Source of the DNA: Haliotis rubra
Taxonomy: Eukaryota
NCBI RefSeq assembly: GCF_003918875.1
Contig: NW_025765148.1
Location: forward strand, 186,001 to 250,000
Length of the DNA: 64,000 nt
Reading direction: 5' to 3'
In this document: in pieces, positions 1 to 64,000 of the stretch
Numbering within the stretch: the stretch's first letter is position 1
Layout of the letters: each line of letters begins with the position of its first letter
Program-made: the position numbers and the translations under genes
The notes under the pieces: model-generated
Told to the model about the DNA's origin: nothing
Database searches by the model: none
What the model saw: the letters and a program-made list of their open reading frames with translations, nothing else

Positions 1-1195
1 ATTGGAAGTCACTTGTAGCGAAGAAATAGATGAGTCTTTAGTCGTGTTTTGAGTGTACTTAGGGAAGGAGATGATTTTAACTCGATAGGGAGAGAGTTCC
101 ACAGAGAAGCTGCTGCATATGAAAAGGTCCTTGAGCCAAATGATTTGAGACTGTAGCTCGGGACAGCAAGTAACAGTTGTTGTGATGGCGCAGGGTTCTT
201 TCTGGAGAGTAATGTGTCAGAAGGTCTTGAAGGTAGGAAGGTCCTGAGTTGTAGAAAGACTGGTAGGTGAGGCAGAGAATCTTGAAATCAATCCTTTCCG
301 CGAATCACGGAGCCAGTGTAGAGAGTTTAGGATGGGAGAGATGTGACAGCGAGGACTGGTGAGAGTGATGATGCGTGCAGCTTTGTTCTGGATTTTCTGA
401 AGGCGATGGAGTTGAGAGGAAGAGATGCCAAACAGTAAACTGTTGCAGTAATCCAGGCGGGATAAAATCAGTGTCCGCACAAAGGGTGGCAGTGGCTTCT
501 TTGTTAGGACTTTGCGGATGCTGCCGATGTTCTTCAGATGGTAGTGGCAGGTCTTTACTAGATGATTTATTTGCTTGTCCATGCTGAGGTTTGAGTCCAA
601 AAGAGCGCCAAGGTTTTTCACAAGAGGAGAAAAAGGAATCGAAGATTGCCCAATGGAGATATCTTTGATGATAAGGTTTAGTTGTCTTGAGATTGTGGAG
701 ATGACCATTGTTTCTGTTTTATAGTCGTTAAGTTTCAGCTTGTTAGCAGACATCCAGGATCTTGTGCTCGAGAGGCATGCTTCAAGGTTGGACTTGCACT
801 CTAACTGACTTTGTTCTGACGACTTAAAACTGTCAAACAATTGGCTGTCGTCCGCATAGAAATGATGAGGCACATGATAAGCAGACATCAGTTTTCCGAG
901 CGGTTGAGTATACAGGGAGAAAAGAGTTGGTCCAAGAACTGATCCCTGGGGAACTCCACAGGTTAGGGTGTGACTGGATGATGAAGACGTTCCGATGTGA
1001 ATGGACTGGGTTCTGTCTGAAAGGTAGGATCTTAGCCAGTCAAGAACTGTATTAGTCAAACCAAATTCTTTCACCAAACGCTCAAGAAGAATTTCATGGT
1101 TAATTGTGTCGAAAGCCGCAGATAAATCCAGGAGGACAAGCAAAGCAGATTCACCATGGTCGACTGCGGATCTGACAGAGTTCAAGACATAATTT
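1..1195 (-). mobile_element. L2-clade LINE ORF2 fragment (reverse transcriptase), 5'-truncated, frameshifted near 300; probably intronic to ABHD11
   Basis: ORF 217..1407(-) has LLDLSAAFDTINH, GVPQGSVLGP, YADDSQL, KLKLNDYKTE, LSRLDYCNSLL, LHWL motifs of L2/CR1-group RTs. Confidence 0.9.
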
Positions 1196-2000
1196 AGAGC
1201 AATGGCAACCAAATTGAGAAATAGAGAGATGGCAACCAAATTGTCTGGCAATAATCCTGCTTGATGTGCCAACCTGCAACATGCCCAACGCCAGTTCTCG
1301 TTCCTCTGGTGCCAATCTTGACATTGTAAAATAAACTTTACTTGTGGAGGTACAGATAAGATGAGAAAGTTATTTTGCTGACGGTCATTTATACCCCTAA
1401 TCAGCATGTTTTACGCATGCAATTTGTGCTTTTCGTGTGTGTTGTGCATGAATTTTGTTGTTGTCATGTGATGTGTTCCATGATGTGTTCGGGCAATCCG
1501 TTCTTTACTGTACAGCATTATTTATTGTCTTTTGTGTTATTAACAACATTTCCAACGTTCATTTTCACTCTCAAAACAATCCTATTACCATATTTCAAAA
1601 TTTATAGGTGGTGCGTTTTCAATGATGTTCAGTATATATATATGACAGCACTCAGCATTAATGGGATCTTGGCGTCCCTTCAGGATTTCATGATACATTA
1701 TTTGAATTTAGAGCCCATTTCTTTCTTAACAAGGCTAGAGCATGGTCCCTTGACTTTCATTGTATGTGTTTGGGCACAGCTAAGTGGCACCCAACTGTAC
1801 ACAGTGCCCCAAGCTTATGGTAATTAGTATTTTCATTTTGCTATGACTAAATTTTAACTTTCACACATCCTGCATAAGTTTAGTTGTCTCAGGTTGGATT
1901 TGTCTTCTCTGGAGATGAGAAGAAACAGAAAGATGTCTTTTCTATGTGTGGTCAAATTTCAATTTGTATAATTCTTTGGAAAAACTTGTTGTCTTTACAG

Positions 2001-2174
2001 GTAATAACTGTTGATGGTCGTAACCATGGAGACAGTGAACACAGTCCTTACATGGACTACTATGCCATGAGGGATGATGTTCTGAGATTGATGGATGACC
2101 TTCACCTTGAGCAGACGGTTCTGGTTGGTCACAGCATGGGAGGCAAGATCGCGATGACTCTTGCTTTGTCACAG
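2001..2174 (+). CDS. ABHD11: ABHD11 alpha/beta hydrolase, internal exon with nucleophile motif
   Basis: tctttacag|GTA...CAG|gtatgg; 174 nt; VITVDGRNHGDSEH...LVGHSMGGKIAMTLALSQ (GxSxG). Confidence 0.93.
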
Positions 2175-2929
2175 GTATGGAGAATGGGTATCGTCTCCTG
2201 CGTGGGAGTCATTTGCTATAGGGTGGGGTAGGATAGGATGGGGTGTGTAGGGGATGGGATGGGTTTTTAGGATTATTATATTTTGTCAGCTTCCCTTCTC
2301 CACCCCCATATATTTTTCGCCTCCCCTTATTTTCATAAATAATATATGACCACACCAAATTTATTGTTCATATTTATAAAACGAAAAATAATATAATAAT
2401 ATAATATAATAATAATATGAAAAAATCAAACCAACACACATTCAAACTTAACCCATTTTTGCTGAGGCAATGGACTAGTGGTGGTCCGATTAATTGAAAT
2501 AATCGAAAATTGGTTGCAGTGACTAAACGACCAAGCAATAGATCATGTTTTCTCATAATCAAACACAAACGATTCTGGAACACTTTTTGCATTAACAATA
2601 TTTTTCACAAGGTTGGTTTTGTGTGTTACATTTCATGAGCACTACAAGCTTGTTCCAAGTCATGACTGAATTTATTTTAAAGACCCCAAGAAATTTATGT
2701 TCCTAACATACTAGTCATCCTTTAAAGATGTGAAATTTGAAAAAAAAACAACCCAAAGAACTATATGTTTTTTAATTTATGTTTTTGTGCAAACAAAAAT
2801 AACCAGCAAAATATCATAAACCTGAATCTCTCCGAGGTTAGGCTTATCATGTATTGTATGTTCGACTTGTCAATAGTTGAAGGCACCATGACATCTTGTT
2901 ATTGTATATTGTGACATGGCTGTTGGCAG

Positions 2930-3100
2930 CCTGAGCGTCTGAAGGGCCTGGTCGTGGTGGATGTTGCACCTGTGACCAGCCCTGGTGGGAGGTTGCTGCT
3001 GTCGTATGCGGAGAGGATGCGGCAGATCGTTCCTGATGCCCATGCGTAAGTATCCACTGCCAGGAAGGAGGCGGATGTGCAACTCAGACCAATTGTTGAG
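2930..3100 (+). CDS. ABHD11: ABHD11 internal exon containing an in-frame TAA at 3047-3049
   Basis: ggcag|CCT...GAG|gtactg; 171 nt, phase 0/0; PERLKGLVVVDVAPVTSPGGRLLLSYAERMRQIVPDAHA*VSTARKEADVQLRPIVE, resembling ABHD11 on both sides of the stop. Confidence 0.88.
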
Positions 3101-3658
3101 GTACTGTAATAGTTTTGGAATTATAACTGTATTTAAGGAAGAAACCATATTTCAATGTCACTGAAATGGTGCATATTTGTCAAATCGTCCTCAAGTATAG
3201 TCTACTTTTCTTAGACACCACTATTTGCTATTTAGATTAAGTACCTTGGGTAGCCAGGAGCTTATGATTATGGGTTCGAATCCCGCTTTGTCCAGATTAT
3301 GAATGTCGGTTTGTTAGCGACTTAATTTGAGCTTGTTGGTGTTATGAATATGGTAAGCATCAAGAACCTACATTACTTCTCCTTCTCCCTACATTAAGTG
3401 ACACACAATGACATAACTGGAATGCTGTTTGAAGCAGCTTTAAACCAAACTCATTCTTTCACTCACTCATTAGTAGGGTAGGTAGGTGTTTTCTTTTCTT
3501 TGAAAAATGGAAATAAGCAGCACATGAGTTAGAGCCTGCTGGTAAGAGTGGCTGTAATGAAGATGAGGACAGCTGTATCTGTAGTGCAGCACAACGGATG
3601 TTATCTCATATACAGAAAAAATGTGGAGCAACAAAAGGTGTTGTCAGGAACTCTAGGT

Positions 3659-3951
3659 TAGAGGTGTGACGATACCGAAATTTCAAGATACGATACGTAT
3701 CGCAATATCTTGGAACGATTCGATACGATATGATGCATATCACGATATGCTATGTTTAGTTATTATCTTTAAAAAAGTGTATTTTGATAACAAGTAACAG
3801 TGTAAATTTTGACATAACCGTCAATTTCTAGTGAAAATTCACAATTTTATGGTCAACGATACATATCACGATACGAAAAAAAGTATCGATATATTTATTG
3901 TCAGAAAAAGTATCATGATTATCGATACTACGATAAATCGTCGAAGCTCTA
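3659..3951. mobile_element. hAT-like MITE
   Basis: Imperfect TIRs tagaggtgtgacgat / atcgtcgaagctcta, internal cgata repeats, 8-bp TSD ctctaggt/ctctagat. Confidence 0.7.
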
Positions 3952-4175
3952 CTCTAGATACATGTGGCAAACCAGAAAGCCACCATTTTTGTTTTGTTTG
4001 GAAGATAATATTGTTATGGCTGGCAAGTCTAATGAGAATTTTGGTTGTAGTAGATAAGTCACTCTTAGTCAAATTGGTTTTGGTTAAAACCAACAGTGTG
4101 CCATGGTATTTGAGTTTGGCAGTTTTTCATCAGTTATGGTGAGTCTGAGGAGTCTGTGTATATGAACTAGAACAA

Positions 4176-4447
4176 GGTGAGGTGAAATTGGGTTTAACGT
4201 CGTACTTGAGAATATTTCGCTCATATGACGACGTGCATGCGTGTGTATGTGTATATGCGGCTGCTTGTACTAGCCCAGACTTAAGCTGGTTTTATAGTGC
4301 TAGCCCACTGAGATACCACACTGCAGTTAAGCATGAATACCCCACTCAGACACATTATACTGACTCCGAGCCGACCAGTCCTTGTTGTACCCATTAATGC
4401 CGAGCGCCAGGCAGGGACCGACAAGTACCATATTTTAACGTCTTTTG
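4176..4447 (-). mobile_element. SINE family B, 5'-truncated
   Basis: Near identical to the copies at 19591, 25475 and 52400; (cctca)n tail. Confidence 0.85.
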
Positions 4448-4524
4448 GAACTAGATGAACCATATTGTAGTAGACAATAGGATTTAAGACCAAGTTGTGC
4501 CAGGTGTATGTGTAATTGTTGCAG

Positions 4525-4706
4525 AGTTCGCTAGTGCGGCAGTTCCTGCTGACTAACCTGGTGGAGAAACATGGCACGGTGCAGTGGAGACTGAACTTGG
4601 ACGCCGTCATTGACAATTACCACCATGTCATGGAATTCCCAGAATTTTCTCACCCTTTTGAGAAACCTACAAAATTCATTGGAGGAAGTTTGTCACATCA
4701 TATAAG
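4525..4706 (+). CDS. ABHD11: ABHD11 internal exon
   Basis: ttgcag|AGT...AG|gttagt; 182 nt; SSLVRQFLLTNLVEKHGTVQWRLNLDAVID...PTKFIGGSLSHHI. Confidence 0.92.
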
Positions 4707-4887
4707 GTTAGTATATGAGTCGTGTCCCCACGAGGAGAAACCAGGGCTATATGGGGAATCTCCGCCAGCATTCGGTTGATCCACAGGAGTATGACTGCAA
4801 TGTCATCAACATGTTGTTAAATAAGACACACTGTCTTGACACCCAATACCCAGTCATTATGTTCACATTGATTGCAGACACATGAAT

Positions 4888-5085
4888 TTCCAGGTTAGGA
4901 CTGGTCTTCGGCAAACGATGTTTGTCGATAGAGGCGACTGACAGGATCTTGGTTCATGCATGAGATCGTATCTCAGTTGCGTAGATTGATACTCAGGATG
5001 TCAGTCACTGGATTGACTGATCCAGACCACCGTTATATAGCTGGAATATTGCTGAGTGCGGGGTTAAACAATAACAAACAAACAA
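4888..5085 (+). mobile_element. SINE-like family C copy (others near 5380, 12019, 21080, 28603, 34295, 41693, 43385, 47280, 54375)
   Basis: Recurring core gtcgtaagaggcgactaacgggatc...gatcactggattgtctggtccagac...tatagctggaatattgctgagtgcggcgttaaacaac. Confidence 0.75.
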
Positions 5086-5513
5086 AACACTGTTGATTGC
5101 AAAGTATTTGAAAATCGTTTGAAATATATGATTCAGGGGTATAGTTTGAAGAAGAGATGCTGATCACTATCTGTTTGTGAAGTCCTAGCCATGAAATGTG
5201 ATCTGTTATGGACTTACCTGGTCAATGTGCCCTGTTGAAGGAATGAAAACATGTAGCTACATACAAACCCAGTATTTTAAATATGGTTTGTTAACTTTGC
5301 AGAAATATTACTCGGCACTTCAATATAACAAGATGAAAAGGTTTTCTGTCTTTTTGTATTTACATCACAATCATCGCTATGAAGATCTAGGTTAGAATTG
5401 GTCTTCAGCAACCCATGTTTGCTGTGAGAAGCGTCTGACTGGGCCTTGTGGTCAGGCCGTCGGTCATCTTGTCTTAACTATGTCAGCGTTCATGATGTCA
5501 TCACTGGATTGTC

Positions 5514-6097
5514 CAGTCTAAGTAAACTTAGGCTCACTATTATTTGTTACACTGCTATACTGAGTCTAACAAAACCTTGTAGAAGGTCACGTCAGCTAAC
5601 CTTTTGGACTGACCAATCAGAACACAGCTTACCATATCGCTAAAGTTAACATTCTCACATACCGTTTGAACCTTTACCTAAAAAACTCGAACATTATTTT
5701 CCGCACGATCGCTTAGTAGACAGTCGCTGAAAATAGCGTTTTTGTCAATATTCAAGGATGTCATCCTTCGAAAATATAAGCAAGTAGTAACCATGTCATT
5801 AGAAACCACTAAGCGTTTATACTGCAGGTCAAATATATGTGTTTTATGCGGACTTTCGTTTGTTGATAGATCAGTGTCATGACCAGGGAAGAGAAAAATC
5901 AAAAACCGATTTGTAAGTCCCGTCGAACCCTAACAAGTAGTCGTTGTCTGATAGGTTAAATCCCTTCAGCCGTCTCGCGTTTGATTGGACGGTCATAGGT
6001 CGCTCAAAGGTTAGCTGACGGTGATCTTCTACTAGGTTTTGTTAGACTCAGTATAGCAGTGTAACGAATAATACTGAGCCTAAGTTTACTTAGACCG
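5514..6097. mobile_element. Long-TIR foldback MITE with 9-bp TSD (Mutator-like), inserted into a family C SINE
   Basis: About 90-bp inverted termini (gtctaagtaaacttaggctc...) and TSD tggattgtc at 5505-5513 and 6098-6106. Confidence 0.85.
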
Positions 6098-6290
6098 TGG
6101 ATTGTCTTGTTTAGACTTTATTCTTTGGACTAATGTCGTTTAGCGGGAAAGTTGGAATACAGCTTTAAACAACAAACAGGAACAGCTTCACAGATATGTA
6201 TGTTGAGACAATGTGCATGACACCCACCATGGTTCCATGTCTGTTTTGACCACTCCCATGCCATGCCTTATGTGTGTATTTGTGCTTCAG

Positions 6291-6438
6291 TTCCGAAACA
6301 ATCCCCGAGATCAAGACTCTGTTTCCGATGGCGGACATCACCCACATCCCTGGTGCAGGACACTGGGTCCATTCGGAAAACACGCCGGAGTTCATCAACA
6401 TCCTGTCTGACTTCCTCACACAGGAGAACCTGTCTTGA
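6291..6438 (+). CDS. ABHD11: ABHD11 last coding exon with catalytic His
   Basis: gcttcag|T, phase 2 matches previous exon; SETIPEIKTLFPMADITHIPGAGHWVHSENTPEFINILSDFLTQENLS*, TGA 6436-6438. Confidence 0.92.
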
Positions 6439-7082
6439 TGCTGGTCGCACCATGCAACTGTCTCCACAAATGTAGATACTATGTTAACTTTAATATACTA
6501 GTATTTATATTTCCTCTTTCAACAAGAACCAGTATGGGTTCAGTTTCCTCATGCTAGAGAGCTTGTCTTGATAATGTTGAAACGACATCTCATATCTAGT
6601 CTCCACAGATGTAGATATTATTTTAACATGATTATATAACTTCATTCAACAAAGACCAGTCTGTGATGATTCACAAATTGGACAAAAAGATTACATCAAA
6701 ATCAGGATCAACAAAAAAATCAAATGTTATGCATTTTACATACTTTTTGTAGTAACATAGCATATGCAATGTAGCGGCTAGTTTATCTCCACTACAGATG
6801 TGAGTGTTCCATCATCCTGATCATTTCTAGTTTCATAACAAATTTTTAATTTTCTGTTATAGTTCAGTCCATCAACAACTTGATACATGGATATATTAAC
6901 TCTTACAGTCCATGGAGCGTAGTCTTCTGTTTACTATGTGGCATTATACTGTAAACAATTTACAATGATCACTAGTGAGATTAGAATTATAATTGTATTT
7001 GATACATTATTTCCATTGTGATTTAAGTCTGTGATGTGTGTACTTACAAGCTTGTTATTATCTGTGTCATGTTGCTGTGTAC

Positions 7083-7424
7083 CAGGGATTTACCTGGAGT
7101 CCTGTATTTGAGGGTCCCTGGGACTCATACTCTTAATTTTCAGGGGGTCCTGGACAACAAAATGGGGGTCCCAGACACTTAGATATTATTATCAATACTG
7201 ATATTGTATTGTGTATCATGATCATTACAGTAATTACATTGGAAATAATACCATAACCCAGCTAGTAGCAAACTCAGTGATAACGTATTGACACTTGATT
7301 GGAATTTTTACCAAAAGTATTGGACTTTTTCTGAGTCCTGTGGATGCACTTAGAAATTTTGTTGCGTCCATTGTCAATTTTTTATGTGTATAGGACGCAG
7401 AAATTGACGTCGTGTAAATCCCTG
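7083..7424. mobile_element. Short hAT-like non-autonomous element
   Basis: 11-bp TIR cagggatttac / gtaaatccctg; no clear TSD. Confidence 0.45.
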
Positions 7425-9097
7425 CACTAATGTTGAACGCCACTTCCTTGTCACCTGTCAACAAAAGACGTCATGTCACTATTTATGTTGTATAATCTTT
7501 AATGCAGTGTTTGGTTTGATTCTCCACATAGGTACAATGTGTGAGCCCTGTCTGGTGTTCTCTGCCATCATATTGCTGGAATATTAATAAACATGGCATA
7601 AAACCAGACTCACTCACACTATTTCATCTCTCACCTACCTCTTTTCTCAGTGTAAAACAGAGTTTTAACATTTTAATCGATATTTCAGCTGAAATGAATT
7701 TGTTGTTTACACAAGGGTGACAGAGACATACATGTATGTAGCTAAACCTTCATGTATTCAGTGTTTTTTGCTAAAAAAATCCTGAAGAAAACATGACATT
7801 ATCAGACCTCGATACCATGAAGCAATGCAGCTTCATTCTTGGCCTGACTTTCTACACGGGTGAGAGATGGCATTTCTCCAATCATGCTTTAGACCCTCAG
7901 AGCTTTAGAATCAAAAGATATATTTGTCAGTTTGCATGTTTCAAGTGGATATAAACATTGGATTTGTTTCAATGTAAAGGGATTGTATAAGGTGGTATAT
8001 GAAGGGTCAGGGAGAGATCACAGTTCAATCAATTTCATGTTTCACCCAAATTACTCATAAGAAGTAACACACAATGTCTAGAGCTGGACAGAAGGTGAGA
8101 GTCAGATCATTGAACATCATATCACAGATTTACAATGGTAGTGCTATATCACATGGTGCTAGGTGTTGTTGAAATTAGTGGTGTTGGTAGTACACTGGTG
8201 TGAGTGTTTGCTAGTCCAGTAGCTGGGTTTGTTTCTGCATATGGGTACAGTTTGTGAAGCCACGTCTTCATGATTACAATGTGATGCTGTGGCCACAGTG
8301 TTCAAGATTCAGCATTATAGGGTCTTGTCATAACCATGATATTGAAAGCAGACTAAACTTTGGAGTCCAGTAGCTGGTGCTGTTTCTCTATGTGGGTACA
8401 ATGTTTGAAGCCACTCCCTCATGCCTTTCAACATGTGAGCAGAACCCGGATATTGAAAACTGACTGAATTTTGGACACTGTCAGAGCAAGATGACTCGCT
8501 TTTAGTGTTGTATCACAGTGGCTTGTAATGAGGCAAAATAGTGGTCGATGTCATGAGCACCAATCCATTACGGCAGGTTACGATGACATATCTTATTTAG
8601 ATATAATAACGGAATGTTGGTCTCTACAGACTTTAGTGTTGTGGACAGCACACCCCAACACTAATACCCCAGTTATATGAATGCAATCCGTAAATACCCC
8701 AGTAAGGACCAGACAATCCAGTAATTGATGCCATGAGCAGTAACCTGATACCATGTGATGACATGCCTTCAACCAGTCACTGAGCCAGTTATCTCCATTG
8801 GTTTAGTGACCTCTTTCAATTATCCATAGGTTGCTGTGGACCAATATTCTTGCCAGCAGGGCTGTGGCAGGTAATATCTTGACCATTTCACTGCTCCTAG
8901 CTTGTATCTTAATTGAAGGCAAGATAACATAACCGTTCATGATTTGTATTTCTGTCTCCAACAGTTCCAAATGTAGGTTCTTGTGGTGACCTATTGAACT
9001 GTGCAGATGATAAGGTAGTGAAACTTGTAAAGTTCAGATATATATCCTTAATAATCTGTTTTGTAGATATACTGTGGTACTGTGGTTGTGTTGGCAT

Positions 9098-9233
9098 ATC
9101 AGTGTACCATGTCAGTGTACCCTGTCAGTGTACCCTGTCAGTGTACCATGTCAGTGTACCCTGTCAGTGTACCCTGTCAGTGTACCATGTCAGTGTACCA
9201 TGTCAGTGTACCCTGTCAGTGTACCCTGTCAGT
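9098..9233. repeat. 13-bp tandem repeat, about 10 copies, inside a family C SINE
   Basis: (gtcagtgtacc[a/c]t)n followed by SINE C sequence atcactggattgtctggcccagac. Confidence 0.9.
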
Positions 9234-9659
9234 ATGTTACTCATAACATCAATCACTGGATTGTCTGGCCCAGACTCAATTATGTGTAGGCTGTTGTCCT
9301 ATAGCTGAAATGTTGCCACGTCAAATGGTAAACACAGTAATGTTTGTTCAGAGGTTTCAATAGTAATCAATGTTATGGATGCGGTATGTACGGTAGTGCT
9401 GCCCAAGGCTGTTGTGTGTGCCACCATCAGTCTGTCTTGCCTGTGGATCATGATGCCTTGAGAACTCAGAACATCTGCACAGGCTTCTTTGACAGATGTG
9501 GTAACTGTGATATTCCAGGTTGTTACTGTGTAGCATGTAGATTCTGAGGAATGGTGCAGATAATAACATTATCTTGTTTTTTAATAAACAATTTTTATGA
9601 GTACATCATGTCTTGTTTTTTTCTGTGTATTAATGCTATTCAAATCAGGTCATGTCAAG

Positions 9660-11700
9660 GCATTCTGACACATGACTACAATGTGTTATAAGGAGCTCTG
9701 ACAGATGACTACAACGTGTGATAAGGAGCTCTGACACGTGATTACAATGTGTGATAAGGAGGAGCTCTGACACATGACTACAATGTGTGATACGGAGCTC
9801 TGACACATAACTACAATGTGTGATGAGGAGCTCTGACACAGGACTACAGTGTGTGATAAGGAGTAGCTCTGACACGTGATTACAATGTGTGATAAGGGGT
9901 TCTAACACATGACTGCAATGTGTGATACGGAGGATCTCTGACACATGACTTTAAGGTGTTATAAGGAGCTCTGATACACGACTACACTGTGTGATACGAA
10001 GGAGCTCTGACACACTACAATGCATGATAAGGAGGAGATCTGACACATGACTACAATGTGTGATAAGGAGGAACTCTGACACATGACTACAATGTGTGAT
10101 AAGGAGGAGCTCTGACACACGACTACAACGTGTGATAAGGAGGAGCTCTGACACAGGACTACAGTGTGTGATAAGGAGGAGCTCTGACACAGGACTACAG
10201 TGTGTGATGAGGAGATCTGACACATGACTACAATGTGTGATAAGGAGGAGCTCTGACACATGACTACAGTGTTTTATCAGAAGCCCTGACACATTATACG
10301 TGTGATAGTAAGAAGCTGACACATGACTACGATGTGTGATAAGGAGTAGCTCTGACACATGACTACAACATGTGATACGGAGGAGCTTTAACACATGACT
10401 ACAACGTGTGATAAGGAGGAGCTCTGACACACGACTACAACGTGTGATACGGAGGAGCTTTAACATGACTACAACGTCTGATACGGAGGAGCTTTGACAC
10501 ACGACTACAACGTGTGATACGGAGGAGCTTTAACACATGACTACAACGTGTGATACGGAGGAGCTTTGACACACGACTACAACATGTGATACGGAGGAGC
10601 TTTAACACATGACTACATCGTGTGATACGGAGGAGCTTTAACACATGACTACAACGTGTGACACGGAGGAGCTTTGACACACGACTACAACGTGTGATAC
10701 GGAGGAGCTCTGACGCATGACTACATCGTGTGATACGGAGGAGCTCTGACACATGACTACAACGTGTGAATAGGAGGAGCTCTGACATACAACTACAACT
10801 TGTGATACGGAGAAGCTCTGACACATGACTACAACGTGTGATAGTAAGTAGCTCTTACACACGACTACAATGTGTGATAAGGAGGAGCTCTGACATACGA
10901 CTACAACGTGTGATAAGGAGGAGCTCTGACACATGACTACAATGTGTGATAAGGAGGAACTCTGACACATGACTACAATGTGTGATAAGGAGGAGCTCTG
11001 ACACACGACTACAACGTGTGATAAGGAGGAGCTCTGACACAGGACTACAATGTGTGATAAGGAGGAGGTCTGACACACGACTACAACGTGTGATACGGAG
11101 GAGCTTTAACACATGACTACAACGTGTGATACGGAGGAGCTCTGACACATGACTACAATGTGTGATACGGAGGAGCTTTAACACATGACTACAACGTGTG
11201 ATACGGAGGAGCTCTGACACATGACTACAACATGTGATACGGAGGAGCTTTGACACATGACTACAACGTGTGATACGAAGGAGCTCTGACACACGACTAC
11301 AACGTGTGATACGGAGGAGCTCTGACATACAACTAGAACGTGTGATACGGAGGAGCTTTAACACATGACTACAACGTGTGATACGGAGGAGCTCTGACAC
11401 ATGACTACAACATGTGATACGGAGGAGCTTTGACACATGACTACAACGTGTGATACGAAGGAGCTCTGACACACGACTACAACATGTGATACGGAGGAGC
11501 TCTGACACATGACTACAACATGTGATACGGAGGAGCTCTGACACATGACTACTACGTGTGATACGGAGGAGCTCTGACATACAACTAGAACGTGTGATAC
11601 GGAGGAGCTCTGACATACAACTACAACGTGTGAATAGGAGGAGCTCTAACACATGATTACAATTTGTGGTAAGGAGCTCTGACACATGGAAGTCTGACAC
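9660..11700. repeat. 36-bp minisatellite with 33-bp variants, about 55 copies
   Basis: Unit ggaggagctctgacacatgactacaacgtgtgata[c/a]. Confidence 0.95.
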
Positions 11701-12491
11701 GTGCATACAGACTTATTTACGTGTTTATGCTTGTAATGTCACATGTCAGGCAGGGTAACCAGATGAAACGTCTTTCACTTTGAAATGGTCACGGAATCGA
11801 ACAACCACCAGAACAGGGAGATTATTTGTAGATGCATTAACTCAAACTGCTCTGCGGATAATATTTATGAACCAGGTAATTGTTCCAAGGACTTATTATT
11901 GTAATCATAAATTAAAACACATTTCAGAAAAAACATAACAAGCTATGCTCAGAATCCTTTTAAATGGAAAGTAACATTTTACTCATGTCATCATAATGAA
12001 CCCTGGTGTTCCTTTAAGTGACCCGTGAAGATATAATTGATCTTCAGTAACCCATGCTTGTCATAAGAGGCGACTAACGGGATCGGGTGGTCAGGCTCGC
12101 TGACTTGGTTGACACATGTCATATCTCAATTGCGTAGATTGATGCTCATGCGGTTGATCACTGATCAATTCCATGATACGAGTACAGTGTATATCATTTT
12201 TTAAAAATTCATTGCTCCACTACCAGTGATTGTAGTGTCCGAGGCATGTAAGGGCTTTTGGCACTAGGATATTCCTTGATCCAAATCCGTAAAAGCACAA
12301 CAAAATTTATAAACGAATGACCAGTGGTCCATGGCATCGCGGTATAGTTGATATAGGAAACCGTTTTGCAACAGTCCTTGAGGATAGTTGGTATGTGTGA
12401 TCCAAATCCGTAAAAAGCACAACAAAATTTATAAACGAATGACCACGTGGTAACATGGCATCACGGTGTGGTGGTGACTGACTTCCCTGAC

Positions 12492-12661
12492 TGACTGACT
12501 GACTGAGTTTTGGTTTTACGCCGCTTTTAGCAATATTCCAGCAACATCACAGCGGGGGACATCAGAAATGGGGTTCACACATTGTACCCATGTGGGGATT
12601 CGAACCCGGGTCTTCGGCGTGACGAGCAAACGCTTTAACCACTAGGCTACCCCACCGCCCC
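12492..12661 (-). mobile_element. tRNA-head SINE family A (further copies near 16875, 21618, 25311, 26106, 32775, 37005, 43502, 55433, 55798, 60063)
   Basis: A box tagcctagtggttaaagc, B box ggttcgaatccc, tail gctggaatattgctaaaagcggcgtaaaac plus (actc/agtc)n. Confidence 0.85.
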
Positions 12662-13396
12662 TGACTATCCTGAAGCATAACTAGGGTGATTGTGGGATTC
12701 GAACCCGAGATCGTTTCTTGTACTACAAGGAGGCACAAGCCTGCACAGCAAATTTCGGGGCCCACTTTCAGGAAGCGATCGTAGCGCTAGGACCGCCTTA
12801 AGTCTATGTTACGATAATCGGCGTGTACATCGCTCTGGGCAAGTAAGCCCTGGCCATACTTGTACTTAAACATTCATCAGGACAACTAAAATACGATTAC
12901 ATCGATCTTTTACTTAAACCTTGTTTGAAAAGACAACAGACAACAGAAATTCCAGATGATATTCGAACTGCGTTTTTTCACAACATTTCCACAGTAGTGT
13001 CGGACCACATTGACCATGGGTTCAAATCCACATTTCATACCGATTACGATCCTTGGGTTCTCAGCACCATGCCTGTGATTTAACACCTTAAAACAATGAT
13101 CAGAGCATAAGACCTGCATCCAGTCCGGATTTTTCTTCCACATAGAGGTCACGCGCCCTGACGTAGCCGGTATGAAATGAAAAAATGCATCCATGTTTAA
13201 TGGTCGCTAAAATGAAACAAGACGAATTTGACATACTATACTGATCTATTTAAACTTCAGTTCAGTTTTCATATAGTCTGCATTGTGCGAAATAACCACT
13301 GGCCCACTAGCCCGTGTCTAGTAAAAATCCAGTCGAGCCAGTAAATATGCACAGTGACTGGCCCGACTGGCTCGTGAATTTTCATGGGGTCATTTT

Positions 13397-13779
13397 AATA
13401 ATAATAATAATAATGTGTCCATTTATATAGTGCCAAACTCCACACTAGGTATGCTCATAGCGCTAACAATCAAGGCACAGCACATTATTACCCCGGATAA
13501 CCCAAGCTGTCTGTTAGGTGCTAGAAGGTTATAGTCATATGACTTTTCCACCGGTACCCATTTTCCTGCTGGGTGAACAGAGACAATTTTGAACAAACTC
13601 ACTTGTCTAAGGTGAGACCACATGTGTCACATGTGCTTCGTTGTGGGGCAGGATTCAAGTCCTAGAAACTCTCAGGAGTCAAGCTGCCAAACACGGTCAC
13701 CCATCCAAGGATTCTCCGAGCTCGACGCTGCTTAACTTCACCGATTTGTGACCTGAGCTTTGAGTACAGGACCACGCGC
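13397..13779 (-). mobile_element. Hybrid SINE: 5S rRNA-like head, tRNA B-box-like piece, CORE-like domain, L2-type (ATT)n tail
   Basis: Minus strand: gaagttaagcagcgtcgagctcggagaatccttggatgggtgaccg (5S A and C boxes), ggacttgaatcc, ccttagacaag...ctgttcacccagcaggaaaatgggtacc, agcgctatgagc...ctatataaat...attattatt; catttt on both sides. Confidence 0.7.
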
Positions 13780-14227
13780 CATTTTGTAAATATATCATTA
13801 TCTTCCACTTGCTAAGTTATAATACGCTTTTGAATTATTTAAGATTATGGCCTGATATAAATGTTCGTCATATTAGCAGCTTAATGATGAAACCAGTGTC
13901 ATGCCGACAATGTCTTATTCTCATCTATTTTTTGTAATCTTTGCTTAGCAAATTTAATGATGAAACCAGTGTCGACTGGCTAGAAAACTGTGGCCGACAA
14001 TGATACAGTATCTTATTCAAATCTAAAGGTCAAGTCAATGTTTTCTTTTTGTGTTAACATAAAAATCAGAAGTTTTGCTTAGTTTCAACATTCAAATTTC
14101 GTGGCTTGTATCAGTAGTAAAGAATTATTTTGTGGGCGAAGTAACTTTCAGGCGTAGCTGCAGCTCTGTGTCCCCAGCTGTGACATGAATATTGTTAAAA
14201 CGCTGTAAAAACCAACTCATTCACTCT

Positions 14228-14394
14228 TTGGCGGATCCAGAGGGTGTGTGTGTGTGTGTATGATACACCCCTTTGAAAATTGACTTAAGTTCGAAATTTT
14301 TTTTTGCGTTGGCTGAGCCAATGGGGAAAGAACCAGGGGTTCGAAACCCCTGGACTCCCCACCCACCCTTTTCAAAATTCCCGAATCCGACCAT
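14228..14394. mobile_element. Short MITE with ggcggatcc-type termini
   Basis: ggcggatccagaggg ... aaaattcccgaatccgacc; degenerate. Confidence 0.45.
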
Positions 14395-15920
14395 GGTCTT
14401 GATTATGTATGTGGTGCGCAGCCAGCCATGAGATAGCTGTTGTTGAAAGTTTTATAATCGATTGGAGTTTAAATGGATCAAATGTGTTTACAGGTTGCAC
14501 GAAGAACAATTTATCAAAATATCATACGTCATATGTGGGAACATATAAATGGCGAGAATACATGTAAAATATATATGATAAATATAAAGATACAATTTTG
14601 AATGAGCGTGAAACACGCACGTCAGTAGTGTTCGGCGGTTATATTTTAACAATAAAAGTATATACCAGTTATCACATTGACGTACACGCGCAAAGCTGTC
14701 AAGATAGTATAGAAATCACCGTCTAATGTGGGACGTTGGTAACTGTAATTACAGAGACAATGGTAGCTTGCAGACACCGATGCTCTTCTGTGAAATGAAG
14801 AACCCAATAACTGTTTCGGGGAGCCACAACACATGCTTTAAAGACATCCACGAGTCCAGTGGTCAATTATGATTTTTATCAAGCTACAGGCAAATATAGT
14901 TTCACTTTTACAAGCATTTCTGGAATAAACGATAAGGCTTCCGCTTTTTCTACGGACTCACGGAGGACGATGTTGCGAGATGCAGCAGGATGTTTTAACG
15001 CCTGATCGTAACAAAAGACAATAAGAAAACATGAAAGTTTAACCCCATGAGTACAGTTGCACGCCAGCTTGTATGTAAACGCGTCACTGAATATCCATAT
15101 TTCAGTCTTGTCTCCAGCAAGGAGCAGATCAAGACCCATCTGCAGAAAGCTATCTTAGCGCCATGAGCGGTGTTAGTATGCAGTTTAAGAGTTAAAAGAA
15201 TTCTAGCGCTAAAATTGCTTTATGCGTCTGGGCTGTGGGGTTGAATGTAAGTCTTGTCATATACTGCATCTCATGAGTTCATAATCTGTGAATAGTCACC
15301 ATATCTTGCGTAAACGTTTCTCGTGAGATGTATTTTTATCTTCCTATTCTGTGTCTAAGATTATGGCAAGGTTTTTGTGGCTTATAAATAAAAGTGGTGT
15401 TCAGTAAACTACGGCGATAAGTATCTCGACCAACATACACAGCAGGTGCCCGGGACCGAAAAAGCAGTTCGTTATATTCGACAGTTCGTTCTATTCTCCA
15501 GTTCGTTAGAAGCGTGTTTGTCGTAAACGCAGTTCACTGAAATAGCCAGTCTTTGTACCCAGTCTCAACATACAGTCAGCTAAATAAGTGCTCGCCATTT
15601 CATAGGGAATGTGGAGGTGGAGTTGAGGTTTTGCCTTGTTGGCATTTCGGGTGATGAAAATGGGAATACTTTTCGCAAAGTCATATAATACAATTGTAGA
15701 ATCATATACCAACAATCAGATGTCTTGGTAAAATCTAACAAATTTATGTCCAACCATGAACTCATGTGCAAGGTTGTTCCAGAACCTGTCTCAAACGTTC
15801 GTATCCAATACTGCTAAAAAGAGTTCCATGACCTTAACCTTGACCTCATTGTTTCAGGAGTTGGTTTAGTTGTGGCAGGATTTAAGGCATCCAAATTTCA
15901 GTCAGTGACATATATTGCCT

Positions 15921-16475
15921 TCATTCATAGTAAACTCCATGGACATATGCAATAGCTACTAGAGAGTGGTTCCTGTATGTGTGGGTGGCGAATGAGTCTG
16001 AATTGGCATCCCACACGCACCTGCTGGCGACCTCTGCCCCTTGACCTTTGTTCTCCATGATGATAACATTACTGACGATCTTATATCGCGGGAAGTCCAT
16101 CGCCTTCACCCTGGCCTTGATATGAGTCGATATATCTGTTGTGATCTCCCTACACGTGCGTGGGTCGTACGTAACCTTGTCTAGCCTCGCGGCAAGGACG
16201 TCAGCCAAGAGCTTCTCGACCTTGCGGGGCATAAACCTCTTCCGTTCATCCGGTTCCAGCCTGAATGTGTTCTCCAGCTTGGGAGGCGGTTTTTCCGAAC
16301 TCCGGGACTTGCTGTTCTTGGTGGCGAGTTTGTGCCAAGCCCGCGTCGCAGCTACCAGCTTGAAGATGGACATCTTCGGTTTTGTAGATTGTGCCACAGA
16401 TTTGGTGGAGCTCTCGCTGTTACTGATGGCGCGGCTTCTTCTCTTGGGTTGGACATCCAGCTCCGATCGGGACAT
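15921..16475 (-). CDS. TCTEX1D1: Tctex1-domain dynein light chain (DYNLT5/TCTEX1D1-like), 184 aa, single coding exon
   Basis: LENTFRLEP...RFMPRKVE...VKAMDFPRYKIV...GQGAEVASRCVWD..SDSFA...NHSL.AIA.VHGVYYE*; acceptor ttcctttatattccag ends at 16488, ATG at 16475. Family is sure, exact paralogue is not. Confidence 0.9.
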   Translation of the reverse strand: MSRSELDVQPKRRSRAISNSESSTKSVAQSTKPKMSIFKLVAATRAWHKLATKNSKSRSSEKPPPKLENTFRLEPDERKRFMPRKVEKLLADVLAARLDKVTYDPRTCREITTDISTHIKARVKAMDFPRYKIVSNVIIMENKGQGAEVASRCVWDANSDSFATHTYRNHSLVAIAYVHGVYYE

Positions 16476-17669
16476 TTGACGAGGCAGCTGGAATATAAAG
16501 GAAAATAAATTTAATTTGTGACAAATTAGAGCAGTCGGTATAGTCGGTATAATTCCAACGGCCTTTGAACGTCGACGCCATGAACAACGCCTCACGCCAT
16601 CGGTTACTACGACACCCTATGAGCCAGGTCACACATGATTACCATCCGATACTCTTTTAAGTCGACCGTTAGCTGGCGTACACGTGCTTGTGTGTCCGTT
16701 AACATGATTTGCGAATATACACGGAAATCAATCTGACGTTACATATGACCTTTCCTCCGTGGTCAATATCACATAGACAGACACAAATACAGCATGGTGC
16801 GCCAGGCCAGTATGTCTAGCGTATGAAGAATATTTGATCAACTGAAAGATTGCCTTCCAGATTAAATCAATGAATGAGTTTATTTGTACGCCGCTTTTAG
16901 CAATATTCCAGCAATATCACGGCGGGGGACACCAGAAATGGTCTTCACACATTGTGCCCATCTCCGACGTGACGTGCGAAAGCCTTAACCACTAGGCAAC
17001 CGCACCGCCCCTGACAGATTCAAAGACAAGACGAAAAGGCATATATATAATAGGTCGTATTATGTAGCTGGTATTAAAGAATGTTTGAACATTCAAAGAG
17101 AAACTCTAACGAGACCTGAGTGATGTCAAGTGATTCCGCAAATGTCAGGGTTAGCGACACCGATATTCCAGATATGCATTTTCTCACTACGGCGTGTATC
17201 CTCGAATCAAAGCCAAAGGTCCAGTTGTATGGAAAAGGTATTATATCTCTGAGTTGGCAAGTCTATTTCCATTCATGTAATTGAGTTGCAAATGTTGGAT
17301 CAAATAAGTTAGACACGTCGCCATTAATTATCATCAGCAAGCCCACATACATTTTCATAAAAGAGTATATTTTCGTGATTTGTCAATACTCGTTCAGCAA
17401 CGATGTAAGTATCTTGCAACTACATCACCAACTGAAACAGTCACAGCGTTATACGTGGTAATTACTGAGTATATAAACAAATGATCAGCGTTATACGTGA
17501 TAATTACTGAATATATAAACAAATGTTCAGCGTGCCTCAACGACGGCAACAGACACGTAAATGGAGCATATAACCATAACTAATATAAATTACATCCACA
17601 ACGGTGTCCTCCCAACACGCAGACAGCCAGTTCGCAGACACTTTAAAACAACAACATTTACGGTTCAGT

Positions 17670-17960
17670 GAGCAGGTTACGATTTGTTTACAATAAATAT
17701 TTAAAATATGACGCATCATGTCAATGTGGCCATGCATTTGAGAATGTTCTTCATTACTTCCTTGAATGTCCATTGTATACTACTCAAAGACATAAACTCA
17801 GTCTGTTACAATCTTTAGAAAGTATTGTTAAAATTAGAACACTGATTGGTATTAATCGTATCTTACATGGCAATGCAGGTGTCTCATTTACTGCAAATCA
17901 GAATGTTTTCAAATATGTACATATCTATATCTCTCCAACAAAACGTTTTCTCAGTTAACT
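17670..17960 (+). mobile_element. 3' end of LINE ORF2 (CR1-like, C-terminal zinc knuckle)
   Basis: CQCGHAFENVLHYFLECPLY...RILHGN...NQNVFKYVHIYISPTKRF. Confidence 0.7.
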
Positions 17961-18479
17961 TCTGTTGTACATATGCTATTATTGGGAGGGGTCTTTTCTA
18001 TCAATAAACACAATGAAACCTCTCAGTGACAAACCTGTTTTTATATTCGATAGTAATTGATAGTAAAAACAATTTTTAAAAGAGAAATCATTTAGCATTT
18101 AATCACAACAAAGTTCTATTTACCCACAGTCAAACTTCTCAGTAACGAACCTGTTTCAGGCTCACCCTGCTCTACTCACTAAACAGTGGACTGTTCCATT
18201 ATACCCGTAGGTGTTACCCTAATTAACCTTCTAGTTCAGGGTCTGTCAAATGGGTGATAACCTCCACAACGACTCTCGTCGTCGTGCTGCCACTCAAAAT
18301 AAGCCATGTGTTGGGTGAACGAGGGTGGAGGAGAAAGTGACCACGGCGACCTCTACAGACCTGGATTACAGGGTACTGAATTGAATGAGTATAGTTTTCG
18401 TAAGTAGGCCATCGGACCATGTACAATCATATGATACAAAACTTAATTTTTGACAAGGCAATATACATCTTATACATTA

Positions 18480-18860
18480 TTTACACACTTTTGATCTGAT
18501 CACGAGGGCATACTTAATAAACTGCACCGTTTTCAGAAGAATAATCGTGTCATTACATTGCTATATTTTGTTAAACTTAATGATAGTTGGACATTGAACA
18601 AAATTGGGTAAATATATACTTCGTAACATTACATACCCATCACAGACAAAAATAAAATGTAATTCCTCCTCAGGGATGTTATTGTTACACATTTTACATA
18701 TTGTTGAGGGATAATTATCATCTTTACGTCTTCCATAACGGAGAAGGGATAGGCGATGAAGTGTAAGTAAACGTAAATATCGTCTATATTCTTTAAAATG
18801 TACATTTGAAACAGAAAACTTTACATCTAATAAAGATTTAAATGCAGGGTATTGGCTTGA
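18480..18860 (-). mobile_element. 3' end of LINE ORF2 (RTEX-like zinc knuckle), degraded
   Basis: YGR...ICKMCNNNIPEEELHFIFVCDGYVMLRSIYLP. Confidence 0.65.
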
Positions 18861-19590
18861 GATCATTGGTCAAAGGTCAAGGGTTAAGGGCGAAGTGTCT
18901 TCTGATTATCAGTAACTGTCCCTATCTGGGTACAACAGCTCTATTTACATGTTGTAAGTGGGTTAATGGGTTGAGAGAACAGCTACTGAAGAAATAGTCT
19001 GAATTCAGCCTGGTTGTCCCGCAGCTACAGAGGCCATTGCTGTACTTTGTGTAGACACGAACATTGATATACAGAGAGTACAGTCATTTTGGATGGGTGG
19101 TGACGTGCGAGCACCTTACCCTACGTGCAGTATCTGGGGGTCAGAGGGGTGTAAGTCTGGGGGTAAGGGTTGTGTGTGTGCTGTTATTTCGTCCCATGAT
19201 GATTACAGAAAGTAATATACTGTGTCCCCTTCCTTTCGTAACATCGGTTAAACATTTCTCATTAACTCTTCACACACGCAAGCACACGCGCGCACACACT
19301 CCATCTCTAGTATGCTATAAGAGCAAAAGTGCAACATATGTTTTAATGAAACATGTGAATTATCCTGGGCTATAGAGAAAGTACTTCCTGTAATTGGACT
19401 AATAACTTTTATAAGATACATTTGCATTGATAAACGGTTTCAAACAATGACCCTGGCGGAATTCGAATATGAAACAAAAATCGCTTAGCACGTCACAGGC
19501 AAGCGCGCGAACTACCCAACAGCAAAGTTATATTACCACCTGATGTTATTTGATGCAGTTTTAATTTATCACATACTCTGCACGTGATTG

Positions 19591-19940
19591 GACCGCCTCC
19601 GTGGTGTAGTGGTTAGAGCGTCCACCCGGAGAGCTGAAAGCCGCGGGTTCGATCCCCGACCGCGTCATACCAAAAGACGTTAAAATATGGTACTTGTTGG
19701 TCCCTGCCTCGGTATTAATGGGTACAACAAGGACTGGTTGGCTCGGAGTCAGTATAATGTGTCTGAGTGGGGTATTCATGCTTCACTGCGGCATGGTATC
19801 TCAGTGGGCTAGCACTATATATCCAGCTTCAGTCTGGGCTAGTACAAGCAGCCTCACATCCACATACACAGGCATGCACGTCGTCATATGAGCGAAATAT
19901 TCTCAAGCACGACGTAAAACCCAATTTCACCTCACCTCAC
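19591..19940 (+). mobile_element. Full-length tRNA-head SINE family B
   Basis: A box tggtgtagtggttagagc, B box ggttcgatccc, 13-bp TSD ctgcacgtgattg at 19578-19590 and 19941-19953. Confidence 0.92.
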
Positions 19941-21866
19941 CTGCACGTGATTGACGTCAAACAGTGTTTCAAAGTGCAAATATTGTTAATGAAACAAATT
20001 AATTGTTTCGCATTTGCGATACATTATATATGATATTATTACAAGTGAACACCTTAAGAGATAGAAGCTGAGGAAAATATAAATATAGTACTTACAATGG
20101 TCTTCCGCATATCAAATATTCCGCGTCCTTTAATAATTGACATTTTGTTAACTATTTCCTTCTAGGCAGAAAGTTCTGTAGCTTTTAGTTCCAAACACGC
20201 CATAAGTCAGTGAACGATGTTTACCCTTATACCTAATGCCTTGTGCGTGTCAAATCTCGTCGGCAGGTGGAGTCACCGGGAATGAGACTTCAAGTAGGGG
20301 CTACCACTCATTTGATATATGATTTATAACAGTTTATTTGTAATGTCTGCAATAAACTCCCAGTTTCAGACCCCGAGAGACGTGAACATGCGTCATAAAT
20401 ATTGTAGCTTTGACATGAGATAAAACGTTAACAGTAAATCTAATATTGATAATTACTGCCAACTGGAAACTAAATATGAAACTAAATAAATTGTTCATAA
20501 TGTATTTTATATGCTCTTTTAATAGATGTGGGTATGAAATTTAAGACATATTTTAAATCGGTCCAACTAATGCTATATTCGACCTTGAAGAGTGAATACA
20601 GTAGAGTTATAAACGATAGGTGTCAAAATATGCACATGACATTAACGTGGCTACTATAGCCGGCAAGACATCAAGACATGAAGACATGAAGACATCAAGC
20701 AAGACATCAAGACATCTCTGTTAAACAAGTGTTAACAATATAAACTCACACCTGTTATAGTGAAACCATGTTATTGTGGATACCTCGCGTGATAGTTTTA
20801 CTGCGGACCGTTCGGATAGCCGAGGTTTTTACCTGTGTTTTAGTCTGTCATACCTGTATTTCTACTTGAACATCAGGACTAGAGTGACTGAACATACTCG
20901 TCCATTATGTAAAATGCTACCTTCATCTTTATAGTTACCGTTTGTAGGGGAAGGGGTTTCAGAGTCAACAACACACACTATCTGGACGCATAGGATAGCC
21001 ATCCTGCCCAGTACCATCTTCAGTGAAACCACTCACTAACGCTGTGGGGATGGGGCCAGGGTGACTGCGGGGGTGGAACTAGCCCCCAGAAACATGTGAA
21101 GGTCATACCACGTGACGTAATGAGTCGGGAGGTCCAGTTGTTCATGGCGACGGAATGGGAGGTTGTTCGTGATACCAGTCAGTGGATTATCTGGTCCGGG
21201 TTTGATTATGTACAGTCCGTCGTCATAAGCTGGGATATTGCTGAGTGTCACGTTAATCCGCAAATAAACAAAAACCTAAAATTACATGACCTGAAACAGG
21301 TTTGGTTCAAATGAACACATATTCATTTTCAAGGGCGTCTCGTCTTAACAATGTACAGTGTGTGCTAATTCCTTGCTTTCACTTAAGCAGCAACTCCGCC
21401 TTTGGTGTTCCCATGTTACAATGTTTGAGGTTCCATCGAGTGAACTCGCTCTTTCATGCTCACGTTTCCAGCGTGTAAATTCTTAATAAAGCTTTCAGAA
21501 TGTTTAATGGTAGACATGTGGAGGACATTTAACAATTGGTCGCGTTAGTGACATAAATGGCGTGAGACTGGGAGAGGTCGCATGTAATACTCCACGAAGA
21601 CATTGTCAGTATTATTTGAGTGAGTGAGTTTACGTTCACGCCGCTTTTAGCAATATTCCAGCAATATCACGGCGGTGGATACCAGAAATAGGCTTCATAC
21701 ATGCCATCGAATGATACATATTACATATTATTTGTAGGAGAGATGAAATGTTGTTTTGATTGTATTGGTTTAACGTACCTCTTTACTTCCCGCACCCGAC
21801 GTCGAAGCTCTGAAGGTGGGGTGGACGTTGTCATTCTGCTTCAATGCATGCATCGTTAACTTCTCC

Positions 21867-21880
21867 GTCGTCATGGCGAC
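21867..21880 (-). promoter_or_regulatory. Candidate RFX X-box upstream of a putative non-coding first exon of the Tctex1-domain gene
   Basis: GTCGCCATGACGAC on minus (consensus GTTGCCATGGCAAC); minus-strand donor AG|GTACGT at 21779/21778. Confidence 0.4.
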
Positions 21881-22944
21881 TCGAGCTGAAACAAATGGTA
21901 CATTTTAGTCACATTTAACGTATTTTACAATTGTTAAAACATGAATTTGTCATAATGAGTTCATAGTAATTTTTTGCCACATATCCACTGTCAGACCGCT
22001 ATTCCTGCTCTTGTCTTTTTCCTTAGACATGTGGCATGAAAATTTTATTTTTAAACACTGACAGGTAATAATCAAATAAGATCCAAAGAAGAGTCGAGAA
22101 CAAAGCTGTGTCCATTTCTCAAGGTGACAGGTAATTTAGGTACTGTGGTAAACCGAGACAGAAAGATAAAAACAAGTCCTCAACCAAACCTGACGAAGTT
22201 CGAACGTTGATGACATTTGCACATGCTTAGATCAAAGTCTATACAGGTAATAACTTTTCCGTTCAAGGGCTTGACGTTTACGCCAATATATTATGTTCGA
22301 GGCCTCAAGGACAACTTTTGATACAGGTGAAATAGTATAAATGAACTTGTAACAACGATGTGTAATGGAATTAACCCCTAGATAGTTACATGTGTGGTTG
22401 ATTGAGTTACATGTGTGGCCTGGGTGATTGTATCTCGTTGTACCCTCACTGACTATTGGTAAAGCTGTTAACAAGGGGATACGGTTTTACATTTGATCAC
22501 AGAGCTGTCTGTGTTATCCTACCACAGTGGGTGCCATGTTGTTACTGAACTATTAAATTGCTTAAAGCAGTGTAAAATCTCAAGCAGTGACGCGAGATCT
22601 TCCCGCGAATCACGTGCGAATAATGGGTCGTCATGTCGCTTAGAACGGCAGCGATACCTCTTTCCACTATCGTTTTGTTGTCTGTGTAATTAAAGCAGAA
22701 ACGTAAATATTATCCTAGTCTATCCCAAGGTCTAAACTTATCCAGTAAAGTATGTGTTTAGCCTAATGGAAGGGTGATGTAAGACGGTTAACACAGAGCC
22801 GATTATCTGATCCCGACAGCACACAGTGAACAGTTTATAACCTGTCCTGCTGTTTGGCGCTGGCACGTCTAGACTTACACACGTTCTCTAAAGCTGAGAT
22901 CAGTAATCAGTTTAAATGTTAATTTATAGATTATATAAAGTCTA

Positions 22945-23149
22945 CATCTATCAATCTATCTATTTCCATCTACATGTATCGACATCTACCTAACTATATG
23001 TATTTCTATGTCTAGTTCTATATCTGTCTATATCTATCCATTTATCTCTATTTATCTATCTCTATCTATCTACCCAACAATATATATCTATCTGTTTCTA
23101 TCTACAACTATCTATAATCTATATATAAATACAACTATATATATATCCC
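22945..23149. repeat. Degenerate (TATC)n simple repeat, continuing at 24671-24810
   Basis: tctatc-rich tract split by the Tc1 element. Confidence 0.8.
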
Positions 23150-23189
23150 TATGGTTAGGTAGAGACAGATAGTTAGAACTATTTATATA

Positions 23190-24670
23190 TAGTGAGTCAA
23201 AAAAGAAACTTCACAAAATGTAATTTGAAAAATAATGAATACTTTTTCTCTGATGATACATCTATGTATCCGAAATGGGATCCCTATCGTTCGACTCTAG
23301 AAAAACGTTAGCAAAACCCACTCAAACCCATCCATTCGTCGTGCAAATGACGTTAGTGCCAAATCAGGTTTTGCACGTGCAGTCGATCACGTGATCTTCG
23401 CATCGAAGTTTTCTTCATATGCACGTGTTTGCATTGGCCTCAAGAATTGAAAAAACACTTTTAAACCACAGTTCTAACGGTAGATCAAGCGGGAAGATCA
23501 ATTATTGACGTCGCAAGAGCAATGGGATGCAGCCGTCGTACTGTGTATGACTTGCGAGGTCGTCTACAACAAACTGGCACCTCTTCTGATCGCCCAAGGT
23601 CGGGTCGTCCACGTGTGACGTCACGAGCAGAAGACCGTCAAATCGTCCTACGTCACCTACGTGACAAATTTCTGCCGGCTACACGAACCAGGGCTGAGAT
23701 GTTTAGAGGTCGAAAGTCCTCACAGACCATTCGAAATCGGTTGCGGGCTGCCAATCTCCATTCTCGACGTCCATATCGTGGGCCAATATTGACGCCGTTT
23801 CATCAACGTCAACGTCTGCTGTGGGCCCAACGTCACCTCCGATGGACCCAGAGAGACTGGAATCGAGTCGTCTTTAGCGATGAATCCAGGTTTACCCTCA
23901 GATTCGCGGACGGCAGGCATAGAATCTGGAGACGACGACGTGAACGGTATGCCCAATGTTGTGTACAGGAAGTCGACAGATTCGGGGGCGGAAGTTGCAT
24001 GGTGTGGGGTGCTTTCTGTGGGAACAACCGTTCCCGACTTCTGGTCATCCGTGGAAACCTCACAGCTGCTGCTTACCGCAACCAGGTGCTCACCCCTGAA
24101 CTCGTTCCTTTCATGGCGGCTCATGGCCCAGGTCTACAGTTCCAGCATGATAATGCTCGGCCGCATACCGCGATGTTGACACGAAGTTTCCTTCAAAACG
24201 GTGGAATCAACGTCATGGACTGGCCATCGAAGGCCCCTGACCTTAATCCAATAGAGCACGTTTGGTATGCACTTGGGAGAAGGCTTCGTGGTCTTAGGAA
24301 CCAACCTCAGAAGTTGCAGGAACTTGGCGTTGCCTTGCAAGAACAATGGCGCAGAATCCCCAACCACGTGTTCACAAGCATCAGGCAGTCGATGAGGAGA
24401 CGGTGTTTGGCAGTGGTGAATGCGCGGGGCGGCCATGCACGATATTGAACCGAGAAATTTCGCATTTTTATTCTTGTGACTTGACATTCTGTATACCCAT
24501 GTTTTGGAACGGCGGTGTAGCCTAATGGAATTGATTATGGCACTGTCAGTGTATCGAGTACATCACACAGATCTCAGCAATGAAATAATAACAATTTAAC
24601 CATCTTACCATCTCTTGTTCTTTTATAGTGCCCTGAAGAAAGAATGTGAAGTTTCTTTTTTGACTCAGTA
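23190..24670 (+). mobile_element. Tc1 (DD34E) DNA transposon, near full length
   Basis: 26-bp TIRs ta[g/c]tgagtcaaaaaagaaacttcaca, TA flanks, internal transposase. Confidence 0.95.
23522..24448 (+). CDS. Tc1 transposase, N-terminus damaged
   Basis: GRPRVT box, VFSDESRF, FQHDNARPH, WPSKAPDLNPIEHVW with 34 residues between D and E; upstream in-frame TVLTVDQAGRSIIDVARA has no ATG. Confidence 0.88.
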   Translation: MGCSRRTVYDLRGRLQQTGTSSDRPRSGRPRVTSRAEDRQIVLRHLRDKFLPATRTRAEMFRGRKSSQTIRNRLRAANLHSRRPYRGPILTPFHQRQRLLWAQRHLRWTQRDWNRVVFSDESRFTLRFADGRHRIWRRRRERYAQCCVQEVDRFGGGSCMVWGAFCGNNRSRLLVIRGNLTAAAYRNQVLTPELVPFMAAHGPGLQFQHDNARPHTAMLTRSFLQNGGINVMDWPSKAPDLNPIEHVWYALGRRLRGLRNQPQKLQELGVALQEQWRRIPNHVFTSIRQSMRRRCLAVVNARGGHARY

Positions 24671-25474
24671 TATATATATATCTATCTAGTTCTAACTATC
24701 TGTCTCTACCTAACCATATATACCTATCTGTATATATTTATATCTATCTATTTATGTATGTGTCTATGTCTGTCGATGTTTCTATATCTATCTACTTAAC
24801 TATCTATATACAAGTTGCCCCTATAAGAGACTGGCGTCATCAGATGCACTATCCGCTCGTCTGGACTGTGTTAGGGATAGTACAATTTGACTTGCCTGGA
24901 CCTATCATCGGTACAGACTTGATGCAAGGCTAGGGGTGCAGGCTGGGTTAGCGTGTACATCACACCGTGTTATTGATTGTGACATAAACACGAGGTTTAT
25001 GATAAAACATTCAGTAGGAAGGCCATGTGTTGTAAGTGAGTTACATTGTTTCTGTTCGGATTCAGTAGAGGCTGGTGTTTTGAACTGACATTGAACGTTC
25101 TTCGTATTGATCTGTATTGATTTCTCTTTGTTGTTTGTTGGTGTCAGAATCTTTTACGTCCAGACTTTGGGTTAAACTCGTTGTCTCAGCTTGGCGATCG
25201 ACACACAACAACAGTGAACCTATATATCATGGCACGTACATGAACGGTGTTCCTGGGACAACATAACAGTATATATAATATAACGGTTTGCAGAGTGCAA
25301 ACGGATGTTAGTGAGTGGGTTTAAGTTTTACGTCGCTTTTAGCAATATTCGGCGGGGGACACAAGAAATGGGCTTCACACATTGTTCCCATGTGGGGAAT
25401 CGAACTCGGGTCTTCGGCGTGACGAGCGAACGCTTTAACCACTAGGCTACTAGGTACTTAATGCTGATTTTATT

Positions 25475-25823
25475 GAGGTGAAATTGGGTTTAACGTCGTA
25501 CTTGAGAATATTTCGCTCATATGACGACGTGCATGCGTGTGTATGTGTATGTGCGGCTGCTTGTACTAGCCCAGGCTGAAGCTGGTTTTATAGTGCTAGC
25601 CCACTGAGATACCATGCCGCAGTGAAGCATGAATACCCCACTCAGACACATCATACTGACTCCGAGCCGACCAGTCCTTGATGTACCAATTAATGCCGAG
25701 CGCCAGGCAGGGACCAACAAGTACCATATTTTAACGTCTTTTGGTTTGACGCGGTCGGGGATCGAACCCGCGACCTTCCGCTCTCCGGGCGGACGCTCTA
25801 ACCACTACACCACGGAGGCGGTC
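25475..25823 (-). mobile_element. Full-length SINE family B
   Basis: 12-bp TSD gctgattttatt at 25463-25474 and 25824-25835. Confidence 0.92.
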
Positions 25824-26848
25824 GCTGATTTTATTAATCAGAAATACATTACAGACACGACTGTGGAAGGCGGCTGTTCGTTAAATAAACTATCTGGCAC
25901 AAAGAAAATGCACACTTCAAAATTTGAATTTAACCAAACAATAACAAACGTTATAAAACCGTTACGAGGCTGAAATCATTTGCTGAAACACTTCCAGGTT
26001 AGAACACAGCTATAAACCCCGTTTAGGCTACATCAACATCGAATAACTAACTATATGTGTTTGTTGATATTCGCCACCATCAAACAGAGTGTTTAGTTTC
26101 AGTGTCCGGCGCGTCGGTAGAGTAGAATAGTGGTTAGTGGCGTTCGCCGAAGACTCGGGTTCGATTCCCCGCCGTGATATTGCTGGAATGTTGCTAAAAG
26201 CGGCGTATAACACTCACTTACACATCATTGCCCGTCAGTTCAATAAAACCTGAACCAAGCAAATACGTGATTACGACACAAGCGGCGATACACGTCACCA
26301 GGGTATGATGTAACCAGCAACACGGACACCTGATCACCCATGCTCTCTACCCACGACCAGCAACAGGGGGGTGGGGTGGGGGGTGGTTTTTGGCTCAGCC
26401 TGGCCCTGGGACTCACATTGTCATATATCAGCGCCATCTATATCATTGAATGATGACAGTAGAGTGTGTCCTTCACGTATTCTTGGGTTAAACGTCTATG
26501 AGTATTATCGCCACCATATTTCTCTTATGACATAAGCCGTTCAAATCGTTTGTTGCACGACGCACCGTCTAGGCGTTATCTCAGCCCACAGATCAGACCG
26601 ATAGTTCTTGACATATGATATAAACCATTATAGCCCGTGTCTCCTGTCAAACCGGATTAAAATAGAACGCTTTCAACCATACTGTGCAACAAACGAGCTG
26701 AACTTAATGGAGGTTGTTCAAAGGGAAACCAGAGGCTGAACGATCAACCACCACCTCACCACCAACAGCATCGACAGCAACAGCAACAACAACCGCAAAC
26801 GAAGTAGTAGGTGGGGTTCATGTCTATAGCACTTTCACGCATATGTCT

Positions 26849-26849
26849 A

Positions 26850-26880
<31 letters not shown>

Positions 26881-26896
26881 GTGTGTGTGTGTGTGT
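26849..26896. repeat. (GT)n microsatellite
   Basis: Direct reading. Confidence 0.95.
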
Positions 26897-27921
26897 ATTT
26901 GAATATGTGCGTATGTGAGTGCTTGTACTATCCTCTAAATATGTATGCTTTTATAGGAAACGTTCTGCGTTAGAATACGAAATTTCTATTTCCGACAGCA
27001 CGTGTTCGGTTTGTTATCTGTTTTGTGAGGAGGTCCTCCCGCAAAATGTGTGTAATAACAGTTGGATGTTATAATTTGATCATAAAACAAGCTTATATGC
27101 TCCTATGTAGCCTGGTTGTATCAAGACATACTACAGCTCATTGGCAATACATGGACATATCTTGTCTGTACTACGTAATATTTACATGTAGCAGAACACT
27201 GGTATCCAACGACAAATTTGTAACCGCGAGTGTTTGTGTGAGCTACAGAACATATGCGTTCTCTATCAGAACGTGTGTTTTGCTGTGAATAAAGATGATA
27301 TATAACGGTAAGCGGCACACTAATGTTCTATGCGAGAACACGTGTCCCAATGATAGAACACTGCTCTTTAGTTTTTCTTAGTGGCGTCGAAGGTTGTCCA
27401 TGTGACTCTCGTCTGGTGTATGAGAAAACTGGCGTGACGTCGCATTCATTATACGCTACAATTACTGTCACTTAATGGTACCTGTGGCAATATGAGTCGG
27501 TCGTGAATACCTTAGCTTCATATTTAATCCTTATATGAGGTAATTGTGTTCAATGGAAATAAACTAAATAGACGCATTCTGCAGTCATCGTTCTGCATCT
27601 GCACCTAAAAGGGTTTATTCCAAAACTGTTTTACAGTGCACACCGAAATCAGATGATCGGTTTATTTGAAACTCGGATCGCAGAACCGAAATATGAATGC
27701 GACAGACACGATCACATTACATAACGTGAAAACACCACATGTAAGATATCGGTAATAAAACCATATAATGGTCAAAAATAGAGAAAACCTGCCACATACA
27801 AAACGTGTAGCGGATGACATATTCTTGGCCATTTCAAGCCATTCTTCGCAAAATGTGTGCAATGAATTCCTGTTCTATTGCTACCATCACAGATGGATTC
27901 CGGAGTGTACCGTAAACGAAT

Positions 27922-28103
27922 GTACCGTATTTCCTGCAAAATTTGCGCCCTGGCGTATAATTTTTTCAACGGACTTTCAGACCCGGCGCTTATTAGAGTC
28001 CCGGCGCTTTTGCGCCTACTTGGTGTAATTACCGTAATTGTTAGTATGCTGCTTTACCCCCGTCGCTTATTAGAGATTGGGCGCTTATTAGAGGAAGTAC
28101 GAT
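27922..28103. mobile_element. pogo/Tigger-like MITE
   Basis: taccgtatttcct ... aggaagtacgata termini; internal ggcgcttattagag repeats. Confidence 0.55.
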
Positions 28104-29111
28104 ATGTTTGAGGTTCTATATATTGAGGACTGGACAGTGGTGTTCGGATATGCACTTGTGGTCTGTAACAAATCTCGGAAAATTCTTTTGCAGTTGCAAG
28201 GACATGTGCAGTGGTGACAACCCATCGACAAAGGCGGCGAGTTGTGTCATTACGGAAGGAACAAGGGGAAACCTACACAGGTCAGGTGTTTGGCTTTTAT
28301 GTGAAATACTTGCATTAAAGGACGTATTTCAGATTATCAGTATCGTATAAATTAGGTGACATTTCAGGCGAAGTGTGGATCACATGTTTCACAATGCTAC
28401 ACGAGAGTTTCCTGTGTTTTGCTGAGAACTCTGACTCACACAGTAGACCTCAATATCCGCGTGATCGTACAAAATCAGCATACCATAGATAATGCTACAC
28501 TTTAGAATTTCATCTGCGTGTAGTTATTCAAGAGAATGTGTATGGGTGTGTGACTGTAGTTTGAATTCTTACACGCCTTAGAAGACCATTGGGTAATCTT
28601 GGTTGGTTGTTGTTTAACGCCACACTCATCAATATTCCAGCTATATGGCAGCGGTCTGTAAATAATCGAGTCTGGACCAGACAGTCCAGTGATCAACAGC
28701 ATGAGCATCGATCTACGCAACCGGGATATGATGACGTGTGTCACCCGATCCCATTTATCGCCTCTTTTACGACAAGCATGGGTTGTTGAAGACCAATTCT
28801 AACCCGGATCCTCACGGGTACATTGGATAAACTGAAACTGGAGTTTGAATTGCACACGTACGAGTATATATCATTTCACCACATTACCATAAGTGTCAAA
28901 AGAAGTATTGAAAACGTCCTACAGATGTTATGTCGCCAGAAAACGTCGAATACTTCTACACATGTTTGTAGAGCACTACTGTTCATCGTTCAGAATACAC
29001 TGATGGGCTAAAGAAACGTTACCATTTTGAAATTGAAATTATATAAAAAATTCCAAATTCAGCTTCAATTACCATCACATGAAAACACATCGCCCAAACG
29101 CAATAATGAGT

Positions 29112-29344
29112 GAGTGAGTGAGTTAAGATTTAAAGTCACATCGGCAATATTTCAGCCATATCGTGACTAAAACTAGTTCTAAATTCATAATAAATACATA
29201 TAACATATAAAATCCTGTCAACGAAGGACAGCAAAATTACTAGATTATCACAAAAAATGGGTTAAAACTAGCTAGCATATATCTTTAAAAGTAGAAAACT
29301 ATTTTTGGACAATACAATGTAAAAATGGGCTATTGATCGCCAAC
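29112..29344 (-). mobile_element. 3' UTR fragment of a Nimb/I-like LINE nested in the Tc1 element
   Basis: (actc)n tail; similar to 51610-51830; flanked by repeated acgcaataatgagt. Confidence 0.7.
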
Positions 29345-29665
29345 ACGCAATAATGAGTTTTCCACTTGGAAATAAGTCATGTAATCCATGATTTTTCATC
29401 ATTTTGTCAAAATATGGTTTGCATGTTTTTCCCGCAAAGCGAAAGAATTAAATGCCAAACGGGTATAAAACCAATACAAACGGGTTGTCAGACATTCATT
29501 CTATCAAAAAACGTCCAAAAGAATGGCTCGATTAACTTTGCGACAACGAGCGATCGGAATGATCGAAATGGGAGCTTCCCACGCCCACGTTGCAAGAACG
29601 CTTGGCGGTCATCGCGTCACCGTCACCAGGCCCATGCAGCGATACCGTCAGACAGGACTGACCTC

Positions 29666-32260
29666 ACACAGGCCACGGTCAGGCACACCTCGAGTCACAA
29701 CACCCCAGGAGGACCGATACACAGGCCACGGTCAGGCACACCTCGAGTCACAACACCCCAGGAGGACCTCACACAGGCCACGGTCAGGCACACCTCGAGT
29801 CACAACACCCCAGGAGGACCGATACACAGGCCACGATCAGGCACACCTCGAGTCACAACACCCCAGGAGGACCGATACACAGGCCACGATCAGGCACACC
29901 TCGAGTCACAACACCCCAGGAGGACCTCACACAGGCCACGGTCAGGCACACCTCGAGTCACAACACCCCAGGAGGACCGATACACAGGCCACGATCAGGC
30001 ACACCTCGAGTCACAACACCCCAGGAGGACCGATACACAGGCCACGATCAGGCACACCTCGAGTCACAACACCCCAGGAGGACCGACACACAGGCCACGA
30101 TCAGGCACACCTCGAGTCACAACACCCCAGGAGGACCTCACACAGGCCACGGTCAGGGCACACCTCGAGTCACAACACCCCAGGAGGACCGATACACAGG
30201 CCACGATCAGGCACACCTCGAGTCACAACACCCCAGGAGGACCGATACACAGGCCACGATCAGGCACACCTCGAGTCACAACACCCCAGGAGGACCGACA
30301 CACAGGCCACGATCAGGCACACCTCGAGTCACAACACCCCAGGAGGACTGATACACAGGCCACGGTCAGGCACACCTCGAGTCACAACACCCCAGGAGGA
30401 CCGATACACAGGCAACGATCAGGCACACCTCGAGTCACAACACCCCAGGAGGACTGATACACAGGCCACGGTCAGGCACACCTCGAGTCACAACACCCAG
30501 GAGGACTGATACACAGGCCACGGTCAGGCACACCTCGAGTCACAACACCCCAGGAGGACTGATACACAGGCCACGATCAGGCACACCTCGAGTCACAACA
30601 CCCCAGGAGGACCGATACACAGGCCACGATCAGGCATACCTCGAGTCACAACACCCCAGGAGGACTGATACACAGGCCACGGTCAGGCACACCTCGAGTC
30701 ACAACACCCGGGGAGGACCGATACACAGGCCACGGTCAGGCACACCTCGAGTCACAACATCCCGGGAGGACTGATACACAGGCCACGGTCAGGCACACCT
30801 CGAGTCACAACACCCCAGGAGGACTGATACACAGGCCATGGTCAGGCACACCTCGAGTCACAACACCCGGGAAGGACCGATACACAGGCCACGATCAGGC
30901 ACAGCTCGAGTCACAACACCCCAGGAGGACTGATACACAGGCCACGGTCAGGCACACCTCGATGTCACAACACCCCAGGAGGACTGATACACAGGCCACG
31001 GTCAGGCACACCTCGAGTCACAACACCCCAGGAGGACTGATACACAGGCCACGGTCAGGCACACCTCGAGTCACAACACCCCAGGAGGACCGATACACAG
31101 GCCACGGTCAGGCACACCTGGAGTCACAACACCCCAGGAGGACTGATACACAGGCCACGATCAGGCACACCTCGAGTCACAACACCCCAGGAGGACCGAT
31201 ACACAGGCCACGATCAGGCACACCTCGAGTCACAACACCCCAGGAGGACTGATACACAGGCCACGGTCAGGCACACCTCGAGTCACAACACCCGGGGAGG
31301 ACCGATACACAGGCCACGGTCAGGCACACCTCGAGTCACAACACCCAGGAGGACTGATACACAGGCCACGGTCAGGCACACCTCGAGTCACAACACCCCA
31401 GGAGGACTGATACACAGGCCACGGTCAGGCACACCTCGAGTCACAACACCCCAGGAGGACCGATACACAGGCCACGGTCAGGCACACCTCGAGTCACAAC
31501 ACCCCAGGAAGACTGATACACAGGCCACGGTCAGGCACACCTCGAGTCACAACACCCGGGGAGGACTGATATACAGGCCACGATCAGGCACACCTCGAGT
31601 CACAACACCCCAGGAGGACTGATACATAGGCCACGGTCAGGCACACCTCGAGTCACAACACCCCAGGAGGACCGATACACAGGCCACGATCAGGCATACC
31701 TCGAGTCACAACACCCCAGGAGGACTGATACACAGGCCACGGTCAGGCACACCTCGAGTCACAACACCCGGGAGGACCGATACACAGGCCACGGTCAGGC
31801 ACACCTCGAGTCACAACACCCCGGGAGGACTGATACACAGGCCACGGTCAGGCACACCTCGAGTCACAACACCCGGGAAGGACCGATACACAGGCCACGA
31901 TCAGGCACACCTCGAGTCACAACACCCCAGGAGGACTGATACACAGGCCACGATCAGGCACACCTCGAGTCACAACACCCCAGGAGGACTGATACACAGG
32001 CCACGGTCAGGCACACCTCGAGTCACAACACCCGGGAAGGACCGATACACAGGCCACGATCAGGCACACCTCGAGTCACAACACCCCAGGAGGACTGATA
32101 CACAGTCCACGGTCAGGCACACCTCGATGTCACAACACCCCAGGAGGACTGATACACAGGCCACGGTCAGGCACACCTCGAGTCACAACACCCCAGGAGG
32201 ACCGATACACAGGCCACGGTCAGGCACACCTCGAGTCACAACACCCAGGAGGACCAATAC
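29666..32260. repeat. 53-bp minisatellite with 52-bp variants, about 49 copies, derived from transposase coding sequence
   Basis: Unit acacaggccacggtcaggcacacctcgagtcacaacaccccaggaggaccgat encodes HRPRSGTPRVTTPQEDRY. Confidence 0.95.
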
Positions 32261-33585
32261 AGAGTTACCAGACGACTGAGATCCTATGGATTCCAGCCTT
32301 ACAGACCTTTCCGGGGACAGTATTTGACAGCCGGACATCGTCGACGGAGACTTAAAAGGGCCCGTACAGTTCGACGTTGACAGCGACGTGACTGGCAGAG
32401 GGTGCTGTTCTCGGATGAAAGCCGCTTCTCTCTGTTAATTTTGTTCTATGGATCTATCTTTTGTGGTTAACAAAACACAGACGTTCTTGTGTGTTCCTCC
32501 CTTGTGTTATATGTAGTGTTCGCAAGTAGAACACTTGGGTTTTGAGTCTTGTCAGGACTAACGTTGGTTTGTTGTGGATACCATGCCGGTTTACACACAG
32601 CAAACTGACTCCGTGCCAGTTTGTCCTGGTTTAAGTCCAGCGTCAGGCAAGGTAACAACAAATGCCATCATGTAAATTCCTTTCGGTGCAACGCTGTGGG
32701 GGATCGAACCAGCCCTCTTCGGGCAGACACTGTATCCTCTAGAATACGGAGTCGAGTCCTATAATTCTGAGCGAATGAGTATGGTTTTAGGCCGCCTTTA
32801 GCACTATTCCAGCAATATGAAGGAGGGACACCATTCATGGGAAATCGAACCCGTGTCTTCAGCGTGACTGGCGAACACTTCAACCGCAGACCCCGTATGA
32901 TTCAGAGGGCAAATTGATCTAGCTGTTTTCGGGCATGTAGCATGTTTCGTTACTATGACAACTACCATTATTTATACTACGTCGTGGTAGACAGTGGCCT
33001 CGTCGCATACGTAACGTTCATAAACTGATATGAAAATGTCTTTGACCGTATGTTTTTTCTCAGTACTATCATTTTATACTACTCCAAGAAGTACTTCAAA
33101 TGATACAGACTATAGGCTGTGGTAGCAGGACATGGCCAGGCGTTCCTTAACTTGCTGTGAGTGGTATAGAACACCTATACAACATGAAGTCATGAGTTCA
33201 GTTCATATGGTAACAGGTATGTAAACAGTATCCCTGTAAGTCGAGTAATTTCGTGATATAGGTGGTTCGCAAAAACAGTAACATCCAAATTAAATCATTC
33301 AAACTACAACGTATTAAGACAAAATACATGTACATCTAAATTTGATGGAATTTCGAAGCACCTAAATATAACAACGCGCTTCAATATCTATATTTGCAAA
33401 AACGTTTCGGATCTATGTCGATAAGCGGCGATTCCGTCAAAAAGTAGAAACCTCATTATCATGATTTTGAAAACGAAACATAACCAAACTAACTGAGTGA
33501 TGTTGGGTGTAGACCGCTTTTGGACAGTTTCCTTTGCAGGTGAAGCTTGGAGTTTCAGCTTAACGTGGACGAAAGCCTCAAACCA

Positions 33586-33672
33586 CCCAAATAACATTTA
33601 GACGTTGGCCCAACGTTGGCAATGGTTTTGCCAACATTGCCAACGTTGGGCCAACGTCCAGATGCTAACTGG
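33586..33672. mobile_element. About 87-bp palindromic mini-MITE
   Basis: cccaaataacatttagacgttggcccaacgttggcaatg / cattgccaacgttgggccaacgtccagatgctaactggg. Confidence 0.65.
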
Positions 33673-35839
33673 GCAACCGTCCCTTCACAGCTGTTTTGAT
33701 AATCCCTAAGAACAATTCAGACTTTATGAGACAGATATGTTTTCGGGATTCATACATTACTAAAGTTGATTAAACTTACCTAAATCCTTATTCCATGTCA
33801 ACAGACGTCGAATACCAAACGACACCTGTATCCAACAAGACAATGATTGTTTACAGCGTGACAGTCAACTCCTCTACACCTGGAAGACACTGTGTGGAGC
33901 CTACCTAGTCAGCCTGGTATGTACATTGTGTTTTCCCCCCGCATCATTAACTGTAACTGGGCCGCGTGTCAATAACAACGCGTGGTGATTGATGCCTGGC
34001 AGCTTGTCGATATCACTGTCAACAACTCTCACATGAATAGGAATGAAGTCCCATTCAGTGATAGATAGGGTCGGCGCGGAGTGGGTGTTCAAAGTGAAGA
34101 TTGAGATTTTACGACGCTTTCATCAGTTACTGAGAACATCCTACACGTAATATTTTGTTTTTATTTTAATTACATTCGAAGCTACGACTTACTGCTAATA
34201 ACCCCGTCCGCCTCCAAGGGATAAGACGGTAAGGAAAACACCGTTATGTGATTAAGATTTGCCTGTGTTCTCAACTGAGCATGTGCCACCTTGAAATCAG
34301 GGTTAGAACTCGCAGCATCCCATACGTCTCATAACAGGCAATCGAGGGGATCGGGTGGTCAGGCTCGCTGACTTTATGCATGTCATCGTTTCCCATTTGA
34401 GTAGATATATGATCCAGATGACAATAACTTAACTGTTACACTGATATCTACAGAATGCCGTCATGCAGCCGGCATACGACTATGGGTTGTGTGGCGTTAA
34501 CCAACAAACAAACGAAGAAGTATATGTTTCCATGAAATGATAAGTGGCATATTGTAATATCTTAAACCTCAGAATACCACCGTCAGTTCCCAATAAATAA
34601 TAAGTTATGTTTATGGATCAGTGTAGTTAGTATAGTTGACAGGCTCATTTCGAGCGTCGCCATATCCTTGTTATTTCAGGATTATCGCTTTGATATAGTA
34701 TTTCCCTATACACAGCCTTGAGCTAGGTGCCCTTGAACGGCATACCTATTGACGCGAAACACCGAGAAAGACTGACATCACCTGAACCTTGGGAACGAAA
34801 GCAACATGAACCAAACTACAAGCATAGTTCCCATACCATATATACATGTAATTGACAAAAATGCACTCGATACAATATGTTGTCATCGTCTATTTTTGTT
34901 TCTTCACGCACATTCCAGCTGAGTCACAGGTCCGACTACCGTTACCATTACCTCCGTTTGTTTGTTTGTAGTTTGCAATATTCCGGCTATATGGCGGCAG
35001 TCTGTACATAACTGAGTCTGGGCCAGACAATCCAGTGATCAACATCATTAGCAGTTGCTACTGAGTTGCTTCCGTGGGGAACCCGATTTATAATTTATCC
35101 CAGCAGGTTATGCTGCTCCTTAAAAACCTTAATGGACAGGGTAATCAGACTCAGTTACTCGGTCATCGTAACGACGGCGTGACTCGTTGCTCTTAACATC
35201 AACCACTGGGTTGTGAACAGCAGACTCCACAGTATACAGGCCGCGATAATGTACCTCGAATAGTGGGCGTTAAACACTGACACCACCATCATGTTTACTA
35301 CATCAGATAGCTGTAATGTTGGACTAGAAATATAAGAAAACAACAGCTGTCATTATCCCCCCTCCACCCAACTCCCTCGTATCCACCTTCAAGTTGTTTA
35401 CTTTTGTAACCATGGAGACGCCAAACTTCCAACAGCGCCCTTAACCACAGGCCGTACACGGAAACAAAGAATTTAAAGGGGTGCTTCGCGCTCTATTATA
35501 CATGTTCGATACCCATAACCGATCGTTAATGGTTTTCAGTCTTAACCTGGATGTCAAGTTGTTGGCAGACAGGGTGGCGTGTCGGTTTATGATCCAAGCT
35601 AACAAACAAGCCAGCGAAAGAACCCACACAATACCCGTCACTGAAGGCCTTCAAGCCTCGACTTTAACAAATAAACCATTGAACAACGCCATGTCAAGCA
35701 TGTGGCATAACGTGTTTAGGAGGACATTCAAAAGGAATATATGTCATGTGTTAAACATTGTCAACAGTTCCCCGTGTAGCCCCTGTGGAGGTTTTTCGAA
35801 GTCCGATGTACATGCTAAGTACGAGTCCAGTGAACGTTA

Positions 35840-36705
35840 TAAGCCCAATCTAGGTGACGAGTCCAATCTTTGTGATAAGTCCGATCTACGTGATGAGTTC
35901 AATCTACGTGGTAAGTCCAATCTACGTGATACTAGTAAGTCCAATCTACGTGGTAAGTCCAACCTAGTGTTACGCCCAATCTAAGTGGTAAGTCCAATCT
36001 ACGTGAGAAGTCCAACCTACGTGATACGTCCAATCTACGTGGTACGTCCAATCTACGTGATAAGTCCAATCTACGTGGTAAGTCAAATCTACGTGAGAAA
36101 TCCAATCTATGTGGTAAGTGCAATTTAGGCGCTAAGTCCAATCTACGGGATAAGTCCAATCTACGTGGTAAGTCCAATTTAGGTGCTAAGTCCAATCTAC
36201 ATGATACGTCCAATCTACGTGATACGTCCAATCTACGCGGTAAGTCAAATCTACGCGAGAAGTCCAATATATGTGGTAAGTCCAGTTCAGGTGCTAAGTC
36301 CAATCTACGTGGTAAGTCCAATCTACGTGATAAGTCCAATCTACGTGGTAAGTGCAATCTAGTGAAACGCCCAATCTACGGGATAAGTCCAATCTACGTG
36401 ACACGTCCAATCTACGTGGTACGTCCAATCTACGTGGTAAGTCCAGTTTAGGTGCTAAGACCAATCTACGTGTAAAGTCCACTATATCTTCGTCATAACT
36501 CCAATCTTCGTCATAATTCCAATTTAATGATAAGTCCAGTCTGTCTCCGTGATAAGCCCAATCTAAGTGATAAGGCCAGTCTGCGTGGTAAGTCCAATCT
36601 ACGTGATAAGGCCAGTCTACGTGATAAGTCAAATCTACGTGATAAGGCCAGTCTACGTGATAAGGCCAGTCTGCGTGATACGTCCATCTATGTGATAAGT
36701 CCAGT
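35840..36705. repeat. Degenerate 18-bp minisatellite
   Basis: (taagtccaatctacgtg[a/g])n. Confidence 0.9.
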
Positions 36706-39109
36706 AAGACCAGTTGAGTGGAACACTGACAACAGTTCCTTGTTCAGAGTGGACATAAGACAGCCACCTCACTGAAAGTGGCCTAAACATGGTATTGTGG
36801 TTAACGTAACGTCGATCATGGTAATATGTGCCAACTGAGCGAGGCAATATATGTACATAATGCAGGATAATATTTGTATGTCGACCATGGTAATATCTGC
36901 CAGTTGAGCGAGGTAATATCTGTATGTCAAGCAGTATAATATCTCTATGTCGACCATGGTAATATATGTGTAATGGCTCTATGTGAGCATGGTAATATCT
37001 GTTTCTACGCTTTTAGCAGTAACAATCGGACTTCACACTGTACAAATGTCGGGAATCGAACCCAGACCTTTAACGTGACGACCGAACGCTTTAGCGCCCA
37101 TGCTAAACGACTGTCCCTCTGAAAACACTGCCTACATGTCGGAACTAGCACACCTGTGCTTGTGAATACAATTACAATAGACATAAATATACGTCAGAAC
37201 ATGAGAGTTGCGAGGCATTTCCAGCCCACAGGTCTCCTGTCCCTCCACATGAAAGGATGTCGTTGTTAATGACTTGGGAGTCAAATTACAGATTTATATA
37301 AATGTCCACAGAATACATATCAACAAAGTCAACGAGCTTTCAAGACGAACACATATTGTCCAACGAGCGATTAAATTCCTATTGAAGAGTCTAAACTTTC
37401 CTAATGGACGGGTGTTATTTCATTATAGTATTCAAGCGTTCGGTAAGGTTGAGAGCGTTCTAATGTAATACAGTCTGATATTGGGCAAGGGCTATAATGA
37501 CTTATTTTATACATCAAGAACTATCGGTTGATCTGTGGGTTTATATCCCGCCCAGGCGGTACGCCGTGCAACAAGCAACCTGAATAGCTTCAGTTATACC
37601 AGAAACATGGTGCAGATAAATACTCATAAACTTATGACCCAAGACTATGTACAGGACAGACATTACTGCCATCATTCCAACACACGGGTATATGACAGTC
37701 TCAAATATTCAAGTACTAAATGAATGCCGAGGGTTTCATGCTCAAGCTATGCATTTCTAATATACTCACCACAACAGTATTTCAGTATTATATGGATCAT
37801 GATATCATAAATACTTTAATATTGTAAATTGGGATGTTCCTTAACTCTTTTTGTTGAGTATATATGTAACAGGTGTAATCATCAATATGTTTCACCTGTG
37901 TAAGTTACTACTTCAGATTTAGTATAAACAGCATTTCTGTGGGTTCTGTGTAAAATTATGTATTAGTAATATTTTTGTTAATTATTGTCCAAAGTGCTTA
38001 TGTCTGTCAAATGATAAGTGTCGGGGACACAATACTTCATGCACCCGTGTATGCTGACCAGAACAAAGTGCCAGTACAAGCAACGAGGGCTGCCTAATGA
38101 TGAAACTTGTTTCTAGTACTCGGCGATGTTCTCGCGAATTCCTGCAACACCCCACTACCCCGCCATCTGGAGTTATCCCGTGAAGGTCGTTAGCTTCAAT
38201 CGATATCATCGATGCTTATGTTCCAATCACTGGTCTACCTGGTACAGACTTGAATATTTACTAACAACCGTTAAACAACACTGCTGCCAGGATGGGAACG
38301 CCACATTAACTTGGTGCGCCAAGTGGCTGCACGAGTTTTATGCTCTCCGGGGAGTTGAGATTGAAAATGCGATGTGCCGTTGAGATTGACATTGAATGGC
38401 CGAGGGAAAATATAGCGCTTTGAGCATGCATGTACATGGGATGGACTATAGCGTTATATAAATACCCATATATTAATATTAATAATACTAATATGCTGTT
38501 GATATGCGTGTTTCCCCAGGTTTCAAAAAGGGTTTCGTTGCAAACGCTCTTTACCCTCTAATTCAGTGTAAGACTAAAAAAATCAATAATTAACCTTTGG
38601 AATAGAATAGAAAAAATAGAAAAGTCGGCCATCCGTCATGCAATCTACCATTTTGATAAACGTAATGGTGGAAACAGCCACACTTTTGTGCGTCCCACGG
38701 GATTAAAAATCTGGGTCCCTTTCACAATTCCTATGGAGTAGGATACAGTATTTTGCGTACGGTAAAGTTTCTCCGCTGCTGAAGTCGTTCACTTCGGCTG
38801 TCGGATCGATAAAGTCATAAATCATATTATTGTGAGAGGGTCAAACATTCTGCCAACATCGATACCCACGATAGGGTCATAACGATGGGATAACGTGCTA
38901 GGGAGAGTAGAGACACTGGGTATATGACTTTCTTTATCACCCACGTGGAGAGATATCAAACACAGTTTGTAGGCTACAAGGGGTTTTATTGTGTTTGGAA
39001 AACATGGGGTGTTTACCAACACACTCACAAGTAAGACTAACTTTGTACTGCTTTGTATGGTGGCTCATCGTCGGTCCAATTCTGTAAGGCCTCAGATTGA
39101 CTGAAGAAG

Positions 39110-39845
39110 TAAGTGAATGGGTGGCTGAGTCGTTGAGGGGTTGAGTGAGTGGTTGAATGGGTGGTTGAGTGATTGAGTGAGTGGTTGTGTGGCTGAGTGG
39201 ATAGTTGAGTGGGTGGTTGAGTGAGTGGTTGAATGGGTGGTTGAGTGATTGAGTGAGTGGTTGTGTGGCTGAGTGGATAGTTGAGTGGGTGGTTGAGTGA
39301 GTGGTTGTGTGGCTGAGTGGGTGGTTGAGTGAGTGGTTGAATGGGTGGTTGAGTGAATGAGTGAGTGGTTGTGTGGCTGAGTGGATAGTTGAGTGGGTGG
39401 TTGAGTGAGTGGTTGTGTTGCTGAGTGGATAGTTGAGTGGGTGGTTGAGTGAGTGGTTGAATGGGTGGTTGAGTGATTGAGTGAGTGGTTGTGTGGCTGA
39501 GTGGATAGTTGAGTGGGTGGTTGAGTGGGTGGTTGAGTGATTGATTGAGTGGTTGTGTGGCTGAGTGGATAGTTGAGTGGGTGGTTGAGTGAGTGGTTGA
39601 ATGGGTGGTTGAGTGAGTGGTTGAATGGGTGGCTGAGTCGTTGAGGGGTTGAGTGCGTGGTCGAATGGGTGGTTGAGTGATTGATTGAGTGGTTGTGTGG
39701 CTGAGTGAATAGTTGAGTGGGTGGTTGAGTGAGTGGTTGAATGGGTGGTTGAGTGGGTGGTTGAGTGGGTGATTGAGTGAGTGACTGACTGAGTGAGTGA
39801 CTGAGCGAGTGGTTGAGTGAGTAGTTGAGAGTGAGTGTTTGACTG
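39110..39845. repeat. Compound (TGAG/TGGG)n repeat with 12-bp and higher-order periodicity
   Basis: gagtgggtggtt / gagtgagtggtt / gtgtggctgagtggatagtt blocks. Confidence 0.9.
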
Positions 39846-39962
39846 AGTTTATGTGCAGGCGAACAGTATTTCAGTTATATCACGGTGTCTGAGCTTGAGA
39901 AGGTATACCCCGTTTGATGACAGACGTTCATGTGTACCACTTTGACGATCCCCACGAACCAA

Positions 39963-40649
39963 GGGCCTGTTTCACAAAGCGATCGTAGCGCTACGACTGT
40001 CGTAAGTCTTTGTGAAAGTGTGGGAGTTACGATCATCGTAGTGCTACGACTGTCGTAAGTCTATGTTAAAGTGTGGGAGTTACGATCATCGTAGGGCTAC
40101 GACTGTCGTAAGTCTATGTTAAAGTGTGGGAGTTACGATCATCCTAACGCTACGACTGTCGTAAGTCTATGTTAAAGTGTGGGAGTTACGATCACCTTAA
40201 CGCTACGACTGTCGTAAGTCTATGTTAAAGTGTGGGAGTTACGATCATCTTAGCGCTACGACTGTCGTGTCTATGTTAAAGTGGTGGAGTTACGATCATC
40301 TTAACGCTACGACTGTCGTAAGTCTATGTTTAAGTGTGGGAGTTACGATCATCTTAACGCTACGACTGTCGTAAGTCTATGTTAAAGTGTGGGAGTTACG
40401 ATCATCTTAACGCTACGACTGTCGTATGTCTATGTTAAAGTGTGGGAGTTACGATCATCTTAGCGCTACGACTGTCGTGTGTATGTTAAAGTGTGGGAGT
40501 TACGATCATCTTAACGCTACGACTGTCGTAAGTCTATGTTAAAGTGTGGGAGTTACGATCATCTTAACACTACGACTGTCGTAAGTCTATGTTAAAGTAT
40601 GGGAGTTACGATCAACATAGCGCTACGACCGCTTTGTGGAACGGGGCCC
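39963..40649. mobile_element. Small MITE (possibly PIF/Harbinger-like) whose interior has expanded into a 53-bp tandem array of about 12 copies
   Basis: TIRs gggcctgtttcacaaagcgatcgtagcgcta / tagcgctacgaccgctttgtggaacggggccc; unit acgactgtcgtaagtctatgttaaagtgtgggagttacgatcatcttaacgct. Confidence 0.8.
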
Positions 40650-40920
40650 AGGTTATGATTCTGACAAGCGTAGGAACATATCAAGCCGAATGTGGTATTT
40701 ACACCGTCCATCATAGGATCGTGGAAGACCAAAGAGAAACAGCTCTGCAAAACGCATCGTGACGTCTCGGGCGACGGTACTACGATTAATAGATTTCCTC
40801 CAGGGGATGTAGGCACAGATAAGGAGAGATAGAGTGTCAGGTACGCTGCAATGGTTTGACAATGCAATTAAAACGAGAAGATATCAGGGTTGATCAAGTA
40901 AGACTTCAAGACATTGGACA

Positions 40921-41033
40921 TTTTGTAGCGCATGAACCACCATTTGTAGCGCATGAACCACCATTTGTAGCGCATGAACCACCATTTGTAGCGCATGAAC
41001 CACCATTTGTAGCGCATGAACCACCATTGTAGC
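40921..41033. repeat. 21-bp tandem repeat, 5 copies
   Basis: (catttgtagcgcatgaaccac)n. Confidence 0.95.
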
Positions 41034-44000
41034 ACGGTAGGTGGAGATCAATCGGCAGAAATCAACATCAGCACAAACAAAACGGGCGCGACTATTGGAT
41101 ATAGAAAAAACGAGTATTGTATTCTGTATAAATCACATCAATCGATAATTCCAGCACCTACTACCTCCACGTTGAATTCAGTGAAGTCGACATGTTGGTT
41201 TACATCAACGTTGGTTTGATAAATGTGTACTGATAACGTTCACTCTGCTATAAAGGCGTTTTACTATATATGGTGAATTAATTGAAAGATGTATTGAAAA
41301 CATATCACGTGACTGATTGACCTGCTGTGTTATAATATCGATTATGTCTCCGATGTCTTATAATCGGGTGTTATACGTGATTGACATATGGAACTCTCCC
41401 CGCCGACACTGTACTTGTAGACAAACAGCTACACTGCTGTAGTTGATTTAGCACGCCTACCATGTACCTACTATTTTTATGAAGGCAATTTTGAGCATGA
41501 AAAAATAAGGGGATAGCATATATTTACTTGGGTGTATGTTTCTACAGTCGGCATTTCTCCAGCTGTATTGTGGCGTCCGGTACACAATCTTACCTGGGCC
41601 ACACAATCTAATGATTGATATTCCGAGCATGTCCCTTGACGTCGAATGTCGATGTTACGTAAATCATTTAAGTCTCAGGATTTGTACCTTACTCGTGAAG
41701 ATCCGGGTTAGAATTGGTCTTCAGCAACCAATGCTTGAGGCGTCTAACGGGGTTGACACATGCAGGCGCGTAGCAGGCCATTTTTTTCGTGTAAGCCCGA
41801 TAGGTTGCAAAGCTTTATATTTAGACAGTATTGAGGACTTGCCCAGCATTCATAGCAAAAATCATTTCTAAGCCTGTTTTTTTAATAATGGTAGCCACGC
41901 CTCTGACATGTTATGATGTTGATCACTGGATTGTATGGTCCGGACTTGATTATTTACAGATTATATATAGCTGGAATATTGCTGCGTGCAAACAAACTAA
42001 GAGAGCTTGAACCTCTATCCATTACGTCGCCTCATTGACCTGCATTGGACGCTGGCCATGGTGACCTGTCCTGACCCGGAATTCACATGGGCCACGACGC
42101 CTGTTACTTGTACCACGATGAGAAGAAAATGCCCCTTTAACAGATTCCATGCATCCTTTAGTAGAGAGTTAACGGTACAGATATAACGGATCTCAGAACC
42201 AGAATGTCCCAGCCGTAGGACATGTAGTGTTGACAGTGCCTATAGATTAATTCCCCGTCAAGAGTAGCTCAACTCAAAGTTACACTTTATTCCCAAACAG
42301 CGACAAACGATATACCGTTCTGTTTGTTTGCGAGATAAAACTCCCTAGGTGGCGCTAATATATCTTCCTTCGATAAACGTTTACTTTAAACAGGCAAACA
42401 CGTATCAAGCTCACTAATACATTATGCGGCAAATGTTTCACACCGTCAAATATTCCAGTCCGAGACAATCACCTATACAATCGAAATCTTACCTTGATAT
42501 TACTACAACCAAACTCTGTTGCAAGAACTATAAAAAAATCGTCTCACCTGTCTGATATCAAAGTCGCCGACGTACAGGTAACAGCGTCTCTGACGCCGTG
42601 TTTCTGTCAACAGTCCCCGTTGTGTCCCACCTCACTGTACAGCTCAACCCGTTCGCGACGTTCCGGGGGTGAGAGTTGTCAGCCCAGTAATTCAATACCT
42701 AAACCCCCTCAGAAAGATCGACTGTTAAGAATGAAGCAGTTTATGTACATGGATCTGTAAAGAGAATTAAACTGGGCCTATGGAATCTAGATTACAGTGA
42801 ACGGGTTTGGAGGTACGGTTTTGTAAAGGGACAGGTGAATGTTTTCTAACAGATCTTGTATGGGGTTTATAATACGGGGAGTTGGACAGCCAGGGTGGTT
42901 ACCAATGGCCGTGATCGATGAAAGTGATAGCTGTATGGTTCGAGCTGGCGGGAGACTAATTTATATCGCCATGTAAGCAAACGCCGGCGTCATTGATTGA
43001 CAGGGAAGTAATTACGTGGTGCTTCATGACACGGTGCTAATTTCACCCGGCGTAGTACTCTTTAATTTCAGTCTACAGGTTGTGACGTGTTGCCGTTGAT
43101 GGTGATGTAAAGCGGACAAATAAAGGAGGGGTAGGTGGGGTGGGGGATGTGGAGCTTAGGGGAAGGTGGTAGAGTGGGGCGTGTGTTTGGACGGGGCGAT
43201 GGGGGACGGAGTGGGGAGGTAGTCAGCCTATGGCCCTAAAGATTCCAGTGAAATAGGAGTATTCAGGTCGTGTGGGTGAGTGAGTGAATGAGTGAGTGAG
43301 TGACTTGGTGGGTGAGTGAGTGGGTGATTGGTCGGTGGGTGGGTGATTGATTGATTGATTGATTGAGTGGGCGAGTGGGTGAGTGAGTGAGTATAGTTTT
43401 ACGCCACACTCAGCAATATTCCAGCTATTTGGCGGCGGTCTGTAAATAATCGAGTCTGGATCAAACAATCTAGTGATCAACAACATGAGCATCGATCTAC
43501 GGAGTGAGGTTTACGCCGCTTTTAGCAATATTCCAGCAACATCACGGCGGGGGACACCAGAAATGGGCTTCACACATTGTTCCCATGTGGATAATCGAAC
43601 CCGGCTCTTCAGCGTGACGAGCGGACACGTTAACCACTGGGCTTCCCCATCGCCCATAGGTCTTACAAACTAGGAATTACAGCTCTAGGAATTACAAACT
43701 GGTCTGGACTTCCTTTGGAGTGTTTGTATTACTTTTGGAAGATGCCAGGGTATACGTTTCGATAAATCTCCACTAGTACATGAAGTATTGGAGTTTTATC
43801 GGAACGTATATGTGCACTTGGGCAGTGTTGTTTTTCACGGTGGTGATGACCGCCAGGGGAGGTCTTGGAACGGGAGGGGCAAGAGGAAGAGGGGGTGTAT
43901 TTCTTTGAGGTCAGAGGGGAAGGGTGGAGAGCAGATGTGTTGGGGGGGGAGGGAGGGGAGGGGCTGGGCTGTATTTGGACACGATTTCGTGGCAATGGGA

Positions 44001-44268
44001 ACGGTCGGAGGGGCTGATTATCAGTGTGTTACTTCATATCACGGCCGGAAGTATGGTGATTGGCATGGGTGAAATCGATCCACGCCTAAACTACTAGGCC
44101 AAAACTGTTCACTCTGTTAATGTGTCATAAAGTATAATGATATGCAGGGCCATAATATGGAAGACACACAAAGAGGAGTTGCATCCCTTTCATGTGCCAG
44201 GATACGATGATCCCAGATCTACTCTAAAACATAAGCACCATGTCCTTGCTGATGGGCTACTCGTTGAT

Positions 44269-45685
44269 TACTTGTAATGGTACTCGGGGCTACTCGTGGA
44301 ATACTTGTGATGGTACTCGGGGCTACTCGTGGAATACTTGTGATGGTACTCGGGGCTACTCGTGGAATACTTGTGATGGTACTCGGGGCTACGGGTGGAA
44401 TACTTGTGATGGTACTCGGGGCTACGGGTGGAATACTTGTGATGGTACTCGGGGCTACGGGTGGAATACTTGTGATGGTACTCGGGGCTACGGGTGGAAT
44501 ACTTGTGATGGTACTCGGGGCTACGGGTGGAATACTTGTGATGGTACTCGGGGCTACTCGTGGAATACTTGTGATGGTACTCGGGGCTACGGGTGGAATA
44601 CTTGTGATGGTACTCGGGGCTACGGGTGGAATACTTGTGATGGTACTCGGGGCTACGGGTGGAATACTTGTGATGGTAATCGGGGCTACTCGTGGAATAT
44701 TTGTGATGGTACTCGGGGCTACGGGTGGAATACTTGTGATGGTACTCGGGGCTACTCGTGGAATACTTGTGATGGTACTCGGGGCTACCCGTGGAATACT
44801 TGTGATGGTACTCGGGGCTACTCGTGGAATACTTGTGATGGTACTCGGGGCTACGGGTGGAATAATTGTGATGGTACTCGGGGCTACGGGTGGAATACTT
44901 GTGATGGTACTCGGGGCTACTCGTGGAATACTTGTGATGGTACTCGGGGCTACTCGTGGAATACTTGTGATGGTACTCGGGGCTACGGGTGGAATACTTG
45001 TGATGGTACTCGGGGCTACTCGTGGAATACTTGTGATGGTACTCGGGGCTACTCGTGGAATACTTGTGATGGTACTCGGGGCTACGGGTGGAATACTTGT
45101 GATGGTACTCGGGGCTACGGGTGGAATACTAGTGATGGTACTCGGGGCTACTCGTGGAATACTTGTGATGGTACTCGGGGCTACTCGTGGAATACTTGTG
45201 ATGGTACTCGGGGCTACGGGTGGAATACTTGTGATGGTACTCGGGGCTACTCGTGGAATACTTGTGATGGTACTCGGGGCTACGGGTGGAATACTTGTGA
45301 TGGTACTCGGGGCTACTCGTGGAATACTTGTGATGGTACTCGGGGCTACGGGTGGAATACTTGTGATGGTACTCGGGGCTACTCGTGGAATACTTGTGAT
45401 GGTACTCGGGGCTACCCGTGGAATACTTGTGATGGTACTCGGGGCTACTCATGGAATACTTGTGATGGTACTCGGGGCTACCCGTGGAATACTTGTGATG
45501 GTACTCGGGGCTACTCATGGAATACTTGTGATGGTACTCGGGGCTACTCATGGAATACTTGTGATGGTACTCGGGGCTACCCGTGGAATACTTGTGATGG
45601 TACTCGGGGCTACCCGTGGAATACTTGTGATGGTACTCGGGGCTACCCGTGGAATACTTGTGATGGTACTCAGGGCTACTCGTGG
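44269..45685. repeat. 33-bp minisatellite, about 42 copies
   Basis: Unit acttgtgatggtactcggggctacNNNtggaat with NNN = tcg/ggg/ccg/tca. Confidence 0.95.
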
Positions 45686-46174
45686 GCTTCTCGTGGGTTG
45701 CTGGCACTTGTAACGTGTTTTTCTCTAGGTCTCTCTTTGGCTACTCGTCGGAAACACGCGGACTACTCGTGTCTTACTCAAGGGCTATTCTTGGGCTAAT
45801 CGCGTGTTACTCTTGTGTTAGTAAGCTCAAACTAGTTTTAATTAATTGTGATAATGTAGTTGTTATCCTGTCTTTCGCTGGCATCTTCTTAGAAAATATA
45901 AATTTACATGTTCTCAGTATATGACGTTTTTGTCGTCACGATATGGCTGAAATATTGCCGGTGTGACGTAAACTCTTTAACTCACTCACTCACTCACTGG
46001 CGCTTTGCATCAAAACGGTAAACGTCTGAGGCCTGCCCTACATCTGTCTTTCCTTCTATGATAACAGAGTTTTGATGTAAGTGACATACTGTCCACATTG
46101 GCATTATACCCTCCTTAGACACACCTCCATGTATATATTATAAACACGTGGCTGATCTTGTTTCTAATCTCGCT

Positions 46175-46340
46175 GGGGAGTTGGGGTAACCTAGTGGTTA
46201 AAGCGTTGGCTCGTCACGCCGAAGATCCGGGTTCGAATTCCCACATGGGTACAATGTGAGAAGCCAATTTGTGGTGCCCCCCGCCGTGGTGTTGCTGGAA
46301 TATTGCTAAAAGCGGCGTAAAACCAAACTCAGTCAGTCAG
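46175..46340 (+). mobile_element. Full-length SINE family A
   Basis: 12-bp TSD tctaatctcgct at 46163-46174 and 46341-46352. Confidence 0.92.
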
Positions 46341-46720
46341 TCTAATCTCGCTACCCGACCATTTAGCCAAAAGAATGCATGAGTGAGCATGTATACCGTT
46401 TGTCAACATTCTACCATCTTTGCAGCGACGAGAAGGGTGTCTAAAACACGTCAACAAAGGTCAGGAAGCCAATCATATCATATCACAAATATCATATTGT
46501 TACACCCCGCAGACTGTTACACAACAACTGTCCCTGAAAGTCCGTGTGTGTCTTCAGCGACCAGTGGTTGGCACGGGATGTGAGGCCTCCTGATTAATAC
46601 AAGACGTCGTGTCCCAGTTGGGCAGGTATTGTCAGGAACCGGTATCACAGCCAGACTGTTGCTGAGTGCGGCATAAAACAACATCACTCATTAAGCCTCA
46701 CCTGACGAAGGTCACAGATA

Positions 46721-47067
46721 CAGTCCGTTTGAGTCAGAAACGGACCGATGTTAGAGAAGCACGTGCACAAGTGCCCACCAAGTTATTTATTCATTAGCTT
46801 GTGCTGGGCCGTCTCCATCCTTTCTCGCACACCTGGCTGTCCCTTTCTCTGGACTCCTCCCTCGTAACAAATAGTGAACTGTGTCAAAATTTTAATGATA
46901 GTTTGTTAAAGAACTTTTTTGGTGGAGTCCGGAAAATTTTCAAATATCAGAAAGCTGTTGGGTATTAGTACATGATAAACATGTGTACTATCTATATATT
47001 TAAGTGGCAATTTTGTACAATGATAAAATTTGCAATTCATCGGTCCGTTTCTGACTCAAACGGACTG
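46721..47067. mobile_element. Tc1/mariner-type MITE
   Basis: Perfect 30-bp TIRs cagtccgtttgagtcagaaacggaccgatg; TA TSD. Confidence 0.92.
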
Positions 47068-47529
47068 TAAATGAGTGGAGAACTAGGATTTTATGTGTGA
47101 TTCATACAATGTTGAGCAACTGATGGTTTCGAGTTGCGTGCTGCTGACAATCTGCACAGCTGGTTAAGCTCGTTTAAACTTCAAAGGCAGAAGTTACTGT
47201 GACACACAAACAACAAACTGAACCAGTGTTAATTTTTTACTGCCGCGAATGAAATGTTATTACATGGGAAGTCCAGTGTGTGGTTGGTTTGTTGTTTTAC
47301 GCCGCACTCAGCAATATTTCAGGTACATGGCGAGAATGGACCAGACAATCCAGTGATCAACATCATGAGGATCGATCTACACAATTGGGATACGATGCCG
47401 TTAGTTGCCTCTTACGACAAGCATTTTTTGTTCTATTTGCGGATGCTGCTGTACAACTTCAGCAATGTGTAATCTTGCCGTGTCGTATTGAAACGTCACT
47501 CCAGGGATGTTCTGTTGCAAAACACGGTT

Positions 47530-49604
47530 AAGCCGCCATTTGCAAAATCTCTTCTAGGTACTTCACAACATTCAAGTTCCCCGCAGTCACAGTGATTGGC
47601 GTCCTTGCTGCAGCTGTTATCCCATCCCCAGATCATAACAACCCAACCTCCAAAACTGCCCTCTCCCAAACACGTTTGGCAAGACGCAGTCCCATGACCG
47701 ATGTTGAAGAACTGCACCGGAAAGGAGAGTGGGAGTCCTCCCCTACCATCAAATGGAATCTGTGTGGTTGTTGTCTGAGGGAGACGCCCCTCCCTCACAG
47801 ACAGGTACAAGGAATGTGGTGCAGGCTTGGAAAAACCGAGAAGTGAGAACATGGCGTCGGGTTCCCTGGTCTCATGAAAGCCGCTATCATCTACACGTTA
47901 CTGATGGCCGTTATGTTGATAACGAGGCTTGTCACCAGAGGATGATCGATTGAATTCCGTACCTGGTGGCTATAGTCCGTCAACTTAACTTTTGGCACCC
48001 TGTTTTTCACAATTTATATAAAACTCCTGAATATTTTAAAACACTAATCTGTTCATATGGTACTTGTATACCGTGACCTAACAAGATATCGATTTTAGTA
48101 AATTTAAAACGATTATTAAAGATTTTGCCTTTAAACCTGTCATATAATAATGGTAAAACTGTGGAGAGTTTTACGAGGGGTTAACGCACCTGATGGAAAA
48201 GCCAACAACACTGTAAAATGTGTGTCAGCGTGATAGGTACATGCACGGGTATTTACATTAGCACGCTTAACTGATGTCAAAGATCGTCAACACGCACAGG
48301 TTTTAGGGAAAACGAGGTTGCACAAAGATGACCGGCAAATCATCAAAAGAGTTTACAACTTTTTCAAGCGCGAGGCAAAGCGACAAAAAATTCAATTTTG
48401 TTTCAATTGAATCTTTCTCCAAAAGACACTTAATGCCACGAAGATCTGCAAAAGAATATTGCAAAGAGTTATCTCCCATAACACTATTTCAGAGCCTGAC
48501 GATGACATGGCAGTTAAATCGGGGACCGTCTCAAAAGCTGCAAAGAAAACAAAGCTTGATGAATTCGATAGACGGGTTGTGAGGGACATCATGCGCCGGT
48601 TACATCCATCCATATCTTCAAGCAAACTGAAGAAAATATTGTTCGAGAGAGACCATGACTTCAATGTATCAAAGCATACCATATACAAGCTGTTGCTCAA
48701 ATTTGGATATAGATACAAGAGACCAAGCAACCAGTCTTTAAAGACTTCAATGAATCTACTTGTTTAAAATGGATTTATGATGATTATAGAGTCCCTGTTG
48801 ATTTGCTTGCAGGCGTAACAATGTAAACAATATGCACGCGTGTCACACCATGTTGTTGGCTGTTCCATCGTATCATTTTACTCCCTTGTATAACTACTTC
48901 TATTTTTCATATTTTTATAAGATAGCTTCTTAAGACGAAGCTTTAATACTTGACATAAGATTATGAAATTTAAACCTTGGATAGGTCATAAGATATAAAG
49001 AGCGTATGCACAAAAACATTTTGAAGGCATTTTTGGTTAAAAGTTTTTTTGTGAAAAACAGGGTGCCAAAAGTTCAGTTGACGGACTATAAGTGATGGTG
49101 TGTAGTTCTCATCACAGCATCTGGACGGACGTACATTGCTATAACCGCCCCATTCCTTGTCGTCCGATATTTAAGGATGACAACGCTACACCTCAACGTT
49201 CTCTAGCCGTCATCGACACATGTTCAGAGTCTGCAGAGAAATGGCACTGAGATATGGCTGAGAATTCAACGCTTGATTGCCAGTATAGATACTGAGGAGG
49301 CAGGCAGGGTGGCTACTCCAGATACTGACGATGTCTCCTGTGGTGGTTCATACAGTTCCAACAACCATCCTTTGTCAACTGTGTGACAATCAGCATGTTG
49401 GCGTGAATACTGTGGCCACACTTTCCGCCATTGTTGATACTCCTCTCATCAGAGTGCAAGTAAATTGTTACCAAATTCGGTATTATTATATTTTTCTAAT
49501 CAGAGTAATATATGTATTAGTTTCCATTTGGGAACATGGGGTTTCAAAACATATACAACAAACTGTAGTGTTATCAAGTGGTTATGTGAATTAATAACCC
49601 TGTG
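47530..49604 (+). mobile_element. Decayed Tc1 element interrupted by a nested transposon
   Basis: Remnant motifs WRRVPWSHESRYHLHVTDGR, GG|VMV, FKDDNATPQR, GGYSRY*; boundaries approximate. Confidence 0.65.
47973..49088 (+). mobile_element. Internally deleted IS630-Tc1-mariner superfamily transposon nested in the Tc1 remnant
   Basis: About 39-bp TIRs tagtccgtcaact[t/g]aacttttggcaccctgtttttcaca; TA TSD; N-terminal remnant QIIKRVYNFFKRE...LDEFDRRVVRDI...VSKHTIYKLLLKFGYRYKR; no DDE domain seen. Confidence 0.85.
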
Positions 49605-50507
49605 TATACTGCCCCATAAACCCCCCCACATGCACCATAGACCATCACGTTTGGTGTGAATGAACCTTGAACACTAATTATACACCGGATCTGTGCAGTG
49701 TTTACATTCAGTGGAGTTTGATCTAAATAAATAAACTATATAATGAACTGGGATCAATGTGGGATCGACTTGGCAAGGATATAGCTTATTGTCGATATAA
49801 CAAGGCCTCGTTGTCACTCAGTCTGCAAAAGGATTAATTGTCCATATTCATCATTAGACCATCGGATGTACCTGGCTCAGGTGTCAGCAGAGGGCTCACG
49901 GTGCACTGGCCTTTAATCGAAATGTGAAAACCGAAGAAACTTTGTTGGACAATAAAACTTTATTGGAGTGTGAAGTCTGTTCTAGATATTAAATTTTAAA
50001 TACGAAACGGAAGGAACTCAGACACCGTTTGGTTTGGTGGATGTTTGTTATAGGGGATGAAGTTTATTCAAAGCATCAACAACGGATTTCAGTGTCACCA
50101 CCAGGGGGCCAGCTGAGATTAACGGGGAGAAGCGACAAAACTCTTTCCACATCCATTAGAAATATCTGCTAACAATCGATTGTACAATTCTGACTATATA
50201 ATGAGTAGGTATTTGTTTCAGCAGCATTACATCTGAAACATGTTGTTTGAAAACAATCGAGTCTGGACCAGACAATCCAGTGATTGTCACCATGCGATAC
50301 GATGACAGAGCATGTGTTTATGAATCACTATGAAACAGTGATGATACCAGGTGTTCGCGAAAAGGTGAACGTATATCCTGCCACCAAAATGGATATGTGC
50401 CCAAATGACAAGCCTGGCTTGTGTCCCCCCAAATAACAAGCCTTGCTTGTATCCCCCAAATGACAAGCCTGGTTTGTTTCCGCCAAATGACATCCAGTAA
50501 ATGAGCT

Positions 50508-50764
50508 TCACAGATCACACATTCGCTGATAATGTGATGCATAATGCCTACCCGACAAACCGGCGGATACGCCATCCTTCGAAATAGAGCCTAGTGCGCA
50601 TTCTCTGCGCTGCGGGTAAAAGTCCACAGATCGACACAAGAAGACACTTTCGTCGAGGCATGCCTGAAGGCACTGATCCAACGTGACACGTGTTATCCTT
50701 CGTATGATACTTTCACCTATGTAGGATGAGGTTAAACGCTTGAACTGAGAAGAACAACCCTGCC
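50508..50764 (-). CDS. PAN-mucin-PAN gene copy 1, exon 4: C-terminal PAN/Apple domain
   Basis: gtttacag|GG phase 1; GQGCSSQFKR...TLDQCLQACLDESVFLCRSVDFYPQRRECALG...HYQRMCDL*. Confidence 0.88.
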
Positions 50765-51117
50765 CTGTAAACATGCAATGGTACCTATAAGTCATGGGAA
50801 ATACACAACAAGAGGGTTAAATATGTGACATTGCTGGAATACTGCGTGAAAGCGGCTTCCAAGTGATTAAATCATATACACGAAGGGAAAAGAAATCTGT
50901 TCTTGTCTCTGTTCTAATTTTGATCTGGATTTCATTCTCAATCATATATATTTATATTCCGACAAGGAATTTATATTAGACGGGTGTTGGATACAATCTA
51001 TAACATGAATAGTTTTCATATCTCGAACATACATTCGTGCATAGTTGCGTGCAGGCAGTCTCCTTTCATCTCATTCTTAAATCTTTCACAACGTAACCTG
51101 CATCACCAACAAGTTGA

Positions 51118-51277
51118 GGGCGGTGGGGTAGCCTAGTGGTTAAAGCGTCCCCTTGTCACGCCGAAGACCCGGGTTCGATTCCCCACATGGGTACAATATG
51201 TGAAACCCATTTCTGGTGTCCCCCGCCGTGATATTGCTGCAATATTGCTAAAAGAGGCGTAAACTACACTCACTCAC
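51118..51277 (+). mobile_element. Full-length SINE family A
   Basis: A and B boxes, (actc)n tail, TSD tcaccaaca[a/t]gttga. Confidence 0.92.
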
Positions 51278-51609
51278 TCACCAACATGTTGATTAATCCA
51301 CGCATATTGAATACCAACTATAACAACTGACCGTTTATCTAGCAAGAGAAAATCTGTTCTGAGCTTCTACAAGACATAACGTAAAGATCTTTACCCGTAT
51401 TTAAGCATCGGACTCCTCAATGAACAATAACCTGTTTGGTGATCAAATTAACAAAAACCACAATACAGCCCTGGGCATAAATTCGGTAATTACACATACT
51501 GAAAGGGAAAACAAGCACACCGAATTTATGTGAGCATAGATTAACAAATGGTACAATTTTTAAATTCTTTTTGGCTCCTAACAAAGAAAGAACCTGCATG
51601 TATTTCAAG

Positions 51610-52121
51610 AGTTAGTGAGTTACGATTTTAAGTCACATCGGCAGTATTTCCACCATATCCTTACAATAAAGTTATACATAATACATGAAGTTAATGTATT
51701 AAAACCTGTCAAGGAAGGACAGTAAATACAACTAGAATATCACAGATATAGATATAAAACTAGTGCCTAAATCTAAAACTTTGAAACTACTGAAGACAAT
51801 ACAATATTAAAACAGACTATAGATCGCCACCAACTGAAGGCAGTTCACCCTACTAGGGACCATGGGGACTTACAGTATTTTTGCTTCCTGCATGGACCCT
51901 AGCTGGATTTACACCATCATTTCAGATGTTGGCAATTTGTTAAAAAATCTATCCAATGGTATCGATGTCCAAAACATATTCCTAAAGATTTTGAAAACAA
52001 TTCTGTTTCTACTAAAAAACAGTTATCAAATGACAATTGACATGGTAAAAAAGATCCTTTAGTGAAATATTGATCCCTTGTGATGGGAAAATCAATACAG
52101 CCAAGCTGGACATGCTTGACC
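51610..52121 (-). mobile_element. 3' end of a Nimb/I-like LINE
   Basis: VKHVQLGCIDFPITRDQYF..KDLFYHVNCHLITVF C-terminal remnant; 3' UTR ending gatatgg.ggaaatactgccgatgtgac...actcact. Confidence 0.65.
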
Positions 52122-52399
52122 GCAGGTACTTCAATACCACCTCGTGGAATGTGTGGACGTTGTGGACGACTATGGTTAACTTGAACGTCAATGACACCGG
52201 GCCCCTTCTTTTGATGACAAAATCACAGATTCTACTCTGCTCTCGCGGAATGTGTCCGATTGCAAGATTTTCCCACTCGATAGAAACCGCGTGTGAGTCA
52301 TATGAATTTGAGAGGTCTGTTTCCGTATCAGGTACCTGACCTGTCTCTGGGTCCAGTGACTCATGTACACATGGACTCCTCTGATTGCACTATGAACGT

Positions 52400-52740
52400 G
52401 ACCGCCTCCGTGGTGTAGTGGTTAGAGCGTCCGACCGGAGAGCGAAAGGTCGCGGGTTCGATCCCCGACCGCGTCATACCAAAAAACGTTAAAATATGGC
52501 ATTTGTTGGTCCCTGCCTGGCGCTCGGCATTAATGGGTACAACAAGGACTGGTCGGCTCGGAGTCAGTATAATGTGTCTGAGTGGGGTATTCATGCTTCA
52601 CTGCGGCATGGTATCTCACTGGGCTAGCACTATAAAACCAGCTTATACAAGGGGCCGCAAATACACATACACACGCATGTACGTCGTCATATGAGCGAAA
52701 TATTCTCAAGCACGACGTTAAACCCAATTTCACCTCACCT
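52400..52740 (+). mobile_element. Full-length SINE family B
   Basis: 12-bp TSD cactatgaacgt at 52388-52399 and 52741-52752. Confidence 0.92.
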
Positions 52741-52909
52741 CACTATGAACGTTGTAAATACCGACGTTCGCCATGTGCTTTTACAAAGGGACATCACCCC
52801 CAACAATGAAATTATGAATCTAAATTTAGGCCCTTGAACATCCCGGTATGGCAGACTTTTAGGGAAAGTTTTTTAACCGGGCAACATACTTAACTGTCCA
52901 TTATGTTAC

Positions 52910-53497
52910 CTGTTGTGGTCTGTACAGAAGTAGTGCCTTCTTCTCCCGTAGCTGTGGTCGGTACAGAGGTAGTGCCTTTTTTGCCTGTGACTCTGGTCGG
53001 TACAGAGGTAGTGCCTTTTTTGCCTGTGACTCTGGTCGGTACAGAGGCAGTACCTTCTTTGCCTGTGACTCTGGTCGGTACAGAGGTAGTGCCTGTTTTG
53101 CCTGTGACTCTGGTCGGTACAGACCTAGTGCCTTCTGTGCCTGTGACTCTGGTCGGAACAGAGGTAGTGCCTTCTTTGCCTGTGACTCTGGTCGGTACAG
53201 AGGTAGTTCCTTCTTCTCCCGTGACTCTGGTCGGTACAGAGGTAGTGCCTTCTTCTCCCGTGACTCTGGTCGGTACAGAGGTAGTGCCTTCTTCTCCCGT
53301 AGCTCTGGTCGGTACAGAGGTAGTACCGTCTTCTCCAGTGGCTGTGAATGGTACAGAGGTAGTTCCGTCTTCTCCCGTGGCTGCGGTCGGTACAGAGGTA
53401 GTTCCTTCTTCTCCTGAGACTTTGGTCGGTACAGAGGTAGTCCCTTCTTCTCCCGTGGCTGTTGATGGTACAGAGGGAAGAGGTGTTATATCCTTGG
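52910..53497 (-). CDS. PAN-mucin-PAN gene copy 1, exon 3: Thr-rich mucin-like linker, 14 repeats of 13 aa (39 bp)
   Basis: tcaatgttgacag|CC ... ACAG|gtaaca; 588 nt, phase 1/1; (VPTRVTGEEGTTS)n. Confidence 0.85.
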
Positions 53498-54096
53498 CTG
53501 TCAACATTGAAGACAAAGAACTGAATTAAACAAGATATTTTGACCAATTGACTAAGTTTAACCATACAGGGATACACAGGTATATACGTCCTAGGTTTAA
53601 CACTAAAAAGATATCCATATCATTAAACTCTGCTTTTTCTATTCGGCATGCCGTTAACATATTCGCTTTTACTTCCACTGCTTTACTATCTAACTTTCAT
53701 TGGTTGGTCCACACTATGTCACTTTTTCTGATTTTATCCTCTGACATCCATTGGTTATTCCACACTATATCTGCCTGACGTCTAGCCATTATACGTATAG
53801 TAGCAGTAGTCGGGCAGTATAAAAGGAACAGTTTATAAGTACGATTTCGCAGATAATACTTCACTACATATTGAGATTAAGTTTTACAGTTGAGAGACAA
53901 AACACACGCAAACAACCTCCTCATGGTTCGGATTATCTCCTTATCTCCGACAGTACCTATAATGCTGCACAGCAACAAGATAAAAGCCTCGAGAAAAGCC
54001 AGGATCTTGAGAAGGGTTTCAGCGAGTTTATTCTAAGATACCGATGAGGCTAGGATAATCTCTTTGTTTAAATCTACTTAAATGTGACTGGCTTAC

Positions 54097-54178
54097 CTGA
54101 CCTAAGGCACAGATACCCTTGGTGAGCAACAGGTGCACACGTCTCTGATGGTTGGCACGTGCACATCCGCCCAGACAC
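54097..54178 (-). CDS. PAN-mucin-PAN gene copy 1, exon 2: short four-Cys module
   Basis: ttctcttcag|GTG ... CAG|gtaagc; 82 nt; VSGRMCTCQPSETCAPVAHQGYLCLRS; conserved in copy 2. Confidence 0.88.
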
Positions 54179-54630
54179 CTGAAGAGAAAACTCTCATTAA
54201 ATGACCTGTGTGATTTAACTTTTTAGTACAACACTAAGTACCACTTGTTTATTGGAAAGACGAGGTTGCAGAAACATCCTTCACAAATTCCCTTCTTTGT
54301 GTTTATCCTTATAAATCTTTGCAACAGATGTCATTGCCCAGTCAGTAAGATGTTTTAGGCACAGAATTGTGTTTTCGTGTTTGCTGTTTAACGATGAACT
54401 AACCAATATTCCAGTCTGGTCTGGATCAGACAATCCGATGATTGATGTCATGAAACTCGCAACGGGAATATGATGTCTTTCTGGTCAAGGAAATCCTATT
54501 ACGAAAACTCATGAGTTGCTGACGATCAAGTGTATACTTATATTTTATTGTGAATTTTGATGTTCTGGAAAACCATTTTCAAGAGGATTTACAAAGATGT
54601 CTTGTATCAGATTGCCATATTCGTACTTAC

Positions 54631-55044
54631 TTCCTCTGCAGACAGTTCAATGTAGACGGAGTCGTCATCAGGTCTCACGGCGGTAGGGAAGTCGGACTCC
54701 GTCACCCTGTTGAGGTCACACACAGCAGGATGTGCCTTCCAGCGCCAGTTCACAGAAACACAGTAGGGCGAGTACAAACACAACGTGTAGCACTGTACCC
54801 GTGCAGTCACAGTCCAGCTACTGACCACATGGTCAGGGACAATAGCCAGCCCAGGGACACTTCTAACCCCTTCCGTCAGCCCTATAGCTCCAGCCAACAC
54901 AGATATGGCCAGTGTATAGGCGGTGTGAGTGACTATTGTTGTAGCCAGTGTTGAGGCGGTGTGGGCCACCATTGTTGTAGCCAGCGTCGATGCGGTGTGA
55001 GCCACCATTGTTGAAGCCGGCGTCGAGGCGGTGTGCTCCACCAT
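54631..55044 (-). CDS. PAN-mucin-PAN gene copy 1, exon 1: repeated leader, signal peptide and PAN/Apple domain
   Basis: MVEHTASTPAST repeats, TLAISVLAGAIG, VQCYTLCLYSPYCVSVNW...VCDLN...SVYIEL; donor GAA|gtaagt; TATATAAAA on minus at 55170-55162; start codon ambiguous (three in-frame ATGs). Confidence 0.85.
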
Positions 55045-56111
55045 TGTTGAAGTCGGTGTCGAGGCGGTGTATACCTTCACAACTGCAGCCAACAGAGTGG
55101 ATGCCTAAACTTTCCTTCTCCCAAAGAGTCTGCATCTGGACCTACAGATCTGTACAGGACATTTTATATATTACCGATATATGTTAAATAATACATTTGA
55201 ATGTATCAATGAACGATCGATTACATATAAACAGCGAACACGTGATCAATATTGACCTATTAAAATAATTAATTGGTTTGTAATCGGTTACAGGCGACCT
55301 CATCTTTGCATACATAATGTACAACAGGTTTATGTGTGACTCGCCATGTCTGGGATCATTTCAACAAGAACCCTGTGGATAGTTCGAACGTTCGATACCA
55401 GGCAGCTTTCTGAAATGCTAAAGCAATGGTAAGGGACAGTGGGTAGTCTGATGGTTACAATGGTTCGCTCGTCACACCGAAGTCTCGGTTTCGATTCCCA
55501 AAATGGTTACAATGTTTGAAACACACTTTAGGAGCTGTGATAGTGCTGGAATAATGCTATACGTAGAGTAAGACAAAATAGTGCTGCACTACAAACATAT
55601 GCGGATTGCAAGAATCAGTTGGTCCAATTGGCTCTGTTTCTTGCAGATATGGCCATGAGCCAGAGCATATCATGGTTGAGTCACAGCCTCCGGGTTCTTC
55701 TAATGCGGAATAGGGCCCGTGGGGTAGCCTAGTTGTTTAGCGTCCACTCGTCACGCTGAAGACCCGGGTTCGATTCCCCACATCCAAGTGTAATAGAGGC
55801 GGTGCTGTGGCCTGGTTATTAAAGCGTTCGCCTGTCAAGTCGATGACACTGGTTCGATTCCCCATATGGGTACAATGTGTGAAGCCCATTCCTGGTGTCT
55901 CCCGCTGTGATTTTGGCGGAATATTGCTAAAAGCGGCGCAAAACTCAACTAACTCACTCTCTCGAATGCGGAATAAACTTTTGTATACCAGTCATAAAAT
56001 AATATCCAGGTATTTTTTCTTCGTAAGTTGTTTCTCGTGCTCGGCACATTTCTTCCGAAAATATATCCATAGAATACTAATCATCAAAGGTTTGGGCAGT
56101 GGGGTAGCCTA

Positions 56112-56620
56112 TAGTCTGTTTGCAGTCAAAACGTACCGATTAATTCCACTTTAAACAGAAAAATAAATCAAATAAAGTGAAATTAAGATTGCGAATCCTC
56201 ATAATTTGACCTTGCCAATTAAACATATAAATTTCAGAATTTTATTCAACTTGTTTAACAGACGATCATAGATTCAAACCGCTATTATTGGTTTGTATTA
56301 CAAGGGAGTAAACGCAGTAATTGGAACAGTGATACAAATGCACGTGCAGTACGTGATGAGAGTTAACTTAGACCAACCGTACTTCTTCTCGGTGTTTCAT
56401 TTAATGTGCATACCACCTTGTAACACGAACCAACAATAGCAATTTGAAACTATGATCGTTTGTTCAACAACTTTTATCCAAGTTGAATAAAATTCTGAGA
56501 TTTAAATGTTCAATTGGCAAGGTAAAATCATGAGGATTCGTACTTCTAATTTCACTTTATTTGATTTATGTTTTTGTTTAAAGTGAAATTCATCGGTACG
56601 TTTTCACTGCAAACAGACTA
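56112..56620. mobile_element. Foldback MITE with about 200-bp imperfect inverted arms
   Basis: tagtctgtttgcagtcaaaacgtaccgat... / ...atcggtacgttttcactgcaaacagacta. Confidence 0.88.
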
Positions 56621-57368
56621 AAGCGGAGAATCGGTCTTCGGCGTCACGGACGAACGCTTTAACCACTAAGCCACATCAACGCCCCTGAACGTTACCAAGA
56701 ACCCTACGTAAAGTTGACTTTCTTCTTAGTGTCCTATTTGTATGTGTATATAACGCAGCCAGCGAACAACAAAAGCAGAACAGTAATTAAGATACACCTA
56801 AACGTATCCTTCTAAAATCGAAGTCACTTCGATGTGAAATCGAGTCCAGATCGATAATTATTTCCTAATTAAGGCTGACACTACTGTCAATTAAAGCCCC
56901 CCTCATCGTTATTACATGTAGTCATGTATAATGTGTGCCAGCAGAGTCTGGCTCCTCCCACAGGCGGTGCCGGGACATGCTGGCTGGTCCAATGACAGGA
57001 GATTGAATTATATTAACACTTCACCTATTACATAATTTCTAAGACATACTAGTCACAAAACAAGTTCAATATTTTCTGTATTAAAAACACAAACATTATA
57101 CATGCATCAGTAGATACACGTTACTGACGAATCTATGTTAGATAATATGTAATTGGTCGTTTATTAACACACCGAAACAGCCCAGATCAAATTCATTGTT
57201 AGCACATATTGGTAAAAGATAAAACGTTCTGTACAGTTTATATATCCAGATGCAGGCTGGTTGGAAGAAGGAGTTTATGTCTCCACTGTAGTAGGTGATG
57301 GTAGGTGGCGTACACCGCCTCTACAATTAAACAATCTGGCTCACACCGCATCGACGCTGGCTTCAACA

Positions 57369-57710
57369 ATGGTGGCCCACACCGCCTCAACACTGGCTAC
57401 AACAATAGTCACTTACACCGCCTATACACTGGCCATATCTGTGTTGGCTGGAGCTATAGGGCTGATGGAAGGGGTCAGAAGTGTCCCCGGTCTGGCTATT
57501 GTCCCTGACCATGTGGTCAGTAGCTGGACTGTGACTGCACGGGTACAGTGCTACACGTTGTGTTTGTACTCGCCCTACTGTGTTTCTGTGAACTGGCGTT
57601 GGAAGGCACACCCTGCTGTATGTGACCTCAACAAGGTGACGGAGTCCCACTTCCCTACCGCCGTGAGATCTGATGACGACTCCGTCTACATTGAACTGTC
57701 TGCAGAGGAC
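57369..57710 (+). CDS. PAN-domain gene copy 2, exon 1: signal peptide and PAN/Apple domain
   Basis: Inverted near-identical paralogue of 54631-55044; donor GAC|gtaagt. Confidence 0.85.
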
Positions 57711-58186
57711 GTAAGTGTGATTTTAACAATCTGATACAAGACAATTTCATAAATCCTCCTGATAAGGGGATTCCGGGCTATCCAAATTCACAATAAAATA
57801 TAGTATACAATTGACCGTCAGCAACTCATGAGTTGCCGTAAAAGGCGACAAAGTAAATTTAGTTTCTACAAAGGTTATCTGATACAAGACAACGCGGTAG
57901 TTCCTCCGGATAAAGATTTCCGGACAGTCGAGATTCCCAATAAAAATAAAGCTGCTTGACTGACAATTACCATTGTCCGGGGAACTGGTCCTCAGCAACC
58001 CATCAGCAACATCGTACAGCTGTAATACTGCTGAGGATATATTCAAAATTGTACAACCGACTTTTAGCAGACATTTTCTTATGCATGTTGAAGGGTTTTG
58101 TCGCTTTTATTTAAGCCTACGATGACCATAATCATCCATTAGAGATTTGTTATGCGCCATAAAAACTCCAGGCACTTGGTGTCAGT

Positions 58187-59710
58187 AGATTTGTTATGCG
58201 CTCATGGCGCTCACACAAAATTTAAAAAACACTGCAGTAGAGGTGTTATATTTTCACTGGTATATCAATCCTTATAGAACTTTTGGAAGAGATGAGTCTT
58301 TATGCAGCTTTTAAAGATTGTCAATGATGGAGATTTCTTTATTCCCAGGGGAAGATCGTTCCACAGAGTTGGGGCCATGTAAGCAAATGATCTCTGTCCA
58401 TACTTTTTGAGGCGGGATTTGGGTACTTTAAGAAGTAACTGATCAGCAGATCTTAGTGTCCGAGAAGGTTCATATTTCTCAATCAATTCTGTCAGATAGG
58501 CAGGAGCTGTTTGATTGACACATTTATATGTCAATGTGAGAATCTTGTATTGGACTCGAGCTTGGACTGGGAGCCAGTGTAGGGAAGTTAGCACTGGTGT
58601 TATATGTGCACACTTCCTCGTTCGGGTCACGATCCGTGCTGCAGTGTTTTGGACCCGTTGGAGTTTCGCAAACTGTTCCTGGGTTAGATTTCCCAACAAG
58701 CTATTTGCATAATCAAGTCTTGTCAATACAAGTGTTCTTGCTAGCATATGTGCCATATCAGTAGAAAGAAGATCTCTAATGGAACCAATATTCCTTAGAT
58801 GAAAATAGCAAGAGTGACAGATTTTAGATATGTGATCATCCATTGATAGACTGTTGTCAAAAACCACACCAAGATTCTTGACACATTCCGAAACTGTAAT
58901 CTCAGAGTCTCCCACTCGAACGGTCTTCACACCAGTGGCCAACCGTTTAGGCAGAGTTCCTGCAAGAAGAGCCTCTGTTTTGCTGTCATTTAGTTTCAGC
59001 TTGTGTATAGTCATCCAGGACTTGATACTATCAGTGCACACTTCCAGTTCAGTCACTGAGTGGCATGCATTTTGGGGTAGAAAACTTTAAGTAACTGTGT
59101 ATCATCTGCGTACATATGATGATTTACACTTGAGGGTGAAAGAGATTTGCCCAGATCAGAAGTATACAGTGTGAATAGGATGGACCCAAGGACAGATCCT
59201 TGAGGAACACCATACTTTAAGATGGCAGTTTCAGAATTTGAGTCACCGATACAAACTGACTGGACTCGACCAGAAAGGTGTGACATAAACCATTTCAGTA
59301 CAGTTCCATCAATACCTATCGACTCCCTCAGTGTTGCTGATAGTTGTTCATGATCGATGGTATCAAATGCCGCCGAGAGATCTAACAATACCAACAAGCC
59401 AACACACCCACCATCCACAGATGTCAACAAATCATTCATAATGCGAAGCAGCGCTGTTTCAGTACTGTGTTCTGGCCTATATGCAGACTGATGCTTATCC
59501 AGTAAGCCAAATCTGTCAAGATGTAAGGAGAGTCTACGTTTCACAGCCTTTTCAAGCACTTTTGAAAGGAATGATAGGTTAGACACAGGACGGTAGTTAC
59601 TGAGGATCGACACGTCTAAGTCCTGTTTCTTTAGAAGAGGTTTGACCACTGCCTATTTGAGATTAACAGGAACTATTCCTGTTGATAGACTCTTATTGAC
59701 AATCCAAGTC
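58187..59710 (-). mobile_element. L2-clade LINE, 5'-truncated, one frameshift near 59055, in intron 1 of copy 2
   Basis: NYRPVSNL, HSTETALL, LLDLSAAFDTIDH, GVPQGSVLG, YADDTQL, LHWLP, RSFAYMAPTLWNDLP. Confidence 0.93.
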
Positions 59711-59713
59711 ATC

Positions 59714-59910
59714 AAAAGATGGCATATCCCCCTCAGGCCCCCACTTATTTGCAACAATCATGTGAATGGTACCCCTTCAAGGATCGTAAAGGGTTGTCTG
59801 CATCTAGAGATGCGTCAGCTCACTAAAGATCGGAAACGGTGCCGTACCCTAACCCTAACACTAACCCTAAGGATCGTAGACTCCCTCCTTAAGGGAGACA
59901 GAGGTATTTT
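59714..59910. mobile_element. Possible Helentron-associated (HINE-like) short element
   Basis: (ccctaa)n tract at 59847-59870 followed by hairpin ctccctccttaagggag and tatttt. Confidence 0.35.
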
Positions 59911-60339
59911 CGCGATTTATAGATCGATACTCTTGATCACTGATTGATTTACAATCAATTATCCACAGATCGGAGCTGATGGCAGCGTTAGACAAACAAA
60001 AGATCAAACCATTGAATTTACGAATGGTGTTTATCGCTCAGAGAGTTCTTCACTGAGACAAAGGGCGGTGGGGTAGCCTTGTGGTTAAAACGTTCGATCG
60101 TCACGCCGAGGACCGGAGTTCTATTTCCCATATGGGTGCAATGTGTGAAGCCAATTTTTGGTGTCCCCCGGGAATATTGCTCAAAGAGGCGTAAAATTAA
60201 ATTCACTCACTCACTGAGATATGTAATTATAACTTCGTCTTTCCACGAAAGAGTTGAGTTTACTTATTACATGGACCGTCAAATATTGTTGTACTAAAAA
60301 GTAAATCACACAGGTCGTTTAAAGAGAGTTTTTCTTCAG

Positions 60340-60421
60340 GTGTCTGGGCGGATGTGCAGGTGCCAACCATCAGAGACGTGTGCACCTGTTGCTCATCAAG
60401 GGTATCTGTGCCTTAGGTCAG
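60340..60421 (+). CDS. PAN-domain gene copy 2, exon 2: four-Cys module
   Basis: tttcttcag|GTG ... CAG|gtaagt; VSGRMCRCQPSETCAPVAHQGYLCLRS. Confidence 0.88.
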
Positions 60422-61066
60422 GTAAGTCAGTCACTGTTGACTAAAACTGAACGAAGAGGCTATTCCAGTATGGCTTCCTTTGCACAGTCGGAAGAGGAAA
60501 TACCCCGAGCTGAAAAATGTGGCGCAAGAAATTGTGTTTAAATCTCTCATTTTTAAAACTTCTTACGCGTGACATTTATCTGCGAATTAACTACACAAAA
60601 AGTGTTTGCTCCTCGGCATTGAAACTGGCACCCTCTGTGTGGAAAAAACAGATCTGTTTCCAGAAGACTTTCTTTACATGTAAACATCGGAAACTCTGAA
60701 CTTCTACACCGCAATTCAAAATTAACAGCTGAATTTCATGATCCATCGATCACCTGATTGTTTATAGTCCGCCGTCGCATGGCAACAGTACGGTATTGCG
60801 GCGTTGCGCTGTAAAAACATTTTCGGTCAAATTATGTGAATGGAGGGTGCTCCCAATAGGCTAGATACGGCGTCCCTGATTGTCAGTAATGTATTCATAC
60901 ACTTTGATAAATGTTTGTAAGGAAGTAATGCTGGGAATTATTTTGCCCTGGCGTTTTCTAAATCAAGTATGGACAGCAACCTCAAACAATATGGTCAGAT
61001 TTCAACCATAGCTTGTTGAAATAGCTTGCCAGTATGTACATATTAAATGTAGTCCTTGGTCTACAG

Positions 61067-61165
61067 GGTTCAGAGAGGACACAACTACAGGGGGTGGAAG
61101 AGAGGAAGATGAGACACCTGCTACCCCAGTACCGACCACAGCCAGAGAAGAGGGTAGGACAGCAG
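61067..61165 (+). CDS. PAN-domain gene copy 2, exon 3: short Thr/Glu linker
   Basis: ggtctacag|GG ... CAG|gtaaga; 99 nt, phase 1/1; GFREDTTTGGGREEDETPATPVPTTAREEGRTA, includes one VPTTA.EEG unit. Confidence 0.72.
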
Positions 61166-61639
61166 GTAAGATGATGAAGAACCTAATAAAGATACATAAA
61201 TCCAATCAGCAAGTATTGATGGCATCCAGCATATTGAGCACCTTGTCTTGAAAGTGGATCCACATCTACTCAAGCTTCACAAACGCAATATGGTTTTCAT
61301 GCTGCAGTGCATGAACTAATATAAACCTAGATATATTTGACTCTAGTTAAATAATGTGACTAGCACGCAAGAAATACCTCCTTTATCGAGCTCACGCGGA
61401 CTATGTGTCAATTTGAGCGTGACAGTTGTGCCTTGTCGCTCGCCTGACAGTCATGCCTGTAGGTTTCCAGCTAACTGAAGCAGGGGGGAGAATTTGAAAC
61501 AGACGTCATCTGCGGCTACAAATGAGACTAGGGTTTACACTATTCGGTATCAACCAGTTACCTTAAAGACTTGTTTAGAATGGGTCGTTTTATCACTACG
61601 TTACTCATCACCATCATTAGTCTCTACTACGTTACTTCA

Positions 61640-64000
61640 TCATAACATCGTCAGTACGTCATAGGTTTGTATACCACGTTACTCCATCACAACATCGTCA
61701 GTAAGTCATAGGCTTGTAAACTACGTTACTTCATCATAACATCGTCTGTACGTCATAGGCTTGTAAACTACGTTATTCCATCACAACAACGTCTACGTTA
61801 CTCCATCACTACATCGTCTGTAAGTCATAGGCTTGTAAACTACGTTAACCATCACTACATCGTTCTACGTTACTTCATCATAACATCGTCTGTACGTCAT
61901 AGGCTTGTTCGTCATTGGCTTGTAAAACTACGTTACATCGTCATCATCGGCTTGTAAACCATGTTACTCCATCACCACATCACATCGTCAGTACGTCATA
62001 GGCTTGTAAACTACGTTACTTCATCACACATCATCGTCATAGGGTTTGTACGTCATAGGCTTGTAAACTACGTTACTCCATCACCAACATCGTCAGTACG
62101 TCATAGGCTTGTAAACTACGTTACTCCATCACAACATCGTCAGTACGTCATAGGCTTGTAAACTACGTTACTTCATCATAACATCGTCTGTACGTCATAG
62201 GCTTGTAAACTACGTTACTCAATCACCACATCGTCAGTACGTCATAGGCTTGTAAACTACGTTACTCCATCACAACATCGTCTGTACGTCATAGGCTTGT
62301 AAACTACGTTACTCCATCACCACATCGTCAGTACGTCATAGGCTTGTAAACTACGTTACTCCATCACTACATCGTCAGTACATCATAGGTTTGTATACTA
62401 CGTTCCTCCATCACCACATCGTCAGTACGTCATAGGTTTGTAAACTACGTTACTCCATCACCACATTGTCAGTACGTCATAGGTTGGTATACTACGTTCC
62501 TCCATCACCACATTGTCTGTACATCATAGGTTTGTATACTACGTTCCTCCATCACCACATCGTCAGTACGTCATAGGTTTGTATACTACGTTCCTCCATC
62601 ACCACATTGTCAGTACGTCATAGGTTTGTATACTACGTTACTCCATCACCACATTGTCAGTACGTCATAGGTTTGTATACTACGTTACTCCATCACCACA
62701 TCGTCAGTACGTCATAGGTTTGTATACTACGTTCCTCCATCACCACATCGTCAGTACGTCATAGGTTTGTATACTACGTTCCTCCATCACCACATCGTCA
62801 GTACGTCATAGGTTTGTATACTACGTTCCTCCATCACCACATCGTCAGTACGTCATAGGTTTGTATACTACGTTCCTCCATCACCACATCGTCAGTACGT
62901 CATAGGTTTGTATACTACGTTACTCCATCATCACATCGTCAGTACGTCATAGGTTTGTATACCACGTTCCTCCATCACCACATCGTCAGTACTTCATAGG
63001 TTTGTATACTACGTTCCTCCATCACCACATCGTCAGTACGTCATAGGTTTGTATACTACGTTCCTCCATCATCACATCGTCAGGACGTCATAGGTTTGTA
63101 TACCATGTTCCTCCATCACCACATTGTCAGTACTTCATAGGTTTGTATACTACGTTCCTCCATCATCACATCGTCAGGACGTCATAGGTTTGTATACTAC
63201 GTTCCTCCATCACCACATCGTCTGTACGTCACAGGTTTGTATACTACGTTCCTGCATCACTACATCGTCAGTACGTCATAGGTTGGTATACTACGTTCCT
63301 CCATCACCACATCGTCAGTACGTCATAGGTTTGTATACTACGTTCCTCCATCACCACATTGTCTGTACGTCATAGGTTTGTATACTACGTTCCTCCATCA
63401 CTACATCGTCAGTACGTCATAGGTTTGTATACTACGTTCCTCCATCACCACATTGTCTGTACGTCACTGGTTTGTATACTACGTTCCTCCATCACTACAT
63501 CGTCAGTACGTCATAGGTTTGTATACTACGTTCCTCCATCACTACATCGTCTGTACGTCATAGGTCTGTATACTACGTTCCTGCATACTACGTTCCTCCA
63601 TTTTGTATACTACGTTCCTCCATCACCACATTGTCAGTACGTCATAGGTTTGTATACTACGTTCCTCCATCACTACATCGTCTGTACGTCATAGGTTTGA
63701 ATACTACGTTCCTCCATCACTACATCGTCAGTACGTCATAGGTTTGTATACTACGTTCCTCCATCACCACATTGTCTGTACGTCATAGGTTTGTATACTA
63801 CGTTCCTCCATCACCACATTGTCAGTACGTCATAGGTTTGTATACTACGTTCCTCCATCACCACATTGTCTGTACGTCATAGGTTTGTATACTACGTTCC
63901 TCCATTACTACATCGTCAGTACGTCATAGGTTTGTATACCACGTTCCTCCATTACTACATCGTCAGTACGTCATAGGTTTGAATACTACGTTCCTGCATC
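61640..64000. repeat. 47-bp minisatellite running off the window
   Basis: Unit catcgtcagtacgtcataggtttgtatactacgttcctccatcacca. Confidence 0.95.

Follow-up and report, generated by a model that had tools for sequence, protein, structure and literature searches.

The locus considered here, in a 64,000-nt stretch of the Haliotis rubra genome (the window), raises the question of whether two look-alike coding regions that point away from each other are two real genes and, if so, what kind of protein they encode. An earlier note, made from the letters alone, had proposed a head-to-head pair of secreted PAN/apple genes with near-identical heads and very unequal mucin-like linkers. Copies 1 and 2 do lie on opposite strands, with their ATGs 2325 nt apart, close to the 2.3 kb first estimated (Table 1). 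The region between them carries TATA-like motifs, read from the sequence, about 125 to 130 nt upstream of each ATG, as well as SINE copies and a central hairpin (56109-56623). Copy 1 splices in frame across the four exons that had been predicted (414 + 82 + 588 + 257 = 1341 nt), giving 446 codons and a stop, with GT donors and AG acceptors at every exon border and no stops or frameshifts along its length. It is apparently absent from RefSeq and the public protein sets searched and seems to be unannotated. Copy 2 is RefSeq LOC124266103 (XP_046556871.1), the first 114 residues of which are identical to the translation of exon 1 and the model of which splices exons 1 to 3 exactly as predicted.

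Table 1. Features of the divergent gene pair (positions in the window unless marked as contig positions)
Feature	Position	Strand	Description
Copy 1 exon 4	50508..50764	-	257 nt including stop; C-terminal six-Cys PAN/apple domain
Copy 1 exon 3	52910..53497	-	588 nt, phase 1/1; Thr-rich mucin-like linker
Shared homology tract, copy 1 side	54060..55200	-	
Copy 1 exon 2	54097..54178	-	82 nt, phase 0/1; short Cys-rich module with four Cys
Copy 1 exon 1	54631..55044	-	414 nt; repeat with ATGs, hydrophobic signal-type segment, divergent PAN; GT donor
Intergenic region between divergent starts	55045..57368	.	2.3 kb
Shared homology tract, copy 2 side	57187..60458	+	
Copy 2 exon 1	57369..57710	+	342 nt from the sole in-frame ATG; signal-type segment and PAN
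Copy 2 exon 2	60340..60421	+	82 nt; junction used in XP_046556871.1
Copy 2 exon 3	61067..61165	+	99 nt, phase 1/1, 33 aa; junctions as in XP_046556871.1
Copy 2 terminal exon	contig 254555-254835, 4.6 kb past the window end	+	281 nt; PAN_1, 37.4 bits

The completeness of copy 2 depends on its 3' end. XP_046556871.1 reads past the exon 3 donor, stops 28 codons into intron 3, and lacks a terminal PAN. If transcripts do end in this 7.4-kb intron, which consists mostly of a 47-nt satellite and a microsatellite, then copy 2 would be a decaying or truncated gene with a one-headed or useless product, and only copy 1 would be two-ended. The loss of the upstream ATGs found in the copy 1 repeat fits such decay, as does the terminal PAN, whose last Cys lies 8 residues out of place because the end of the exon is one base off register relative to the "CPL-stop" ending in H. 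cracherodii. However, the terminal PAN exon, which the earlier note had suggested seeking beyond position 64000, is present, in frame, and preceded by a good acceptor, and its PAN_1 score exceeds that of copy 1. With it, the four exons of copy 2 are open and in frame (342 + 82 + 99 + 281 = 804 nt) and encode a predicted product of 267 aa. Exons 1 and 2 also show a dN/dS of 0.33, and the one-base anomaly falls within an AAA run, in an assembly built on long reads. A truncated copy 2 is therefore a possibility that we regard as doubtful. No further linker exon was found in intron 3 of copy 2, and the two products stay unequal in length, as originally described.

Both copies are predicted to encode proteins of the secreted type. 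A hydropathy scan found a single hydrophobic stretch, which is N terminal, with a strongly hydrophobic core of 11 to 15 residues, and neither a transmembrane segment nor a GPI-type tail, in agreement with the absence of a membrane span noted before. The signal peptide that had been assigned to copy 1 stands in part: the segment is of the signal type, but a 36-nt (12-aa) tandem repeat (54908-55070) with an ATG in every unit precedes it and places three in-frame ATGs in exon 1. Counted from the first of these, the hydrophobic segment opens only at residue 42, an unusual position for a signal that is cleaved; the third Met (54972) is probably the conserved start. The proteins might instead be type II membrane proteins, cell surface PAN-mucin stalks held by an uncleaved N-terminal signal anchor. 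The roughly 40 residues that precede the segment in copy 1, the approximately 70 residues that precede it in the H. cracherodii models, and a mean hydropathy over 19 residues of 1.5 to 1.6, near the usual membrane threshold, are in keeping with an anchor. Against this stand the shortness of the core and the small-residue motif A-G-A that follows it, which is compatible with a signal peptidase site. The H. rufescens model (XP_048251838.1), which opens directly with a 19- to 22-residue hydrophobic leader, and copy 2 start 0 to 18 residues ahead of the segment, and the extra residues elsewhere derive from a tandem repeat that arose recently or from upstream exons, which are possibly 5' untranslated sequence. 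We regard membrane anchorage as improbable.

The claim that a PAN domain lies at each end of both proteins was borne out by Pfam PAN_1 (PF00024; curated cutoff, 21.4 bits). The C-terminal matches are well above the cutoff (34.2 bits and an E value of 2.3e-8 for copy 1 exon 4; 37.4 bits for copy 2). The N-terminal domain is marginal in H. rubra, scoring 21.9 bits in exon 1 of copy 1, 21.5 bits in exon 1 of copy 2, and 19.2 bits, under the cutoff, in the full XP_046556871.1. It is clearer in relatives, reaching 35.9 bits in H. cracherodii P0008 (among XP_071110873-5), and H. rufescens XP_048251838.1 has two PAN_1 stretches. Four core Cys with C-x3-C ... C ... C spacing, all present in copy 1 exon 1, are invariant in the alignments of both the N-terminal and the C-terminal PANs, and in a profile-profile alignment of the two domains they fall in register (E value of 8e-4). 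Every family member has an even number of Cys. Copy 1 exon 4, with six Cys, contains the outer first-to-last pair; in the H. rufescens C-terminal PAN the first and last Cys are both lost, which is the expectation for a C1-C6 pair. The N-terminal PAN lacks this outer pair unless exon 2 contributes a Cys. The four-Cys module that had been described in exon 2 holds for copy 1, but the Californian relatives have only two Cys there, and the module matches no Pfam family. The best match of the N-terminal domain profile to a solved structure was an insignificant one to a kallikrein apple domain (E value of 0.2), and both AlphaFold2 models, built from 4-sequence alignments, have low pLDDT (43 to 44).

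Between the two PANs, the linkers differ as reported, with 196 residues in copy 1 and 33 in copy 2. Copy 1 exon 3 consists of a 39-nt (13-aa) tandem repeat (14.4 copies, 88% matches) rich in T (31%), S (9%), and P (8%), of which copy 2 exon 3 is a short, degenerate form. The repeat unit is 13, 14, and 15 aa long in the three long-linker Haliotis genes, the first being that of copy 1. Dense O-glycosylation and an extended shape are probable for the Thr-rich spacer.

H. rufescens XP_048251838.1 and H. cracherodii XP_071110873-5 have four matching coding exons joined at identical residues, and the Haliotis relatives run alike from the signal through PAN, Cys module, and Thr-rich repeat to the second PAN. 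Among the H. cracherodii isoforms, X1 and X3 include a Gln at the exon 2 acceptor that X2 omits, a single-residue difference that suggests transcript support in that species. The family is restricted to Haliotis: at E values below 1e-10, matches were limited to two clusters among 1.84 billion representatives, both from Haliotis. No inverted partner gene was found within 10 kb at the two Californian loci (H. rufescens and H. cracherodii). The earlier note did not recognize a named gene, and the names in RefSeq ("mucin-2-like" in H. rufescens and "proteoglycan 4-like" or uncharacterized in H. cracherodii) are automatic and based on repeat composition. Pfam searches of the exons, the H. rubra and H. 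rufescens models, and H. cracherodii P0008 returned PAN_1 only. A gel-forming mucin of the MUC2 type (no VWD, C8, TIL, or cystine-knot match), proteoglycan 4 or lubricin (no somatomedin-B or hemopexin match), and a LET-653-type PAN-mucin-ZP protein (no ZP match) were each rejected on the Pfam results for the exons and relatives.

The design is nevertheless familiar. The apple domains of plasma kallikrein and factor XI and the PAN modules of plasminogen and HGF have the PAN/apple Cys framework in common with the abalone proteins, but these are multidomain protease or growth factor proteins without mucin spacers. In lubricin (proteoglycan 4), globular binding domains flank a long O-glycosylated mucin domain, which forms an end-anchored hydrated brush or bridge. 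This likeness is an analogy of design with no homology claimed, since lubricin is far larger and its ends are somatomedin-B and hemopexin domains. In Caenorhabditis elegans, LET-653, a secreted component of the apical matrix that has no membrane anchor, combines two PAN domains, a Pro/Thr/Ser-rich region, and a ZP domain; its PAN domains bind the luminal matrix dynamically, and the size of its mucin-like region varies by isoform (PMC4970718). The sequence relationship with the abalone proteins is limited to the PAN domain. Moreover, the LET-653 PANs lie side by side at one end, whereas the abalone proteins have one PAN per end, and the function of LET-653 is carried by the ZP domain, which the abalone proteins lack. 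The abalone-only family, itself unstudied, is real and confined to its lineage, and it belongs to a known design.

The two H. rubra copies differ in how far they have diverged along their length. Over exons 1 and 2 they are nearly identical, as first observed, at 96 to 98% nucleotide identity, with 12 differences over the 342 exon 1 positions that the copies share (96.5% identity), 2 of the 82 sites of exon 2, and a protein identity of 94.7%. Besides these two exons, the shared tract covers about 155 nt of upstream DNA, the two ends of intron 1, and the first 37 nt of intron 2, after which homology stops; on the copy 2 side, a LINE fragment and a SINE that have inserted into intron 1 make it longer. 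In the 5' flank of intron 1, identity is 82%. The genome holds exactly two copies of exon 1 and two of exon 2, with no close copy of exon 1 found elsewhere in it, and exon 1 identity is 95% within H. rubra versus 68 to 71% between lineages. The C-terminal PAN exons of the two copies, by comparison, share 40% identity, within the range of 33 to 45% seen in all family pairs, which form a star tree with very long branches. On these comparisons the pair is an evolutionary mosaic, in which the promoter-proximal region and exons 1 and 2 are either young or homogenized. Gene conversion or purifying selection had been offered as possible reasons for the high identity of exons 1 and 2, and both forces now seem to act there: dN/dS is 0.33 (dS of 0.069, dN of 0.022), and synonymous sites have diverged less than the neighboring intron and upstream sequence (p values from 0.001 to 0.06); conversion is the putative mechanism of homogenization.

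The divergence of the remaining exons admits a neutral reading, in which the 3' two-thirds drift unconstrained in a young, dispensable, or dying pair that has no specific ligand. When copy 1 was compared with a contig from another individual, exon 4 differed at 11 nonsynonymous sites and 1 synonymous site, and 7 of the 8 changed codons in the first part of exon 3 altered the residue; for such allelic replacements in exon 4, a relaxation of constraint is as open an explanation as diversifying selection (p of 0.19). The star tree of the C-terminal PANs, the absence of copy 1 from public protein sets, and the state of the transcript evidence point the same way: no spliced RNA reads were found for H. 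rubra, the runs containing the locus being genomic DNA, and one possible RNA run yielded a single 157-nt contig inside exon 1 that is assignable to either copy. Neutral decay, however, sits poorly with the intact reading frame of copy 1 and with the other individual's exon 4, which also has neither a stop nor a frameshift. All four C-terminal PANs, whatever their lineage, have the four core Cys and a CRS-x-D motif unchanged, and the outer Cys have been lost solely as a pair. Drift also does not predict that exon 4 should diverge more between individuals (12/257) than its noncoding flanks (4-7/332). We therefore consider unconstrained drift distinctly unlikely.

The reading that we favor, with a probability of roughly 0.55, is that these are two real paralogous genes, restricted to Haliotis and of mosaic history, that encode extracellular, two-ended PAN glycoprotein adaptors. 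Each would be a small protein that begins with a cleavable signal and the conserved, divergent PAN, continues with the short Cys module and the Thr-rich spacer, and ends in a fast-evolving six-Cys PAN. The conserved N-terminal PAN may grip a host partner that does not vary, located in mucus, in the apical matrix, or at a cell surface. The C-terminal PAN, itself variable, would bind a ligand that varies, and a stiff, glycosylated spacer (196 versus 33 aa) would fix the distance between the two ends. Cross-linking with a reach set by linker length had been proposed in the earlier note, with mucus, shell matrix, immunity, or gamete recognition as possible settings, and such a bridging function is here a prediction. 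Conversion between the two inverted genes, or else a partial duplication of recent date, would have kept the 5' tract (core promoter and exons 1 and 2) alike, with purifying selection acting on it, while the linker and 3' PAN exons would have diverged long ago or very fast.

A further reading, which is tentative and on balance rather unlikely, is that the pair forms a diversified recognition system, with the N-terminal PAN as a constant handle and with positive selection on the C-terminal PAN, as a probe, and on spacer length. Abalone are a classic model of the fast evolution of gamete recognition. If this reading is true, the handle would be homogenized by gene conversion, maybe independently in the Australian and Californian lineages, while the probe and spacer would diversify both between paralogues and between alleles, and the proteins would represent a soluble pattern- or partner-recognition adaptor in abalone immunity or at the egg-sperm interface.

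The divergent PAN-mucin-PAN pair of Haliotis rubra comprises two real genes, and the domain reading first proposed for them is correct; the interpretation that the earlier note placed on them is supported in part. The coding exons of copy 1, on the minus strand, were found by pattern and their flanks then inspected, and exons were used singly as queries in the searches. All introns of copy 1 begin with GT and end with AG (phases 0, 1, and 1), and the exons sum to 1,341 nt, or 446 codons plus a stop, matching exactly the exon lengths of the in-frame, four-exon model in the earlier note. Pfam PAN_1 scores 34.2 bits in exon 4 and 21.9 bits in exon 1, both above the cutoff of 21.4, which places a PAN domain at each end of the product as claimed. 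The 196-aa Thr-rich linker between them was likewise recovered, exon 3 being a tandem repeat with a period of 39 nt and 14.4 copies, which encodes 13-residue units composed of 31% Thr, 9% Ser, and 8% Pro. The only hydrophobic segment lies at the N terminus. Exon 1 of copy 1 opens with 100 nt that form a 36-nt tandem repeat carrying one ATG per unit; this repeat extends the stretch before the signal-type segment and is missing from the Californian relatives H. rufescens and H. cracherodii. Because these relatives and copy 2 begin at or after the last repeat ATG, the conserved start of copy 1 is probably at position 54972, with a product of 422 aa. Directly 3′ of the copy 1 stop codon is a 27-nt tandem repeat (3.4 copies), in which 28 nt are missing from the contigs of another individual; it is therefore a site of length polymorphism within the probable 3′ untranslated region. 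Copy 1 is apparently a previously unannotated gene.

The best protein match is the H. rubra RefSeq entry XP_046556871.1 ("uncharacterized protein LOC124266103"), which equals exons 1, 2, and 3 of the plus-strand copy 2 exactly and then continues for 28 codons past the exon 3 donor. An independent gene model thus uses the predicted junctions as far as the one leading into the short phase 1/1 linker exon, and lacks a proper end. This linker exon is a two-unit degenerate form of the Glu/Gly/Thr-rich repeat of copy 1. When the whole 1.38-Gb assembly was searched with copy 1 exon 4, a single good match besides the query itself emerged, located on the same contig, in the orientation of copy 2, and 4.6 kb beyond the end of the window. 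Its acceptor is a pyrimidine-rich AG in phase 1, and the frame closes over 342+82+99+281 nt (804 nt, 267 aa). The terminal PAN exon that the earlier note had proposed to look for beyond position 64000 therefore exists, with a PAN_1 score of 37.4 bits, and the RefSeq model, from which this exon is missing, needs correction. Intron 3 of copy 2 spans 7.4 kb and is chiefly a 47-nt satellite of about 6 kb with a TCCAT-type microsatellite inside it; no further linker-like exon that could equalize the two linkers was found within it. The last codons of copy 2 (L007:4800-4835; L007 is the same contig beyond the window end) are one base off register relative to the "Cys-Pro-Leu-stop" of H. cracherodii, at an AAA run, so that the final Cys falls 8 residues later; the shift is possibly an assembly error.

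Coordinates of the gene models and neighboring features (window positions unless prefixed; L007, same contig beyond the window end; C258, contig coordinates; L022, H. cracherodii locus)
Feature	Position	Strand	Details
Copy 1 exon 1	54631-55044	-	414 nt
Copy 1 exon 2	54097-54178	-	82 nt
Copy 1 exon 3	52910-53497	-	588 nt
Copy 1 exon 4	50508-50764	-	257 nt including stop
Copy 2 exon 1	57369-57710	+	342 nt
Copy 2 exon 2	60340-60421	+	82 nt
Copy 2 exon 3	61067-61165	+	99 nt, phase 1/1, 33 aa
Copy 2 exon 4	L007:4555-4835 = C258:254555-254835	+	281 nt; PAN_1 37.4 bits
36-nt ATG-bearing repeat, copy 1 exon 1 start	54908-55070		12-residue unit, 4.5 units
36-nt ATG-bearing repeat, copy 2 exon 1 start	57330-57433		12-residue unit, ~2.5 units
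27-nt tandem repeat	50400-50492		3′ of copy 1 stop
LINE fragment	58265-59649	-	copy 2 intron 1; two adjoining ORFs, upstream ORF RVT_1 87.7 bits
SINE	60062-60214		copy 2 intron 1
Hairpin	56109-56623		arms 56109-56328 and 56393-56623, 64-nt loop
47-nt satellite	61625-64000 and L007:1-3530		copy 2 intron 3
TCCAT-type microsatellite	L007:208-1615		inside the satellite
Minisatellite	44240-45799		1.5 kb, period ~33 nt
Retroelement remains	L007:5463-8608		downstream of copy 2
Linker-type repeat fragment	L022:28002-28250		frameshifted

In a genome-wide search, exon 1 and exon 2 each occur in exactly two copies. The near identity of these exons between the genes, as originally described, is borne out by 12 differing sites in the shared 342 nt of exon 1 (6 synonymous and 6 nonsynonymous) and 2 in the 82 nt of exon 2; pooling the codon differences of both exons gives a dS of 0.069, a dN of 0.022, and a ratio of 0.33. 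Noncoding similarity is lower than that of the exons, at 72 to 76% over about 150 nt upstream and, in intron 1, 82% in the first 140 nt and 94% in the last 70 nt, and homology ends 37 nt inside intron 2. Synonymous sites are less diverged than the flanks (P = 0.012 for the 5′ intron flank alone, 0.06 for the two intron flanks together, and 0.001 once the upstream DNA is added). Nothing aligns at the DNA level outside this shared 5′ tract, and the terminal PAN exons share 40 to 41% protein identity. An assembly artefact, such as a fold-back or a join of two haplotypes, was rejected as the source of the pair because transposon insertions set the copies apart, introns 2 and 3 do not align between them, and the identity of their last exons is only 40%. 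Intron 1 measures 2.6 kb in copy 2 versus 452 nt in copy 1 because a LINE fragment and a SINE have been inserted. A palindrome of the whole locus was also rejected, the intergenic arms being unalignable outside the 5′ tract of the genes and a hairpin at the center. This hairpin, with arms that are 82 to 88% complementary, lies about halfway between the divergent genes with inverted SINE heads on its flanks, and it may represent a foldback element or what is left of the center of the inverted duplication.

The window contains many tRNA-derived SINEs, one LINE fragment, and satellites, and it has no N. The 1.5-kb minisatellite is open in multiple reading frames on each strand and looks to be outside the PAN genes. 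The retroelement remains downstream of copy 2 include an integrase core (rve, 31.6 bits, minus strand), just below the cutoff, and a plus-strand, SCAN/gag-like ORF of 346 aa.

A HMMER search against 1.84 billion representatives returned only two clusters with an E value below 1e-10, those of XP_046556871.1 and of a 430-aa H. rufescens protein named "mucin-2-like" (XP_048251838.1). Word-index searching added H. cracherodii isoforms of 424 to 435 aa (XP_071110873-5), one of which is named "proteoglycan 4-like"; with XP_046556871.1, XP_048251838.1, and copy 1 exon 4 as queries, the only new entry was one of the H. cracherodii proteins, exon-sized queries being blind to the 446-aa product of copy 1. 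At their own loci, the genes of H. rufescens and H. cracherodii share the four-coding-exon layout of the H. rubra genes, with identical residues across the junctions. The H. cracherodii isoforms differ by one Gln at the exon 2 acceptor, which is present in X1 and X3 and absent from X2, the sort of difference typical of transcript data. The H. rufescens protein opens with a hydrophobic leader of 19 to 22 residues. The repeat units of the three long-linker genes are 13, 14, and 15 residues long, and the linker arrays have therefore expanded independently. The four-Cys module assigned to exon 2 holds for H. rubra, but the Californian species have only two of these residues. The Cys count is even in every family member, and the C-terminal PAN of the H. 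rufescens protein has lost both its first and its last Cys, and both features would be consistent with a disulfide-bonded extracellular protein. Within 10 kb of the H. rufescens and H. cracherodii genes, no inverted partner gene was found. A frameshifted fragment of linker-type repeat lies 3.6 kb downstream of the H. cracherodii gene, with no PAN exon within 6 kb after it, and it may be what remains of an additional copy, or else a pseudo-exon.

The two ends of the protein have evolved unevenly. Exon 1 protein and C-terminal PAN identities are 95% and 40% between the copies within H. rubra, 91% and 42% between H. rufescens and H. cracherodii, and 68 to 71% and 33 to 45% between H. rubra and the Californian species. 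Between H. rufescens and H. cracherodii, the DNA surrounding exon 1 is only about 80% identical, while the exon 1 dS is 0.069. Since the divergence between these two species follows the pattern inside H. rubra, there are hints that their genes are paralogues whose 5′ exons have been homogenized in each lineage. Orthology could not be assigned from the C-terminal PAN tree, which is star-shaped, with very long branches and a bootstrap value of 49, so that the duplication is not datable relative to speciation. In another individual labeled H. rubra, copy 1 exon 4 differs at 12 sites among the differences listed, with 3 more in the contig; 11 of the 12 are nonsynonymous and 1 synonymous, with no loss among the six Cys. 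Between these individuals, exon 4 exceeds its flanks in divergence (12/257 versus 4 to 7/332), with statistics that are not firm (P = 0.19 for the replacement excess and 0.02 to 0.10 for exon 4 against the flanks). Judged from these comparisons, the C-terminal PAN surface appears to bear no sign of purifying selection, and the pattern is suggestive of diversifying selection.

The H. rubra read contigs, which represent genomic DNA of another individual and cross the exon-intron borders, contain no splice joints at the predicted sites. One run that is only presumed to be RNA yielded one contig of 157 nt, inside exon 1 and with four mismatches, which could belong to either copy. AlphaFold2 models of exon 1 and exon 4 from four-sequence alignments reached a pLDDT of 43 to 44, too low for use. 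Among solved structures, the two profiles found a kallikrein apple domain as the sole match, which was not significant (E value, 0.2), the C-terminal profile giving none, and the ESM Atlas offered generic PAN clusters alone, all scoring below 0.85. In a profile-profile comparison, the N- and C-terminal domains align Cys to Cys (E value, 8e-4). In the literature searched, no mention was found of the family accessions or of a PAN-mucin-PAN protein in abalone mucus or shell proteomes.

Our best guess is that these proteins act as secreted, O-glycosylated, two-ended adaptors, in which a spacer of 196 or 33 residues would separate a conserved PAN domain from a variable one at the opposite end. The nearest functional precedent is LET-653 of Caenorhabditis elegans, whose PAN domains tether the protein dynamically to the luminal matrix and whose Pro/Thr/Ser region differs in length between isoforms (PMC4970718). 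LET-653 acts via a ZP domain, which the abalone proteins lack, and the likeness to lubricin is one of design only. Identity with a gel-forming mucin or with proteoglycan 4 was ruled out because the defining domains of both are missing in Pfam searches, and the automatically assigned names, "mucin-2-like" and "proteoglycan 4-like," give a misleading picture. The PAN-plus-mucin kind of protein is already known; the family itself is new, restricted to the genus Haliotis, and partly annotated, and it is distinctive in its two-ended layout, its inverted pair, and its homogenized 5′ part joined to very divergent 3′ parts. The PAN pair does not open a long-standing question. If the reading is true, abalone hold unstudied, genus-restricted, two-ended PAN glycoproteins with one conserved and one variable end and a length-variable minisatellite as the spacer. 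They would provide a compact natural system for studying how an extracellular adaptor is tuned by the length of its spacer and the divergence of its end domains and would test whether gene conversion and diversifying selection act on separate exons of one pair.
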